In this document: positions 1 to 64,000 of the stretch, piece by piece
Layout: each line of letters starts with the position of its first letter
Position numbering within the stretch: position 1 is the stretch's first letter
NCBI GenBank assembly: GCA_030649735.1
Contig: JAUSFL010000036.1
Location: 96,334-160,333, forward strand
Reading direction: 5' to 3'
Length of the DNA stretch: 64,000 nt
Source of the DNA: Candidatus Iainarchaeum sp.
GTDB taxonomy: Archaea; Iainarchaeota; Iainarchaeia; Iainarchaeales; UBA10191
Position numbers and translations under genes: made by a program
The notes under the pieces: model-generated
Told to the model about the DNA's origin: nothing
The model's database searches: none
What the model saw: the letters and a program-made list of their open reading frames with translations, nothing else

Positions 1-1
1 T

Positions 2-2635
2 GAATTCAACGCGTTTTTCAGGAACATTCCTTTCAGTGGCAACGGTTATACTTACACTTACAATTTCAGCGATGATGGCGTGGATGCTGCAATGATGGAT
101 CCAAGGCTTTGGAGCACGCCGGAAATTTTATACAGTTCATACACAAGCACTTTTGACGCTCTTCAAGCAGACTTTCCAGCAATAAAATTCATTTATTTTA
201 CGCACATTTATTATGGAAATGACCAGACTTTGCAAGGAATCCCGGAAGCCTACAATAATATGATTTATCAAAACAAGCTTGGGCAAGTTCCAATTTTTGA
301 CTGGGGAGACATTGTTTCAACACAGCAAAGCATTGGGGGAACCACTTGCACCAGGCAATTGAACAATCCATTGGCAGCCTGGAATAATTCAGCATGCGTT
401 TGCAAATACACTGACGGTTACAGGCACGGGTGCTCTGGCTATGACGGAACTCATTATTCAGATCCTGCAATGGAAGACAGAATGGGCAAAGCATACCTTT
501 TGATGCTCGCAAAATTGTTTTGTACTGCACCGCCAGCAAACAATCCCCCGATTCTTTCAGCCATTGGAAACAAGACAGTGACTGCTGGCCAGCAATTGCA
601 GTTCACAGTAAGCGCCACTGACCCTGAAAGCAATCCATTGACTTATTCAGCCAGCAATTTGCCGAGCGGGGCAACTTTTAATTCATCAACAAGGGCATTC
701 TCTTGGACTCCGACAACAACTCAAGCCGGCACTTACAGCAATGTCAATTTTTCAGTTAGTGATGGGCAGGCAAGCGATTCAGAAGCAATAACCATTACAG
801 TCAATTCCGAAACGCCGCCAACAGGAGAGCAAATTTTCATTTCACAATCCGGGACTGGAACAGGCGCTTCCTGCTCAAGTCCAAGAAATGCCGCATGGTT
901 CAATACTGCAGCCAATTGGGGAACTGGAGCGGGAAAAATCAGCGCTGGAGACACAGTGCACTTGTGCGGAGCCATTAATTTCCAGCCATTGCAGGGCGGC
1001 TTGAGAATTTACGGCAGCGGGACTGCTGGAAACCCAATAACAGTTTATTTCGAACCTAACGCAAAATTGAGCGCTCCAGTTTTTGGCGGAGATTACGGAG
1101 ACAGTTCAGGAGGCGCAATTGACACTAGAAACAACAATTACTTGATAATTGATGGCGGAACCAATGGAATCATTGAAAGCACTGACACTGGAATGGTCGG
1201 GTATTTCACATATTACAGGCAAAGCTCGACAAATTACAACATTCCGGCAAACATTGGCGTTGCAATAGGCTATTCAAACAATGTTGAAGTAAAAAACTTG
1301 AACATTAATAATTTGTTCCAGTCTATTGGAACAGAACCTTGCGGCTGCGGCTACACTGACAGAATGGGCGCTGTTGGAAAAAACACTGGGGCAGCGGCAT
1401 TCAGGTTTTCAAACGCAACCAACATCAAAATTCACCACAACACAGTCACAATGGCTGGAATTGGAATTGGCGCGGGAATTTACGGAAACGCAAACATTGA
1501 AATTTACAACAATGTATTCCGCAAGATTGGGGCAGCAACTCACATTGGAGTAAGCGGTGCAACTGCAGAAAAAACTCTTGACATTCATGACAATAGAATT
1601 GAAGACACTACTGACTGGGGATATAATGACGGGCTGAAAATTTTCGGAGACATGATTCCTTTCAGCGGAATAAAAATCCACAATAACACCATAGGCCCTA
1701 ACATGAGCAGGACAGGGCATCCTTCAACAGCATGGGTTTTGATTTCTGACGGCTGGTTTACAGCGCCAGAAATTTACAACAACATTTTCCTAGTGGGGCC
1801 GGAAGATGGACTGACCAGTGGAATGACATATATCCTAAATCTTACTGCCTACCATGACACCGCCGGCGATCACGGCTATGCAATGAATTCAAAAGTTTAC
1901 AATAACACAGTGATTTCTGAAAACACTAATGCATCTTACGGAATTACTTTTGCAGCATTCAGCACGGCAAGCTCTGGCCACAGGGTTTACAACAATGTGT
2001 TCAAAACAAAAGGAATGATGGGCACTTACTTATTCAATAATGGCGCCACAATGGAAGAGTCAGGAAACAATGTCTTCTACAGTGCTGCGGGATTGCTTCG
2101 CTCAGACTTGAGGTATGTCGGGCCGACAGACAGGATTTTGACTGCAGAGCCGGCTTTAGGGACAGATTACAGGCCGACAGCAGGAAGCAGCCTAATTAAC
2201 GCGGGCAGAAATCTTGGAGCAGGATATTACAACTTTGATTATGCAGGAACTAACCGAAATTCTTACGCTCCATGGGACATTGGCGCTTTTGAGTATTACT
2301 CTGGACAGCCCCCAATTTGCACTCCTTCATGGTCTTGCACTGCCTGGTCTCCAACAGCCTGTCCTCAAAGCCAAACGCAAACACGAACTTGCACTGACTC
2401 ACAAGACTGCGGAACAACTTCAGGCAAGCCCGCAGAAACACAAACTTGCATTTACATTCCGCCAATAACCTGCTTTGACTTGACTGGCGATTCTAAAGTC
2501 GATGTTTTTGACCTGGTTTTTGTAAGCCTGCGCTTGGGAAATCCTGCAAGCGACCCTGCGGATGTCTTTGGAAACGACGGAGTCAACATTCAAGACCTGC
2601 AGGCAGTCGCTGGACAGTTAGGGCAGAATTGCTGA
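2..2635 (+). CDS. Large modular surface protein, 5'-truncated by the window: SGNH-like C-terminal part, Ig/cadherin-like (He_PIG-type) domain, parallel beta-helix, Cys-rich TSP1-like repeat, C-terminal dockerin-like module
   Basis: Frame is open from position 2 (EFNAFFRN...). DGTH motif; NNPPILSAIGNKTV...ATDPESNPLTYS Ig repeat; N/I-rich beta-helix repeats ending WDIGAFEY; CTPSWSCTAWS..QTRTC; DLTGDSKVDVFDL...ADVFGNDGVNIQDL EF-hand-like pair. Confidence 0.85.
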   Translation, partial: EFNAFFRNIPFSGNGYTYTYNFSDDGVDAAMMDPRLWSTPEILYSSYTSTFDALQADFPAIKFIYFTHIYYGNDQTLQGIPEAYNNMIYQNKLGQVPIFDWGDIVSTQQSIGGTTCTRQLNNPLAAWNNSACVCKYTDGYRHGCSGYDGTHYSDPAMEDRMGKAYLLMLAKLFCTAPPANNPPILSAIGNKTVTAGQQLQFTVSATDPESNPLTYSASNLPSGATFNSSTRAFSWTPTTTQAGTYSNVNFSVSDGQASDSEAITITVNSETPPTGEQIFISQSGTGTGASCSSPRNAAWFNTAANWGTGAGKISAGDTVHLCGAINFQPLQGGLRIYGSGTAGNPITVYFEPNAKLSAPVFGGDYGDSSGGAIDTRNNNYLIIDGGTNGIIESTDTGMVGYFTYYRQSSTNYNIPANIGVAIGYSNNVEVKNLNINNLFQSIGTEPCGCGYTDRMGAVGKNTGAAAFRFSNATNIKIHHNTVTMAGIGIGAGIYGNANIEIYNNVFRKIGAATHIGVSGATAEKTLDIHDNRIEDTTDWGYNDGLKIFGDMIPFSGIKIHNNTIGPNMSRTGHPSTAWVLISDGWFTAPEIYNNIFLVGPEDGLTSGMTYILNLTAYHDTAGDHGYAMNSKVYNNTVISENTNASYGITFAAFSTASSGHRVYNNVFKTKGMMGTYLFNNGATMEESGNNVFYSAAGLLRSDLRYVGPTDRILTAEPALGTDYRPTAGSSLINAGRNLGAGYYNFDYAGTNRNSYAPWDIGAFEYYSGQPPICTPSWSCTAWSPTACPQSQTQTRTCTDSQDCGTTSGKPAETQTCIYIPPITCFDLTGDSKVDVFDLVFVSLRLGNPASDPADVFGNDGVNIQDLQAVAGQLGQNC

Positions 2636-2650
2636 AAATAAAGTGAGCTA

Positions 2651-3334
2651 ATGAAAAAAATTACAACTCCCTGCAAACCAGATTACAAGAAGCAGATTTT
2701 CTCTGAAGGACTGAATTATTTTGCTACTGGAAAAAAATCAATTTGGGGAAGCGGCGACAAAGAAACACTGAAATTCTTAAAGAAAGAAAAAATCAGGGGA
2801 AAATGGCTTAATTTAGCGGCGGGCGACGGTCGTTATAATTTGAAACTGCTGAGAAAAGCAGGTTTTGTTATCGCTTCAGACATTGACAAAAGCGCATTAA
2901 GCAAATTATACCAGGGAACCCCAAAAGAATATCTGCCAAAATTGAGGATTAAAGTTTTTGACATTACTAAAAGATTTCCTTTTAAGGATTCTTCATTTGA
3001 CGGGATTTTCAGCGCGGGGGTCCTGCACCTTTTTTCAACTCAAATTCTTAAAAAGATTGTTCATGAAATGGACAGAACACTAAATGCTAAAGGAAAAGTC
3101 CTGATCGACTTTGCCACAGACATTAAGAGAGTCTCAAAAAACGGAGAATTAATCGTGTTTGAAAGTGAGCCGCAATACAAATTAAACGAGGCCAAGAAAC
3201 TGCTTAAAACTGCTTTCAAAAAGTACAGGGTTAAAATTCACGAACTGCGTGTTTTTGAAGAAGAATTCAAAGCAGTCGATAAGCAATACAATTTCAGCTG
3301 TAAGGGATTCTTGCTAGTGGCTGAAAAAAATTAA
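2651..3334 (+). CDS. Class I SAM-dependent methyltransferase
   Basis: WLNLAAGDGR motif I variant, FPFKDSSFDGIFSAGVLH. Confidence 0.85.
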   Translation: MKKITTPCKPDYKKQIFSEGLNYFATGKKSIWGSGDKETLKFLKKEKIRGKWLNLAAGDGRYNLKLLRKAGFVIASDIDKSALSKLYQGTPKEYLPKLRIKVFDITKRFPFKDSSFDGIFSAGVLHLFSTQILKKIVHEMDRTLNAKGKVLIDFATDIKRVSKNGELIVFESEPQYKLNEAKKLLKTAFKKYRVKIHELRVFEEEFKAVDKQYNFSCKGFLLVAEKN

Positions 3335-3346
3335 AAAGAAAGGAAT

Positions 3347-3634
3347 TCACTTCTTTTCAGCAAATTCCATCTTTTTCATTCTTTTAGGAATTATGAAATA
3401 GCAGATTTGATGGCAAACAACGCATTCAGCCAAGAAGGCGGGCTTTTTGTTCTGCTTTTTTGGCTGTTTTGGGAATTTTGACTTTCCGCCATATCCTTGC
3501 TTTGTCTTAAACAAGTGCTTTCTCTGGCCCTTGCTTACTGCCCTTGCAGCAGCTGGCTTGAATTGCTTTAGCTTATGGTCAGTGTGCTTTTTGCACTTTT
3601 TACAGTAAGTCTTGATATTTTTTGGAATGTTCAT
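3347..3634 (-). CDS. rpl44e: 50S ribosomal protein L44e
   Basis: MNIPKNIKTYCKKCKKHT, GYGG, ECVVC; start reassigned to ATG at 3634. Confidence 0.95.
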   Translation of the reverse strand: MNIPKNIKTYCKKCKKHTDHKLKQFKPAAARAVSKGQRKHLFKTKQGYGGKSKFPKQPKKQNKKPAFLAECVVCHQICYFIIPKRMKKMEFAEKK

Positions 3635-3806
3635 TCTAAAATTCACCGCTAGAATCTTTTTCAAAAAAGGCCTAAAAATTAGGTTTTTTGTTAGAAGATA
3701 TTGCGGGGAAAAGCATTTATAATATTACTGCAAAAAAACCCAAAAAAGCGCGAAAAGCCTTAAAAACTAAAACAGCATTAGCTTTACGAGTTACAGGGTT
3801 TTTTCA

Positions 3807-4649
3807 ATGTTCAAGAGCTTGATTGGGAGTTTGGGCCAGATTGCCGCAAAACCGCAGGTTTTATTGGCCGGCATTATTGCAACAGTCTTCCAGACAATAA
3901 TATTCTATTTTTCCCTGACGCCTTTGGCGAATGTATTTGATAATGCAGTATTGCTTGGGGAACTGCCTAATGTAAGCCTGATTGAACTGCCTTTCCAGTT
4001 TTACAAAATGTACGCAAGCGACTTGAACGTAATTTTGGTTTTTCTCCTGCTTTCAATGATCGTGCAGTTCTGGCTTGCAATAGTTGTTGCAAGGTTTGCC
4101 GAGAACACAATGCACAAAAAGCAAGGCATTTTGGAGGCAATAGGGTTTGGGATTGCAAGCTTTTGGAAAATCATTGGGGCAATAGTTTTCCTATTGGCTG
4201 CCGCGGGGATTTTTTTTGCATTGTTTCAAATAATAATCTGGCTTTCGGACTTTTCGCAAGAGCTTTCCCTGATTTTGATGCTCTTGCTTGCGGTCTTTAC
4301 AGCTTACTTGTTTGTGAAACTGCTTTTTTTCCTCCAGATTATGGGGGCAAAGGCAGCGAATGCAAGGATTGCATTGCTGGAATCCTGGAATTTCAGCAAG
4401 AAAAGATTCTGGTTCATTGTAATATTGATTGTGATTCTTTCAATAATTGCGGGATTGATTGACTTTGCCGGAAGCCTTGCTTCAGAGCCTTTCGGAGACT
4501 CAATAATTGCGACAATTGTCCTGGCTTTCTTTTCAATCCTGGGAACGACTTATTCAACACTGGTTTTGGCAAACTATTACCTGAACCATGAAGTAGAGCA
4601 CGGAAAGCTCTTTTACGAAGGCCGCAGAAGGCATCATGAGAGCAAGTGA
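3807..4649 (+). CDS. Multi-pass membrane protein of unknown function
   Basis: About 6-7 hydrophobic segments; stop overlaps the next start (GTGA). Confidence 0.75.
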   Translation: MFKSLIGSLGQIAAKPQVLLAGIIATVFQTIIFYFSLTPLANVFDNAVLLGELPNVSLIELPFQFYKMYASDLNVILVFLLLSMIVQFWLAIVVARFAENTMHKKQGILEAIGFGIASFWKIIGAIVFLLAAAGIFFALFQIIIWLSDFSQELSLILMLLLAVFTAYLFVKLLFFLQIMGAKAANARIALLESWNFSKKRFWFIVILIVILSIIAGLIDFAGSLASEPFGDSIIATIVLAFFSILGTTYSTLVLANYYLNHEVEHGKLFYEGRRRHHESK

Positions 4650-5437
4650 TTCTTTTGGAAGAAAAAAAGCTTTTGATAATCTTAGCGATTGCCGTAATAG
4701 CAGTGGTTGCATTATTTGCTTTTGGTTTCCTTTTCATGGCCGCAAGGTTTGGCAATTTTTTCCCCGCTGAACATCCAGCCACAATGCTTATTATTGGAAC
4801 TCCAAGCAAATACACAATGGAAGTTTTAAACGCAAATAGGGAATTGGTTTATCCAATAACAACCCGCACTGCTGACGCAATGTCGCGCAATTCAGAACAG
4901 CAATTAGCCCAATATGATATTGTAATGTTGGACCAGTCACAGCAAGAAAATAAAGAAGTTTCCCGGGCTTTAGGGGAAGCCTTGCAAAAATACGTGAATT
5001 CTGGCGGAAAACTTATTACAGTGCTGGATTCTGGAATCAAAGAGCCAAATGAATCCGGAAACATCGGGTGGAAAACAACTTTTGGAACAATCATTCCAGT
5101 GGAATGCAGGCTTGAAAGCATGACAAACCAGCCAGGCTGCACAAAGAAAGTCACGCTTAATGGAAGGATTTTTCCCGGAGCTTACGGGCACAATCATGCA
5201 ATAATGAGGGGAATTACGCAATATCCTGCAGAACAGTCAAAGCTCTTAAGGGAAACCGTGCTTGACATTACAAACACAGGCAATGAAATAGCATACATTG
5301 AAGACGCAAGGACAAAAGTCCAGTACACTGCAATTACTGAAGCTCAGACTCTTGTTGGAAAAAGCATTTACTTCAATTATGACCCCGGAACAACTCCGGC
5401 AATTCTTGAAACAACCTTAGACTACATGACCAAATAA
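4646..5437 (+). CDS. Membrane-anchored extracellular protein, possibly class I glutamine amidotransferase-like fold
   Basis: N-terminal TM helix; LAQYDIVML...LQKYVNSGGKLI pattern. Confidence 0.65.
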   Translation: MILLEEKKLLIILAIAVIAVVALFAFGFLFMAARFGNFFPAEHPATMLIIGTPSKYTMEVLNANRELVYPITTRTADAMSRNSEQQLAQYDIVMLDQSQQENKEVSRALGEALQKYVNSGGKLITVLDSGIKEPNESGNIGWKTTFGTIIPVECRLESMTNQPGCTKKVTLNGRIFPGAYGHNHAIMRGITQYPAEQSKLLRETVLDITNTGNEIAYIEDARTKVQYTAITEAQTLVGKSIYFNYDPGTTPAILETTLDYMTK

Positions 5438-5478
5438 TGTAATGCGGGAAAAATTATCTTTAAAAGGAGTGATTTTAA

Positions 5479-6210
5479 ATGAAAAAAGCAATAATTTTGA
5501 TTGCAATAATCGCATTGATTGCTCTAGCGGGCTGTTCACAGCCGCCAAGCAATCCGCCAACAACCCCTGCAGGGGCAAACAATAGAACAGCCCCCTCGGG
5601 AAATACTACAGCACCGCCGGGAAACAATGCAGGCACGGTCGCAAGCCAGCCTGCATTCAGCGACGTGGCAAGCAAGCTCTTGACAGCAAAGTTCAAGGCA
5701 ACTTATCAAATGACTTCAACAGCACAACCCGGGCAAAACATTGAATCCACCCAATACATGCTATACCCAAAGCAAAGAACAGACATGACAGTTGAAGGAA
5801 AAGAAATAAGGACTTTAATTAATCTTTCAAGCGGAGAGTACATTTCTTGCTTTAACAATTCAGGCTGGGCTTGCATGAAATTGCCAAATCCCCAAGCAGG
5901 AAGAACAGACACTGCTTTTGAAGCAAGCAAAAACCAAAGCGATTTTGACACTTCATTCGACGGCACAATGACTGTTGCAGGAAGGACTGGAAATTGCTAC
6001 AAAATCTCCAAAAAAACAGGCATAATCTTAAAGTCAAGGATTTGCGCAACAACTGACGGAATATTGCTTTACACAATGACTGAAACAGAGCAAGGAAGCA
6101 GTACAACCCAAGCGACTTCAATATCAACAGATGTTTCAGAAAGCGACTTTACGCCCCCGGCAACCCCTCAAGACTTGAGCGGAACAATTCCCGCAGGCCT
6201 GCCGCAGTAA
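5479..6210 (+). CDS. Lipoprotein with Pro/Thr-rich linker
   Basis: Signal peptide with lipobox LAGC; SD GGAGTGA upstream; several NxS/T sequons. Confidence 0.8.
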   Translation: MKKAIILIAIIALIALAGCSQPPSNPPTTPAGANNRTAPSGNTTAPPGNNAGTVASQPAFSDVASKLLTAKFKATYQMTSTAQPGQNIESTQYMLYPKQRTDMTVEGKEIRTLINLSSGEYISCFNNSGWACMKLPNPQAGRTDTAFEASKNQSDFDTSFDGTMTVAGRTGNCYKISKKTGIILKSRICATTDGILLYTMTETEQGSSTTQATSISTDVSESDFTPPATPQDLSGTIPAGLPQ

Positions 6211-6338
6211 AATTTTTGGAAAAGGGAAAAAAATTCCCTTTCCTTTTATTTTTCATAAAAAAAACTCTCAAAGAAGACTTTTTAATCTTTAACTGCCTTC
6301 TAATATGGGATTTTCCAATAGGCAATAGCGGTTTTTTA

Positions 6339-9242
6339 ATGATAAAGCTCAAGAAATTAGAGTTCAAAAACTTCAAGTCTTTCAAGAAAGCCAGCATTCC
6401 AATGGCTGAAGGATTCACTGCAATTGCGGGCCCCAATGGATCGGGAAAATCAAATATTTTAGACGGCTTGTTGTTTGTTTTGGGAATTACAAGCATGAAA
6501 ATGCTCCGCGCCGACAAGCTTACAGAACTAGTCAATCACGAGGCAGAAGACAGCACAGCGCGCGTTTCGCTGATTTTGAAAGACAAGGAGCAAGAGTTTG
6601 AAATCAGCAGAAGCATTGACAGGCAGGGAAAAAGCGTTTGCAGAATGAACGAAAAGCGCTGCGGGCTCAATGAAATTGCAAGCTTTTTGAACGAGGTCGG
6701 AATAAAGCCGACAGGCTACAACATTGTCGTCCAAGGGGACATTACCAGAATCATTCAAATGAGCCCTAAGGAAAGGCGCGGAATAATTGACGAAGCCGCA
6801 GGCATTAGGGAGTTTGACGAAAAGCGCGAGGAAGCGCTTAAAGAACTGGACAAGGTTGAAATCAAAATCAAGGAAGTCCGCATAGTGCTTAATGAAAGAG
6901 AGCAATTCTTGCGCGAGCTCGCGAACGAGCGCGAGGCAGCGAACAAGTACCTGCAATTGACGCGCGAGCTAAAGCAAAGCAAGGCAACGCTTTTCAAGCT
7001 CGAAATTGGCGAGTTGAATGCTGAAAACGCAAAGTTTGAAATGAAAGAAAGCAAGATTGCCGAAGAATTAAAGGCGTTCACAGACCAAAGGAATGAAGTT
7101 TCGCAAAGAATTGCCGAGCTTTCCGCAAAAATCGAAGAATTGAACAATTTCCTCATTTCCTCTGGAGAAAAAAACTTTGAAGAATTTGGAAGGGTTTTTG
7201 AAGAGAAAAAATCAGAGCTCCGCATTAGCGAGGAAAGAATCAGCGAAGGAAAAAAAGGCCTTGAAGAATTCACAAAAAGAGAAGAAAGCATTCACGGAGC
7301 ATTAAAAGAGCTTGAGGAAAGGAAAAAACAGCTTGCCGAAGGCCTAAAGGCAGCCGCAAAAGAATTGAAAGCGCTTGAAGAAAAATTAAAGCAAGAGGCA
7401 AGCATCAAGGAAGGCAACATTAATGAATTGCAGAACGCGTTGCAAAAGGCGGCAAAAGCAATGGAAGAAAAGCGGGCTGAACTCCGGATTGCTGAAGAAT
7501 TCGCAAAGCAAGACGCACGGGCAATCACTGAAAGAAAGAATCGCTCTGCAATCCTGAAAAGCCAATTGGAAAGCATTGAAGAAAGGAAAAGCCAGGTTTC
7601 TGGAAAATTCAAGGCAGAAAACGCAAAAGTCAAAGAGCTTCAAGGAAAAGTCTCAAAATTTGAAAGCGAAAAAGTGACTGAAAACTTGAATGACAGCATT
7701 AAAAAACACGGGATTCTGGAAGGAGAATTAAAGGGCTTAAAGGATTCCTTGAAGGAATTGAAAAAGGCGGCTGCAAAATGCCCTGTTTGCGAAGCAAGCC
7801 TTAAGGAATCAAGAAAAAAAGAGCTTGCTGAAAATAAGGAAAAAGAAATCGCAAAGCTTGAATCCAAGGCAAGAACTCTGGAAGAAAAAACCAGAGAGTT
7901 TGAGGAAAAGTTTTCCGAATTAAGCCAAGCCAAAGCCGAATTCAACATAATTAATTCTGGCTTTCAAAAAACAGAGTCTGAATTAAAGCACTTTGAAGAA
8001 AGAGCAGCTGAACTTTCAAAAGAATCAAAAGAAAACGAGAAACTGCTTTCAGAAATCGAGCTAAAAAATTCCAATGCAATCGAGCAAATCCCAAAACTGA
8101 AGCAACAGCTTGGAGAACTTGAAAGCGAGCATTCCAAAAGGCTTGAAAAGCACAACAGCATTCAAGAAATTGAAAGAGAATTCCAAAAACAAAGCAATGA
8201 AAGGCTGCGCCTGGAATTCGAAGAAAAAAGCAGTGCTGAAAGAATTGCAGAATTGGAAAAGGAAACTCCATCAATTGAAAAATCAAGCATTGAAATTGCG
8301 GAGAGAATAAAGCTTGAAAGCGAAAAAGCCAGGCATTTGGGCAAGGAATTGCAGGAACTCGAAATCCAGCAGAAAAAAAGCCTTGAGAAAAACAAGCGCT
8401 GGCTTGACGAAAAAGAGCTATTGAAGGGAAAAAACGAAGAGGCTTTTGCAAAAAAGCAAAAAAGCGAAGAAATCATCAGAAAGCAGGAAATGCAATTAAA
8501 CGAGCTTGCCTTGGAAAAAAGCAAGAATTCAGTTCGCTTGACAGACTTGCAGGAAGAGCAAAAGAATTTCATTGAAGAAAAAATCATTGAAAACATGAAC
8601 TTGGATGCTTTGAGAAGGAGAATTCCCCAAATAGACAAGGAATTGAATTCTCTTGGCGCAATAAACATGAAGGCCTTGGAAAGCTTTGAGAATTTGGGAA
8701 GGGAAGTAGGGGAAGTGCGCGCAAAAGCCAACAAGCTAGAGGAAGAAAAAATTTCAGTAATGGACTTGATTCAAAAAATCGAGGTCAAAAGGCTTGAAGT
8801 GTTTGCAAACTGCTTCAACAAAGTCAATGAAAACTTCAACAAACTGTACTTTGACTTCTTTGAAGGCAAAGGCGCTTTGCGCCTGACTGACGAGAAAAGC
8901 CCTTTCGAGGCAGGACTGATCATAGAAGTTGCCCACAAAAACAACAAGACATTAAGCATTGACCTGATGAGCGGCGGAGAAAGGACTTTGGCCGCGCTTG
9001 CCTTCTTGTTTGCAATCCAATTCTATGAGCCTTCGCCATTTTACGTTTTTGACGAGGCAGACGCCGCACTCGATGACGCCAATTCCATAAAATTTGCGAA
9101 CATGATCAAGGAAATTTCAAAGCAAAGCCAATTCATTGCAATAACCCACAATGACGTTGTCATAAAGCAAGCCGACCAAATAATCGGAGTTGCAACCAAC
9201 AAGCAAAAAAGCAGTTCAGTGATAGGGCTGAAAGTCCAGTGA
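6339..9242 (+). CDS. smc: SMC-family chromosome ATPase with central CxxC zinc hook
   Basis: MIKLKKLEFKNFKSF start; Walker A GPNGSGKS; Q-loop NIVVQGDI; LGAINMKA; MSGGE signature; FYVFDEADAALD; long coiled coils; CPVC at 7779-7790. Confidence 0.9.
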   Translation: MIKLKKLEFKNFKSFKKASIPMAEGFTAIAGPNGSGKSNILDGLLFVLGITSMKMLRADKLTELVNHEAEDSTARVSLILKDKEQEFEISRSIDRQGKSVCRMNEKRCGLNEIASFLNEVGIKPTGYNIVVQGDITRIIQMSPKERRGIIDEAAGIREFDEKREEALKELDKVEIKIKEVRIVLNEREQFLRELANEREAANKYLQLTRELKQSKATLFKLEIGELNAENAKFEMKESKIAEELKAFTDQRNEVSQRIAELSAKIEELNNFLISSGEKNFEEFGRVFEEKKSELRISEERISEGKKGLEEFTKREESIHGALKELEERKKQLAEGLKAAAKELKALEEKLKQEASIKEGNINELQNALQKAAKAMEEKRAELRIAEEFAKQDARAITERKNRSAILKSQLESIEERKSQVSGKFKAENAKVKELQGKVSKFESEKVTENLNDSIKKHGILEGELKGLKDSLKELKKAAAKCPVCEASLKESRKKELAENKEKEIAKLESKARTLEEKTREFEEKFSELSQAKAEFNIINSGFQKTESELKHFEERAAELSKESKENEKLLSEIELKNSNAIEQIPKLKQQLGELESEHSKRLEKHNSIQEIEREFQKQSNERLRLEFEEKSSAERIAELEKETPSIEKSSIEIAERIKLESEKARHLGKELQELEIQQKKSLEKNKRWLDEKELLKGKNEEAFAKKQKSEEIIRKQEMQLNELALEKSKNSVRLTDLQEEQKNFIEEKIIENMNLDALRRRIPQIDKELNSLGAINMKALESFENLGREVGEVRAKANKLEEEKISVMDLIQKIEVKRLEVFANCFNKVNENFNKLYFDFFEGKGALRLTDEKSPFEAGLIIEVAHKNNKTLSIDLMSGGERTLAALAFLFAIQFYEPSPFYVFDEADAALDDANSIKFANMIKEISKQSQFIAITHNDVVIKQADQIIGVATNKQKSSSVIGLKVQ

Positions 9243-9251
9243 GGAAAAAGA

Positions 9252-10349
9252 ATGCACGCTAAAAAACTGGTTTGCTTCAAGTGCGGGAAAGAATTTCCAG
9301 CAAATTCGAGAATTTTTTGGTGCTCTAAATGCGGCTATTCATTAGATGTTGAATACCATTATAGTGAAATCAAGAACTTGGTGGAAAGAGAAGAGTTTTT
9401 GAGGGCGCCAGTAAAGCACTGGAAGTACTGGATGTTCTATCCAGTGCAGGATTTGCAGAAAGTAGTTTCAATGCATGAGGGCGGAACAGCGCTAATTAAA
9501 TCACGGCATTTCAAGGATTACTGGTTCAAGTTTGAAGGCGTAAACCCGACAGGCAGTTTCAAGGACCGCGGTTCTACAATCGAAATAACCAAGGCAATTG
9601 AAAATTGCGAGAAAGAAGTCTTGTGCGCTAGCACTGGAAACATGGGCGCTTCAATTGCAGCTTATTCTGCACGCGCTGGAATTAAGGCAAGCATTTTCGT
9701 GCCAGAATTCGCAAGCAGTGAAAAAATCCGCCAGATTAAGGCTTATGGAGCAAGCGTTACAAAAGTAAAAGGAACTTACGACCACGCGCTGGAATTGACA
9801 AAAAAAATTTTTGAAAAAAAAGGCACTTACTTGACTGGAGATTATTATTACAGGGCTGAAGGCCAAAAAAGCGTTGGATTTGAGATAATAGACCAGTTAA
9901 ACTGGGAAAGTCCGGAAAACATCGTGTGCCCGGTAGGCAATGGCACTTTATTGTTTGCTGTCTTCAAGGCATGCAAGGAATTTGCGAAAGTCGGCTTATT
10001 GAAAAGCATGCCCCGCATTTACGGAGTGCAGGCGACAGGCTGCAACCCAATCAAAAAAGCCAAGGTTTTGCCAGTCAAAAACCCGAAAACTGAAGCAAGC
10101 GCCATTGACTGCGGAAACCCAGTTTACGGCCTTGAAGTCTTGAAAGCAATCAAGGAATCAAAAGGACAGATTGCCGCGGTTTCTGACAAGGAAATGGCAA
10201 AAAGCATGAAAAGCCTTGCAAGCGAAGGCATTTTTGCAGAATTAAGCGGAGCAGCAAGCTTGGCCGGAGCATTAAAGCTTGGCTTGAAGGGAAAAACAGC
10301 GTGCATTGTTTCAGGCCACGGGTTGAAAGAAAGCAAAAGCTACTACTAG
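9252..10349 (+). CDS. thrC: Threonine synthase (PLP-dependent, fold type II)
   Basis: KFEGVNPTGSFKDRG, ASTGNMG, PVGNG, SGHGLK; N-terminal CxxC..CxxC. Confidence 0.88.
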   Translation: MHAKKLVCFKCGKEFPANSRIFWCSKCGYSLDVEYHYSEIKNLVEREEFLRAPVKHWKYWMFYPVQDLQKVVSMHEGGTALIKSRHFKDYWFKFEGVNPTGSFKDRGSTIEITKAIENCEKEVLCASTGNMGASIAAYSARAGIKASIFVPEFASSEKIRQIKAYGASVTKVKGTYDHALELTKKIFEKKGTYLTGDYYYRAEGQKSVGFEIIDQLNWESPENIVCPVGNGTLLFAVFKACKEFAKVGLLKSMPRIYGVQATGCNPIKKAKVLPVKNPKTEASAIDCGNPVYGLEVLKAIKESKGQIAAVSDKEMAKSMKSLASEGIFAELSGAASLAGALKLGLKGKTACIVSGHGLKESKSYY

Positions 10350-12772
10350 CGTTTTTTCTTTTTTTTCTGCAAAGGCCTTCTGGCCTGCACTTTTGAAGGC
10401 TTTTTTATCTGAGAGGCAATGTCATTCAATGCAGTGCTTGAAAAGCTTTTATCCCTTGCACTTGCAGTTTTGGCTGCGACAATTGGCTTTGGCTTTCCCG
10501 AATCAGTCAAGGAATCATTCAAGCGCTTTATTTCAGAGCCAATCTGCCTTAAGGCTTCCTGATAGTCTTCTTCAAGGATTTTTCCGGCGGCATAATCCCT
10601 CTTCAGCACGCGGATTGAATGCTCTAGGCCAGAGCTTTTTGAATGCAAGTAATCCAATTCCACAGTGTTGTGGGATTTTGACTTTGCGGAAGTTTCTATT
10701 TTTGAAATGCTTTCAGAAAGCTTTTTTGAATGCTCCAGGAACTCTTGCGCGCTGATTTTTCCAACAGCGTAATCCTGCGCTAGCCTTTTCTGCTGTTTTG
10801 AAAGCTCGCCAAACTCGTGAACTTCAAGCACGCCTTTAGAGCGCTTTCTTACAATCAAAATAATCAATACAACAGATGCAAGAAGCCCAACGCCTAAAAC
10901 AAAAATTATCAAAAACAAGTAACGCGTGTTGTCTTGAGTCACTGTGACATTCACTCCCAAAGGCTGCTTTCTTGGAATGTTGACTAATTCAGAGTCTGGA
11001 ATGATTGAATAATGCGCGAAAGCCAATTTTGCGGCGTTAAGGTTGCTTTCAGCCAAGAACGCGAGCGAAACCCCGCTTTTGAGCATTTCAGCGGCAGTGC
11101 CTGCCTGCCCATTCTGCTGGTAGAATTTGGCGCCATTCAAGTAATAGCGCGCGTGATCCAAGTACAAGTTTGCCCAAACAGGCTTGAAATTCAAGTCCTT
11201 CAATTGGGAATCAAGGGCGGCAATCTTGCTGACTAGAATGCTTTCCAAGGCATTGGCGTCCTTTCCATTAACCGCTGATTCTGCATCAAGCAATGACTGG
11301 GCTGAAACAGCGTCAAAATACCCGCCTAAATTCCATTTGAAGGCCTGCTCTATTTTTGCAGAATTCACTCTTCGGGTAATGTCTTCCTTTTCTGAAGCGC
11401 CGTTAATGCTTAAGCCATTCTCTGCCTTGATTATTGCAGCGCTTAATTCTGGCTTTAAAAAATCATTCAAGGACGCCCATTTTTCAGAATTGCTTCCAAA
11501 ATCGTAAAAGTTCACTGCAATGTCAAACCATGCCTGGGCGAATTCAAAATCCTGCACTTTTTTCACGGCGGTCGTAGAGTCTGTCTGCTGGACTCCATTA
11601 ATCACAATGATTGTTTCAGGCTGCGCTAGCTGTTCCAGGTTAATGCGTGCCCAAGTCAAGCGCTGCTGTGCCGCGGCATACCATTCAAAATCATTGGTTG
11701 GAATTCCCTTGTCAATTTCTTCCTCTAATGCCTTGACTTTTTCCTGCAGGTTTTGCACTTTCACTTTCAATACTGTTGAATTGTCCGAAAGAATTGACGG
11801 GTTTTCAGCAATGTCTTTTATTGTCAAAGCGTTCACGCGCGCAAGGAAAGTGTAATTTGCCGAAGAGTACAAGTAATTGGCGTCATTCAGTGTTTGCGCT
11901 TCCTTCAATGCGTCTTCAGTGTCCCCAAGCTGTGAAAGCAGGCTGTTGATTACTGAAGTGTCATTGATTAAAGTCGTTGACAATGAATTCCTTGCGGAAT
12001 TGATCAAGTCTTTTGTTTCAGAAAGGAATTTTGAATTCTGCCTCTGCAAAGGCGCAAGCGAGCTTGCCTGGCCTATTGGCTTTGGCACAAAAACCAATTG
12101 GGGCTGCTGCAGTGTTTTGTTGACGTCAATTTTTGAAATGTCAGAAAAAGCAAGCTTTAACGCAGTGTCCAATTTGTCGACTTCAATGACTTTCATCCCC
12201 CACTCTTTCAGCGCATAATCAGGCAATGAAATGTTTTGGACTCCGGAAGGCAATTTTACAGTCTGCTTTGCCTCTCCTTTCGGAATCATGAAAAGCTTTA
12301 TCCCAATTTTTGCGGCCTCTTGGCTTTTTTCAAAAACCCCGCCAACAGGCCCTATTGTGCCGTCTTCGGAAATAGTTCCGGTCATTCCAACCTGCGCCGG
12401 GATTGCCTTGTTTTGAAGCGAGGCAACAGTCAATAACGCCATTGCACTGCCTGCAGAAGGGCCTTCAACAACTGACGCCTGGCTTTTAATTTCAAACAAG
12501 TAGTCAAAATTGTCAACTTCTGGAGAATAGTTCTTTGCCAGCCTTACAGCAACCAATTCTGCATTCTGCGTTGTGGTTCCAACCAATGGAACAACAGAAC
12601 TCCACACTTTTCCAGACCCGTTAGGCAGGATTTTCAAGGTCAAGTCCGCAGAAAGGCCTTTGCCTTCAGAAGTGACGGCAAAAATCTTCATTGAAGCCTG
12701 CGAAGTCACTGCAAGAACCGCGGTTGCGGAAAAAAGGACAAAAAGCAAAACAAGCAATTGCCGAAAATTCAT
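10346..12772 (-). CDS. Secreted, membrane-anchored archaeal Lon-like (S16) serine protease lacking an ATPase domain
   Basis: Signal peptide from ATG 12772; EGPSAG catalytic Ser; MTGTISEDGTIGPVGGVFEK; C-terminal TM plus cytoplasmic coiled coil. Confidence 0.85.
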   Translation of the reverse strand: MNFRQLLVLLFVLFSATAVLAVTSQASMKIFAVTSEGKGLSADLTLKILPNGSGKVWSSVVPLVGTTTQNAELVAVRLAKNYSPEVDNFDYLFEIKSQASVVEGPSAGSAMALLTVASLQNKAIPAQVGMTGTISEDGTIGPVGGVFEKSQEAAKIGIKLFMIPKGEAKQTVKLPSGVQNISLPDYALKEWGMKVIEVDKLDTALKLAFSDISKIDVNKTLQQPQLVFVPKPIGQASSLAPLQRQNSKFLSETKDLINSARNSLSTTLINDTSVINSLLSQLGDTEDALKEAQTLNDANYLYSSANYTFLARVNALTIKDIAENPSILSDNSTVLKVKVQNLQEKVKALEEEIDKGIPTNDFEWYAAAQQRLTWARINLEQLAQPETIIVINGVQQTDSTTAVKKVQDFEFAQAWFDIAVNFYDFGSNSEKWASLNDFLKPELSAAIIKAENGLSINGASEKEDITRRVNSAKIEQAFKWNLGGYFDAVSAQSLLDAESAVNGKDANALESILVSKIAALDSQLKDLNFKPVWANLYLDHARYYLNGAKFYQQNGQAGTAAEMLKSGVSLAFLAESNLNAAKLAFAHYSIIPDSELVNIPRKQPLGVNVTVTQDNTRYLFLIIFVLGVGLLASVVLIILIVRKRSKGVLEVHEFGELSKQQKRLAQDYAVGKISAQEFLEHSKKLSESISKIETSAKSKSHNTVELDYLHSKSSGLEHSIRVLKRDYAAGKILEEDYQEALRQIGSEIKRLNDSLTDSGKPKPIVAAKTASARDKSFSSTALNDIASQIKKPSKVQARRPLQKKKKKR

Positions 12773-12828
12773 TCTAAAATTAGTGAAAAAAGTGTTTAAA
12801 TTCCTTTGCAATTTGAAAGGCCGTGCTT

Positions 12829-13113
12829 TTATTTCATGTCTTTTTTCAGTTGCGTTTCAAACGCAACGCGCTTTCTCTGGACTGAAAAAATCAGAACTAT
12901 GCCAAACGCTATTAAAGCGGTTATCAATGCCGGAAGAGAGTAAGAGTTTTGCATTGAAGGGACAATTTGGACTAGCATGAAGTAATTCATGAGCATTAAA
13001 AGCGAAAGCAAAATCGCGGTGAAAAAAACAAGGTAAGTCAATTGGTTTGTCCACTCAAGAAAAGCGTACAAGTCCATCAAAAACTTCTTGTTCTCTGTTT
13101 TTTTCAAAGCCAT
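12829..13113 (-). CDS. Small two-TM membrane protein
   Basis: ATG at 13113 (MALKKTENKK); two hydrophobic helices. Confidence 0.6.
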   Translation of the reverse strand: MALKKTENKKFLMDLYAFLEWTNQLTYLVFFTAILLSLLMLMNYFMLVQIVPSMQNSYSLPALITALIAFGIVLIFSVQRKRVAFETQLKKDMK

Positions 13114-13212
13114 GATATAAAAATGAATTAAGAGTTTAAAAATTTTGTCATTGCAAAAAACAAGGCTTTTTATTGAAGAAAGCGCTAATTTTTTCAGCAA
13201 AGAGTTGAGCAA

Positions 13213-13593
13213 ATGCCTTTCAAGAAACCAAGGGAAAGAATTCTTCCAAACAATATCCATTATTGGCGTGGAAGAAAATGGCGTGAAATCCAAATGATAG
13301 AGGCAATGCCTGGCGATGGATTAAGGCGCTCTAAAGGAATAAACCGCATTGTGCAAATATTCAACAAAAGGCTCATTAAAGGCCAGCTTTCCCAAAAGCA
13401 AGCTTACAATGCTGCCAGGGCAATTGAAATACTGGCTTCTGAAATCACTGACGAGGCAATCCAAAGAATGGACCAAAATAGCATGAAGCACGGAAGCTGG
13501 AACGAGGAATACATAAACTGCCTGAAGCATTACTGGCAAATAATGCCAAGAAAGCTTAAGGCAGAGCTAATAAGGCAAAGCAGAAAAGAATAA
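13213..13593 (+). CDS. Basic hypothetical protein (MPFKKP N-terminus)
   Basis: Clean 126-aa ORF filling an intergenic gap; K/R-rich. Confidence 0.65.
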   Translation: MPFKKPRERILPNNIHYWRGRKWREIQMIEAMPGDGLRRSKGINRIVQIFNKRLIKGQLSQKQAYNAARAIEILASEITDEAIQRMDQNSMKHGSWNEEYINCLKHYWQIMPRKLKAELIRQSRKE

Positions 13594-13665
13594 GCCTGAA
13601 TTTGGCATGGCTTGCCTTAAGCTCAAGCTAGGAAATGAAAAAGAAAAAAAGGTCAAAGGCTGGCT

Positions 13666-13965
13666 TTAACCAAATAAGCTTCCGAGTCCTTCGGCCGCTG
13701 CTTCTGCTGCTTTTGCTGAGTCTTCTTCTTTCTTTTCAGCCTTTGCCGCTGTAGGAGCTGCTGTTGGGGCTGCGACTGCAACTTGGGCAACTGCTGCCTG
13801 TTTTATTGCTTCTTCAATGTTTATTCCTTTCAATGAAGCAACCAAAGCCTTGACTTTTGAAGAGTCGGCATTAACTCCAGCGGCCTTTAAGACTGCTGAA
13901 ACCTTTTCTTCGCTAATGTCTTGCTTTGCAGCGTGAAGCAACATTGCACTATAGACGTATTCCAT
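13666..13965 (-). CDS. rpl12: 50S ribosomal stalk protein aP1/L12
   Basis: MEYVYSAMLLH...Ala-rich hinge...GLGSLFG. Confidence 0.97.
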   Translation of the reverse strand: MEYVYSAMLLHAAKQDISEEKVSAVLKAAGVNADSSKVKALVASLKGINIEEAIKQAAVAQVAVAAPTAAPTAAKAEKKEEDSAKAAEAAAEGLGSLFG

Positions 13966-13995
13966 TATTTCACCTCATTAATTGTAAAATTTTAG

Positions 13996-14859
13996 TTAAG
14001 CGTTTTCCTCTTTAACCAAGGCCTTCAATGCCATTGCCTGCCTTTCAGCCTTTGCCAAAATGTCTGCTGCGGTTTCAGGCTCAATGAATTCTGCCTCTAT
14101 TGAAACAGCCTTTGCTTCCCTAAAGGCCTTCTGTATCATTATTGGAGTTGATTCGTTATTGAAAATTCCGGCAAACACCGCCACATTCAATGCATTATTG
14201 AATGCCTGGGCAATATTCTCCAAAGTTTGCTCTTCATCAATGTCCAAAACACTTGCCATGAAAATTTCATTGTTTTCAAAAACCGCAACCAAGTTCAAGC
14301 CGACCTTGATTGGCCTGATGTCAAGCTTTTGCAAAACTGAAGCAACTGCAGGAGTGACTGCAACGCCTTGTTTAGTGACTACCTTGTCTTCAACGACTGA
14401 AATTGTGGAACCCATTATTCTAACATTCAATCCAGCCGCCTTCAATTCTGAAAGCGCTGGCCCTGGAGGCAATCCAGTGTCCATTGCGGGAACCATCAAG
14501 TCAAAAGGCGCAAGCATTCCTGCCTTTGCAGCCATGCTTCCCTTGCTTTTTTTCAAGTATCCAAAAAGCTCGAAAGGATTCATGCTTGTTCCAATTATTG
14601 CAATGCTTCCTTCAGCCAATTCCTTAAGCTTTGAGTCCTTCAATTTTGAGGCTTCCAATGCCTTTTGTATAACGCGGACTTTGGAAACGTGAACTTCTGC
14701 CTTTCCATGAAGCTTTTTCCTGATTTGCGCGAAAAGCTTTGCTGGAAATCCTTCCAATGAAGCAATTGCGATTACAGGATAAGATTCAACGAGCTTTTTG
14801 ACTTTTTCAAGCTCTGAATGCTTCCAGGCTTTAGTATGAGATTTCACTTTCTCACCCAT
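13996..14859 (-). CDS. rpl10: 50S ribosomal protein L10/P0
   Basis: DTGLPPGPALSELK, KLDIRPIKVGL; position in the L1-L10-L12 operon. Confidence 0.95.
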   Translation of the reverse strand: MGEKVKSHTKAWKHSELEKVKKLVESYPVIAIASLEGFPAKLFAQIRKKLHGKAEVHVSKVRVIQKALEASKLKDSKLKELAEGSIAIIGTSMNPFELFGYLKKSKGSMAAKAGMLAPFDLMVPAMDTGLPPGPALSELKAAGLNVRIMGSTISVVEDKVVTKQGVAVTPAVASVLQKLDIRPIKVGLNLVAVFENNEIFMASVLDIDEEQTLENIAQAFNNALNVAVFAGIFNNESTPIMIQKAFREAKAVSIEAEFIEPETAADILAKAERQAMALKALVKEENA

Positions 14860-15512
14860 TCGACCTTTACTGCAGGAGTCATTGTCATTTTCAAAAACAT
14901 TGATTTGACGTTCAAGTCCCCGTCAGGCAATTTTGCAACCAAAGTCTGATAGACCGCCAATGCATTTTCTGCCAATTCTTCATCCTTTGAGTCTTCCTTT
15001 CCCAATAAAACGTGAACTACTGGCAAGTATCTGCCTTTCTTGTTTGTGACTTTAACTCCGGACTTGATTGTCCTTAAGGCGCTTTCAAGGGCTGAAAGTT
15101 CTGGCTGGATTGGCCTTGGCATTTTTCCCTTAGGCGCCAAAGCCTGGCCCAAGTATTTTCCGACAGTCAGCATTACAGGGCCTTCAGCAACAAAGCCGTC
15201 AAATTCTTCAGCGAGCTTTCCCGCCTCTTTCTTGTCCATTTGAGTGATTTCATTCTCTGTAATGACGCGCGCGACTTTGTCCTTGATGATTGCAATGAAG
15301 TTTGCGTCTTTTGCAAAAACGCAGATTTTGCCGCTGGCTTTTCCGCTGCTGTAAGGCAGGCTTACTGTAACGTCAATTCTATTTTCTGACTTTTTGAAGT
15401 CAATTCCCCTAAAATTGACAGCGAGCTCTACAGACTGCTTGAATTTTCTTTGCTTGTTCGAGTCCCGAACTTTCTGCAATGCGACTAAAAAATCTTTTTT
15501 TTCCACTTTCAA
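14844..15512 (-). CDS. rpl1: 50S ribosomal protein L1
   Basis: RKFKQSVELAVN, GKYLGQALAPKGKMP, KMTMTP; TTG start after GGAGG. Confidence 0.95.
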   Translation of the reverse strand: MKVEKKDFLVALQKVRDSNKQRKFKQSVELAVNFRGIDFKKSENRIDVTVSLPYSSGKASGKICVFAKDANFIAIIKDKVARVITENEITQMDKKEAGKLAEEFDGFVAEGPVMLTVGKYLGQALAPKGKMPRPIQPELSALESALRTIKSGVKVTNKKGRYLPVVHVLLGKEDSKDEELAENALAVYQTLVAKLPDGDLNVKSMFLKMTMTPAVKVEWVRK

Positions 15513-15711
15513 AAACCTCCTAATTGGATTCCGTGGCGGAAGCCATTAGTGAGCGGCTGCAAAAAAATTGCAATTAATACTATACTCTTCCGAAGTAATG
15601 TTTTTAAAGCAGAGCTTTAAAAATTTTCAAACCCGAGGTTTGAAATGTTTTTAAAAGAAAGCCTTAACGGGCCAATTGCCAGAATGGCAAAAATGGGGAG
15701 CATTGCCCCAA

Positions 15712-16152
15712 TTATTGCTTGTCAATGACTTTTAAAGTTCCCCACTGGCCAAGCTCCCTATGCATTGGCTTGCTGCAGTAATAGACAAACTCCCCGGTTT
15801 TGTCAGCCAAAAACTCGACAGTCACTTCCTTATTGAGCGGAGTTTCTGCAAAGGCGTTGAATTCGTCAATCTTGAAATCATGCATTCCGCTGGTCATTGT
15901 TATTTTGATTCTCACCAAATCGCCCTTATTCACTGTAATTTCTTTCAATGAAAACTTTGGGTAATATTTGCCGTCAATTACGTCAGTATAAGACTGCATT
16001 ACAAACTCTTTGACCGGGCTGGCTGTCTTTTCATTGGCTTGAGAAACCGCAAGATTTCCAGTCGCATTCACATTAGAAAACAAGCTGAAATATATTCCGA
16101 TTATTGCTATTACTGCAATAATGGCCGCTCCGGCAATCATTTTTTTATCCAT
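15712..16152 (-). CDS. Secreted cupredoxin-domain protein
   Basis: N-terminal TM; ITVNKGDLV, HDFKID, GEFVYYCSKPMHRELGQWG. Confidence 0.85.
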   Translation of the reverse strand: MDKKMIAGAAIIAVIAIIGIYFSLFSNVNATGNLAVSQANEKTASPVKEFVMQSYTDVIDGKYYPKFSLKEITVNKGDLVRIKITMTSGMHDFKIDEFNAFAETPLNKEVTVEFLADKTGEFVYYCSKPMHRELGQWGTLKVIDKQ

Positions 16153-16252
16153 TCAATCACTCCTGATGGTTGTTTTTTTAAAGTGTTAATACTATTATTT
16201 TTGAAGCAATTAATAAATAATAAAGTAAACGAAAGTAAAGTATTGTGATTTT

Positions 16253-16561
16253 ATGGAAAAAGCCTGCCCTGTTGCCGGAATAATAAATATTCTTGGAAAA
16301 AAATGGGCGTTATGGATTTTAAAAAAATTAAGCGAGAATGGCAAAATGAGATTCAATGACCTGCTAAATGAAATCGACCGCATAAATTCAAGCGTATTGT
16401 CCAAAAGGCTTAAGGAACTTGAAAAAGCAGGGCTTTTAAAAAGAAAAAAATTCAATGAAATCCCCCCAAGAATAGAATACTCGCTTACAAAAGCAGGAAA
16501 GGAATTGATTAAATGCTTCAAATTCTTGGGCGATTGGGCGAAAAAACACGGAAATAACTAA
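16253..16561 (+). CDS. HxlR-family winged-helix transcriptional regulator
   Basis: CPV...ILGKKW, RFNDL, LSKRLKELE, EIPPRIEYSLT. Confidence 0.92.
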   Translation: MEKACPVAGIINILGKKWALWILKKLSENGKMRFNDLLNEIDRINSSVLSKRLKELEKAGLLKRKKFNEIPPRIEYSLTKAGKELIKCFKFLGDWAKKHGNN

Positions 16562-16573
16562 TTAAAAGAGATC

Positions 16574-17140
16574 TTACTTCCAGAATTTTTTGGCTTTCAA
16601 GTAATCTGCTTTTAGCATTGCGTAAATGAACTCGTCATGCATTTTTCCAGTCGCCTTGCAGCCAATTGCCTGCCTTTGCAGGCCTTCATTCACAAAGCCA
16701 AGCTTTTCCAAAAGCTTTGCTGAAGGCGGGTTTTCGACAAAAGCCCCTGCCGCAATCCTGTTCATTTTCAACTCTTCAAAATAGAACTTTAAGACTGCCT
16801 TCAAGGCTTCGCTCATAATGCCTTGCCGCCAGTAATTTTCCCCAAGCCAATAGCCAAAACTGCAGGCTTTCAAGTCATAATCAATATGCGATAAGCCAAT
16901 TGCTCCAATGGCTTTTTTTTCAGGCTTTAATTCAATGACAAATTCTATTCCTTTAGGCCGGGTTTCTTTCGCAAGCTCTGAACAATGATTGAACCAACCT
17001 TCAGCATCCTTTAAAGTGTAAGGAAAAGCCACTACAGCCAAATTTTGAGAAACTTTCAAGTTGTTGATGTTTTCAAGCAGTGAAGGAATGTCTTTCCTTT
17101 CCTGCTGGCGCAAAACCAAACGTTCAGTTTCAAGACGCAT
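16574..17140 (-). CDS. RimJ/RimL-type GNAT acetyltransferase
   Basis: LETERLVLR, FGYWLGENYWRQGIMSEA, NPPSAKLLEKLGF. Confidence 0.92.
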   Translation of the reverse strand: MRLETERLVLRQQERKDIPSLLENINNLKVSQNLAVVAFPYTLKDAEGWFNHCSELAKETRPKGIEFVIELKPEKKAIGAIGLSHIDYDLKACSFGYWLGENYWRQGIMSEALKAVLKFYFEELKMNRIAAGAFVENPPSAKLLEKLGFVNEGLQRQAIGCKATGKMHDEFIYAMLKADYLKAKKFWK

Positions 17141-17209
17141 GCAAAATTAGTGGAAAATAGGGTTTAAAAATTAAAAATATGGTTTTTTAAAGAAAAAAGT
17201 TGAAAAGAT

Positions 17210-17689
17210 TCAGTCTTTTCCAATTGCTGAATCCCACTTGCCGGCTTTGATTTCTTTTGTGATTTCGCGGGCGTCTTTGCCTTCAATTGTTATTCCCATT
17301 TGCTTTGCGGTTCCCGCAATTTCGTTCATTGCGCTCTTGATTTTGCTTGAGGAAAGCCCGATCATTTTCATTTCAGCGACTTTCTTTAACTGCTGGATTG
17401 TCAAGTTTCCGACTTTTTCAGCCTTTGGAGTTGCTGCGCCCTTGGCAATTCCTAATTCTTTAATTATCAACGCGGAGGCCGAAGGGCTTCCGACCTTGAT
17501 TTCAAAGCTCTTGTTTTTTGCGTCAATTGAAATTGTCACCGGAATTTTCATTCCTTCAAAAGCCTTTGTTTTCTCGTTGATTTCAGCAACCACTGCGCCA
17601 ATGTTAACTCCAGTAGGCCCTAAAGCCGGGCCTAAAGGCGCTCCAGCGCTTGCTTTTCCAGCATCAACAATTGCCTTAACATCTGCCAT
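17210..17689 (-). CDS. rpl11: 50S ribosomal protein L11
   Basis: GKASAGAPLGPALGP, GTAKQMG. Confidence 0.97.
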   Translation of the reverse strand: MADVKAIVDAGKASAGAPLGPALGPTGVNIGAVVAEINEKTKAFEGMKIPVTISIDAKNKSFEIKVGSPSASALIIKELGIAKGAATPKAEKVGNLTIQQLKKVAEMKMIGLSSSKIKSAMNEIAGTAKQMGITIEGKDAREITKEIKAGKWDSAIGKD

Positions 17690-17725
17690 TCCAAATCACA
17701 CCCATTCTAAAAAATCCTAAACTTT

Positions 17726-18229
17726 TCATTCTTTGATTATCCTAATGTGCTCTGCGCTGATAGTGACTGGAATTTTCACGCTTGCTTCAAGCAATTCAAC
17801 AGTCACTTCTTCCTTTGGGTCATTGACGCGCAGCACGCGGGCTTTTTCTCCCTTGAAAGGTCCGGCAATCAATTCGACCTTTTGGCCGACCTTGATGCTT
17901 TTCATCAATGGCTTGCTTTCAAGCAAGGAATCAAGTTCCGCAATTTTCACTACGCGGACTTCGCCGCCGACAACGTCTTCTTCCTCGCCTTGGGATGCTC
18001 TTTTTTTCAAAAAACTGGTTCCGACAATTCCTTTTCCCTTAATGTTTGGAACATTGGCAATTGCCCTTCGAACTGTCATTTCATTGTCTGCTTCAACCAG
18101 AATATATCCTTTCAGTCCTGGAAGCACTGCAAAAGAGTAAATGTTCAAGTCTTCATGCCTTACCTTTTCTGTAAGAATGTCAACAACCATGCTTTCCTGA
18201 TTTACTGTTGTCCTAATCGTGAAAATCAA
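17726..18229 (-). CDS. spt5: Transcription elongation factor Spt5/NusG
   Basis: NGN domain (KGYILVEA) plus KOW (VELIAGPFKGEKARV). Confidence 0.95.
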   Translation of the reverse strand: MIFTIRTTVNQESMVVDILTEKVRHEDLNIYSFAVLPGLKGYILVEADNEMTVRRAIANVPNIKGKGIVGTSFLKKRASQGEEEDVVGGEVRVVKIAELDSLLESKPLMKSIKVGQKVELIAGPFKGEKARVLRVNDPKEEVTVELLEASVKIPVTISAEHIRIIKE

Positions 18230-18249
18230 ACCAAACTACCCCTTTTTTT

Positions 18250-18438
18250 TCATTGAATTGGAAAAATCAAAAAATTGAAAACCAGCGAAATAATGTATCC
18301 AATCACTCCAATAATGATTATTCCAATGCCCGTGGCTTTCAGCATTGCAAAAAACTCTTCCTTTGTCGGCTTTTTGCTGATTGTCAAAATCCTTTTCGAG
18401 TCTTCAATAAACCCTTTAATTTTGCCTTTAATGTCCAT
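18250..18438 (-). CDS. secE: Preprotein translocase SecE/Sec61gamma
   Basis: RILTISKKPTKEEF followed by TM GIIIIGVIGYII; synteny ftsZ-secE-spt5. Confidence 0.95.
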   Translation of the reverse strand: MDIKGKIKGFIEDSKRILTISKKPTKEEFFAMLKATGIGIIIIGVIGYIISLVFNFLIFPIQ

Positions 18439-18533
18439 AATTAAAATCCGCCAAAAAAAGCGTTAAAACTCTTGATTAAAAGAATAATAACAATAAAAGT
18501 TTTAAAAAGAAAGCCTTTTAAAACCCAGTTTTT

Positions 18534-19667
18534 TCACGTGAATTCAATGCCCAAGTCGACTTCAGTCTTTCCAGTCTTGGCTTTTCCCAGGTCCAATGCG
18601 TCCAAGTAAGGGAATTTTCCCCCCGCAATGACAACCATTGCCTGGATTTGAGACCTTGGAATGCCTTCGTCAATCATTGCGCCCCAAATAATGTGCGCGT
18701 TAGGGTTGATTTTTGTCGCAACTGCCTCAACAATCATTTCAGCCTCTCTCAAGGTCATGTCGCTTCCGCCAATAACATTCACTAAAGCCTTTGCCGCATC
18801 GCTGATGTCAACATCCAAAAGCGGCGATGTTAACGCGTTTTCCACTGCTTCTAAAGCGCGCGCGTCAGAAGCCTTTTCTGTAACGCTTTCTCCAAGGCCA
18901 ATCATTGCGGCACCGCCTTTTGAAAGAATAGTCCGCAAGTCTGCAAAATCCAAGTTAATCAAGCCGGGCTTTGTAATCATTTCAGTGATTCCCTTCACTG
19001 CATTAGTCAATACTTCATCAGCCACTTTGAAGGCGGCATTCACTGGCAGGTCCGGGGCAATTTCCAAAATCTTGTCGTTTGGTATTACAATTAAAGTGTC
19101 AACTTCTTTCCTTAGCTTGTCAAGGCCTTCCATTGCGTTTTCCATTCTCTTCCTGCCTTCAACAGTGAATGGAATCGTGACAACTCCAATGGTCAATGCC
19201 TTGATTTCTTTCGCAATGTTTGCAATGACTGGCGCGGCTCCAGTTCCGGTTCCGCCGCCCATTCCGCAAGTAATGAAAATCAAGTCTGATTTTGAAAGCA
19301 GGTCTTTCAATTCTTCACGGCTTTCCTTTGCAGCGCCCTCACCCACCGAAGGATCGCTTCCAGCACCAAGCCCGCGCGTCAATTGCTTTCCAATGAGGAT
19401 TTTCCTGTCAGCGCTGACTCCAAGCAATGCCTGGGCGTCAGTGTTTACTGCGTAAGTTTCAGCTCCGTGAATTCCAATCTCCGCCATTCGTTGAATAGTG
19501 TTGCTTCCGCCCCCGCCAACCCCGATAACGCGAATTTTTGCCTTTGAAGCCTCAAAAAGCTTCACCAGCTCTTCATCGTCTTCCTGGATTGAACGCTTGA
19601 AGCCTGAAGACTTTTTCGCGCTTTCTTCCTTTGCTCTCTTGATTGCATTGCTGACTACTGTTTTCAC
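18534..19667 (-). CDS. ftsZ: Cell division protein FtsZ
   Basis: GVGGGGSN, GMGGGTGTG tubulin signature, INLDFAD. Confidence 0.98.
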   Translation of the reverse strand: MKTVVSNAIKRAKEESAKKSSGFKRSIQEDDEELVKLFEASKAKIRVIGVGGGGSNTIQRMAEIGIHGAETYAVNTDAQALLGVSADRKILIGKQLTRGLGAGSDPSVGEGAAKESREELKDLLSKSDLIFITCGMGGGTGTGAAPVIANIAKEIKALTIGVVTIPFTVEGRKRMENAMEGLDKLRKEVDTLIVIPNDKILEIAPDLPVNAAFKVADEVLTNAVKGITEMITKPGLINLDFADLRTILSKGGAAMIGLGESVTEKASDARALEAVENALTSPLLDVDISDAAKALVNVIGGSDMTLREAEMIVEAVATKINPNAHIIWGAMIDEGIPRSQIQAMVVIAGGKFPYLDALDLGKAKTGKTEVDLGIEFT

Positions 19668-19795
19668 GATTTATCACTTTTCCCCAAATTCAATAAAAAA
19701 ATATAATAACCCAAAAGGGCTCTTATAGTCTGAAGCTCTAAGTGTTTAAAAAAATATAGGCGTTTTGCAAAATTTGTTTAAAAGGCGGTTTTGAA

Positions 19796-19939
19796 ATGAT
19801 TGCCAGAAGGCCAAAAATCAGAAAGCCAATTCCATTCAGTATTAATCCGGAAATTGTTGCAAAATACAAAAAACTGCAGGCAGAAATTGAAGTGAACCCA
19901 AAAGCCAGGATTGTTGGCGCCAAAAAAAGAAGATGGTAA
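19796..19939 (+). CDS. 47-aa basic small protein, absent from the ORF track (MIARRPKIRKPIPFSINPEIVAKYKKLQAEIEVNPKARIVGAKKRRW)
   Basis: Manual translation ATG 19796 to TAA 19939; ends 4 nt before the next ATG. Confidence 0.55.
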   Translation: MIARRPKIRKPIPFSINPEIVAKYKKLQAEIEVNPKARIVGAKKRRW

Positions 19940-19943
19940 AAGA

Positions 19944-20903
19944 ATGCTTTCAAAAAAATTCTTGAAAACAGTCAAAGACATCAAGTCCTTGAAGATTCAA
20001 GGCGCGTCAAATGTGCGAAAGGCCGCAGTTGAAGCATTGCTTGAAGAAGTCAATGAGTTCAATGACTCCAGCATTTTGCACTTCAAGGCAGACCTTTTCA
20101 AGTCAGTGAAAGAATTGATCAACGCGCGCCCGACAGAGCCAGAGTTAAGGAGCGCTTTAAGGATTGTGCTGCATACTGCGCAGTCAAACTCTCACAGCCT
20201 GTTTGACTTGAAGAAAGAAGTCAAAAATTCCTTGGGCTATTTTGAAAAGCAAAGGAATGAAGGATTGAGAAAAATTGCAACTTACGGGGCAAGGGAAATT
20301 CCCAATGATGCAATTGTCATGACTCACTGCCACTCGCACACTGTAATGGAAATCTTGAAAGAAGCGCACAAACAAGGCAAAATTGAAAGAGTCATTTGCA
20401 CAGAGTCAAGGCCTTTATTCCAGGGAAGAAAGACAGCCGAAGAATTGACAAAAGCAGGCGTCAAAACCACAATGATTGTGGATTCTGCAGTTTCAAGCAT
20501 TGTGAAAGAATGCGGCTTGTTCTTGAGCGGCGCTGATGCAGTATTGAGCGACGGATCTGTGGTGAACAAGATTGGAACCCAGAATGTGTCAATGCTTGCC
20601 GAAAAATTCGGAGTGCCGCACTATGTTGCTTGCGGTACAGCAAAGTTTGATCCAGTCACTTTTTTCGGGTTTCAGGAAATCATCGAACAGCGTGCGCCTG
20701 AAGAAGTTTGGGACAAAAAATTAAAGAATTTTGAAATCAAAAACCCAGCCTTCGACATAACAGCTGCGAAGTATGTAAAGGCATTAATTACAGAAAAAGG
20801 AGTCTTTCCGCCAACAGAATTTGCAGGAATGATGTACAAGGATTTGCAGCTTGAAAAGCACGAAAAAGAATTTCTAAGCCTGATTAGCCTGATGAAAAAA
20901 TAG
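19944..20903 (+). CDS. Ribose-1,5-bisphosphate isomerase (eIF-2B-like family)
   Basis: IKSLKIQGA, ARPTEP, MTHCHS, TESRPLFQG, NKIGT, NPAFDIT; adjacent to AMP phosphorylase. Confidence 0.9.
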   Translation: MLSKKFLKTVKDIKSLKIQGASNVRKAAVEALLEEVNEFNDSSILHFKADLFKSVKELINARPTEPELRSALRIVLHTAQSNSHSLFDLKKEVKNSLGYFEKQRNEGLRKIATYGAREIPNDAIVMTHCHSHTVMEILKEAHKQGKIERVICTESRPLFQGRKTAEELTKAGVKTTMIVDSAVSSIVKECGLFLSGADAVLSDGSVVNKIGTQNVSMLAEKFGVPHYVACGTAKFDPVTFFGFQEIIEQRAPEEVWDKKLKNFEIKNPAFDITAAKYVKALITEKGVFPPTEFAGMMYKDLQLEKHEKEFLSLISLMKK

Positions 20904-20960
20904 GCTTCAATAAGCAAGTTTTTTATTTCCAATTCACTTAATTGTAAAGGTTTTAGAAAA

Positions 20961-22463
20961 ATGAAGTATTCTTTAAAATTGAAAACACAGCATTTTCACT
21001 TGTCTGCCGGAGTGTTTGTTGCAGTAATGCACGAAGACGACGTGCATGATTTGGGAATTCATGCTTTGGACAAGGTTGAAATCATAAATCCCGGAGTGAA
21101 AAGGACTGCAACTGCAATTGTTAACATAACTCACGAGGAAATCAGAAAGGGAAACATTGGATTATTTGAAGAATTAAGGCTGCAATTGCTCATCAAAAAG
21201 CCAACCGTTGTTGAAGTAAGGCCTATTCCGCCATTGGAAAGCATTTCTTTCATCAGGAAAAAAATTCGCGGAGAAAAGCTTTCAGCGCAAGAAATCAAGC
21301 AAATAGTAGATGACATTAATGAAGGAAAGCTTGCAGAACTGGAAATCAGCGCTTTAATGACTGCCGTGCAAATCCGCGGCTTCGACATTGAAGAATCGGC
21401 TTCAATGGCAAGGGCATTGATAAGCAATGGAAAAAAAGTTGAGTTTGCGAAAAAGCCAATCTTGGACAAGCACTGCATTGGAGGAATCAATGGAAGGACA
21501 AGCCTTGTTTTAGTTCCAATTATTGCCGCGGCAGGATACTGCATTCCAAAGACTGCAAGCCGTGCAATAACAAGCTGTGCTGGAACTGCAGACGCAATGG
21601 ACTGCCTTGCAAAAGCAGGATTGGGCCTGAAAGAATTCAAGAAAGTCGTGGAAAAAACCAACGGCTGCATTGCATGGGGCGGCAGTTTAGATTTGGCGCC
21701 AGTTGACGACAAAATAATCAAAATAGAGTATCCTCTAAAGCTAGACCCTAAAGGCCAAGTGACTGCGTCAGTAATGGCAAAAAAGGCAAGCGTTGGAGCG
21801 CAGTTTGTTGTTTTGGACTTGCCTGTCGGGCCAGAAGTCAAAGTCACAAGCGCCGATCAAATAAAAGATTACACTGAAAGGTTTTCACAAGTTGGAAAAA
21901 TGCTCGGCATTAACGTGAAAGTAATTCCAACAGACGGCACAATGCCTTACGGGCCAGCATTCGGGCCAGCGCTTGAAGCAAGGCATGCATTGCAAATCCT
22001 TGAAGGAAAGCGCTTTGACAACCTGGCTGAAAAATCAGTAATGCTTGCCGGAGAATTAATGGCAATGACTGAAAAATCCACTGTCCAGCAATGCACTGCA
22101 AAAGCGAAGGAAATTTTGAAAAGCGGAAAGGCATTGGAAAAAATGCGGGAAATCATTGTCGCGCAAGGCGGAAAGAAAATAACTTCAGAGCAAGTTCAGG
22201 TTGGAAAATTAAAAAGGCAAATCTTTGCAAAGCAGGATGGAAAAATCAAAAAATTGAATGTACAGCTTTTCACTGTAATCGCGCGAGAGACTGGCGCGCC
22301 TTCAGACAAGGGAGCTGGAGTCTTGCTTAATGTAGTGCCAGGCCAGCAAGTGAAGAACGGCGATTTATTATTTGAGATTTTTGCGGAAAACGAAAGAAAG
22401 CTTGTGGAAGCATTAAACCTTGCGGAAAGAATGAATGCAGTGGAATTTGAGCCATTAAAGTAA
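20961..22463 (+). CDS. AMP phosphorylase (thymidine phosphorylase family)
   Basis: N-terminal AMPp extension, DKHCIGG, PKTASRAITSCAGTADAM, GAPSDKGAG. Confidence 0.92.
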   Translation: MKYSLKLKTQHFHLSAGVFVAVMHEDDVHDLGIHALDKVEIINPGVKRTATAIVNITHEEIRKGNIGLFEELRLQLLIKKPTVVEVRPIPPLESISFIRKKIRGEKLSAQEIKQIVDDINEGKLAELEISALMTAVQIRGFDIEESASMARALISNGKKVEFAKKPILDKHCIGGINGRTSLVLVPIIAAAGYCIPKTASRAITSCAGTADAMDCLAKAGLGLKEFKKVVEKTNGCIAWGGSLDLAPVDDKIIKIEYPLKLDPKGQVTASVMAKKASVGAQFVVLDLPVGPEVKVTSADQIKDYTERFSQVGKMLGINVKVIPTDGTMPYGPAFGPALEARHALQILEGKRFDNLAEKSVMLAGELMAMTEKSTVQQCTAKAKEILKSGKALEKMREIIVAQGGKKITSEQVQVGKLKRQIFAKQDGKIKKLNVQLFTVIARETGAPSDKGAGVLLNVVPGQQVKNGDLLFEIFAENERKLVEALNLAERMNAVEFEPLK

Positions 22464-22491
22464 GCAGCCGCAGCATTTACAAGAAAATAAC

Positions 22492-23286
22492 TCAGTTGCT
22501 TCTTTCCCTGAATGATTTGGAAAGTCTGGGAGAAGAGCCAAGCGCAAGAGCCTGCCTTTGCAATTCTGCCTTCAATTCAAGGCTTGCGCTTTCCAAAGCA
22601 ATTAAAAAAAGCGATTTCTGCTCTGGCCTGTTAAAGGTTATTGAATTAATCCTGTCAATCAATTCAAGCGCGCACTCGTTTGCTGGCAATTTTCCGAATT
22701 TGACGAGCAAGTCAAAATCCAATGGAATGACTCCTTTCTTTGCATCAGTGAATGGCTCTATAAGGTCTGGGGCAGGATAATAGCCAGCATTTGCTGTCTT
22801 AGTCAATTCAAAAATTGCTTGCCTTCTTGCGCCCGGATCAGTAATCCTAAAATGGCTTTTTGAGGAAAGCTTTGAGCCTTTTGAAACCGAACCGAACAAT
22901 TGAGAAACCTTCACCCATTTTCCTGCAAAAGGCCCTTTCGCAACCTGAAACATTGAAGACTTTGGAACTCTCACTCCGGCCTTGCGCAATTCAGCAATTA
23001 CCTGCTGGGTTTTAATTGCGGTTTCATCATCCATTGGTTTTTTGAAAACCTTGATTGCAACAGCGTAAGACTTTCCGTTCTTGAACCGCATTCTTCCGGC
23101 ATAAACATCGCCATACTGTGTTTCAGGATGGCCAATCCTGACAAGATGCTTGTCTTTGCCCCTTGAAAATGAAAGCCTTTTCACGTCAATTAGAGTCTTC
23201 CACGACTGTTTTGCTGCAGGCGCTTTCGCTTCTGGCTTTTTTCGGGAAAAAAGTTTTCCAACCCAAGCAGGCTTTTTCCAAGGCAT
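22492..23286 (-). CDS. Divergent protein-kinase-like protein with basic MPWKKP N-terminus
   Basis: IGHPETQYGDVY (Gly-loop-like), VAIKVF, LRKAGVRVP, APDL, IPLDFD (DFG-like). Confidence 0.6.
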   Translation of the reverse strand: MPWKKPAWVGKLFSRKKPEAKAPAAKQSWKTLIDVKRLSFSRGKDKHLVRIGHPETQYGDVYAGRMRFKNGKSYAVAIKVFKKPMDDETAIKTQQVIAELRKAGVRVPKSSMFQVAKGPFAGKWVKVSQLFGSVSKGSKLSSKSHFRITDPGARRQAIFELTKTANAGYYPAPDLIEPFTDAKKGVIPLDFDLLVKFGKLPANECALELIDRINSITFNRPEQKSLFLIALESASLELKAELQRQALALGSSPRLSKSFRERSN

Positions 23287-23380
23287 AAGATAAAATTGGT
23301 TTCGAAGTTTTTAAAACCAAGAGCCCAAAGGCCGCAAAGAGTTTAAAGGTTTAAATAGTAAAAAGGACTTTCTAGAAAGA

Positions 23381-24118
23381 ATGAGGAAATTTTTCATTGC
23401 ATTGCTTTTGCTCTTGATTGCAGGCGCGGCCTCGGCGCAAGAATGCCGCAATGATGTTTCGCAGGCAAATGAATTGATTTTTGAAATAAAAATCGACAGT
23501 CAAGGAAATGCAATCTCTAATGAAATCTTGACAATTCCATTCTCTGAAGAATGCCTTGTTGAAAAAGGCCTGCAAAGGCTGAATGAAAGCAAGGCAGTCT
23601 GCAGCGACATTATGGAGTCATTCGGGGAATTGAACCAGGAATTCATGCTTGCAAGCAATTGCACAATAGGCTTTGACAGCAATGAACTGAAAGTTTATTT
23701 TTCATCAAAAGGCGCAAATGTAGTGAGAGTGCAGGATGGAAAGCTCACCGCAGTCTTTGGCGAAATCAGCATTCGCGGATTGAACCCCCAAGCAGACACT
23801 ACTTTGCGCGTTTCTTTGCCCGAAGGATTTGAGCTATTGGATTACTCCCCAAAAGAGCGCAGCATTGCGACTTCATCACAGGTTTTCTGGATGAAAATCC
23901 CAAAAGAGCCAATTTCAATCCAGTACAATGCGGCAGATAATGGCAGCCAGCAGTCATTGATTGTTTTGGCAATTGCAATAATAATCGCAATTGCGATTCT
24001 CGCGTTTGGGCTGCTTTTCAAGAAACGAAGCGATTTTTTGAAAAAAAAGCACTTGGAAAAAAGCAAAATGCAGCACGGAAAGCTTGAAGAATTAAAGGCG
24101 CCGCGCGCGAAAAAATAG
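23381..24118 (+). CDS. Secreted protein with C-terminal membrane anchor
   Basis: Signal peptide ending ASA-Q; LRVSLPEGFELLDYSP; C-terminal TM plus basic tail. Confidence 0.75.
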   Translation: MRKFFIALLLLLIAGAASAQECRNDVSQANELIFEIKIDSQGNAISNEILTIPFSEECLVEKGLQRLNESKAVCSDIMESFGELNQEFMLASNCTIGFDSNELKVYFSSKGANVVRVQDGKLTAVFGEISIRGLNPQADTTLRVSLPEGFELLDYSPKERSIATSSQVFWMKIPKEPISIQYNAADNGSQQSLIVLAIAIIIAIAILAFGLLFKKRSDFLKKKHLEKSKMQHGKLEELKAPRAKK

Positions 24119-24126
24119 CGCTCGAA

Positions 24127-24168
24127 AAATCACGCCTTGCAAAGCTGGTTGAACACTTTCACAAAATC
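24127..24168. repeat. Direct repeat copy 1: orphan duplicate of the rsmA 3' end (att-like)
   Basis: 38/42 nt identical to 28181-28222; 26-nt perfect core TTGCAAAGCTGGTTGAACACTTTCAC at 24137-24162. Confidence 0.9.
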
Positions 24169-24281
24169 AGCGCATGAAATAGAATCATTTTCAAAGTTTT
24201 TGAAAAGTGGGAGCCTTTGAGATTTTTAAACGCAGGTCGTGAAAGTTAGTTTTTTATAATCATAAACTCTGAGAACATATT

Positions 24282-27200
24282 ATGCGTTCTCAAATTCTCT
24301 TGATTTTAGCGCTCTTGCTTTCATTAAGCTTTGCAAGTGCTCTGCTGCTTGATGAAAAGCCTGGCGCAATAGCTGCCTACAGCCTTCGAAAGCTTTCCTC
24401 AACTTACGCTGGCCCTGCAATTGAAGTGCAAAGAGCATCTGACAATCAAACTCTGGCCATTGGGTTTGATTTTGACGGGCTTTTGGATGCGTCTGCAATT
24501 TTGTCATTCTGCACTTCTAAAAGCAGTGCTGACAGTTTATATGTGAAAACTTGGAATTCTCAAATTTCCGGAGTTCCTGCATTTTCAGAAACCAACATTA
24601 ACAAAATGCCGCTCATTTGCGAAAACGGCCAAGTGACAAAAGACCAAGACGGTTATCTGGCAATAAAATTCATGCGCAGCATGGATGGGCCATTCAGCGC
24701 TACAGGTTTAACACAATACAATGCTAGAAACGTGGACGTTTTCGTGGTTGAGGATGTAATAAATCCGGATAATTCTGGGGGCATTCTTTTTACGCTTGCA
24801 CCAATTGGAACTGAAGCTGATGATTTTCCATTCATGAAGTTTGGTTCTGGGGGAGAATCACTCTCTTATGGGGGCGGATCCAATAGCATGAGATACGCGA
24901 ATACTACAACAGACCGCGCTGTGCTTGGCTTGCAAGTAACTTCGGCAAAATTTTCAGTTTATGTAAACCAGATATTAAAGCACTCAACAAGCAAGGCAAT
25001 GATTGAATTGAATTCATCAAGCATTTCAATAGGCGCGGAAACAAAAAGCCCTTCTGCAAATTCAGGCATTGATGCATACGTCAGCGAGTTTTTGGTTTAC
25101 CCGCAAAGCTCGCTTTCTCCAGAAGCACGTAGGCAAGTCATTGCAAACATTAATGGCTTTTGGAAGGCGGGGCCTTCAAGCTGGAATGAAGGAGCATTAT
25201 TGCCACAGACTTACGAATACCAAGTGGAATTGTACAATTGGCTCAAAACCAACACTGTAAATAACACCAGCATTCCTGCTGGTTTAAAACCGGCTTGGAA
25301 TGGTTATTTTGAGAATGAAAATCAACTGGCTTCATTATGGGTTGACATGATGCAGTCTGGCGACTCCAAAAGAGTCGTAACCACAGGCATGATGTATGAG
25401 CCTGGCTGGTTCACGCTTAATGATGGCACAGGAAAAGGCATTGAAGCAACTGGGCAAGTGAGAGTTCCTGATGAATATACTGCCGGCTATAATTATCATT
25501 TGAGTCGCAGTACTGCCTTTTGGTACCCGTTTCATATTCCATTGGCAGGCGGTGGTGAAGGAAACCCTTACTATCATAATGAGGCAATAGCCAGGAGAGC
25601 GCTTACAATTGCAATCGTCAACATGATGATGGTTGATGGCTTGTTTGATTCAAATGGCAACACTTACACAAGGCATACTTATTACAGTGGCTGGCCACTG
25701 GACATTGCCGACACTTACAGCCTGGCTGGGGATTTTCTTCCTGAAAATGCGCAAAAGGCTTTTGAAAGGGGATTGCTGCGCTTGATAAGGCATCAATCAA
25801 TTGTTGCAACTGGCGGCAGTTTTGCTAACATGGAAAGCAAGGGAATAGCAGGCGGCGCCAAAGCTTGTGTTAGCGCCAAGCATTATAAAAAAGAAATGTG
25901 CGATGCCGCATTGGCTGCAGTAAAGAAAGTATTGTTTGGCTTAAGCAATGGCTCTCCAACTAATTTCAATACCATCGGAGGCTGGTATCCTGAAGGCAGC
26001 ATGCGTGAAGCTGAAGGCCCTGAAACCACTTACAACAATCGCGCTTTGGACCATATTGCTGACGCGCGGGCAGTAACTTACGGCGTGGAAGGAATTGGAG
26101 ACTGGTCATTCCTTGACACAGTGATGGAGAGAAATACTGATTTCATTTCTTACCAAGGATTTACTGAACCCGGGGGAAGCGAAATCACGGACGGCCCTTC
26201 AGGCTATGCAGCACGAACTCCAGGCACTGCAATCAGCGGCGCACAAGGAACAGCGCACATGAAGTATACTTTGGCATCACTTTACCCTCAAGGGCAATTT
26301 TATTTAAGAGAAGTAGCCAGCCGCTTCATAAATAATTCAGAACTTGTTTCAAGCGTGAAAACTTCACTAAATAATGTTTCGGCTTCTTCAGTAATTACAA
26401 CAGTGCCGCCAGTTTTTATGAGAGATGCTGCAGGTAAGGAAGCTGGATGGGCTCCTTGGCCTTCACGCCTGCCTTATCAGCCCCCAAAGGCAAATTGGCT
26501 TTCTTATTTAAGGTCGCTTGTCTTGGAGGACAAAAGCACAACTTATACATTGCCGCACCCAAGCAGGGGAGAAACTTATGTCAAGACTCTTCCAGCAGCT
26601 TCAGAAACTTGGGGTCCGCAATTCCTTGCCGCAAGGCAATGCCCTTCAATCGGCAATTGCTGGGCAGGCTTTGTTGAAGCAACAAGCTGGAATGGCGAAT
26701 GGGGTGGAGCACACAGCGGCAAGCTTGAAACATTCTGGAGCGAACGCGTTGGAATTGTTCTATTGAACAGGCGAACCGAGAGTGGGTTTTTTGACCAGAC
26801 AAAATTAGTGGCTGAAGGAATTTGGGGCAAGGATGACAAAACCACTCCAACGATTTTCAATTTCATGGCTGACAATGGCTGCGTCAATTGCGCCAGCAAA
26901 AGAATTATTGCCTGGGATTCTGGCTCCAAAAGCATTAGCATTCCAAGCAAAATAGTTTCCAGAGGCATGCAGAACAATAATGAAATCACAGGCAGTTATT
27001 CGCATAATAGGACTTTTCAAGTTTTGCCTGATGGCATGCGGGCAACTACTGTCTTGACTTACACTGGCTCTGATCAAATAAAGGAATTATGGTATCAGCT
27101 TCCCTTTTATGTCAAAGGCATTTCCAAAATGTATTATTGGGCTAATGATTCATGGAATCTTGCAAGCCCAAATGTTTTATTCAATGCGAGAAAAATTCGC

Positions 27201-28178
27201 TGGGCAAGAGATTATAATGACAGTCACGGCGAGAGGTTTGCATGGATTGAATTCAACAATAATTACAACATGATTTTAGGAAATGACTTTTCACAAGACG
27301 GTACTTTCAGAGTGCTCAAAATAGACTTGCACGGCAATCCTGGAACAGCACGGGCAATTCCAGCAAGCCAAACTTTTATTTACACTATTTCAGTCACTGA
27401 AAACGGCGTTCCCCCCCAAAGCCCAAATAGCGCTCCACTGGCAGCAAATGATTCTTACACTGTCGAGAAAGATAAAACTTTAACAGTCCAAGCGCCGGGA
27501 GTCCTTGCCAATGACACTGACGCTGATGGTGATGCGCTTACTCCCTGGCTTGTCAGTAATCCAGGACATGCTAAAGGTTTTAGGATGAGGTCTGATGGTA
27601 AGGGGTATTTCTACTACACTCCAGAAACTGGCTTTGTAGGAACAGACTCTTTCACTTACAAGGCCAATGACGGCATTGCCGGTTCAAAATTGACAACAGT
27701 GACCATTACTGTGACAGGCACGCCAACCACAAACCAACCGCCAGTCCTTTCAACCATAGGCCCAAAAACAGTGGTTGATGGAAACAGGCTTTCCTTCAAT
27801 CTTTCAGCAACAGACCCTAACGGTGGCACTCTAATTTATTCTGCACAAGGACTGCCTGCCGGCGCAATCATTACATCAGCTGGCGCTTTCACTTGGATTC
27901 CAAGTTCCAGCGCTGTTGGAATTCACTCAGTGAATTTTATTGTGAGTGATGGCAGTCTCACTGATTCAGAACAAGTCAGCATTACTGTAAATTCATCAAG
28001 CACGCCTAATGAATGCTTTGACTTGACTGGCGACTTGAAGGTTGACTTGTTTGACTTGGTGTTTGTTGCTTTAAGGATTGGCCAGCCTGCAGGAAATCCA
28101 GCAGACGTGATCGGAAATGACGGAGTCAACTTGCAAGACTTGCAGGAAATTGCGAAAAAACAGTTTTCGACTTGCTAG
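24282..28178 (+). CDS. Large secreted modular protein: arabinofuranosidase-B/ConA-like N-domain, helical lyase-like core, Big_9/cadherin-like plus He_PIG Ig domains, C-terminal dockerin-like module
   Basis: Signal peptide; AAYSLRKLSSTYAGPAIEVQRASDN; APLAANDSYT...GVLANDTDADGD; NQPPVLSTIG...ATDPNGG; CFDLTGDLKVDLFDL. Confidence 0.85.
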   Translation: MRSQILLILALLLSLSFASALLLDEKPGAIAAYSLRKLSSTYAGPAIEVQRASDNQTLAIGFDFDGLLDASAILSFCTSKSSADSLYVKTWNSQISGVPAFSETNINKMPLICENGQVTKDQDGYLAIKFMRSMDGPFSATGLTQYNARNVDVFVVEDVINPDNSGGILFTLAPIGTEADDFPFMKFGSGGESLSYGGGSNSMRYANTTTDRAVLGLQVTSAKFSVYVNQILKHSTSKAMIELNSSSISIGAETKSPSANSGIDAYVSEFLVYPQSSLSPEARRQVIANINGFWKAGPSSWNEGALLPQTYEYQVELYNWLKTNTVNNTSIPAGLKPAWNGYFENENQLASLWVDMMQSGDSKRVVTTGMMYEPGWFTLNDGTGKGIEATGQVRVPDEYTAGYNYHLSRSTAFWYPFHIPLAGGGEGNPYYHNEAIARRALTIAIVNMMMVDGLFDSNGNTYTRHTYYSGWPLDIADTYSLAGDFLPENAQKAFERGLLRLIRHQSIVATGGSFANMESKGIAGGAKACVSAKHYKKEMCDAALAAVKKVLFGLSNGSPTNFNTIGGWYPEGSMREAEGPETTYNNRALDHIADARAVTYGVEGIGDWSFLDTVMERNTDFISYQGFTEPGGSEITDGPSGYAARTPGTAISGAQGTAHMKYTLASLYPQGQFYLREVASRFINNSELVSSVKTSLNNVSASSVITTVPPVFMRDAAGKEAGWAPWPSRLPYQPPKANWLSYLRSLVLEDKSTTYTLPHPSRGETYVKTLPAASETWGPQFLAARQCPSIGNCWAGFVEATSWNGEWGGAHSGKLETFWSERVGIVLLNRRTESGFFDQTKLVAEGIWGKDDKTTPTIFNFMADNGCVNCASKRIIAWDSGSKSISIPSKIVSRGMQNNNEITGSYSHNRTFQVLPDGMRATTVLTYTGSDQIKELWYQLPFYVKGISKMYYWANDSWNLASPNVLFNARKIRWARDYNDSHGERFAWIEFNNNYNMILGNDFSQDGTFRVLKIDLHGNPGTARAIPASQTFIYTISVTENGVPPQSPNSAPLAANDSYTVEKDKTLTVQAPGVLANDTDADGDALTPWLVSNPGHAKGFRMRSDGKGYFYYTPETGFVGTDSFTYKANDGIAGSKLTTVTITVTGTPTTNQPPVLSTIGPKTVVDGNRLSFNLSATDPNGGTLIYSAQGLPAGAIITSAGAFTWIPSSSAVGIHSVNFIVSDGSLTDSEQVSITVNSSSTPNECFDLTGDLKVDLFDLVFVALRIGQPAGNPADVIGNDGVNLQDLQEIAKKQFSTC

Positions 28179-28180
28179 AC

Positions 28181-28222
28181 AAATCAGGCATTGCAAAGCT
28201 GGTTGAACACTTTCACGAACTC
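28181..28222. repeat. Direct repeat copy 2 (functional rsmA 3' end)
   Basis: Perfect core at 28191-28216 matches 24137-24162. Confidence 0.9.
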
Positions 28223-29011
28223 TTCAACTTCAATCAAGTAGACTTTTACTCCTGCAAGCTCTGAGCTTTCCAAAAAATCTTCAAGCGCTTTGTTTGGAGT
28301 GCGCAGTTTTGCCTTGACCCAGTCTTCAGTGTAATTCAGCGCATTGCCCAGGTTTTTGTTCTTGTAACGGAACAATTGCTCGACAAACTGCTCGAACAGC
28401 AAATCATTTTCCGCAATTCCGTGCTTTTTGCTCTTTTCAAGCCCAATTATTTGCGATGTTGTTTTAGGCTGCGGGAAAAAAGCGTCTGAAGGCACTTCGC
28501 CAATAATGGTTGTTTCAAAAAAATACTGCGTCAAGACTGCTGTCGCGCAATAGTCCCTGAACCCAGGCAAGGAAGTGATTTTTTCAACAAAGGCCTTTTC
28601 AAAAAGCAATACTCCGGATTCAAAATCAAGCTTGAACAAGGAATGCATTATGTCAGAAGAAATATTGTAGGGCGGAGAGCTCACTATTTTTGAAAATTCT
28701 GGAAGCTCTGCCTTCAAAAAGTCCTGCTTGAAAAGCCGAAAGTTTTTTGCTGCAATTTCTGCTTCAAGGACTTTTTGCAATATCTCATCAGTTTCAAAGC
28801 CGACAACGCTGCAATGTTTTAAAATTTCCCTTGTGAGAAAGCCAGTGCCGCAGCCGATTTCCAAAACAATGTCCTTGTCTTTCAATTCCGCGGCCAAAAC
28901 AATTCTTTCAATGAATTGCCTTGAGACTAGAAAGTTTTGCGAAAGCTTCTTGCTTGGCTTGAACCTGTATTTTTGCATTAAAAGCTGCAATTCCTCAAAC
29001 AAGTCCTTCAT
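28184..29011 (-). CDS. rsmA: 16S rRNA adenine dimethyltransferase KsgA/RsmA
   Basis: KKLSQNFL, VLEIGCGTGFLT, SSPPYNIS, AFFPQPK. Confidence 0.93.
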   Translation of the reverse strand: MKDLFEELQLLMQKYRFKPSKKLSQNFLVSRQFIERIVLAAELKDKDIVLEIGCGTGFLTREILKHCSVVGFETDEILQKVLEAEIAAKNFRLFKQDFLKAELPEFSKIVSSPPYNISSDIMHSLFKLDFESGVLLFEKAFVEKITSLPGFRDYCATAVLTQYFFETTIIGEVPSDAFFPQPKTTSQIIGLEKSKKHGIAENDLLFEQFVEQLFRYKNKNLGNALNYTEDWVKAKLRTPNKALEDFLESSELAGVKVYLIEVEEFVKVFNQLCNA

Positions 29012-29076
29012 TAAAAAACCGTTATTTAATTAGGCAAGGGCAGTTTTTAAAAAAGCCTGTTGCGTTAAAGAATACC

Positions 29077-29892
29077 ATGCGCGCAAGAAAAGGCTGGCAG
29101 AGAATCATAAGCCCGGACTTAAGAATCAAAAGCATTACTCCCTGGGGCAGTGGAAAGGAAAAGAAAAGCCACACTTTAATGCCTGGAGAGCTTGCGACAG
29201 CAAAATTGCACAGGCAATTCACTCTGCCTGACAGGCAAGGCCAGTCGCCGCTGCCCTTGACTTCAACAAGAAGCATTCTTGCAAGGCTTGGCGTTGAAGT
29301 CCACAATTCCCAAGGCAGGATTCCTGAAACTCTCATGCAGGGAAAAACTCCAAGCGAAGTCATGCTATTGCATCACGGCGAAGTTCCTGTAAAAATGCGC
29401 CGCGGAAACAGGATTACCAGAATGTACTTTCCGCAATTGACAAAGCCTTTAAGGCACGCTGAAATCCAAAAAATGAGAAAGTCCGGAGAACTGGTTTTAG
29501 GAAAAGACTGCAAGGTCCATTCTAACGGGCTTGTGGAAATCCGCGTCATTCCAGTAGTTTATGAAATTCCACCAGATGCAAAAAAGCTCCTTGCGAAAGA
29601 AAACTGGCTTACTGGAAGCAAAAGGAACGCATTCATGCAATTGCTCAAGAGAGTGAAAAAGCCAGTCAGGATTCACTCAAACCACATTATATTGACTGAA
29701 ACTCTTCCAGTAAAATTGCCTAAAGATGTCGCAATGTTTTTTCAAAGGACAACTGACGGAAGCAGCGTCCACATTCAATCGCACTTGATAGACCCTGGAT
29801 TTAAGGGCCCAATTGCAATGGAATTGCTTGGCTTTCATGAAAAAAAATCAAGGCCGGACACAGTGCTCGCATGGCTTTGCAGGGCAGAGTGA
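29077..29892 (+). CDS. Degenerate dCTP deaminase/dUTPase-fold protein, probably two tandem domains
   Basis: STRSILARLGV resembles the RSSLARLG motif; HLIDPGFKGPIAMEL resembles IDPGFxGxITLE. Confidence 0.6.
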   Translation: MRARKGWQRIISPDLRIKSITPWGSGKEKKSHTLMPGELATAKLHRQFTLPDRQGQSPLPLTSTRSILARLGVEVHNSQGRIPETLMQGKTPSEVMLLHHGEVPVKMRRGNRITRMYFPQLTKPLRHAEIQKMRKSGELVLGKDCKVHSNGLVEIRVIPVVYEIPPDAKKLLAKENWLTGSKRNAFMQLLKRVKKPVRIHSNHIILTETLPVKLPKDVAMFFQRTTDGSSVHIQSHLIDPGFKGPIAMELLGFHEKKSRPDTVLAWLCRAE

Positions 29893-29897
29893 AATAA

Positions 29898-31664
29898 ATG
29901 CCAAAAGTTGTTCTTTTTGACTTTTCAGAACAGCCAAGCCTTGGGCTTGCCTCATTGCAGCATTCTCTCCAAGAGAAAGGAATTTCCTGCCTGATTGTGA
30001 ATCTTTATGCAAAAGAAGAGTTTGACTTCAAGGCAAGGGTTGAAAGCGCGCTTAAAGCAATAATGAAAAACCGCGAGGCAATTAAGGAAGCAAAATACCT
30101 TGGGATGCCATTTTTCAGGCAGGATTTTGAAATCCGCGCGCGAATGCCAATAGCAAAAGGCCTGAAAGCCAGGTTTCCTGAAAAGATTTTGATCGGAGGC
30201 GGAGTAGGCCTCATTTCAAACCCGCGCGGATTTTTCAGGAAGGGAATGCTTGACTATGCATTGATTGGAGAGGCAGAGAAAACATTGCCTCAGCTAATTA
30301 TTGCGCTTGAAGAAAGGCGTAGCGCGCAAGAAATTGAAAAAATTCCTGGAATCATAATGAAAAAAGGAAGCAGGATTTTTGTTTCAAAAACTTCAGGCAG
30401 GCTTTCACAAACAGAGCTTGAGAAAATGCCCTTGCTTTCTTCATTACTTGGAAAAAGAGCAATTGTGTTTACCGAGCGGGGCTGTCCTTTCAAATGCATT
30501 TTCTGCTCATGCCCTAATGTTGGCAGTGTAAGGTACATGAGCGAAGACAGGATTATTCAAGGATTAAAGGAACTCGCCCAGAATAAAAAAATCACTTTAG
30601 TCCAATTCCAGAACGACCAATTCCTTGCAAACAGGCAAAGGGCGCTTTCACTGGTCAGGCGGCTTTCAAGCGAAGGATTAAACAAAAGATTCAAGTTTGG
30701 AATGATGACTTCAGTGGACTTATTCTACAGGAAAGGAGTCATTGACGCTGAACTAATTCAAGCATTAAAGAAAGCAAGATTTGGGGAAATCGCGCTGGGA
30801 GTCGAGGCATTCAATGACAACATCCTAAAAGAAATAAAGCATGGAAGATATACTGCAATCCAGGCTTCAAGGCTTATTAAAGAGCTTTCAAGGAATGGAT
30901 TCCACACAGATTTATTGACCATTGCGGCAAGCATTAAAACAAAACCTTCAGAATTCGCCCAATCAATTTACACAATGGCTGCATTGTCCGCAAGGAGAAG
31001 AGCAAGCGTTGTTTCTCCAGGAATGATTCATGCGACTCCAGACATGCCAGTCTTTAAGACTGCCGCAAGGGAAGGAGTGCTTTACGGCCTTAATGGAAAA
31101 AAAGCAAACGAAAGCACTGCAAGAAAGAATTTGAAAAATTATTACGCACTGCCAAAAGATGAACGATTAAGGGAATTATTCATTAGGATTTTGAAAAAGA
31201 AAAGGATTGACGGCTTTATCACAAGCGGAAAAGACCTGGCTGACTTGCGAAAATTTGTTGAAGAGAACGCGCCAGAATATTCAGAAAAATTCAAGAGGCT
31301 TGAAGGATTAATGAGGGCCAATGCGCTTGACCGCAAGGTGAAAGACGTAGTGCTTAAGGCAAGCGTTCGCGGGCTCATGCGGGAAAAGACAGGCGCTGAA
31401 AAGTCAGGCAGCAAAGACGTGGAAAAATTCTACGGAAGCCTTCCACTTGGGAAAAGAAAGGCGCTTATCAGGGGCGCTGTTGATTTTGTTGAGGATTACA
31501 GGAAAGTGCAGGGAAGAATTGCAAGAATTGACGGCAGGAGCGAAAAGCTTTCGCAAGGGCAAGGCCTGAAAAGACTGCGAATGATTCAAAAGGCCAGAAG
31601 CAAGTTCGGCATTTCTCCAATTTCAGGATTTAACGCAATTTGGAGAAGAAGGCTTCCAAAATAA
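29898..31664 (+). CDS. B12-binding radical SAM protein with long basic C-terminal extension
   Basis: PSLGLASL, GEAEKT, ERGCPFKCIFC, LGVE; K/R-rich tail ending WRRRLPK. Confidence 0.8.
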   Translation: MPKVVLFDFSEQPSLGLASLQHSLQEKGISCLIVNLYAKEEFDFKARVESALKAIMKNREAIKEAKYLGMPFFRQDFEIRARMPIAKGLKARFPEKILIGGGVGLISNPRGFFRKGMLDYALIGEAEKTLPQLIIALEERRSAQEIEKIPGIIMKKGSRIFVSKTSGRLSQTELEKMPLLSSLLGKRAIVFTERGCPFKCIFCSCPNVGSVRYMSEDRIIQGLKELAQNKKITLVQFQNDQFLANRQRALSLVRRLSSEGLNKRFKFGMMTSVDLFYRKGVIDAELIQALKKARFGEIALGVEAFNDNILKEIKHGRYTAIQASRLIKELSRNGFHTDLLTIAASIKTKPSEFAQSIYTMAALSARRRASVVSPGMIHATPDMPVFKTAAREGVLYGLNGKKANESTARKNLKNYYALPKDERLRELFIRILKKKRIDGFITSGKDLADLRKFVEENAPEYSEKFKRLEGLMRANALDRKVKDVVLKASVRGLMREKTGAEKSGSKDVEKFYGSLPLGKRKALIRGAVDFVEDYRKVQGRIARIDGRSEKLSQGQGLKRLRMIQKARSKFGISPISGFNAIWRRRLPK

Positions 31665-31670
31665 GAAATT

Positions 31671-32258
31671 CTAGAATCTTCTATTGAATCCAAACTCATG
31701 CTCTGGCGGAGTTGGAGGCCTGGCGAACAAGAAATGTTTTGGATCATCGCCGCGCAGTTCTTCAATGATTCTCTTGATTATTGTTTTCAAGGCGTCAGGC
31801 ATTAAAGGAACGCGCGTTTCAATCTCTTTCAAGTTCTCGAACTGCTTTTTTTGCCTTTCTGCAAGAATGTCCATCATGTGCTTTTTTCCCAAGCCGGGCA
31901 AGAGCTCTAGCTGGTGCCTCTTAATGGTGATAGAGCCCGCAGTGTTAAAGAATTTCACAAACCTTGGCTCGTCTTCCAAAACTACTTTTTCAATTGCCTT
32001 TTCCAATTCAGCAACAGCAGTGGACGTAAGCTCGTTGAAAGTAAGGCGCTTTTTGATTTGAAGGATTTTGTCGCGCTTGTCCCTGCCGACATAAACTTTT
32101 TCCAAAGTCAAAAGCTCGTCTTTTGGGACAACTTCCAATAGAGTGAAGAATGCAATTCCCAAAACCTGGGCTACTGGCTCTGGCCTGAAAGAAGCGCTCC
32201 GGCCTTTAGCCAAATAATCCAATACAATCGCGTACTCTTCATTAGGCATTCCGACCAC
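31671..32258 (-). CDS. DUF655 putative RNA-binding protein
   Basis: EEYAIVLDYL, FTLLEV, HQLELLPGLGKK; synteny with rpoF and rpl21e. Confidence 0.92.
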   Translation of the reverse strand: MVGMPNEEYAIVLDYLAKGRSASFRPEPVAQVLGIAFFTLLEVVPKDELLTLEKVYVGRDKRDKILQIKKRLTFNELTSTAVAELEKAIEKVVLEDEPRFVKFFNTAGSITIKRHQLELLPGLGKKHMMDILAERQKKQFENLKEIETRVPLMPDALKTIIKRIIEELRGDDPKHFLFARPPTPPEHEFGFNRRF

Positions 32259-32284
32259 TCTCTCATTGAAAACCCATCTGCTAA

Positions 32285-32617
32285 TTATTGCGCGTTTTTA
32301 ACTGCTTTCAAAATGTTCTGCAAATCATCGTCCTTGATTTTGCTTCCTTTCTGGACAATCAATCTCAAGACATCCATGTTTTGCGGCAAAATGTCAATTA
32401 TTTTCACTGCCAATTCATCATTCATTCCTTCAATTTGCCTTAATTCTTCCAAAAGCTTTGCTGCCTTTGTTTTAGCGATCTTCGCGTATTTTTTAACGTA
32501 ATCATTGGTCAAGTTTTGCTCGTAAGTCAATTCGCCCTGCTCAGAGCGCTCTTTCAAGTAATCCTTCACGTCAACCAATGGAATTGGTTTAGTGGCCAAA
32601 AGTTTTTTTCCAATCAT
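32285..32617 (-). CDS. rpoF: RNA polymerase subunit F (Rpo4)
   Basis: ELTYEQ, AVKIIDILP; synteny. Confidence 0.93.
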   Translation of the reverse strand: MIGKKLLATKPIPLVDVKDYLKERSEQGELTYEQNLTNDYVKKYAKIAKTKAAKLLEELRQIEGMNDELAVKIIDILPQNMDVLRLIVQKGSKIKDDDLQNILKAVKNAQ

Positions 32618-32632
32618 TCAAATCCACACCCT

Positions 32633-32935
32633 TTAAGCTGCCTTTCCAACCTGCAAAGTCTTCAAATGCGCCGCAGTCACAATCAAGGTTCTCGGGGCAT
32701 TTCCTTCCCTTAATGCTACCTTGAATGCCTTGCCTTGCTTTCCAATGACTTTTCCGGAAATTCCCTGGTACCGCCTGAATGGAATTCCTGAATGATGGCT
32801 GGAATTAATGTTAATTTGCACTGTAGTCCCTTCGGGAAACTCTTTCAAAAGCCTGCTTACTGAAAGCTTGCTTCCCTTTCTCTTGAATTTATCCCTGGTT
32901 TTTGCCCTGATTCCCTTTGCTTTCTTGTTTGTCAA
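32633..32935 (-). CDS. rpl21e: 50S ribosomal protein L21e
   Basis: KGIRAKTR, HSGIPFRRYQG, AAHLK. Confidence 0.95.
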   Translation of the reverse strand: MTNKKAKGIRAKTRDKFKRKGSKLSVSRLLKEFPEGTTVQININSSHHSGIPFRRYQGISGKVIGKQGKAFKVALREGNAPRTLIVTAAHLKTLQVGKAA

Positions 32936-33083
32936 AAAAACTCACCACTCTTCATTTAAAGTTTATAAATACCACTATTCAAGACTAACGAATAGAATAC
33001 AATAAAGTTCAAGCAAAAGCCTTTTTAAAGAAAGCGTCAATTAAAGAAAAAACAGAAAAAAAGGAAAAAGAAGAAGAGCGATT

Positions 33084-33587
33084 TCAAGCGCTCTTCAAAA
33101 TTAAAAGGCAGACTGTTTGTGCAGTGTTTTCAGGAAGTGTATTACCATTGCCGCATTGCATGTCGCCAGCTTGAATCTGCAGATCTTGCAAGTCATTCAT
33201 TAAGCTTTGGCTATCATCACAGATTACGCCAATGCTTGCCCTTTGCGGTCCAGAGCCAGTATAGATTAGCATTACACCACCACCTGAACTAGGACTAGGA
33301 AAATGAAAGTTGGAGTTTCCTGCAAAATCGCCAGTGCCAATGCAGATTTGCTCTGAAGCAAGTTGCTTAGAATTGGCTGAAATTACTTTTGAACTTAAAT
33401 TGCTGTTTTGTGAATCAAAAACAACAACTTGGCTTTGAACATATTCTGAAGGCTGGTCTACTTGGTTTTTTATCATGTCTGAAGCCACATCATTTGGGGA
33501 AGTTTGCGGGAATGTTGGAGAACCAATGCACCCAAACAATAAGACTGAAAATAATGCTAAAATCGTTAGAATTGCTAATTTCTTCAA
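33084..33587 (-). CDS. Lipoprotein of unknown function, Cys-containing
   Basis: TTG start after GAGGTG; lipobox LLFGC. Confidence 0.7.
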   Translation of the reverse strand: MKKLAILTILALFSVLLFGCIGSPTFPQTSPNDVASDMIKNQVDQPSEYVQSQVVVFDSQNSNLSSKVISANSKQLASEQICIGTGDFAGNSNFHFPSPSSGGGVMLIYTGSGPQRASIGVICDDSQSLMNDLQDLQIQAGDMQCGNGNTLPENTAQTVCLLILKSA

Positions 33588-33779
33588 TAAACCACCTCAA
33601 AGGATTAGAGATTAAGCCAAAGGTAGTATTTATTGGTTTTTACAATAAAACCTCCCAAAGCCTCAAAGTCACTTTATCCAGGGAATGAGATGTTTGTTTA
33701 TAAAGGTTTGTTCCCAGTATTTTAATAGGTTTTTAAAGGCCTTTTATTTAAAGGGCTTTTGAATGGGGAGTGGGTTTTA

Positions 33780-34529
33780 ATGGATTATCAAATTGTGAAT
33801 CTTGTTGCGTCGGCAAACTTGAATGCTACTTTGGACTTGTACAATTTGGCTGTTTCAGTGCCTAACATTGAGTACGAGCCAGAACAATTTCCCGGAGCAA
33901 TCCTGAAATTGAAAGAGCCGAAAGTCAGCATGCTCTTGTTCAAGAATGGAAAAGTAATCTGCTCTGGAGCAAGCAGCGAAGAGCAAATCGAGCAAGGCAT
34001 AAGGAAAGCAAGCAAATTAATCCATGAAATCCAGCCAAGCGTTAAAGTATTGGACAAGGTCACTTACACTGTTGTAAACCTTGTTGCCACTGGAAACTTG
34101 CATCAAACCCTTGACCTTTTCAAAACCGCAATGACTCTTGATAATGTAGAGTACGAGCCAGAGCAATTTCCTGGAGCAATTTTGCGCATTACAGACCCTA
34201 AAATTACCTTGCTGCTTTTCAAGAATGGAAAAGTAATTTGCGCGGGCGCCAAGAAAGAAGAAGATTTGAGGAGGGGCCTGGAAAAAGCGCAGAAAATGGT
34301 GAAAGGAATCAAAGGAAACACTTCAAAAACCTTTGATGACGAGGAAGACATTGAGGACGAAAAGCCAAAAGCCCCAAAGAAAATTGCAATGCCCGCAAAG
34401 GCAGAAAAGCCAGTGGAAGTCAAGGCAGCCCAAAAAACAGTGGTTAAAGCAAAGCCTGCAAAAGCCAAGGCAAAGCCAGCGGCAAAAAAGGCCTTAAAGC
34501 CTAAAGCAAAGGGAAAAAAGAAAAAGTAA
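33780..34529 (+). CDS. tbp: TATA-binding protein with acidic plus Lys/Ala/Pro-rich C-terminal tail
   Basis: Two YEPEQFPGA...LLFKNGKVIC repeats; ATG at 33780. Confidence 0.96.
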   Translation: MDYQIVNLVASANLNATLDLYNLAVSVPNIEYEPEQFPGAILKLKEPKVSMLLFKNGKVICSGASSEEQIEQGIRKASKLIHEIQPSVKVLDKVTYTVVNLVATGNLHQTLDLFKTAMTLDNVEYEPEQFPGAILRITDPKITLLLFKNGKVICAGAKKEEDLRRGLEKAQKMVKGIKGNTSKTFDDEEDIEDEKPKAPKKIAMPAKAEKPVEVKAAQKTVVKAKPAKAKAKPAAKKALKPKAKGKKKK

Positions 34530-34537
34530 ACGCTGGC

Positions 34538-34545
34538 TTTATAAA
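34538..34545 (+). promoter_or_regulatory. TATA box for 5S rRNA
   Basis: TTTATAAA about 24 nt upstream of the 5S start. Confidence 0.6.
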
Positions 34546-34568
34546 AGTTTTTTAACAATAATTAGTTT

Positions 34569-34686
34569 GATTGGCGGTCATGCCGCAAGGGCAACACCCG
34601 GACTCTTCCCGAACCCGGAAGTGAAGACTTGCAGGGTATAGGATAGCACTGCACTTATGTGTGGAGCTTCTTGGACGCTGCCAATC
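34569..34686 (+). rRNA. rrf: 5S rRNA (unlinked)
   Basis: 118 nt; terminal helix GATTGGCGG/CTGCCAATC; ACACCCGGACTC.TCCCGAACCCGGAAGTGAAG core. Confidence 0.92.
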
Positions 34687-34786
34687 ACTTTTGATATTTT
34701 ACATATTTTCTAATGCCTGCAATTGGCACTCTGCCCAAAAGCATGTTTTTATACTACCTCAAGTCTATTTTCAGTAAGGTAAGAAC

Positions 34787-35302
34787 TTGGTTGATAAAGA
34801 AAACAGTCCGCCTACAATAAGGCAGTATCCTCTTGAAAGAAGGAAGATATTGAAAAGGTACTTGGCAAGCGAGTTAGGCAAGCTAGTTTTGTGGGCTGTA
34901 ATTTCAGTCGTTTTATTGCTTATTTCTTTTTCTCCACAGCTTTCTGGCAGTGCTTTTTTGATTTGGGGATTTATAACCGGTTTGTTTGTCGTATACTCGA
35001 TAGTCAACTGGTGGTACCAGAACAAATATTTTGAAAGTTACTATTATGACATAAGAAAGAATTTTTTAGTCATAAAAAAAGGCGTTTTCATGCCTAGGGA
35101 AACCACTTTGCCTTTTGACAAGCTTCAGGACGTTTACATGGACCAGGATTTCTTGGACAGATTATTTAACTTATGGGACTTGCACGTGTCAACCGCAACA
35201 ATATCATCAGGCTTCAACGCCCACATTGACGGAGTGAGCAAAGAAAACGCAGAATTAATGAGAGAAATGCTTTTGTCAATGATTAAAAAAGAGCAAAAGT
35301 AG
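34787..35302 (+). CDS. YdbS-like membrane protein with bacterial PH (bPH_2) domain
   Basis: 2 TM, then IKKGVF...LPFDKLQDVYMDQDFLDRLFNL. Confidence 0.8.
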   Translation: MVDKENSPPTIRQYPLERRKILKRYLASELGKLVLWAVISVVLLLISFSPQLSGSAFLIWGFITGLFVVYSIVNWWYQNKYFESYYYDIRKNFLVIKKGVFMPRETTLPFDKLQDVYMDQDFLDRLFNLWDLHVSTATISSGFNAHIDGVSKENAELMREMLLSMIKKEQK

Positions 35303-35329
35303 GTTTGCCGGCAATTAAAAGGAGAATTT

Positions 35330-36811
35330 TTGGTGGCTTTAGAAAAAAGAGTTTTTCAACCAAGCCTTTTGAGAGTCTGGGTTAATTCTGCAGTTGCGGC
35401 TGTTTTCCTTCTTTTCTTTATGGGTTTCCTTTTGATTCACCCAGTAGGCTTGCTCATTTACTTGACTATTGTCTTATTAGTTGCTGTCGTGAGCTACCTT
35501 GGCATTAAGCAAACATTTGTCGAGCTTAAAGAAAATGGCATTCAAATCAAAAGGGGAATAATACAAAAATCACAGTCGCTTTTTCTTTTTTCAGAAATGC
35601 AAGACGTTAATGAAAACCAAAGCTTTTTGGATGTCATTTTAGGGCTTAAATCACTAAGCATTAAAACAATGACTTATTCTTCAGCAGTCCTGGGGATAAT
35701 AGCTGGCTTGCGCGCTGAAGATGCCCAAGCAATAAGAGATTATGCTTTGGAGAACATAGAACGCGCATCCGTGAGTAAAGCAAAATCAAAAAGCCTTAAA
35801 GAAGACAAGGCAACAGTCATGATGCCTGAAAATGAAAAGGAGCTGGTGCAAAATCCATGGCCACTTCACTTCTTTAAACCAGTTGCAATTTATTTTGGCT
35901 TTACAATTATAATTTCAATTTTACTGGCAGTTTTATGGCTGGCTTTTCCCCAATCTTCAGTGTTTTGGTTGATTATTATCATGGTTTGGGCTGGCCTTGC
36001 ATTTGCAGTCATTAGAGTTGGGATACAGTCAATATCCTACAATTATTTCATGGGTAAAACTCGCTTGAGCATAGTTCAAGGAATAATCTCTTTCAGGCGT
36101 CAAAGTATTCCATTCAGCAAAGTGCAGGATATTATCATAAGGCAGAGCTTTTTCAACAAAATAATTGGCTTAAGCAGTGTTTTTGTTGATACTGGCGAAG
36201 CAATGGTTTTCGACAATTCAAGCGAGAGAAACTCGTTTCTTGGAAATATGGTTCCTTTCATTTCTTTGGAGAATGCAATTGAATTCAGGAAGAGAATATT
36301 TGATTATTTGCGCATTGGATTGATTGAAAAACCAGTCCCGCTCAGCAAGAGCATTCCTTTGGAGAAAAAGAAAATAATGAAAGAATCATTAAGGGCAATT
36401 ATCGGGCTTGGCATTCTTTTCTTGATTGCAATAGGACTCTGCGCCACGCTGCAAAGCTTGCAACAATATCTTCAATTGGTTACGGCTATAGCCTTGGCTG
36501 GAATGGCAATTATAATACCTTTAACCATAATTTTCAATTATTTCTACTGGAAGAGCTATTACTACAACTTTTCTTCTGATGCTATCATTATTCGCAAGGG
36601 AGTTTTTGGCGTGAACGAGATTGTTCTTCCTTTTGAGAGAATACAAAATGTCTTTGTTGACCAGGATTTCATAGACTGTGCATTAGGGTTGTATGATGTG
36701 CACTTTTCAACTGTCGCATGGCAGTCTTCATTTCTTTGCCACATAGACGGGCTCAACAAGGAAAATGCCGAGAAAATAAGGGACTTAATCAAAAACAGCA
36801 TTGCTAACTGA
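35330..36811 (+). CDS. YdbT-like membrane protein with three TM-pair/bPH_2 repeats
   Basis: Three repeats of I.xG....(I/L)PF..(V/I)Q.V...Q.F. Confidence 0.8.
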   Translation: MVALEKRVFQPSLLRVWVNSAVAAVFLLFFMGFLLIHPVGLLIYLTIVLLVAVVSYLGIKQTFVELKENGIQIKRGIIQKSQSLFLFSEMQDVNENQSFLDVILGLKSLSIKTMTYSSAVLGIIAGLRAEDAQAIRDYALENIERASVSKAKSKSLKEDKATVMMPENEKELVQNPWPLHFFKPVAIYFGFTIIISILLAVLWLAFPQSSVFWLIIIMVWAGLAFAVIRVGIQSISYNYFMGKTRLSIVQGIISFRRQSIPFSKVQDIIIRQSFFNKIIGLSSVFVDTGEAMVFDNSSERNSFLGNMVPFISLENAIEFRKRIFDYLRIGLIEKPVPLSKSIPLEKKKIMKESLRAIIGLGILFLIAIGLCATLQSLQQYLQLVTAIALAGMAIIIPLTIIFNYFYWKSYYYNFSSDAIIIRKGVFGVNEIVLPFERIQNVFVDQDFIDCALGLYDVHFSTVAWQSSFLCHIDGLNKENAEKIRDLIKNSIAN

Positions 36812-36914
36812 CTCCAAAAACCGCCTTTGAACCAAAGGGCAGCTTTACAAAAGGTGTTTCTATTTAAACTTTAACCTGAATTAATTATAGAATAACACTT
36901 CTTGGTTTTAGCAA

Positions 36915-38987
36915 ATGAAGCATCATATTGACAAATTGAAAGAAAAGATTTCAGAGCATAGAAAAGAGCTCTTTTTTGCATTCCTTATATTCCTGCTTGC
37001 CTTTGGAACCCGCGCGTTCTTAATGAAGTATGAACTGCCTTTCGAGTTTGACCCTTACTGGCATGCAAGAATGGTTTCTTACATTGTGCAAGGCCAGCCA
37101 GTGCCTGCGTTTGACCCAATGGCCTACTATTATAACCCGCAGCAAACAGATTTTGGCTCTCCTTTGTTTTGGTATGCTGCGGCAGGCTTGTACACTATTG
37201 TGCATCCTTTCGGGCCTTACAGCAAGGATGCATTGATCTTAGTGATGAATCTTTTGCCAGCGCTTTACGGCGCATTGGCAGCTTTCGTGGTTTTTTTCCT
37301 TGTAAAGGAAATTTACGGAAGAAAGCCGGCAATTGCAGCAGCAATTCTTGCAGCAGTGATTCCCGCGTTTGTTTATAGGACAATGGCTGGATTCTTTGAG
37401 CCAACTTCAAGCGGTTTTTTCTGGCTTGTTTCAGGGCTTTACTTCCTTGTAAAGGCAACAAACAATACTGAAAATCTCAAGAAAGGAATTATTTTTGCAA
37501 TAGCAAGCGGCGCAATGCTTTCATTAATGGCTTTAAGCTGGAAGGGATTCACTTTCACTTACCTGTTCCTTTTGCCAATCGGATTTTTCACTCTCTTGAA
37601 AATCCTGACAAAGTCTGAAGTCAAGGATGGATTGAATTATGCGATTTATTACTTGATTTCAATAGGCCTGATGACCCTAACTGGCTGGCTTATAGTGCAG
37701 GACAGGATTTTTTACAGCATTTTTGACAGCTTGAGCGGAATTGCGGGAAATATTTTTGGAGGGTCGGGAAACTTGATTGTTGCCGGATTCCTGGCGCTTA
37801 CAGTGCTGCTTGTAGTATTTGTTTTTGCTTTTGCAAAATTTTCAAAAAAAGAGTCAAAAGAAAAAGTGCTGTCTTATGCAAGCATTGCATTGCTTTACTT
37901 GTTTCTTATTGCATTTCTCGGAGTAGTCCTTTCAGGCGTGAACTTGAGCACTACTGGAATTGGCTCAATGGTCGGCGAGGAAAGCAGGGGATTTGATTTT
38001 TTTGGGAACAAGTATAATGCTTTATTCTTCCTTGGCCTACTTGCCTTGGTTCTGATTCCTTTAAAAAATTATTTTGACGACAAGGACAGGAACAGCAACT
38101 TGGTGTTTTTCCTGGCTTTGGCGACTCTGGCGCTCGCATACATTAAATTGAAATTCACTTTCCTTTTTGGCCTGCCTTTGGCTGTTTCTTCATCAGTGGT
38201 TTTCTGGTTCGCTTTTGAAAAGCTTAAAGGAAACGCAAAAAAGGCAACAGTGTTGTTTTTGGGGTTTTTATTGCTGGTTGGAATTGCCGCCGGAACTTTC
38301 TTTGTTTCGCAAAACGTTCCAAACATTGAGGCAAATGACGGGTGGAAGGAAGCCTTAAAGTGGATTAGCACTAACACGCCAAAAGATGCAAAGTTTTTCA
38401 ACTGGTGGAATCAAGGGCACTGGATTACTTTCATTGGAGAAAGAGCTGTCTTGATAGACAACAGGAATGCTGAAGGCCAGGGAAGAAGCGACAGCGCAAG
38501 GTTTTTCACTACAGACAATCCGGACATTGCCATCGGAATTATCCAGAAATACAAGTCAGATTATATCATTGCCGACGAAGGCACTATTAGCTCGCAGTCA
38601 GGCCTTGTCCCTTACGCCATTGAACGCAACAAGGACGCCAATGAAGTGCAGAACAAAACTTTTTTCATGTTTTCATTGGATTGCTCGAAAACAGTCGCTG
38701 CAGTAAGCCTGACTGAAACTTTTGCCTGCGGGGGAAACAATTACACCAAGGAACAAATGGCACAGTTTCCAACAATTTGGCAGTCAAGCCCAAACAACAT
38801 AATCAATGAAAGGACCCCAATATTCATTTACAGGGCCGCTGACAATTCCAAAATATTCGCATTATCTCCAGAAACAAACAACACTGTAATTGCAAAAATG
38901 TGGTTTAAGGAACCTACAATGATGAAAAACTTTGAAGAAGTTTATTCTGTAAAACAGGTTAAAGTCTTCAAGGTGAAAAAAGATTGA
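36915..38987 (+). CDS. aglB: Oligosaccharyltransferase AglB/STT3 with atypical motifs
   Basis: EFDPYWH, RTMAGFFE, VGEE, WWNQGHW; about 13 TM plus soluble C-domain. Confidence 0.88.
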   Translation: MKHHIDKLKEKISEHRKELFFAFLIFLLAFGTRAFLMKYELPFEFDPYWHARMVSYIVQGQPVPAFDPMAYYYNPQQTDFGSPLFWYAAAGLYTIVHPFGPYSKDALILVMNLLPALYGALAAFVVFFLVKEIYGRKPAIAAAILAAVIPAFVYRTMAGFFEPTSSGFFWLVSGLYFLVKATNNTENLKKGIIFAIASGAMLSLMALSWKGFTFTYLFLLPIGFFTLLKILTKSEVKDGLNYAIYYLISIGLMTLTGWLIVQDRIFYSIFDSLSGIAGNIFGGSGNLIVAGFLALTVLLVVFVFAFAKFSKKESKEKVLSYASIALLYLFLIAFLGVVLSGVNLSTTGIGSMVGEESRGFDFFGNKYNALFFLGLLALVLIPLKNYFDDKDRNSNLVFFLALATLALAYIKLKFTFLFGLPLAVSSSVVFWFAFEKLKGNAKKATVLFLGFLLLVGIAAGTFFVSQNVPNIEANDGWKEALKWISTNTPKDAKFFNWWNQGHWITFIGERAVLIDNRNAEGQGRSDSARFFTTDNPDIAIGIIQKYKSDYIIADEGTISSQSGLVPYAIERNKDANEVQNKTFFMFSLDCSKTVAAVSLTETFACGGNNYTKEQMAQFPTIWQSSPNNIINERTPIFIYRAADNSKIFALSPETNNTVIAKMWFKEPTMMKNFEEVYSVKQVKVFKVKKD

Positions 38988-39991
38988 ATCCTTTTATTTC
39001 ATCGGCCTTTTTGATAATCTGCGCCGGCGCAGTGACTTTCATCATAACGCCTAAAATAATCAACAGGATGAAAATGCGCGGGCTTGTCGGAAAAGACATG
39101 AACAAGCTTGGAAAGCCCGAAGTTTCAGAAATGGGCGGCATTGCAGTCCTTTTCGGCTTCAGTTTTGCAATCCTTGCGGCAATTTTCATACACACTTACT
39201 TTGGGCAGTTTCAAGGAATTGACTTGATTTCCTTAGTTGCGGGATTCCTGACAATCTTATTAGTGGGGTTTTTGGGGGTTTTTGACGACTTGATTGGCTG
39301 GAAGAAGGGAATCAGGCAATGGCAGCACGCCTTGATTCCAGCGCTTGCCGCACTGCCTCTAATGGCATTCAGTGTGGGAATCAAAACAATGAGCTTTCCA
39401 GGCATTGGAGTTTTTGCCTTTGGAATATTCTATTCGCTAATCATTGTTCCAATTGGAATCACTGGAGCCGCGAACGCGTCAAACATGCTTGCCGGATTGA
39501 ACGGCCTGGAAACCGGGCTTGGATTGATTAACGCGGCAACACTGCTGATAATTGCAGTAATGCTTGGCAAAACAAACGCGATAATTTTTCTCGCGGCAAT
39601 GATCGGCGCATTGCTCGCTTTTTTGTATTACAACTGGCATCCTGCAAGAATTTTTCCAGGAGACTCCTTGACTTTAATGATTGGGGCAGGAATTGCAACC
39701 GCTGTAATTCTTGGAGACATGGAAAAGTATGGAATAATGCTTTTTGCAATGTATTTCATTGAATTGGCAATAAAGTCAAGGCACAAGTTCCAGTCGGAAA
39801 ATTTTGGAATCCCGCAAAAGGACGGAACCCTGGCTCCAAACCCTAAAGGCGGTTCTTTGACTCATTTTTTCATGCGCTTGGGAAAATTCAGCGAAAAGCA
39901 AGTCGTATTATTGATTCTTGCAACGCAGGCAGCGATTGCAATCCTGACTTTCATAGTGTTTTACACCGGATTTTTGGAGGCAGGATTGTGA
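38984..39991 (+). CDS. Polyprenol-P GlcNAc-1-phosphotransferase (Alg7/AglH, MraY/GPT family)
   Basis: GKDMNK, EMGG, LGVFDD, NASNMLAGLNGLE, YNWHPARIFPGD. Confidence 0.9.
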   Translation: MNPFISSAFLIICAGAVTFIITPKIINRMKMRGLVGKDMNKLGKPEVSEMGGIAVLFGFSFAILAAIFIHTYFGQFQGIDLISLVAGFLTILLVGFLGVFDDLIGWKKGIRQWQHALIPALAALPLMAFSVGIKTMSFPGIGVFAFGIFYSLIIVPIGITGAANASNMLAGLNGLETGLGLINAATLLIIAVMLGKTNAIIFLAAMIGALLAFLYYNWHPARIFPGDSLTLMIGAGIATAVILGDMEKYGIMLFAMYFIELAIKSRHKFQSENFGIPQKDGTLAPNPKGGSLTHFFMRLGKFSEKQVVLLILATQAAIAILTFIVFYTGFLEAGL

Positions 39992-40434
39992 AAGTCTGCA
40001 TTGCCGCGTCAGGCGGAGGCCACTTGACCGAAATCCTGCAAGTGAAAAAAGCATGGTCGGGAATGCGGCATTACTTCATTTCTGACGTGCGAAACAACTC
40101 CAAAGAGCTTGCAAAAAGCGAAAAAGTCTATTTTTTTGAATGCCCGCGCAGGAATCCAATCAGTTTTTTGAAAAATTTTTTCCAATCCTTGAAAATCCTG
40201 CTTAAGGAAAAGCCAGACATTATTGTAAGCACTGGCGCAGACACCGCGCTTTCAACCTGCGTTTTGGGAAAGCTTTTGGGAAAAAAGCTTGTTTTCATTG
40301 AAAGCTATTGCAGGGTTAGCGAGGCAAGCCTTTCCGGGAAGATATGCTATAAAATTGCTGATGTTTTCTTCGTGCAATGGAAGGAAAACCTGAAGTTTTT
40401 CCCAAACGCAAGATTTGCGGGCGGAGTTTTTTGA
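39988..40434 (+). CDS. Alg14/PssD-like glycosyltransferase subunit
   Basis: ASGGGHLTE, PDIIVSTGA, FIESYCR, SLSGK, FFVQW. Confidence 0.92.
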   Translation: MKVCIAASGGGHLTEILQVKKAWSGMRHYFISDVRNNSKELAKSEKVYFFECPRRNPISFLKNFFQSLKILLKEKPDIIVSTGADTALSTCVLGKLLGKKLVFIESYCRVSEASLSGKICYKIADVFFVQWKENLKFFPNARFAGGVF

Positions 40435-40445
40435 GGCGATATTGA

Positions 40446-40940
40446 ATGATTCTGGCAATGGTTGGAACGCATAACCAGCAATTCAACAGGCTGCTAAAAG
40501 AGCTTGATTCTTTGGTTGAGCGCGGAAAAATAAAAGAGGAAGTTTTCGCGCAGACCGGCTGTTCTGACTTTGAGCCAAAAAATTATAAAACGCAAAAAAT
40601 GCTTTCTTTGGAAGAGTACAAAAAACTGATAAGAAAAGCCAGCCTTGTAATAACTCACGGCGGGGCAGGGTCAATAATTGACGCGCTTAATGAAAGAAAA
40701 AAGCTCATCATTGTGCCTCGCTTGGCAAAGTTTGGAGAGCACACCAACGACCACCAGTTGGACTTGGCTGAAGCGCTGCAAAGGCAGGGAAAGGCAATCA
40801 CTATAAAAGACATTAAAAAACTGGAAAGCGCAATCAAGGACGCAAGGAAAGGCAAATCAAGCTTTGAGAAAGACTCAAGGCTCGGGGCAGAATTAAGGAA
40901 ATGCCTGGAAAATCATGAAACATCGGGAAGTGCAAAATGA
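40446..40940 (+). CDS. Alg13/PssE-like glycosyltransferase subunit
   Basis: MVGTHNQQFNRL, ITHGGAGS, IVPRLAKFGEHTNDHQ. Confidence 0.92.
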   Translation: MILAMVGTHNQQFNRLLKELDSLVERGKIKEEVFAQTGCSDFEPKNYKTQKMLSLEEYKKLIRKASLVITHGGAGSIIDALNERKKLIIVPRLAKFGEHTNDHQLDLAEALQRQGKAITIKDIKKLESAIKDARKGKSSFEKDSRLGAELRKCLENHETSGSAK

Positions 40941-42000
40941 CATGCTGCAGAGCAAAAAAGACCTTTTCTTGAAGGCATTGAAAAACAACGGGCCTTTAGG
41001 AATCTTGAACATTGGATTAAGGACAGTTGACGCAAGGCTAAAGCCCGCAAGAACAAATTTTGTCCCATTCACCATCCAAATAGACCTGACGACAAACTGC
41101 AATCTAAAATGCAAAATGTGCGAGCACACTTACTGGAAGGAAAAGAACAGGAACTTGAGCCTTAAGGAATTCAAGAAAATCATTGACAACATTCCATCGG
41201 CCGCACTAGTGAATCTCACGGGCCGCGGAGAGAACTTGATGAACCCGGAAATCTTCAAAATGATCGAATACGCAAAAAGCAAGAACATTTACGTTTGGTT
41301 CAATGACAACATGACTTTAATGCATGAAGCCAACGCAAAAAAAGTGATTGACTTGGGCCTTGATTGCATTGCAATCTCTTTTGACGGAGCGACAAAAAAG
41401 ACCTACGAGCACATTAGGAACGGCGCAAACTTCGAGAAAACAATCAAGAACATCAAAAGGCTGCAGGAATTGAAGAAAGAGGCAGGAACAACAAAGCCTG
41501 AATTGTTCCTTGTAATGATTGTGATGAAAGAAAACTACAAGGAAATGCCGAGATTTGTCGAGCTTGCAAAAGAGCTTGAAATTCCGGAAATTGTGTTTGC
41601 TGGGGCATTGACTTTCAAGGGAAGCAAGGCAAAATCATTGAAAGAAAACCCGAAAAAAGAGCTTGAGGAAATCAACAGGAAAACACAGGAAAAGGCGGAC
41701 GAATTAGGCATTAAAATAACGCTTCCATTGCACGAGCCAAAGGCATTCGCGCCAAAAGACTGCTCTTATCCTTGGACTACAGCATACATTGACTGTTACG
41801 GAAACGTGATTCCCTGCTGTTTTTCAACGCAAAGGAATGACTCTAAAATGCACAAGGAAAGCATTTTGGGAAATGCAATCAGCCAAAAATTTGCGGAAGT
41901 CTGGAATTCAGAAAAATACATTGGCTTCAGGAAAAAGCTCCTTTCAAAAGACCCGCCGCTAATCTGTAAAACCTGCGAGCGAATCAAGGGATATTACTAA
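40915..42000 (+). CDS. Radical SAM protein with SPASM/twitch domain
   Basis: CNLKCKMC; CSYPW...GNVIPCC...CKTC. Confidence 0.9.
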   Translation: MKHREVQNDMLQSKKDLFLKALKNNGPLGILNIGLRTVDARLKPARTNFVPFTIQIDLTTNCNLKCKMCEHTYWKEKNRNLSLKEFKKIIDNIPSAALVNLTGRGENLMNPEIFKMIEYAKSKNIYVWFNDNMTLMHEANAKKVIDLGLDCIAISFDGATKKTYEHIRNGANFEKTIKNIKRLQELKKEAGTTKPELFLVMIVMKENYKEMPRFVELAKELEIPEIVFAGALTFKGSKAKSLKENPKKELEEINRKTQEKADELGIKITLPLHEPKAFAPKDCSYPWTTAYIDCYGNVIPCCFSTQRNDSKMHKESILGNAISQKFAEVWNSEKYIGFRKKLLSKDPPLICKTCERIKGYY

Positions 42001-42698
42001 TGAACATTCCCATTTTTCAGAGAAAATTCGACCTGCATGTTCACTCAAAATACTCTCAAGACATCAACTCAAAGGAAGAATTGCAAAAAATAATTTCGCG
42101 GGCAAAAAAGCTCGGGCTTGCAGGAATTGCAATAACAGACCACAACACTGCAAAAGCATTCAAGGAAATTGACACAGCCAGAAAGCAAGCGAAAGAATTT
42201 CTTATAATCAAAGGCGAAGAAGTAATGGTCAAGGAAAATGGGAAAATTTGCGGAGAACTCCTCTGCTATTTCCTGCAGGAAGAAATAAGACCGGCTGGCT
42301 TTCAGGAAATAATTGACGCGGCCAGAAAACAGGGCGCATTAGTGAGCATTGCGCACCCATTTGACACTGCAAGGATTTCATTCCAGCAAATCGAGAAAAG
42401 GTTTCCCAAAGTTGATGCCATAGAAATTCTCAACTCGCGCGCTTCAACAGAAGAAGTGAACAAAAAAGCCGAAGAGTTTTCAGCAGCAAAGGGAATTCCT
42501 TGGACTGCGGGAAGCGACGCGCACTCGCTGCTTGAAATCGGCAGGGCGGGAATAGTTTCAGACGCTTCAAGCGAGGAAAACTTAAGGAAAGCGATTTCAA
42601 AAAAGCTAGTCACTGTCTTTGGAAAGCGCGCGAGCGCTGCGGCAAAGCTTGACTTAAAGGCAAAAGCGCTGCTTAGACGGCTGGGTGCAAGAAAATGA
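42000..42698 (+). CDS. PHP-family metal-dependent phosphoesterase
   Basis: DLHVHSKYS, AITDHNT, AHPF, AGSDAH. Confidence 0.9.
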   Translation: MNIPIFQRKFDLHVHSKYSQDINSKEELQKIISRAKKLGLAGIAITDHNTAKAFKEIDTARKQAKEFLIIKGEEVMVKENGKICGELLCYFLQEEIRPAGFQEIIDAARKQGALVSIAHPFDTARISFQQIEKRFPKVDAIEILNSRASTEEVNKKAEEFSAAKGIPWTAGSDAHSLLEIGRAGIVSDASSEENLRKAISKKLVTVFGKRASAAAKLDLKAKALLRRLGARK

Positions 42699-43660
42699 AA
42701 AGCAAAAAAAGCCCTGGAAAAAAGCAGGAAATGGCCTCGATAATAATTGCAAGCGCAAACCGGAAAGAATTCATTCTGGACTGCCTGAAGTCAATCAAGG
42801 AAAATACCAAGTACGCGAATCTTGAAGTACTGGTTTTTGACGAGGCAAGCATTGACGGCAGCGTAAAGGCAATCAGGCAAAAATTTCCTTGGGTAAAACT
42901 TTTCGAGAACGGCAGAGTAATCGGCCACCAGAACATAAATAATCTGGGTTTTGAAAAGGCAAAAGGAAACTACATAATGCTCTTGAACAATGACACAATT
43001 GTGGTAAAAGGCTGGCTTGAAAATGCAGTCAAGGAATTGCAAAGCAATGAAAAAATCGCGTCCGTAGGATGTGAACTGATTTCTGAAGGCCAATTCAAGA
43101 ACAATTCTTTTGTTGAGAAACCAGCAGTTGAAAAAATGTCGGTCTGCTCTGGCGCAATGCTTTTGAGAAAAAGCGCTGTTGAAAAAATAGGCAATTGGGA
43201 TTCAAAAAACTTTCACCCAATTTACGGGGGGGAAACAGACTGGTGCTATAGGGCAAGGCATTTTGGCTACAGGCATTTGCAATTACGGAACAGTTTTGTA
43301 GTGCACAGGCATAATCCAAAAAAGAAGAAAAACAAGCATGAGAGAATGGAACTGCTTTACACTCACGGCCTGCGGGCAATGTTCTTCAATCTTTCAACCA
43401 CTGAATTCTTGAAAATGCTTCCTGGGCTTGGAATGGTCTTCGCAAAAAGCATCAGGAAAGGCACAGCGCCTGATTTTTTGAAATGCTGGTGGAACAATTT
43501 GCTTGACGTCAAAAGAATTTTAAGGGAAAGAAAAAAACGCCTGGCAAGACAGAAAATCCTCGGAATGGACTTAAAGCGCATTGATGAAGAACTGTCAGAA
43601 TACAAGGACATTAAGGCAGCCAGAATCAGGGATGGAAGCGACATGGACCAAATAGTCTAG
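42695..43660 (+). CDS. Glycosyltransferase family 2
   Basis: SIDGS, LLNNDT, ETDWCYR. Confidence 0.88.
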   Translation: MKSKKSPGKKQEMASIIIASANRKEFILDCLKSIKENTKYANLEVLVFDEASIDGSVKAIRQKFPWVKLFENGRVIGHQNINNLGFEKAKGNYIMLLNNDTIVVKGWLENAVKELQSNEKIASVGCELISEGQFKNNSFVEKPAVEKMSVCSGAMLLRKSAVEKIGNWDSKNFHPIYGGETDWCYRARHFGYRHLQLRNSFVVHRHNPKKKKNKHERMELLYTHGLRAMFFNLSTTEFLKMLPGLGMVFAKSIRKGTAPDFLKCWWNNLLDVKRILRERKKRLARQKILGMDLKRIDEELSEYKDIKAARIRDGSDMDQIV

Positions 43661-43736
43661 GCTTCAAAGGCGCATACCAAAAGCCTTTTTAAACAAAAAA
43701 AAGCCAATCTATAGGATAACCCTCACTTGTGATTCA

Positions 43737-44891
43737 ATGAAAATTCTCTTCATAACCCACACTTACAACCTTGAAGGCGGAGGCGGGGGAGAAGTCAATG
43801 TTTCGGGAATTCTTCGCGAATTGTGCAAAAAAGGCCACGAAATACTTGTTTTCACTCCAGACTGTCCGCCATACGCTGAAGAATTAAAGCTTGGCTTGAA
43901 AGTTTACAGGGCAAAGGCATTCGGGCATCCGGCATTCCACAAAGTGGAATACTCATTGCAGGCAGGAAAGGCAATCAGCCTTGCAAGAAAATTCCAGCCA
44001 GACATCATTCACGCGCACAATGACGCTTTTCCAGCAATAATTGGCGACAAAACCAAGAAAAAATTGGGAATTCCATTGACAGTCTACATTGAATACGTGA
44101 GCGAAAAGGCAAGCTCTTGGAATTTGAAACTCATTTACCAAATGAACAGGCATTTTTTGCCCCGTGTCAAGGCAGACAGGATGATTTCAATGAGCAAGTT
44201 TGCCGCAGAAAAATACCTGATTCCTTGGGGGATTCCAAAGGAAAAAATCAGCATTATTCCCGCAGGGCTTGACTTGAAAAACTTCATTCACGCAAGGCCA
44301 GACAAGGAATTGATTAAAAAATACGGAAAGCACTTGCTTGTTTCGCTAAGGCCGCTTCATTCAACGCATTCCAAAGGAATAGCATACATCATTAAGGCAA
44401 TGAAAATAGTCCACGAAAAATATCCCGCGTATAAATACTTGGTTTTTGGGGATGGAAGCGGAAAAAGAAGCCTTGAAGAGCTTGTCATGGAATTGCACCT
44501 GGAAGACACAGTGAAGTTTCCCGGCAGCATTCCTTACAAAAAAGTGCCTTCAACATACTGCACTTCAGAATTCATGGTGCACTCGCTGGTTTTTGAGGCC
44601 ACAACAAGCATGTCAATAATTGACTCAATGGCTTGCGGAAAGGCAGTCATTGCAACAGACATTGGCGAGACAAAAAACGCTTTTGGAAAAGCGGCCTTGC
44701 TTGTTCCTCCAGAGAATGAAAGCGCGCTTGCGGAAGCAATTATTAATTTAATCGAGCATCCTAAATTACGCAAAGAGCTAGAGAAAAAAGCCAGAAAGCT
44801 TGCTGTTGAAGAATATTCAATTGAAAAAATTGCCGGAAAGTTCGAGAAAGAGTTCAAAAAAGCGGCAAAAAAAAGAGGCAGTGCAAAATGA
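43737..44891 (+). CDS. Glycosyltransferase family 4
   Basis: GGGE, PDIIHAH, MACGKAVIATDIG. Confidence 0.9.
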   Translation: MKILFITHTYNLEGGGGGEVNVSGILRELCKKGHEILVFTPDCPPYAEELKLGLKVYRAKAFGHPAFHKVEYSLQAGKAISLARKFQPDIIHAHNDAFPAIIGDKTKKKLGIPLTVYIEYVSEKASSWNLKLIYQMNRHFLPRVKADRMISMSKFAAEKYLIPWGIPKEKISIIPAGLDLKNFIHARPDKELIKKYGKHLLVSLRPLHSTHSKGIAYIIKAMKIVHEKYPAYKYLVFGDGSGKRSLEELVMELHLEDTVKFPGSIPYKKVPSTYCTSEFMVHSLVFEATTSMSIIDSMACGKAVIATDIGETKNAFGKAALLVPPENESALAEAIINLIEHPKLRKELEKKARKLAVEEYSIEKIAGKFEKEFKKAAKKRGSAK

Positions 44892-45943
44892 GCTATTTTT
44901 TGTTCCAAATGAAAAGGTCGCTGGAAAGGTTTGTTTTCACAGAATACTTTACTTTTGGAAAATTCCTGAATGCCGCAAGCATTTTCTCGCAGGCATTCAT
45001 TTTCAAAAACTCGAAAGTCTTTGCGCATCCAATAAAGGTGACTTTAGACCCGACAAACATTTGCATGCTTTCCTGCCCGTTATGCCCGACAGGCCAAAAG
45101 AGAAAAGAAAGGCCTTTGGGAAAAATGAAGTTTGAGGATTTTAAGAAACTCGTTGAAGAAATCTCACCATACTTGTACGAAATAGACTTGAACAATTGGG
45201 GAGAGCCCTTCCTTAATGACGAAGTTTACAAAATGATAGAATTCGCGCATTCCAAGAAAATCAAGACAAGCGTCAACACAAACCTTAATGTCAAATTCAC
45301 TGAAAAACAGGCCGAACGCATTGTAAAATCAGGGCTTGACGTGCTGTACTGCTCTTTTGACGGAATTTCGCAAAAAACTTACGAAAAATACCGCATTAAC
45401 GGAAAATTAAAGACTGTTTTTGAAAACATCAGGCTAGTTAACAAGAAAAAAAAAGAGCTTGGCTCCAAAAAGCCTTCAGTCACCTGGCAGTTCCTTGTAA
45501 TGAAGCATAATGAAAAAGAGCTTCCTGAATTGCAAAAGATAAAAAATGAGTTGGAAATTGACACTTTGCTTGTCGGGGCAGTAAGGACTGACTTGGGAAA
45601 GGAAATCTTCCAGTCAGACAATGAAAAAGTAAGCCAGCTTGAAAAATGGCTTCCGCAAGACTCGCAATTAAGCAGGTACGATTATGAAAGCAGGAAAAGA
45701 AAGCTTCAAAGAGAATACTGCTATTTTCCATGGCTTGTCGCAGTAATCAACTGGGACGGCTCAACAAGCCCTTGCTGCGCAGTCTACCAAAAAAAAGACG
45801 ATTTCGGGAACGTGTTCAAGGACGGCTTCAAAAAAGTCTGGAATAACGAAAAATACAGGCAAGCCAGGAGAATAATCGCAAAAAAAGCTCCCGAGGCAGG
45901 AAACGTCTGCTCAAACTGCATCAGGACAGGATTTATAGACTGA
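44888..45943 (+). CDS. Radical SAM protein with SPASM/twitch domain
   Basis: CMLSCPLC, NWGEPFLN; CYFPW...PCC...CSNC. Confidence 0.9.
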   Translation: MSYFLFQMKRSLERFVFTEYFTFGKFLNAASIFSQAFIFKNSKVFAHPIKVTLDPTNICMLSCPLCPTGQKRKERPLGKMKFEDFKKLVEEISPYLYEIDLNNWGEPFLNDEVYKMIEFAHSKKIKTSVNTNLNVKFTEKQAERIVKSGLDVLYCSFDGISQKTYEKYRINGKLKTVFENIRLVNKKKKELGSKKPSVTWQFLVMKHNEKELPELQKIKNELEIDTLLVGAVRTDLGKEIFQSDNEKVSQLEKWLPQDSQLSRYDYESRKRKLQREYCYFPWLVAVINWDGSTSPCCAVYQKKDDFGNVFKDGFKKVWNNEKYRQARRIIAKKAPEAGNVCSNCIRTGFID

Positions 45944-45960
45944 AAAAAAACGGTGAATTC

Positions 45961-46839
45961 ATGAAAGCAAGCATTATTACAGCAACCCACAATCGCGCAG
46001 ACTTTCTGGAAAAATGCATTAACGCGATTTTAGCCCAAAGCTTCAAGAGTTTCGAGCTTATAATCGTTAATGACTGCTCTACAGACAATACCCGCGAGGC
46101 ATTGCAAAAATTTTCAAAAAGCAAAAAAGTCAAAATAATCAATCTTGAAAAAAACTTGGGACCTGTAGGGGCAAGAAACAAGGCTTTTGAAATTTCACGC
46201 GGAGAAATCATAATAGTGATGGATGACGACTGCGTTGCCGAAAAAAAATGGCTTTCAGCAATAATGCAGCCTTTCAAGAACAAGAAAATTGGAATGGTGA
46301 CTGCTTACGGAGAAGGCGCCGGAACAAGCACTGCATACTTGCGCAAGGCTATTGGAAAAAAATTCTTTGACGAATGCTTCAAGGTAGAGCCGTTCTCTAG
46401 CTTTTCATTCAGGGAAGACACAGACTTGACTTTCAGGATTTTGGAAAAAGGATTCTTGAAGGTTGAAGTGCCGCACTTGTTCGCGCACTACCACAGGCAG
46501 CCGCAAACTCTCCTGAAAAAAGTCAAGTACGCCTGGAGCAGGCTTTCAAACCACGTTGTAGACCCATTGCTTTTCAAGAAACATCCGGCAATGACTGCAA
46601 AATTCCTGAACATAAAGTTCGGCTTTTTGAGAAACCCTTTGGACGACTTCAAGACAGCGACCGGCCTTTGGTTCAGCAAGGAAAATTACGGTTTGCGAAG
46701 CCCGCAAGGCGTGAAGTTCATTGACAACAAGACAGTGCTTCACGAAATCGCTATAATAAGCACTGGAGTAATTTATGTGCTGCTGGTGAAAGCAATAAGG
46801 CTTTACGGCAGCATAATCCATGAAAAATTCATGGTGTAA
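45961..46839 (+). CDS. Glycosyltransferase family 2
   Basis: VNDCSTD, ARN, MDDDC, REDTDL. Confidence 0.9.
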   Translation: MKASIITATHNRADFLEKCINAILAQSFKSFELIIVNDCSTDNTREALQKFSKSKKVKIINLEKNLGPVGARNKAFEISRGEIIIVMDDDCVAEKKWLSAIMQPFKNKKIGMVTAYGEGAGTSTAYLRKAIGKKFFDECFKVEPFSSFSFREDTDLTFRILEKGFLKVEVPHLFAHYHRQPQTLLKKVKYAWSRLSNHVVDPLLFKKHPAMTAKFLNIKFGFLRNPLDDFKTATGLWFSKENYGLRSPQGVKFIDNKTVLHEIAIISTGVIYVLLVKAIRLYGSIIHEKFMV

Positions 46840-48301
46840 AAAAAAGGTGAATTCTTTGAAAATAATGCTCTTGAACCCGCCGTTCTTTCCAAAATTCTCG
46901 CGCTCTTCACGCTCGCCGGCAGTTGCCAAAGGCGGGACAATTTATTATCCCTTGTGGCTTTCATACGCTGCCGGGGTTTTGGAAAAGGAAGGGTTTGAAA
47001 CAATGCTTTTGGACGCGCCTGCAGAAAGCCTTTCTTTAGGGCAGGTTGCTGAAAAAGCCGCTGAATTCAAGCCAAGGCTTTTGGTTGTTGACACTAGCAC
47101 TGCAAGCATCCACAATGACGTTAAAGTCGTTGAAGAATTAAAAAAGAAAAACCCAAAAGCGTTCGCTGTCCTTGTAGGACCGCATGCAAGCGCCTTGCCT
47201 TCGGAATCCTTGAAATTAAGCAAAAAAATTGATGCCATAGCAAGGCACGAGTACGATTATATCATCAGGGACTTGGCTTTAGAGCTTTCAAAAAAAAAGC
47301 CGGCCCTTTCCAAAGTCAAGGGATTGACCTTCAGAAAGAATGGAAAAATAAGAAGCAACAAGGAAATGCCATTAATCCACGATTTGGATGAAATCCCGTT
47401 CGCAAGCAAAGTGTACAAAAAGCACTTGAATTACAAAAACTATTTTTATTCCGCAAACTTGTGGCCTGAAATAACAATAGTTACCGGCCGAGGCTGCCCG
47501 CACAAGTGCACGTTTTGCGTTTGGCCGCAGACAATGATGGGCCGCTCTTACAGGTACAGAAGCGTGGAAAATGTTGTTGAAGAATTCAAGTACATTAAGG
47601 AAAGCTTTCCTGACGCGAAGGAAGTTTTCATTGAAGACGATACGCTGACAGCAGACCGCGAGCGCGTCAGGCAATTATGCCAGCGCTTGATTGAAGAAAA
47701 AATCGGCCTGGCTTGGAGCTGTAACGCGCGCGCTGACGTTGACTTGCAAACCCTTCAGTTAATGAAAAAGGCAGGCTGCAGGCTGATGTGCGTGGGTTTT
47801 GAAAGCGGAGACCAGCAAATCCTGAACAACATCAAAAAGGGAACAAGGCTTGAAATCATAAGGCAGTTCATGAAGGATTCCAAAAAGGCTGGAATTCTGG
47901 TGCACGGCTGCTTCATGCTTGGAAACCAGGGAGAAACAAAAGAAACAGTGCTGAAAACAATAAAGTTTGCAAAAGAGCTTGATCCAGACACTGCGCAATT
48001 CTTTCCAATAATGGTCTATCCAGGCACTGAAAGCTTTGACTATTTCAAAAAAAACAAGTTCCTGACGACAACAGACTTTGCAAAATGGCTTGACGCTGAA
48101 GGACTGCACAACACCATAGTTTCAAGGCCGGGGCTTTCAGCGCAAGATCTGGTTGCGCTTTGCGATGAAGGCAGAAGGCAATTTTACTTGCGGCCAAAAT
48201 ACATTGCGAAAAAGGCATTGCAAAGCATTATTGATGGAAGGGAAAGGAAAAGGATTTTCAAGTCCGGAAAGACTTTCGCAAAATACTTGCTGAAAAAATA
48301 A
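46820..48301 (+). CDS. Cobalamin-dependent radical SAM protein (HpnJ-like N-terminus)
   Basis: LLNPPF...YPLWLSYAAG; GRGCPHKCTFC; GFESG; YPGT. True start is probably slightly downstream. Confidence 0.9.
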   Translation: MKNSWCKKKVNSLKIMLLNPPFFPKFSRSSRSPAVAKGGTIYYPLWLSYAAGVLEKEGFETMLLDAPAESLSLGQVAEKAAEFKPRLLVVDTSTASIHNDVKVVEELKKKNPKAFAVLVGPHASALPSESLKLSKKIDAIARHEYDYIIRDLALELSKKKPALSKVKGLTFRKNGKIRSNKEMPLIHDLDEIPFASKVYKKHLNYKNYFYSANLWPEITIVTGRGCPHKCTFCVWPQTMMGRSYRYRSVENVVEEFKYIKESFPDAKEVFIEDDTLTADRERVRQLCQRLIEEKIGLAWSCNARADVDLQTLQLMKKAGCRLMCVGFESGDQQILNNIKKGTRLEIIRQFMKDSKKAGILVHGCFMLGNQGETKETVLKTIKFAKELDPDTAQFFPIMVYPGTESFDYFKKNKFLTTTDFAKWLDAEGLHNTIVSRPGLSAQDLVALCDEGRRQFYLRPKYIAKKALQSIIDGRERKRIFKSGKTFAKYLLKK

Positions 48302-48307
48302 GGTGCT

Positions 48308-49306
48308 TTGAAAATGGATGTTTCAATAATAATTCCGGCATTCAATGCGGAAAAAACAATCAAGGCATGCATTGAAAGCATACTGTGCCAGAAAACCGGC
48401 AAAAAATTCGAGATTATTGTGGTTGACGACGGCTCCAAAGACAAAACTGCAGAAATTGCGGGCAGTTTCAAGAAAGCAAGGCTTTTGAGGCAAAAAAACT
48501 CTGGGCCTGCAGTCGCGCGCAACAATGGAGCAAGGCAGGCGAAAGCGCCGGTAATAATTTTCACAGACTCAGACTGCCTGCTTGATGAAAACTGGCTGGA
48601 AGAAATGATATTGCCTTTCAAAAACCTTAAAGTTGCGGGAGTTCAAGGAAAATACAATAGCAGCCAAAAAGAATTGATGGCGCGTTTTGTGCAAAGAGAA
48701 ATTGAAGAGCGCTACGAGCAAATGAAAAAGACAGAATTCATTGACTTTATGGGAAGTTATTCAGCGGCTTTCCGCAAAAAAGACTTCCTGGCATTTAATG
48801 GCTTTGATGAAAGCTTTCCAATGGCTTCTGGAGAAGACACTGACCTAAGCTTTAGGATGAGCTCTAAAGGATTAAGGTTCAAGTTTGCCGAAAAGGCAAT
48901 TGTGTGGCACCAGCACCCGAAATCATTCCTGAAATACCTGAAGACAAAGTTTTTCAGGGCTTTTTGGCGCGTGAAGCTTTACAACAAGAACCGCTCTAAA
49001 ATCGCAAAAGACTCTTACACTCCCCAATTCATTAAATTCCAAATTGGCTTTTTGTGGCTTTCAATCATTTCAATAATTGCGTTCTGGGCCTCAAAAATGT
49101 TCGGGCTTTTGCAGTTTCTTCCATTTGCGTTTCTTTCAGCAATTTTTCTGCTGCTCTGCATTGCCCTTTCGCTTCCAAAGGCAGAATTCATGGCAAAAAA
49201 GCAAGTTATGCTGGGAATTGCGGCATTCCCGATTGATTTCCTAGTTTCATTCGCATTCTCGCTCGGGCTTTTGGCCGGAACAATCAAAGAGGCTTTTTTA
49301 AAATGA
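48308..49306 (+). CDS. Glycosyltransferase family 2 with C-terminal TM helices
   Basis: IIPAFN, VDDGSKD, FTDSDC, GEDTDL. Confidence 0.9.
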   Translation: MKMDVSIIIPAFNAEKTIKACIESILCQKTGKKFEIIVVDDGSKDKTAEIAGSFKKARLLRQKNSGPAVARNNGARQAKAPVIIFTDSDCLLDENWLEEMILPFKNLKVAGVQGKYNSSQKELMARFVQREIEERYEQMKKTEFIDFMGSYSAAFRKKDFLAFNGFDESFPMASGEDTDLSFRMSSKGLRFKFAEKAIVWHQHPKSFLKYLKTKFFRAFWRVKLYNKNRSKIAKDSYTPQFIKFQIGFLWLSIISIIAFWASKMFGLLQFLPFAFLSAIFLLLCIALSLPKAEFMAKKQVMLGIAAFPIDFLVSFAFSLGLLAGTIKEAFLK

Positions 49307-50421
49307 AAAAGCTCAAAGTGCTGCAGGTTTCAAATCATTATTACCCCTGCTTTGGAGGCATTGAAAGGCTTTTGATGGATTTGAACAACATTCTTCAAAG
49401 GAATGGAGTTCAAAGCGACGTTTGCTGCCTTGACAGGGACTTTCAGGGAAAAAAACTTCCGGAATTTGAGATTGTCGGAAAGACCAAAGTGTACAGGATT
49501 CCGTTCGCTGACTTAAAATACTACAAGATTGCGACAAAAGTATTGGATTTCACAAAAGAGTATGATTTGATTCACGTTCACGGCATTGGATTCTTTTCAG
49601 ACTTTCTTGCCCTCACGCAGGCAATCCACAAAAAGCCATTGGTTCTCTCAACGCATGGAGGAATTTTCCATTCTTCAAGCCTTGGATTGATGAAAAAAGC
49701 ATACTTCAAGACAATAGCAAGGCACTTCTTGAAAAAATACTTCCTGATTTTTGCAGACAGCAAAAGCGATTTTGAAATATTCTCAAAAATCACGGGCAAT
49801 CTGGAGCTCGCGTTGGATGGAATAGACTTCAAGGAATTCAAGAAATCAAAGGAAAAAAAGATAAAAAACCAGTTCATTCACGCCGGCCGCTTTGCTTCAA
49901 ACAAGCAATTGGAAAAAATTCCAGAAGCATTCGCGAAAGTGCTTGAAAAGCGCGAAGACTTTAACGTAATACTAGTCGGTTCTGACAGCGGCGACGGAAG
50001 TTTGGAGAAAGTGAAAGAAAAAATTGCGGAAAAAAAGCTTTGGAAAAAATTCAGGGTAATAACTGAAGCCACTGAAGAGCAAATGCGCTCGCTTAATTCA
50101 TCTTCAAGCTTTGCATTGAATTCCGCAAGGCACGAGGGCTTTGGAATTTCAGTGATTGAAAGCATGGCGTTAAAGACAATTCCAATAGTCAACAAGCTTG
50201 AAGTCTTCGGAGAGTTCATAGAAGACAATAAAAGCGGATTCTTTGTCGATTTTAACAATCCTGCAAAAGCCGCTGAAAAAATCCTGAAAATAATGCAGAA
50301 AAGCGAAAGCGAGCTTTCAAGGCACAGGGCACTGTGCCAAAAGGCAGCTGAAAAGTTTGACTTTGAAAAAAGCGTCTTGAAAATGATAAAAGCTTACGAA
50401 AAAGCAGCAAAGGCCGGTTGA
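49303..50421 (+). CDS. Glycosyltransferase family 4
   Basis: YYPCFGGIE, DLIHVH, HEGFGISVIESM. Confidence 0.9.
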   Translation: MKKLKVLQVSNHYYPCFGGIERLLMDLNNILQRNGVQSDVCCLDRDFQGKKLPEFEIVGKTKVYRIPFADLKYYKIATKVLDFTKEYDLIHVHGIGFFSDFLALTQAIHKKPLVLSTHGGIFHSSSLGLMKKAYFKTIARHFLKKYFLIFADSKSDFEIFSKITGNLELALDGIDFKEFKKSKEKKIKNQFIHAGRFASNKQLEKIPEAFAKVLEKREDFNVILVGSDSGDGSLEKVKEKIAEKKLWKKFRVITEATEEQMRSLNSSSSFALNSARHEGFGISVIESMALKTIPIVNKLEVFGEFIEDNKSGFFVDFNNPAKAAEKILKIMQKSESELSRHRALCQKAAEKFDFEKSVLKMIKAYEKAAKAG

Positions 50422-51152
50422 AAATGGACAGGAAAAAAAGAAAGCAATTCTACAACCAGATAATGCAAGAGGAAGATCATTATCGGGTTGAAGAACAAAA
50501 GCACGGCTGGGTTGGAAATTTGCACAGGCGCCAGCTTGAAATCTACAATGAACTGCTCGAAAAAATTCAATTGAAAAAAGGCTGCAGAGTGCTGGATGTG
50601 GGCTGCGGGCCTTACAGCATTGGGGAATTCTTTCCGACAGGCTTCAATATTACCGCATTTGACCTTTCGGAAAAGAACATTCAAAGAGCGCGCGCGAATT
50701 CACGAAACAAAAAGCTCAAAATAAAGTTTTTGGTGGATGACGCTCAAGAGCCAAAAAAAATCAAAGGCGCATTTGACCTTGTTTTTGCAGGCGAAATAAT
50801 AGAGCACTTGCCAAACCCAAAAATTGCCGTGAAAAATTGGGCAAGGCTTTTGAAGAAAGGCGGCTTTTTGATTGTTTCAACTCCAAACGCAAGCATTGCA
50901 AAGGCAAGCGAAGAACACATTTCACTGCAAAGCATCAAGTCATTGACATTGCTGCTTGAAAAAAACGGCTTCAAAATTCTGGAAAAGCACGGAGTGGCAT
51001 TAGGAATTCCTGGACTGAATCCTTTCGGAAGGATTTTCCTCGAATGGCATTCGGGAATTTCAGACCTGTTTTTTGAGAAAATAATGAAGTCAGTCAAGAG
51101 AAAGCCGGAATGGGCCTATGACGTGATTTACCTTGCAAAAAAGGTGAAGTAA
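50418..51152 (+). CDS. Class I SAM methyltransferase
   Basis: VLDVGCG, EIIEHL, LIVSTPN. Confidence 0.9.
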   Translation: MKMDRKKRKQFYNQIMQEEDHYRVEEQKHGWVGNLHRRQLEIYNELLEKIQLKKGCRVLDVGCGPYSIGEFFPTGFNITAFDLSEKNIQRARANSRNKKLKIKFLVDDAQEPKKIKGAFDLVFAGEIIEHLPNPKIAVKNWARLLKKGGFLIVSTPNASIAKASEEHISLQSIKSLTLLLEKNGFKILEKHGVALGIPGLNPFGRIFLEWHSGISDLFFEKIMKSVKRKPEWAYDVIYLAKKVK

Positions 51153-51154
51153 AA

Positions 51155-52204
51155 ATGGTACTCAAAAGAGCATTGAATTATATTAACAACAAAGGCGCAA
51201 GAGCCGCAGTGAAAAGAGGCCTTTCAAAAGCAGTCCCAAAACTGCTCATTGAATTTCCAGCGCTTAATGCACTGCCTTCAGAACTAATGATAGAACCAAC
51301 AAGCGTTTGCAACCTGCGCTGCCCATTATGCAGCAACAAAAGCCTGAAAAGAAAGCACGGCCGAATGAGCCTTGAAAAATTCAAGACAGTTTTGGACAAG
51401 GCAGGCCCGCAAGTCAAGAAAGTAGTAATCGGACTGACTGGCGAACCATTGCTAAACAAGGAAGTCTGGAAAATGATTAAGGAGGCAAGAAGCAGGGGCA
51501 TTTTTGTGGAAATGCCGTCAAACTTTGTATTGCTTGACAATTTTGAAATGAAAGAAGTTATTGACGCAGACTTGAATAGGCTTATTGTTTCACTTGACGG
51601 AGCGAGCGAAAAAACTTACAAGAAATACCGCGTTGGCGGAGACTTCAAGAGAGTAGTGAAAAACGTGAAGGCATTATGCAAGGCAAAAGAGAATGCTGGA
51701 ACAAAAAACCCTGAAGTTGTAATACAATTCCTTGTCATGAAGCACAACAAGCATGAAATCAAGGCAATTGAAAAGCTGGCCAGAGGAATGCATGCCGACG
51801 TGCTTTCCTTGAAGAACACAATGCTTTGGACAAGCCTTACAAAATCCAAGCGCGAAGAGCTCGCGGAAAAATGGCTGCCTGAAGAAGAACAGTATAGAAT
51901 CTTGGATAAGGAATTAAAGGAAGTCAGGGGAAGCCCTAAAGTCTGCCCTGCAGTGTTTGATTATTGCTCTGTCTTGTGGAATGGAGACTTGTGCCTTTGC
52001 TGCAATGACTTCGAGGGAGAATACCTTGTTGGAAACATCATCAAGCAGGATTTTGCGGAAATTTTCAGAAGCAAAAAATACAATGCATTAAGAAAAGCCG
52101 CGCTTGAGAAAACACTCCCGCTCTGCAGGGAATGCGAAATAAGCAATGGAACTTTTGGCGGAAAGTCAATCAGGTTGAAAGGTGACAGTGACGAAAAAAA
52201 TTAA
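51155..52204 (+). CDS. Radical SAM protein with SPASM/twitch domain
   Basis: CNLRCPLC, GEPLL; CPAVF...LCCND...CREC. Confidence 0.9.
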   Translation: MVLKRALNYINNKGARAAVKRGLSKAVPKLLIEFPALNALPSELMIEPTSVCNLRCPLCSNKSLKRKHGRMSLEKFKTVLDKAGPQVKKVVIGLTGEPLLNKEVWKMIKEARSRGIFVEMPSNFVLLDNFEMKEVIDADLNRLIVSLDGASEKTYKKYRVGGDFKRVVKNVKALCKAKENAGTKNPEVVIQFLVMKHNKHEIKAIEKLARGMHADVLSLKNTMLWTSLTKSKREELAEKWLPEEEQYRILDKELKEVRGSPKVCPAVFDYCSVLWNGDLCLCCNDFEGEYLVGNIIKQDFAEIFRSKKYNALRKAALEKTLPLCRECEISNGTFGGKSIRLKGDSDEKN

Positions 52205-53171
52205 GACAGCCTTTCTCTACACTGGACCGCATCATGGCCACAGGACTTTTGCAGAAAGCGTGAATGCGGTGTTTATAAGCGACAAGGTTGAAGGATTCAT
52301 CATTCCAAATGTTTCAAGATTTTTGCAGACATTCAGGGGGTTGGGGAAAATCCCAAAAGACACTGAAGTCCTAATTTGCGAAGGCGGCTCAAGCATTTTC
52401 AAAGGCGCATTGTGGAAAACTTTAAATCCTAAGAAAAAGCTTGTGCTCATTGTTGACGAGCCAAAGCTGTACTATGTGCAAAAAATGAATTCACTTAAAA
52501 AAAGACTTTATTATTCTGCCTTGGAAAAATTCGACCTCTTTGTGCCGACAACAGACTTCGCGCAGTCTTTTGTTCCAAAACACTTGCAGAAAAAATGCGT
52601 TCAGGCTCCAATGTCAATTGAAGTTTCGCGCTTTGAGAGAATAAAGCCAAACCTTGCCTCAAAAAACCTCGCGTACGTTGGCGGACTGATTCCATTGAAA
52701 GGCCTTGACCATATGGTCGACATAATGAACGGCTTGAAGAAAGAATTTCCGGAAACCAAGCTAGTGCTTGTGGGAGACGGGCCTTTAAGGCAAAAAATGG
52801 AAGGAATTGAAGGCGTTGAATGCAAGGGATTTTCAAAAGAGCCTGAAGAATTCCTGAAAAACGCGAGCATTTACCTCCAGCTTTCGGAATACGATGCCGC
52901 GGGCGCTGCAGTCTTGGAAGCAATGACCGCCGGCTTGATTCCAATAGTATATCCTACGGTGGGAGTCTGTACTGAAGTCGCAAAGATTGACGAAAAGCTT
53001 GTGGTAAAAAGCCCTGAAGAGGCAGTTCAAAAAATAATCAAAGTCTGGAAAGACAGGAAAAAACTTGCGGCAGACTCTAAAAGCGCAAAAAAGATTGGAA
53101 AACGCTTCACAAAAGAATATGCTAAAAAGCTTTTTCGCAAAGCAATTCAAACAATGTTCAAAAAAAAGTAA
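52182..53171 (+). CDS. Glycosyltransferase family 4
   Basis: KGLD, VGDGP, AVLEAMTAG. Confidence 0.85.
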   Translation: MTVTKKIKTAFLYTGPHHGHRTFAESVNAVFISDKVEGFIIPNVSRFLQTFRGLGKIPKDTEVLICEGGSSIFKGALWKTLNPKKKLVLIVDEPKLYYVQKMNSLKKRLYYSALEKFDLFVPTTDFAQSFVPKHLQKKCVQAPMSIEVSRFERIKPNLASKNLAYVGGLIPLKGLDHMVDIMNGLKKEFPETKLVLVGDGPLRQKMEGIEGVECKGFSKEPEEFLKNASIYLQLSEYDAAGAAVLEAMTAGLIPIVYPTVGVCTEVAKIDEKLVVKSPEEAVQKIIKVWKDRKKLAADSKSAKKIGKRFTKEYAKKLFRKAIQTMFKKK

Positions 53172-53195
53172 CTTTCTAATTACAAAAAAAACGGG

Positions 53196-54149
53196 GTGGG
53201 ATTAATGAAACTGAATGGAAAAAAAGTCTTGGTAACTGGCGGCGCAGGCTTCATTGGAAGCCATTTGTGCGAAGCGCTTCTTGAAAAGAAAAACAAGGTA
53301 GTTTGCGTTGATGATTTTTCAACAGGCCAGATGGCAAATATTTCAGAACTGCAGGAAAACCCTGATTTTAAAGTAGTGAAAAAAGACGTGATGGACAAGG
53401 GCTTTAAGGAAGAGCTGAAAGGAATTGATGCAGTTTATCATTATGCGGCAATTGTGGGCGTTGAAAGGACATTGAGCATGCCTGTCGAAGTCTTGAACAT
53501 TGACCTGCTTTCTGTAGAAAAAGTATTGCGCGAAAGCTTTGAGGCTGGAGTGAAAAAGTTTGTTTTCGCTTCCTCGTCAGAAGTTTACGGAAACCCAGTT
53601 GAAATTCCGGAAAACGAGGACGGCCACGTCAATGCAAAACTTCCTTATGCTGTTTCCAAACTCGCCGGGGAAAAGTTTCTTAGGGCTTACTTTGAAAAGT
53701 ACGGAATGGACACTACATCGCTGAGATTCTTCAATGTTTACGGGCCAAAGCAGGACTCAACGCCTTACGGCTTTGTTGCGGGAATTTTCATAAAACAGGC
53801 ATTGAAGAACGAGCCAATAACAATTTTTGGCGACGGTTCCAACACCAGAGACTATGTTTTCGTGAAAGACAACATCAAAGGCGCAATTCTCTCGGCAGAA
53901 ACTGAAAAGACAGCCGGCGAAGTGCTGAACATTGGCAGCGGAAAGCCAACAACTCTCACAGACCTTGCAGAACTGATAATTGAATTGACTGGCTCAAAGT
54001 CTGAAATCAAGTATTTGCCTCCAAGGCCAGATGACATAAGGCACAGGTTTCCAGACACTTCCAGAATGAGAAAGCTTTTGGGATTCAAGCCAGAAGTTGA
54101 CCTGAAGGAAGGGCTGAAAAAAACAATTGAATATTATAAAAGAAAATAA
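53196..54149 (+). CDS. NAD-dependent nucleotide-sugar epimerase/dehydratase (extended SDR)
   Basis: VTGGAGFIGSH, SSSEVYG, YAVSK, RFFNVYGP. Confidence 0.92.
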   Translation: MGLMKLNGKKVLVTGGAGFIGSHLCEALLEKKNKVVCVDDFSTGQMANISELQENPDFKVVKKDVMDKGFKEELKGIDAVYHYAAIVGVERTLSMPVEVLNIDLLSVEKVLRESFEAGVKKFVFASSSEVYGNPVEIPENEDGHVNAKLPYAVSKLAGEKFLRAYFEKYGMDTTSLRFFNVYGPKQDSTPYGFVAGIFIKQALKNEPITIFGDGSNTRDYVFVKDNIKGAILSAETEKTAGEVLNIGSGKPTTLTDLAELIIELTGSKSEIKYLPPRPDDIRHRFPDTSRMRKLLGFKPEVDLKEGLKKTIEYYKRK

Positions 54150-54155
54150 TGCAGG

Positions 54156-55298
54156 TCATTCAATTCTGAAGACTTGCGAGCATTTTCCCTGAAACTGTTT
54201 TTTTATCAAGCCGGCTTTTTCAAGGATTGAGATCTTTTCAGGATACCAAAAATCCTTATAGCATACAATCCCAATATGCGTTGCATTCAAAGCCTTCAGC
54301 CGCGAAATCAGTCTAGAATTTTCCAGAGAGTTAAATTCATTCTGGAAGTAAATTGCGTCAATTCCAGAATAAAACTTCACCCTGCGCTCGTCATTGGGCA
54401 TTACGACAATCCTTGAATCTTTCGGCAGTCCTGAAAGGAATTGGTAAAAGTCCTGCTGGCTGTCAAAATTGTCCTTGAATGCCAAGATTGTGCTGACCGT
54501 GAAAATCAACGAAACCAGCGACGCGATAAGAATTAGTGAAATGAAAATAGCCTTGAATTTCAACAGTTTTTTGTTGAAAAGCAAAACCAAAAGAACACTC
54601 AATAGAGGAAATGCTGGAATGAAATAACGGTAGTAAAAGCTGCCTTCTCCGGCAATCAATGCAAAAACAAAATAGGCAGCAACCAGCGCAATCATTGCCT
54701 TCGCGTTAAATGATTTGTCTTTCCTGAAAATGGAATAGCAAAAGGCAATCAGCAAGACAGGAACTGCAACCCAAAAAGTGGCTTTTGAAAGAAAGCCCAA
54801 TGCAATAAAAACGAGAAAACAGCCTGCAGAGACAGCAGTTTTGCTTTCATTGAACCTGAACAGGAAAAAGCAGGAAAGAACCAGAAACAATGCTGCGGAA
54901 ACATCAGTGTAGTTTGTTGAAAAATACAACAGCAAGACTGGATTGAACAATGTCAAAACTAAAGCAAGGCCGTGGTCTTTTGGCAATAATTTTTTGAAAA
55001 GGAAATAGCAGGAAAGCAGGAAAGCAATTGCAAAAAGGAAAGCGACTGCCTTGAAAGCCCAAGAATTAAACCCAAAAACAGTGATGAATCCGGCCGCAAT
55101 AATATGGTATAATGGCGGGTTTAGCGCGCTGTCTGTTTTCACAATTCCTGTCTCTGCAATGCTTTTGCTTAAAGTCAAGTGGTGCAAGGCGTCAGTGAAA
55201 GCGCTTTCCGGCATTAGCGCGATTGAAAAAGCCCATGCCAAAAGCCCTAGCGCGATTACTAAAAGAATTGCATTGCTGTGAAAGTTTTCTGAACTCAT
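54156..55298 (-). CDS. GT-C (ArnT/PMT-like) membrane glycosyltransferase
   Basis: FTDALHH, NPPLYH, YTD, RYFIP; multi-TM. Confidence 0.75.
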   Translation of the reverse strand: MSSENFHSNAILLVIALGLLAWAFSIALMPESAFTDALHHLTLSKSIAETGIVKTDSALNPPLYHIIAAGFITVFGFNSWAFKAVAFLFAIAFLLSCYFLFKKLLPKDHGLALVLTLFNPVLLLYFSTNYTDVSAALFLVLSCFFLFRFNESKTAVSAGCFLVFIALGFLSKATFWVAVPVLLIAFCYSIFRKDKSFNAKAMIALVAAYFVFALIAGEGSFYYRYFIPAFPLLSVLLVLLFNKKLLKFKAIFISLILIASLVSLIFTVSTILAFKDNFDSQQDFYQFLSGLPKDSRIVVMPNDERRVKFYSGIDAIYFQNEFNSLENSRLISRLKALNATHIGIVCYKDFWYPEKISILEKAGLIKKQFQGKCSQVFRIE

Positions 55299-55382
55299 CT
55301 TATTAGAAAAGCTCCAAAAAAGCTTTTTATACTTGTGTTAGGTATTTTATAGGTACTAAACTGAAAAAAACGGGTTTTTTGA

Positions 55383-56330
55383 TTGAAGCTAGTCGTAATG
55401 ATTCCGGCATTTAATGAGGAAGAAAGCATTGCCTCGGTAATCAAGAGCATTCCAAGAAAGATTGCAGGAATTTCAAAAGTTGAAGTTTTAGTGGTAAATG
55501 ACGGCTCCACAGACAAGACTGTTGAGGCTGCAAGAAAGGCCTGCGCTGATAAAATTGCGGGCCATTTGAAAAACAAGGGATTGGGAATTACTTTCAAGGA
55601 AGGCATTGAAGCAGCAATTCAAATGAAAGCAGACATTATTGTGAACATTGACGGCGATGGACAGTTTGACACTAAAGACATTCCAAGAATAATCAGGCCA
55701 ATTCTGGAAGGAAAGGCAGATGTTGTAACCTGCACGCGTTTTGGAGTCAAGGAATTAGAGCCTGAAATGCCTGCGGTGAAAAGATTTGGGAATGAAATTT
55801 TTACAAGAACCGTCAGTTTTTTGACCGGCAAAAAATTCACTGACACTCAATGCGGCTTTCGCGCCTATAGCAGGGAGGCCGCATTAAACATGAGCTTGTT
55901 TGGGAAATACACTTACGTTCAGGAAGTATTGCTGAATTTGATTTTTAAAGGATTTGAAATTATTGAAGTGCCATGCAAGGTCAAGGGAGAAAGAAAAGGA
56001 AAATCAAGGCTTGTAAAGCACTGGTGGGATTATGGATTGAGGGCGTTGCTGATTATTGCAAGGACTTTAAGGGATTATAATCCATTAAAGTTTTTCGGAA
56101 CGCTTGGAGTTGGAATGTTCTTGCTTGGCGCGTTAAGCGCTTTTGCATTATGGGTCAGGCTTTTGCTTAAGCATGCAATAGACCCTTTTTTATGGGTGGT
56201 TTATGCTGACGTGATTCTGATAATTTTGGGGTTTTTGCTGATAATCCTTGCATTGCTTGCTGACATGAATGACAGGCAGAGAAAAATCCAGGAAGAAATA
56301 CTTTACAGGATTAAAAAGAAAGGCTTTTAA
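55383..56330 (+). CDS. GT2 dolichol-phosphate glycosyltransferase (DPM1/AglJ-like) with 2 C-terminal TM
   Basis: IPAFNEE, NDGSTD, IDGDGQF, DTQCGFRAY. Confidence 0.9.
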   Translation: MKLVVMIPAFNEEESIASVIKSIPRKIAGISKVEVLVVNDGSTDKTVEAARKACADKIAGHLKNKGLGITFKEGIEAAIQMKADIIVNIDGDGQFDTKDIPRIIRPILEGKADVVTCTRFGVKELEPEMPAVKRFGNEIFTRTVSFLTGKKFTDTQCGFRAYSREAALNMSLFGKYTYVQEVLLNLIFKGFEIIEVPCKVKGERKGKSRLVKHWWDYGLRALLIIARTLRDYNPLKFFGTLGVGMFLLGALSAFALWVRLLLKHAIDPFLWVVYADVILIILGFLLIILALLADMNDRQRKIQEEILYRIKKKGF

Positions 56331-56339
56331 CCGGTTTTT

Positions 56340-57872
56340 TCAACTCTTGTGGAATACTTTTTTTATTGCAGCGCGCAAGCTCGGATGCATTAGTTCCAAA
56401 AGTTTTTTCAGCAAAGTCCTCTTTTGCACTATCAAAAAAAGAACTATAATGTAAAAAAAAGGGAATTTTTCATTGAACGCCACTGTTTTCTTGCTGGTAA
56501 GAAATTTAAGCCAGTTCCTGGGCAATGCGCCGATTTTTTTTTCAGTGGCTTTTCCACTCATTAGGAAAACCAGCGAGTTAAGATACTTGTTCGGCCTGTT
56601 GAGTGAAACAAGGCCATCAAAGGCCAAATAATCCAGTGCAAAAATGGAATTATTGTTTATTGTGCCGTCAGACAATGCATTAACGTAAAGTTCAGTGCCT
56701 GGAAAGAAAGCAAGAATGTAAGAGTCAATCACAAAAGGCAGTTTCAGTTCACTGATTGTTTTGATGGATTCAATAATGTCGTCTTCGCGCTCGTAAGGGT
56801 TCAGCAGTATGAAGTCAAAAACCGGCAGAAAATACATTTGGGAAGCATGCCTGCTCATTATTTCAGCAGACTGGAGGATTTTTTGCTTGCTTGTGAAACG
56901 CTTGTAAATCTCAAAATTCACTCTCTCGCTTCCAGACTGAATTCCCATTACAACTCTTGAACTGCCAGCGGAAAGCAGAATTTTGAGTTTTTCTTCAGAC
57001 AAGGTCAATGGCGAAACATAATATTGGAATTTCAAGCGGACTTTCTTCTTGAAAAGGAAGGCGAATTTTTTCAACTCTTCCTTAGGCCTCACAATAAAAA
57101 CATCATCAGTGAATATTATCTCGCAAATTGAAGGGAATTTTTTGACAGCAAGCTCTAATTCATTGATTATGCTTTCAATGCTCCTGAACCTAACGCTTTT
57201 TCCCTTATTCAAGTACAGCTTGTTCAATAAGCCGCTGCAGCAGTAAGTGCAACTGTGCGGGCAGCCCCTGGAACCGCTCACAAAATACTTTCCCCCCAAA
57301 TGCCTTTCTTCAAAAGGCACTAATTCTTTGCCTTCAAGCACAAAATTCCGTTCAGAGTCAAAGCTTGGGAAAGGCAAAGAATCCAAATCATGAATTAACT
57401 CCCTTACTTCATTCTTGAAGACTGATTTCCCATTTTTTACCCAAAGGTTTTTTATTTTAGTGACTGGCTTGCGCTTTTCCAATGCCTTGACTAATTCCAA
57501 AAATGCGCCTTCGCCTTCGCCAATGCATACTGCATCGGCAAAATTAATGCACTCTTCAGGATTTGTTGTTGCATGAATGCCGCCCCACATTGTAAAAGCA
57601 TTTGTTTTTTCCTTAATTGCATTTAAAACTTCAATAGCGTGCTTTGAAGAGAGCGAAACGCAGGAAACCCCAACAACGCCAGAGTTTGACGCGATCTTGC
57701 AGACTTGCTCAAGGCATTCTTTAGGGTAAAGGCTGCTTGAAAATGCGATTCTTTTTGGGGGTGGAAGAAAGATGCAATTGCATGCAATTCCATTCTGTTT
57801 CAGAATTGCTGAAAAAACCCTAATTCCAAAAGAAATCACTGAAAAATCAGTCGATATTAGAGTTACTTCCAT
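56340..57872 (-). CDS. Cobalamin-dependent radical SAM protein
   Basis: WGGIHAT, GEGE, SRGCPHSCTYC, GIQSGS, FPGTEL. Confidence 0.9.
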   Translation of the reverse strand: MEVTLISTDFSVISFGIRVFSAILKQNGIACNCIFLPPPKRIAFSSSLYPKECLEQVCKIASNSGVVGVSCVSLSSKHAIEVLNAIKEKTNAFTMWGGIHATTNPEECINFADAVCIGEGEGAFLELVKALEKRKPVTKIKNLWVKNGKSVFKNEVRELIHDLDSLPFPSFDSERNFVLEGKELVPFEERHLGGKYFVSGSRGCPHSCTYCCSGLLNKLYLNKGKSVRFRSIESIINELELAVKKFPSICEIIFTDDVFIVRPKEELKKFAFLFKKKVRLKFQYYVSPLTLSEEKLKILLSAGSSRVVMGIQSGSERVNFEIYKRFTSKQKILQSAEIMSRHASQMYFLPVFDFILLNPYEREDDIIESIKTISELKLPFVIDSYILAFFPGTELYVNALSDGTINNNSIFALDYLAFDGLVSLNRPNKYLNSLVFLMSGKATEKKIGALPRNWLKFLTSKKTVAFNEKFPFFYIIVLFLIVQKRTLLKKLLELMHPSLRAAIKKVFHKS

Positions 57873-57894
57873 GCGATCAATTAATGTGGCAAAC

Positions 57895-57902
57895 TATTTA
57901 AA
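57895..57902. promoter_or_regulatory. Candidate shared TATA element between divergent genes
   Basis: TATTTAAA roughly 23-35 nt from both ATGs (57872 and 57930). Confidence 0.35.
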
Positions 57903-57929
57903 GCAGATTCTAATTAAATTATTATATTC

Positions 57930-58451
57930 ATGAAATTGAAAGTTCTGGACTTGGGTTGCGGAAAGAAAAAGCTTGAAGGCGCTTTTGGAGTTGACTTCAA
58001 CAAATATGCCGGCGTTGATTTGGTTTGGGATTTGGAAAAGCCGTTGCCAAAAAAATTTTGGGGAAAATTCGACAAGGTTTATTCAAGCAGTATTTTAGAG
58101 CATTTGGGCAATCCTTTAAACTTCATGAAAAACTGCCGCAATTACTTGAAGAAAGGCGGGGTTTTGGAATTGACGACAGACAACGCTGATTATTTCAGGT
58201 TTCATTTCGAGCACAAGAAAATCACCCAGTTTTTTGGGGCATATCATGCAACGCTTTGGGAAAGCCAGGACCATAATTTGGAAACACAGCATAAAATGCT
58301 CTTCCAAATGAAGCACTTGGAAACCTTGACAAAGCTTGCCGGGTTTAAAATCACTGAAAGAAAGTATGTTTTTGCAAACAATGTTTTGGACAGACTGCTT
58401 CCTGAAAAATTCGGGGCAATCTACCTTTCAATCAAAGCAAAAAAAAATTAA
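57930..58451 (+). CDS. Short class I SAM methyltransferase
   Basis: LDLGCGKKK, ILEHL. Confidence 0.85.
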   Translation: MKLKVLDLGCGKKKLEGAFGVDFNKYAGVDLVWDLEKPLPKKFWGKFDKVYSSSILEHLGNPLNFMKNCRNYLKKGGVLELTTDNADYFRFHFEHKKITQFFGAYHATLWESQDHNLETQHKMLFQMKHLETLTKLAGFKITERKYVFANNVLDRLLPEKFGAIYLSIKAKKN

Positions 58452-58459
58452 GGTTTTTT

Positions 58460-59839
58460 ATGAAAGTTTGCTTGCTGCATCCAGAGTTTACAATTTACTT
58501 CACTTATGAAGGCCCAATAGGCCTTGCTTACTTGCAGGCATGCCTGAAGGAAAAAGGCCACGAAGTGAAAATAATAGACAACAATGTCCTGCTATTGCCT
58601 CATGAAAAACTGATTGAAGAATTGAGGAACTGCGATGCGGTTGGCATTACAATGACAACTCCAACCTACAAGACAGTCAAGGCAATTGCTGAAAAAGTGA
58701 AAAAAGAGTTGAGGATTCCGGTAATTTTGGGCGGCCCCCATCCCACAATTGCCCCGCTGGATTGCCTGGACTTTTCAGACTTTGTCATTTCGGGAGAAGG
58801 CGAAAAGGCATTTCCAGAACTTGCCGAAGTTTTGGGAAAGACAAAAAGCAGGAAATTGCTCTTTAAAAAACTGAAGAAAATAAAGAACATTTCATTCAAT
58901 TGGAATGGAAAAAAAATCCAGAACAAGCGCGAAGCATTCATTGAAGACTTGGACAAACTGCCTTTTCCTGACTGGAATGGCTTTCCAATAGAAAAGTACG
59001 GTTCTGCGTTAAGAACTTCTGGCAAAAGCCTGCCAATAATCACTTCCCGCGGATGCCCTTACAGCTGTGTTTACTGCTTCAAGGGATTATTTGGACTAAA
59101 GTACAGGGTCAGGAGCGCAAAAAATGTTGTCGCAGAGCTTGAGCATTTGAAGAAAGAGTTTGGAATACGGGAATTCCAGATTGCCGATGACTGTTTCACG
59201 CTCTTAAAGCCGCGCGCGATTGAAATTTGCAAGAGAATGATTGAGAAAAAAATCAACTTGCCTTGGAGCCTGCCTAACGGCATTAGGGCAGACACAATAA
59301 CTGACGAGCTTGCGCAGTGGATGAAAAAATCAGGCTTGGAATACACTGGATTAGGCATTGAATCAGGAAGCCAAAAAATCCTTGACAGCATTGGAAAAGT
59401 ACAAAAGAAAGAAACAGTGAGGGAAGCCGTCAAAATCTTGAAAAAGAATAAAATAAAGACTGTCGGGTTTTTCATGTTCGGACTGCCTGGAGAGACCTTG
59501 GAAACAATGAAAGAAACAGTCCAGTTTGCAAAAGAACTGGACCTTGATTACTGCTCTATTTCAATGACAACGCCTTATCCTGGAACAAGGCTTTTTGACG
59601 AAATAAAAAACGGGAAGGGAACACTTTTGACTAAAAGCCCTGAAGACTTGTTCAGCCTTGGAAGCAAGGTAAAATACACAATGCCTGGAATGGCATTGCC
59701 TGAAGAAATAGAGCAGCAGTACAGGAAGGCAAGAATGGTTTTGCTCTTGAGGCCAAAGACCATATTAAAAAACCTTAAAGACCCTAAGAAATTGATTGCC
59801 GGCGCAAAAGTCGCTTACAAATGGCTGCTGAAAACTTGA
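58460..59839 (+). CDS. Cobalamin-dependent radical SAM protein
   Basis: PIGLAYL, GGPHPT, TSRGCPYSCVYC, GIESGS, PYPGT. Confidence 0.92.
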   Translation: MKVCLLHPEFTIYFTYEGPIGLAYLQACLKEKGHEVKIIDNNVLLLPHEKLIEELRNCDAVGITMTTPTYKTVKAIAEKVKKELRIPVILGGPHPTIAPLDCLDFSDFVISGEGEKAFPELAEVLGKTKSRKLLFKKLKKIKNISFNWNGKKIQNKREAFIEDLDKLPFPDWNGFPIEKYGSALRTSGKSLPIITSRGCPYSCVYCFKGLFGLKYRVRSAKNVVAELEHLKKEFGIREFQIADDCFTLLKPRAIEICKRMIEKKINLPWSLPNGIRADTITDELAQWMKKSGLEYTGLGIESGSQKILDSIGKVQKKETVREAVKILKKNKIKTVGFFMFGLPGETLETMKETVQFAKELDLDYCSISMTTPYPGTRLFDEIKNGKGTLLTKSPEDLFSLGSKVKYTMPGMALPEEIEQQYRKARMVLLLRPKTILKNLKDPKKLIAGAKVAYKWLLKT

Positions 59840-59840
59840 G

Positions 59841-60470
59841 GTGTTATTGTTGGGAACTGATAAAAGCTTGAGGACTGAATTCATAAAAAATGAAATGCGC
59901 GGGAAAATCCTTGACATGGGCTGCAATTACGGCCTGTTGCACAGGCAAATAGACAACAAGAACGTGACTGGAATTGATGTTTTTGTAGACAATTACAAGG
60001 AACGCGTTGTGCAAGGCGACGTTAACAAAATGCCTTTCAAGGATGAAAGCTTTGACACTTTGGTTGGCGGAGAGCTTTTAGAGCACATGAAAGACCCCGA
60101 CAAGTTCTTGAAAGAATGCAAGAGAGTCTTGAAGAAAGGCGGGAAACTGATCATTACAACACCGAACAAGAAAGCCTGGCTTAATCGGCTTGTTGGAAGC
60201 TATAATATTTCGACAGAAAAAAAGCCGCCATTGAATGCTCTCTTCAAGTTTGCTTCAGGGCCTGAAGACCATTACTTTGTAGTTGACAAGCAAAAGCTCT
60301 TGGAAACAATTGGAAAGCATTTTAGAATTGAAAAATACTTTTGCCTCCCTTACGACCTGGTTTCTTCGCCGCATCAAAGCAAGTGGGTTTATCCAGTAAG
60401 GCATGCAGTGCATTACCTGATGCCTGAAGGCTTGCAGGAAGAGCAGGTTGTTGTCGCAGTCAAAGAGTGA
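59841..60470 (+). CDS. Class I SAM methyltransferase
   Basis: ILDMGCNYG, PFKDESFD, ELLEH, ITTPN. Confidence 0.9.
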   Translation: MLLLGTDKSLRTEFIKNEMRGKILDMGCNYGLLHRQIDNKNVTGIDVFVDNYKERVVQGDVNKMPFKDESFDTLVGGELLEHMKDPDKFLKECKRVLKKGGKLIITTPNKKAWLNRLVGSYNISTEKKPPLNALFKFASGPEDHYFVVDKQKLLETIGKHFRIEKYFCLPYDLVSSPHQSKWVYPVRHAVHYLMPEGLQEEQVVVAVKE

Positions 60471-60910
60471 TTTTTTTGAAGTTTTTCGAGCATGTTGCTT
60501 TGGGAATTATTGGCTTTGCGGCAATTCTGCTTTTGGGATTTTCAAGGACAGAAGCCGCAGTTTTTGCATTGGCAAGCATTGCAATAGACATTGACCATTT
60601 GGCATGGTATTTCTGGAAATTCAAGAGCATGGATTTTTTGAAGGCAAAAAGGCAGTTTGAAAACCATGAATTAAGGGATTTTTCAGTATTCAAGCTGTTC
60701 CACACAATAGAATTTTGGCTTTTCACTCTTGTACTAAGCATTCTTGGAACTGCCTGGTTTTTCTTGTTTTTGGGAATTAGTTTTCATTTACTGCTTGATT
60801 TTACTCAAGTGCAGCTTTACGGCAGGAAAAAATGCGCAAAGGCTAAAAGAAGCTGGAGCATTATTGGATACTTAATCAAGTCAAAAAATAAGTGGAAATC
60901 AACGGAGTGA
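60467..60910 (+). CDS. Membrane-bound metal-dependent hydrolase (YdjM/DUF457-like)
   Basis: EH...IDIDH...LFHT...FHLLLD pattern within TM helices. Confidence 0.65.
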   Translation: MIFLKFFEHVALGIIGFAAILLLGFSRTEAAVFALASIAIDIDHLAWYFWKFKSMDFLKAKRQFENHELRDFSVFKLFHTIEFWLFTLVLSILGTAWFFLFLGISFHLLLDFTQVQLYGRKKCAKAKRSWSIIGYLIKSKNKWKSTE

Positions 60911-60916
60911 TTTTTA

Positions 60917-62332
60917 ATGAATGTTTTGTTCCTGAACCCGCCATTCAAAGGCAGTTTTAACAGGGAAGTGAGATTCCAGGCAGTAAGCCCTCAAAAAGCA
61001 TTGCATCCGCCAATAATGCTTGCTTACGCTGCCGCAGTGTGCGAAAAAGAAGGCCACAGGGTTGACTTGATTGATTCTCCAGCGCTAGATATGGGAATGG
61101 AAGAAACATTGCAGCATGCAGTGAAATTTGCGCCAGACTTGATTGTTTTACTGACTTCAACAGCAAGCGTTAAAAGCGACGGAGAGTTTGCGAAAAAACT
61201 CAAAAAAGCGACAGGTGCAAAAACAGTTGCAGTGGGAGTGCACGCAAGCAGCATGCCAGAGGACACTTTAAAGAAAGGCTTTGACATTATTGCCCGCGGG
61301 GAATACGAGAACACAATCAAGGACTTGGCTGCCGGGAAAAAACTGCCAAAGATTTTGGGAATCACTTTTAAGGAAAAGGGCAAAGTAAAAAGCAACAAGC
61401 CAAGGCCATTAATGCATAATTTGGACGAGCTTCCTTTTCCGGCAAGGAAATTCTTGCCTAATGAAAAATATTATTCCGCAATTTACAAAAACCCTTTCAC
61501 TTTCGTACTGGCAGGAAGAGGCTGCCCATTCCAGTGCATTTTTTGCTCTTTGCCGCAGGTAATGAGCGGCCGCGGTTACAGAATGAGAAGCCCGCAGAAT
61601 GTTGTTGCAGAATTAGAGCAAATCAAGAAGGACTTTCCGCAATTGAAAAGCATTCTCTTCAATGACGACACTTTAAACGTGAACAAAAAGCACTTGAAGG
61701 AATTATGCGACTTGATTATTGAAAAAAACATAAGCCTGCCTTGGGGCTGCTACAGTAGGGTGGACACAATTGATGAAGAAAGCGCAATAATAATGAAAAA
61801 GGCAGGGTGTTATTTGGTGAAAATTGGCTTTGAGTCAGGCAATGACCAAATCCTCAAAAACATGAAGAAGGGAACAACAACAGGGCAGGCAAGGACCGCA
61901 GTCAAGATTTTCAAAAAGGCAGGAATCCAAATTCATGGAACTTTTGTTTTCGGAATGCCGGGCGAGACTAAAGAAACAATCCAGCAGACAATAGACTTTG
62001 CGAAAGAATTGAATGTGGATTTTGTGCAGTTTTCAGTAGCCCAGCCATACCCAGGAACTGAATTCTACAATTACCTGAAAAAAAACAAGCTTTTGGAATT
62101 CAAGGAATGGGAAGACTACCTTGATGATGAAGGCTGCATTACCCCAATCTTTGAATACCCAAACCTGAAAAAGGAAGAGATGGAAGCAATGCTGAAAAAA
62201 GCATACAAGAACTATTATTTCAGGCCGGCCTATATCCTGAAGGCAATCGGGCAAAGGCTGACCAATGCAGAATTGCGCAAGACAAGCTTTCGGAGCGGAA
62301 AAAACCTGATAAAGTATGTGTTTGAGAAATAA
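60917..62332 (+). CDS. Cobalamin-dependent radical SAM protein (HpnJ-like N-terminus)
   Basis: LFLNPPF...PPIMLAYAAA; GRGCPFQCIFC; GFESG; PYPGT. Confidence 0.92.
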   Translation: MNVLFLNPPFKGSFNREVRFQAVSPQKALHPPIMLAYAAAVCEKEGHRVDLIDSPALDMGMEETLQHAVKFAPDLIVLLTSTASVKSDGEFAKKLKKATGAKTVAVGVHASSMPEDTLKKGFDIIARGEYENTIKDLAAGKKLPKILGITFKEKGKVKSNKPRPLMHNLDELPFPARKFLPNEKYYSAIYKNPFTFVLAGRGCPFQCIFCSLPQVMSGRGYRMRSPQNVVAELEQIKKDFPQLKSILFNDDTLNVNKKHLKELCDLIIEKNISLPWGCYSRVDTIDEESAIIMKKAGCYLVKIGFESGNDQILKNMKKGTTTGQARTAVKIFKKAGIQIHGTFVFGMPGETKETIQQTIDFAKELNVDFVQFSVAQPYPGTEFYNYLKKNKLLEFKEWEDYLDDEGCITPIFEYPNLKKEEMEAMLKKAYKNYYFRPAYILKAIGQRLTNAELRKTSFRSGKNLIKYVFEK

Positions 62333-62353
62333 GCAAATGCAAAGGTGCAATAA

Positions 62354-63550
62354 TTGAAAGTTTGCATGATTTCAACTTCTTACATTCGCCATGTAAAAGA
62401 CCTTTCGGCATGGCACATAATGAGCAAAAGCCTCATTGAAAAAGGCAACCAAGTAAGCTTTGTCTCGCCGAACGATGCGGAAAGCTCTAAGGATTACGAA
62501 ACAATCGACGGAGTGAAGATTCACAGGTTCAACTACTGGTTTCCAAGACTATTTCAAAAGCTAGCGTATTACGGCGGCATGCCAACAAACATGAGAAGCT
62601 TAGGCGGCAAGATCCAGTTTCCTTTCTTCCTGCTTTCATTCATCCTAAAAACACTGAAAGTCTCAAAAGACTGCGATTTGATTCACGCGCACTTTTCAAT
62701 TGCGGGCTTTGTGGCTGTGCTTGCCGGAAAGCTCAACAAAAAGCCAGTTGTTGTTTCAGTATACAGGCTTATTTCAGGCTCTAAATTAGAGAATTTTTTT
62801 GACAGGTTTGTTTTGGAAAATGCAGATTTTGTTGTTTTTGGAAACCAGTACACCATGAATGAAGCTAAAAAAGTCTCTTCCAAAATTAAAGGGCAAAAGC
62901 TCGTTTATTTAGGAATTGATGAAAAAAAATGGAAGCCAGTCAAAAGGAACAATGCAATTCACAAGGCTTTAGGATTGCCTAATGGAAAGAAAATAATTTT
63001 CAGTGTCGGAAGGTTTGTTGAAAAGAAAGGCTATGAATACTTGATCAAGGCTTTTGCGCAAGTTTTAAAAAAAGAAAAAAACACGGTTTTAGTGCTTGGC
63101 GGTTACGGGCCTTTGAAGGAAAAGTATGACCTGATTGCTGAAGAGCTTGGAATTAAGGAAAAAATTTATTATCCAGGATTTGTAAGCAAGACTTTTGAAT
63201 GGATTCCTGACTGCGATGTTTTTGTAGTGCCTTCAGTGACTGACTCCAAGGGAGAAATTGAAACTTTTGGAATAATCAACTTGGAAGCCATGGCTTGCGG
63301 AAAGCCTTTAGTTGCAACAAAAAGCGGCGGAATTGTTGAAATAGTTGATGACAAAGTTGACGGTTTGCTTTGCAGGGAAAAAAACCCGCAAGATTTGGCT
63401 GAAAAAATCCTCAAAGTATTGAAAAACAAAAAGCTTGCAAGCAAGCTTTCAAAGAACGCGCGCAAAAAAATCCTGGAAAAATTCATGTATTCCGGGACAA
63501 TAGAGAACATTCTTTCAGCATATAAAACCGCCTTGAAAGGCAAAACTTGA
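62354..63550 (+). CDS. Glycosyltransferase family 4
   Basis: DLIHAH, VGRFVEKKG, ETFGIINLEAMACG. Confidence 0.92.
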   Translation: MKVCMISTSYIRHVKDLSAWHIMSKSLIEKGNQVSFVSPNDAESSKDYETIDGVKIHRFNYWFPRLFQKLAYYGGMPTNMRSLGGKIQFPFFLLSFILKTLKVSKDCDLIHAHFSIAGFVAVLAGKLNKKPVVVSVYRLISGSKLENFFDRFVLENADFVVFGNQYTMNEAKKVSSKIKGQKLVYLGIDEKKWKPVKRNNAIHKALGLPNGKKIIFSVGRFVEKKGYEYLIKAFAQVLKKEKNTVLVLGGYGPLKEKYDLIAEELGIKEKIYYPGFVSKTFEWIPDCDVFVVPSVTDSKGEIETFGIINLEAMACGKPLVATKSGGIVEIVDDKVDGLLCREKNPQDLAEKILKVLKNKKLASKLSKNARKKILEKFMYSGTIENILSAYKTALKGKT

Positions 63551-63576
63551 AAACCGAGTTTTTTGCCCAAGCGGCA

Positions 63577-63999
63577 TTATTTGTTTTTGATGAAAATCAG
63601 GCAGTTTTTGCATGTTTCGAGAAAACCGTGAATTTTCCAAACCCCGATAATTCTTCCACCCAACAGAATTGGCTTTCCCAGAAAGTCCCTTGCTTTTCTC
63701 GGCATTTTTTCAAGCAAAATCCTCAACAAGTGAATGAAAGGGTAGAATATTTTTGGACTATAGCAATACAGGATGAATGTTTTATGGAACGCGTCAATGC
63801 TTTGAGGGGAAATTGTCGGAAGACTCAATGAAGTGTGCGTGTAATAATCGCCCGATGTTTCTTCCCTGATCCAGCCGTTTTTCGCGCACATTTCATGCAA
63901 TTCAGTGCCTTCATACGGAGAAAAAATGCTTACTTGGATTGCGTCAGGCCTGCACTGCCGGTTTAACTCAATTGTTTCAAAGATTGTCTTTTCTGTCTC
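63577..63999 (-). CDS. C-terminal part of a probable cobalamin-dependent radical SAM protein (runs off the window)
   Basis: Frame is open to the window end: ETEKTIFETIELNRQCRPDAIQVSIFSPYEGTELHEMC, matching the ET...PYPGT region of the paralogs. Confidence 0.75.
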   Translation of the reverse strand, partial: ETEKTIFETIELNRQCRPDAIQVSIFSPYEGTELHEMCAKNGWIREETSGDYYTHTSLSLPTISPQSIDAFHKTFILYCYSPKIFYPFIHLLRILLEKMPRKARDFLGKPILLGGRIIGVWKIHGFLETCKNCLIFIKNK

Positions 64000-64000
64000 A

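Follow-up and report, generated by a model that had tools for sequence, protein, structure and literature searches.

The only chromosome-organising Smc of this DPANN archaeon is hinge-less, and its coiled-coil arms bear a zinc-hook motif of the Rad50 type at their tip. Its gene lies in the stretch of 64,000 nucleotides analysed here (the window), for which an earlier note had proposed Smc heads with a Rad50-like hook motif in the hinge's place. The present analysis supports that architecture, with zinc binding and dimerisation through the motif predicted from the sequence.

The smc gene and its genomic setting

The smc gene occupies 6339..9242 on the forward strand of the window, running from an ATG at 6339 to a stop codon at 9240-9242, and encodes a protein of 967 aa. 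Its longest frame opens earlier, at TTG 6216; the ATG at 6339 was taken as the start because 35 aligned homologues begin at the M1 that it encodes. The ORF is genuine, and its features, in order along the gene, are these:

6339..9242, + strand: smc gene, hinge-less and hook-bearing (ORF, Pfam/NCBIfam profiles, start from the 35-homologue alignment)
6339..6803, + strand: N-terminal ATPase head half, aa 1-155 (motifs, Pfam, AF2; PDB heads 4i99 and 1xew match aa 4-170)
6429-6452, + strand: Walker A GPNGSGKS, aa 31-38 (motif search)
6804..7766, + strand: N-terminal coiled-coil arm, aa 156-476 (AF2; colinear with TIGR02169 to profile position 499)
7716..7862, + strand: Rad50_zn_hook (PF04423) match, aa 460-508, profile 1-49 of 52 (18.1 bits, E 0.0023)
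7767..7805, + strand: apex loop AAAKCPVCEASLK, aa 477-489 (non-helical in AF2; conservation in 35 homologues)
7779-7790, + strand: CPVC, aa 481-484 (motif search)
7806..8651, + strand: C-terminal coiled-coil arm, aa 490-771 (AF2; colinear with TIGR02168 from profile position 679)
8673..9239, + strand: C-terminal ATPase head half, aa 779-967 (PDB 5xei, E 6.6e-87; Foldseek 5xei, 5xns, 4i99)
8967-8981, + strand: signature MSGGE, aa 877-881 (motif search)
9039-9056, + strand: Walker B FYVFDE, aa 901-906 (catalytic E retained)

The host genome is a 51-contig draft of 1.3 Mb, 92.7% complete, in which smc is single-copy and has housekeeping or unrelated genes as neighbours. The earlier note was right that neither scpA, scpB nor mre11 adjoins it, and inspection of the neighbours revealed no Mre11/SbcD-type nuclease gene among them. 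The genome search that the note had suggested recovered both scp genes away from smc, encoding an intact ScpA of 241 aa at C39:13766-14491 and an intact ScpB of 164 aa at C39:15299-15793, together with a separate gene for a Rad50-like protein of 781 aa with a CPTC of its own; it yielded no second, hinge-bearing smc. The SbcD model gave two weak matches of 22 bits at two distant loci.

A zinc-hook motif in place of the hinge

The 967-aa protein had been described as having no recognisable hinge and as being some 200 aa short on that account, and both statements held. SMC_hinge (PF06470) is absent among the 14 Pfam families listed at E <= 10 for the protein and has no match in the whole genome at its 92.7% completeness, whereas the control search found it in 35/35 hinge-type Smc. 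In the Smc profile alignments, aa 4-477 correspond to positions 2-499 of TIGR02169 and aa 472-962 to positions 679-1177 of TIGR02168; since the Smc profiles align to both hinge borders, the shortfall of ~180-200 aa is exactly the hinge, and the arms are full-length. The AF2 model consists of two long antiparallel helices joined by a loop at aa 477-489, in which the N-terminal arm is made up of helices 156-354, 361-437 and 440-476 with a break at 355-360, and the C-terminal arm is broken near the head at 744-754 and 772-778. Distances from Walker A to the cysteines and from the cysteines to the signature are matched across homologues, and the Smc arms of the host order fall into two discrete length classes, long and short.

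KCPVCE was correctly placed near the midpoint (residue 484) by the earlier note, but it starts at residue 480 and not at 481, the cysteines being C481 and C484; the whole protein has five cysteines, and the other three are all in the heads. Scanning for PF06470 versus PF04423 returned no SMC_hinge and the Rad50_zn_hook match over aa 460-508, whose 18.1 bits are under the Pfam cut-off of 24.3. At E <= 0.01, PF04423 matched 19 of the 35 homologues, most strongly at 2.8e-7, and missed the other 16; the 25 families listed for the 35 hinge-type Smc controls do not include it. The best PDB match of the 86-aa apex (aa 440-525) was the P. furiosus Rad50 hook 1l8d (E 5.5e-5), 6zff being matched as well, and the apex and the Rad50 hook matches have LKxxxxELKKAxxKCPVCxxxL in common. 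C481, P482 and C484 are unchanged in 35/35 aligned homologues of 28-76% identity, which indicates that the CPxC is not there by chance. No other residue lying between aa 171 and 772 is invariant, and across the arms the commonest residue has a mean frequency of 0.36. L474, L488 and K493 are conserved at 83-91% (L488 at 91%) and match 1l8d, which was solved as a Zn-bridged dimer. AF2 confidence at the apex is just 58-66. The apex looks like a Rad50 zinc hook, and its CPxC is predicted to bind zinc and to dimerise the protein.

The alternative that survives best, although we consider it unlikely, is a genuine Smc in which the CPxC forms no intermolecular clasp, but merely steadies the turn or is a dispensable relic, while arm zipping, head engagement and the kleisin dimerise the protein. 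The invariance of C, P and C in all 35 hook-type homologues against the arm average of 0.36, and the conservation of L474, L488 and K493 in agreement with the Zn-bridged Rad50 hook, are difficult to reconcile with such a role; moreover, two cysteines per chain cannot alone fill a tetrahedral site, and the remaining three are in the heads. What recommends it is the existence of related forms that have neither hinge nor CxxC, which occur in 10 of 41 genomes of the host order and are nested among hook-bearing forms in the trees, and of marine Actinobacteria SMC that likewise have neither according to the available text of PMC12153180.

Smc-type heads and their phylogeny

The head motifs quoted in the earlier note were all found (NIVVQGDI at residue 128, LGAINMKALE at 772 and MSGGE at 877), together with FDEADAALD at 904, and Walker A, the signature and Walker B with its D-E are all intact. 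Its reading of both halves as Smc-type was borne out by Smc profiles, PDB Smc heads and Foldseek. The NCBIfam Smc models TIGR02169 and TIGR02168 gave 540.6 and 458 bits, respectively, and non-Smc models 120.6 (Rad50), 107.9 (ASRP) and 62.7 bits (RecN). Both Smc scores miss their equivalog cut-offs (729.4 and 567.35 bits, respectively), as expected without a hinge, the missing profile stretch being the hinge itself. PDB comparison matched prokaryotic Smc heads at up to 296 bits (5xei) and Rad50 heads at <=53 bits, and the top Foldseek matches of the AF2 model were condensin and Smc heads, with target-normalised TM values of 0.74-0.87 for 5xei, 5xns and 4i99. The heads are of the Smc type, not of the Rad50 type.

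Head trees were built by FastTree (149 rows) and by a quick IQ-TREE run (84 rows), before which 33 of 182 rows were removed for failing the head-motif pattern, containing an intein or being partial. In both trees the hook rows form one clade nested among hinge-bearing archaeal Smc, with moderate support (87 and 90, not starred), and the host's own Rad50-like protein, as the outgroup, forms a very long branch. The heads, for which the earlier note had allowed a grouping with Rad50, are therefore placed with archaeal Smc. Both trees place the hinge-bearing P0034 within the hook clade; regain of a hinge in P0034 is not claimed, since its placement outside was not rejected (p-AU 0.72, the constrained tree being 10.7 lnL better).

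The protein is very unlikely to be a repair-type SMC-like ATPase, such as a Rad50 paralogue, instead of a condensin. Smc models score 4-5 times higher than the weak Rad50 model matches (78-121 bits, the best of them, 120.6, against a cut-off of 700), and the PDB heads favour Smc over Rad50 by 296 to 53 bits, which outweighs the hinge-less coiled-coil apex with its CxxC hook. In addition, the separate Rad50-like gene falls on the very long outgroup branch in both trees while the hook-bearing Smc nests among Smc, mre11 is not adjacent, and ScpA and ScpB would be left without an Smc partner.

Membership of the ASRP (ClsN, Sph1/2) is highly improbable. These proteins bear a hook motif, as the available text of PMC9389158 describes, and their model NF045487 does give 107.9 bits; that score falls well short of the 300-bit cut-off, however, its best stretch (aa 288-643) is coiled coil and not heads, the model has 593 positions versus 967 aa, and it passes the cut-off in 0/41 genomes of the host order. 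No ASRP was found in the host order, and the head trees have no ClsN or Sph rows, so it is by the model score that the heads are judged not to be of the ASRP type, a grouping the earlier note had also considered.

No more credit is given to a defence SMC-like ATPase (Lamassu LmuB, Wadjet JetC or MADS mad3), for the PADLOC scores (180.5 bits for mad3 over the C-terminal head, 55 for LmuB and 32 for JetC) are far below the Smc scores and smc is a single-copy gene conserved across an order whose genomes span 0.5-1.5 Mb. Its neighbours, housekeeping or unrelated, include no conserved effector, and no patchy strain-level presence was seen. Sections of PMC10586767 describe a CPxCG hook in many LmuB homologues, a point of resemblance, and a Walker B that is generally changed from E to Q, whereas D-E is kept here.

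Distribution in relatives

An Smc with a mid-arm CxxC was found in 25 of the 41 genomes of the host order, and no Smc orthologue was recovered from four. ScpA is present in 39/41 and ScpB in 38/41; two of the Smc-negative genomes are 95-96% complete, yet have both. The neither-type Smc described above and the Smc-negative relatives therefore indicate that an apex clasp is not indispensable in the host order. Hinge matches were obtained in 2 of 182 genomes of the host order versus 17 of 19 in sister orders, and in 148 of 201 genomes of a Nanoarchaeia-like class; five of the 53 Nanoarchaeia-like genomes with no hinge match were inspected, and none of the five had an Smc. In the Smc type of G005 and G036 (P0069, 1084 aa), MAFFT sets an apex insert against hinge motifs, and AF2 models aa 505-591 as a small alpha/beta domain (pLDDT 41-74); homology of the insert to the hinge is unsupported by the hinge HMM (2-3 bits) or Pfam.

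The hook architecture occurs in 12 named public records and in all of the best 120 database clusters listed. From 80 loci we obtained 62 complete Smc ORFs, comprising 12 with a hook, 2 of the neither type and 48 others, all with a hinge; the titles of the 12 and the 2 read Iainarchaeum, ainarchaeum, Diapherotrites or archaeon, with one 'Falkowbacteria'. Public names of the hook-bearing proteins are 'AAA family ATPase' or 'chromosome segregation protein'. That smc and rad50 were joined artificially during assembly or binning, a possibility raised by the earlier note and by the 51-contig state of the draft, is for practical purposes excluded, because the architecture recurs with equal Cys-to-head-motif distances in a further 24 genomes from the order, as well as in the 12 public records and the 120 clusters.

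Proposed explanation

We regard it as likely that the protein is a single, vertically inherited Smc-ScpA-ScpB ATPase, the hinge of which was exchanged for a Rad50-like CPxC hook in an ancestor of the order. A globular hinge of ~180 aa would there have been swapped for a short CPxC hook, with the full-length arms kept. Two cysteines from each of two Smc chains would hold one Zn2+, as in Rad50, and the shared ion would join the arm tips; on binding of ATP the Smc heads would engage, and the kleisin ScpA with ScpB would bridge them, closing a ring that may entrap or extrude DNA. We infer that the protein binds ScpA and has condensin activity. A broader proposition, towards which we incline only slightly, is that the whole order runs its chromosomes on Smc-ScpAB with the hinge replaced once by a hook captured from Rad50, several lineages having later become hook-less. 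If this is true, the hinge fold and its DNA-binding or gate functions would not be intrinsic to Smc-kleisin action, for which correctly tuned arms would be what matters.

Comparison with known systems

Reviews, as represented by the available text of PMC10586767, separate SMC proteins (hinge and kleisin) cleanly from Rad50 (zinc hook and Mre11). Rad50/SbcC likewise has a CPxCxxxL hook halfway along its antiparallel coiled coil, but the heads here are of the Smc type, the likely partners are ScpA and ScpB rather than Mre11, and the Rad50-like gene is separate. The ASRP (ClsN, Sph1/2; Yoshinaga et al. 2022, PMC9389158, available text) share membership of the archaeal SMC superfamily and the hook motif; our protein is ~370 aa longer (967 aa versus the 593-position model) and scores 107.9 against 300 bits, and no kleisin link has been shown for the ASRP. 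Lamassu LmuB, too, is an ABC ATPase with a coiled coil, in which a CPxCG hook is frequent, but it is described in sections of PMC10586767 as a Rad50-related protein of ~650 aa, usually with E-to-Q in Walker B and encoded beside effector genes; no LmuA-like effector was found among the smc neighbours, and the LmuB profile gave just 55 bits.

Loss of the hinge within the SMC clade has also been reported for marine Actinobacteria (Sussfeld et al. 2025, PMC12153180). These SMC, as characterised in the accessible portion of that paper, resemble the neither-type relatives in 10/41 genomes of the host order, and differ from the present protein in being bacterial and explicitly without CxxC. Canonical Smc-ScpAB (Pyrococcus 5xei, 4i99) is alike in head sequence and fold, in arm length and in running colinear as far as the hinge borders; both are single-copy and accompanied by ScpA and ScpB, and the trees put the present protein inside archaeal Smc. 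The protein described here differs from the canonical form in the 13-residue CPxC loop that stands in place of SMC_hinge and in leaving the equivalog cut-offs unreached.

The part played by the hinge in loading, in DNA binding and in the bypass of obstacles is still under study, as the title of a 2025 preprint, 'The SMC Hinge is a Selective Gate for Obstacle Bypass' (10.1101/2025.03.17.643644), illustrates. Smc, ScpA and ScpB from a 1.3-Mb genome offer a small set with which to test models that need hinge-DNA contacts. The host order in turn provides a graded natural series (hinge, hook, neither) with two arm-length classes, so that comparison within it can test how the arms are tuned and what the apex does.

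The closest counterpart is engineered. B. subtilis Smc(Zh), in which the P. furiosus Rad50 hook takes the place of the hinge, supported normal growth in rich medium, as stated in the available text of Buermann et al. 2017 (PMC5344682). It has the same architecture, Smc heads and arms with a Rad50-type hook, and its hook, 1l8d, aligns with the natural apex. In the literature searched, the Smc-hook combination was found solely as engineered chimeras; here it is natural. Surveys seeded with the hinge, such as the one outlined in PMC5344682, would miss these proteins. Unlike Smc(Zh), the present protein is natural, ancient and lineage-fixed, with discrete natural arm-length classes, and its fixation alongside ScpA and ScpB implies that the Smc(Zh) result is no laboratory curiosity.

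Smc heads without a hinge

The gene under study encodes all of the head motifs quoted in the earlier note, and their positions in the protein product (hook-Smc) were mapped as follows.

Position and motifs of hook-Smc
6339-9242, + strand: hook-Smc gene, 967 aa, stop-free translation
Residue 31: Walker A, GPNGSGKS
Residue 128: NIVVQGDI
Residue 772: LGAINMKALE
Residue 877: MSGGE signature motif
Residue 904: FDEADAALD

The longest frame opens at a TTG at 6216, but the ATG-encoded M1 is the start in 35 aligned homologues. At E <= 10, Pfam listed 14 families for hook-Smc, which include SMC_N (7.4e-42, aa 4-958) but not SMC_hinge (PF06470); Rad50_zn_hook (PF04423) aligned positions 1-49 of its 52-position profile with aa 460-508 at 18.1 bits, below its cut-off of 24.3 bits. 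The most informative family evidence is that of NCBIfam: SMC_prok_A (540.6 bits) aligns aa 4-477 with profile positions 2-499, and SMC_prok_B (458 bits) aligns aa 472-962 with positions 679-1177, both scores being below the curated cut-offs (729.4 and 567.35, respectively). Hook-Smc therefore follows Smc colinearly on either side as far as the hinge, and it is exactly the hinge that is missing, in keeping with the earlier suggestion that hinge loss accounts for its shortfall in length. The NCBIfam models for Rad50 gave 78-121 bits, that for the archaea-specific SMC-related proteins (ASRP; ClsN, Sph1/2) 107.9 bits with its best stretch in the coiled coil (aa 288-643), RecN 62.7 bits and arcadin-4 35.9 bits. 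Among solved structures, prokaryotic Smc heads came first (5xei, 6.6e-87, 296 bits; 5xns; 4i99), followed by eukaryotic SMC1-4 (100-144 bits), and Rad50 heads reached at most 53 bits. PADLOC returned partial matches only (mad3, 180.5 bits on the C-head; LmuB, 55 bits).

A Rad50-like hook at the apex

KCPVCE does lie near the midpoint (484), but it begins at residue 480, not at 481 as first read, and the hook cysteines are therefore 481 and 484; the other three of the five cysteines (101, 108 and 825) sit in the heads. A PDB-wide sequence search with only the 86-residue apex (residues 440-525) gave as top matches 1l8d, which is the zinc hook of Pyrococcus furiosus Rad50 (E 5.5e-5), and 6zff (E 4.5e-4), ahead of spectrin repeats at E >= 0.019; in the alignment, LKDSLKELKKAAAKCPVCEASLKESRKKEL stands opposite a 30-residue stretch. 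An alignment of 35 hook-type homologues (A1; 28-76 % identity to the query) shows no variation at C481, P482 and C484, whereas every other position from aa 171 to 772 varies; L474, L488 and K493 are conserved at 89 %, 91 % and 83 %, and mean conservation is 0.36 in the arms and 0.69 in the heads. PF04423 matches 19 of these 35 at E <= 0.01 (best 2.8e-7), and SMC_hinge was absent among 25 of 31 families listed. As a control, SMC_hinge was found in 35/35 hinge-type Smc, with PF04423 absent among 25 of 65 families listed.

From the 35-sequence alignment, AF2 predicts (mean pLDDT 78.9, pTM 0.43) the head and three helices (156-354, 361-437 and 440-476), then a CPVC-containing loop (477-489) and a helix 490-743, with breaks at 355-360, 744-754 and 772-778; in a Foldseek search with this model, condensin and Smc heads rank first. 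The Smc heads, the absence of SMC_hinge and the CPVC apex thus confirm the initial observation of a hinge-less Smc with a mid-arm CxxC.

Distribution

To place hook-Smc in its order (GTDB Iainarchaeales), Smc reading frames were classified in 41 genomes, namely the window's own genome (G000) and 40 relatives from 32 families.

Smc orthologues in 41 genomes of the order
Mid-arm CxxC: 25/41 (23 CPxC, 1 CLVC and G000)
Spanning the apex, no CxxC, no hinge: 10/41 (G004, G005, G008, G015, G020, G025, G028, G033, G035, G036)
Hinge-bearing: 1/41 (G010, 78 % complete, 2.6-kb contig)
Apex unassembled: 1/41 (G003)
No Smc orthologue found: 4/41 (G022, G026, G029, G039)

SMC_hinge was found in 1/41 of these genomes, and the hinge Smc of G010 shares about 30 % identity with its best matches among the compared proteins. 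ScpB is encoded in 38/41 and ScpA in 39/41, and the ASRP model exceeded its cut-off in 0/41. In a class-wide sample, SMC_hinge occurred in 2/182 genomes of the order (G010 and G199, the latter a 40.7-bit fragment on a 1.6-kb contig) and in 17/19 genomes of the other orders in the class. Two genomes (G026 and G029, 95-96 % complete) encode ScpA and ScpB with Rad50-like SMC_N matches only and no Smc orthologue; they may hold ScpA and ScpB without their usual partner, or with a very divergent partner that was missed. In a Nanoarchaeia-like class sample of 201 genomes, 53 were hinge-less, and the five of these examined had no Smc at all; no hook-Smc was recovered.

A search of 1.84 billion representatives returned top matches of ~900-1030 aa aligned in one full-length stretch and, from 420 bits down, mostly proteins of 1100-1190 aa aligned in two stretches flanking a hinge-sized insert. 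Of 7999 candidates scored with the A1 profile, 6063 reached E <= 1e-30. Among the best 120 of these, PF06470 was annotated in 0/120 and PF04423 in 12, and the names given by the source were 'AAA family ATPase', 'chromosome segregation protein', 'chromosome segregation SMC family protein' and one 'hypothetical protein'. A contig filed as Candidatus Falkowbacteria bacterium (CPR; L069) encodes a full-length hook-Smc (997 aa, CPTC) and is probably a mis-binned archaeal contig.

Head phylogeny

Trees were built from N-head and C-head segments cut by motif position, with rows labelled by a hinge HMM built from eight same-class Smc and by a mid-protein CxxC pattern. The 149 rows comprised 96 hinge, 41 hook, 11 neither-type (no hinge, no CxxC) and one Rad50; 33 further rows were left out for being partial, containing an intein or failing the motif pattern. 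In the FastTree phylogeny, 41/41 hook rows, eight neither-type rows and one hinge row (P0034) make up a single 50-member clade (support 87; 96 for a core of 46), with a same-class hinge Smc as its sister and further hinge Smc outside. IQ-TREE (LG+C20 PMSF, quick search, 84 rows after removal of near-duplicates and thinning of hinge rows) placed 32/32 hook rows in a clade of 39 (SH-aLRT 90), sister to L058 (87). In both trees the hook rows group beside hinge-bearing Smc and not with the Rad50 outgroup, whose very long branch makes the root only approximate. P0034, a metagenomic protein of 1012 aa with short arms, bears a true SMC_hinge (96 bits) and, over blastp alignments of 303-398 aa, shares 42-53 % identity with the hook clade in heads and arms; an AU test allowed it outside that clade (p-AU 0.72), positions inside or just outside both being compatible.

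Taken together, the profile alignments, apex similarity, order-wide distribution and trees support the reading of the earlier note, namely that hook-Smc is a bona fide Smc with a Rad50-like CPxC hook in place of the hinge, and they also support fixation of this state throughout a DPANN order in which ScpA and ScpB are retained. On the simplest reading, the hinge would have been replaced by a hook once near the base of the order, with several subsequent CxxC losses, a direction beyond what the trees prove. We infer that hook-Smc would dimerise through zinc and have condensin activity.

Arm lengths, other apices and inteins

Hook forms fall into two discrete arm-length classes (short: P0003-P0008, P0040, P0043 and L037; long: such as the query P0001 and P0002). 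The 32 long forms (945-1025 aa) have 450-460 aa between Walker A and the first Cys and 397-409 aa between Cys and signature, with P0010 as an outlier (431/382); the corresponding spacings in the nine short forms (772-810 aa) are 346-364 and 300-318. Since the nearest relatives of the query in both trees are short forms of 804-806 aa (P0003-P0007) and the N-minus-C arm difference is 35-55 in long and short forms alike, both arms were shortened together, by ~90 aa each, recently.

Neither-type loci were found in G004, G008, G015, G020, G025, G028, G033 and G035 (L040, L158, L159, L163, L030, L162, L157, L164); complete frames span 901-954 aa, that of G028 carries an insert, and those of G015 and G035 are partial. 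In aligned examples (P0014, P0025-27, P0031, P0037, P0039, P0042 and P0047; 905-949 aa) no cysteine is conserved where the arm turns back, and P0014, P0026, P0027, P0039, L030 and L040 nest among hook forms in the trees. In view of these relatives, the clasp may matter less than has been assumed. Smc of 1082-1084 aa in G005 (L155:714-3962, -), G036 (L156:665-3913, -), P0069 and P0093 carry a ~95-aa apex insert. Its predicted fold is a small alpha/beta domain (aa 505-591, pLDDT 41-74), which neither Pfam nor the custom hinge HMM recognises, and the insert might represent a degenerate half-hinge or a novel element.

In several relatives, an intein with a LAGLIDADG homing endonuclease interrupts the hook-Smc shortly behind the Walker A P-loop (P0029, 1548 aa, Intein_splicing 1.5e-29, LAGLIDADG_3 1.6e-19; G019:C1:429310-433893; G027:C4:174801-179399; G028:C24), and the A1 profile search includes 1198-1563-aa forms with PF14890.

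Genome context

The G000 assembly (1,281,898 bp, 51 contigs, 92.74 % complete, 2.27 % contaminated) gave no SMC_hinge match in a search that was positive in 10/14 control genomes. Its contig C39 carries the genes for ScpA (241 aa, PF02616, 40.5 bits) and ScpB (164 aa, PF04079, 112 bits), with a pirin gene on the opposite strand between them, and a separate Rad50-like gene lies on contig C50.

G000:C50:22057-24402, + strand: own Rad50-like gene, 781 aa, CPTC hook

Rad50 is the best NCBIfam model for its product (200 bits, below cut-off), followed by arcadin-4 (133), ASRP (73) and Smc (43). As the earlier note had stated, no mre11 is among the neighbours of the hook-Smc gene, and none adjoins the Rad50-like gene; the SbcD model gave 22-bit matches only, away from both. 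The upstream neighbour of the Rad50-like gene, on the opposite strand, encodes a free-standing LAGLIDADG_3 protein (C50:20670-21419, -). A third SMC_N-type frame (C50:7792-9018, -, 598 aa, 41.9 bits) lies ~13 kb from the Rad50-like gene, and frames of 589-612 aa with weak SMC-head matches recur in relatives.

The window itself (42 % G+C, no N) encodes a 5S rRNA (34570-34686, +, 64 bits), an L10P insertion domain, which identifies the genome as archaeal, and an 821-aa ORF (10346-12811, -) whose sole recognised part is a Lon_C protease domain (aa 114-193); no tRNA genes were found in the 64 kb.

Comparison with known SMC systems

The searches of open full-text articles yielded no account of a zinc hook in a naturally occurring Smc. 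The survey of Buermann et al. 2017 (PMC5344682) was, by its account, seeded with hinge alignments, and Yoshinaga and Inagaki 2021 (PMC8665677) place DPANN among lineages with canonical aSMC, hooks going unmentioned in the passages concerned. Hooks are described for ASRPs (Yoshinaga et al. 2022, PMC9389158), and actinobacterial SMC without hinge and without CxxC have been reported (Sussfeld et al. 2025, PMC12153180). A 2023 review (PMC10586767) states the dichotomy as hinge plus kleisin versus hook plus Mre11. In B. subtilis, Smc whose hinge was swapped for the P. furiosus Rad50 hook supported normal growth (Buermann et al. 2017, PMC5344682), and the apparent paired shortening of hook-Smc arms recalls the discrete functional arm lengths of the same study.
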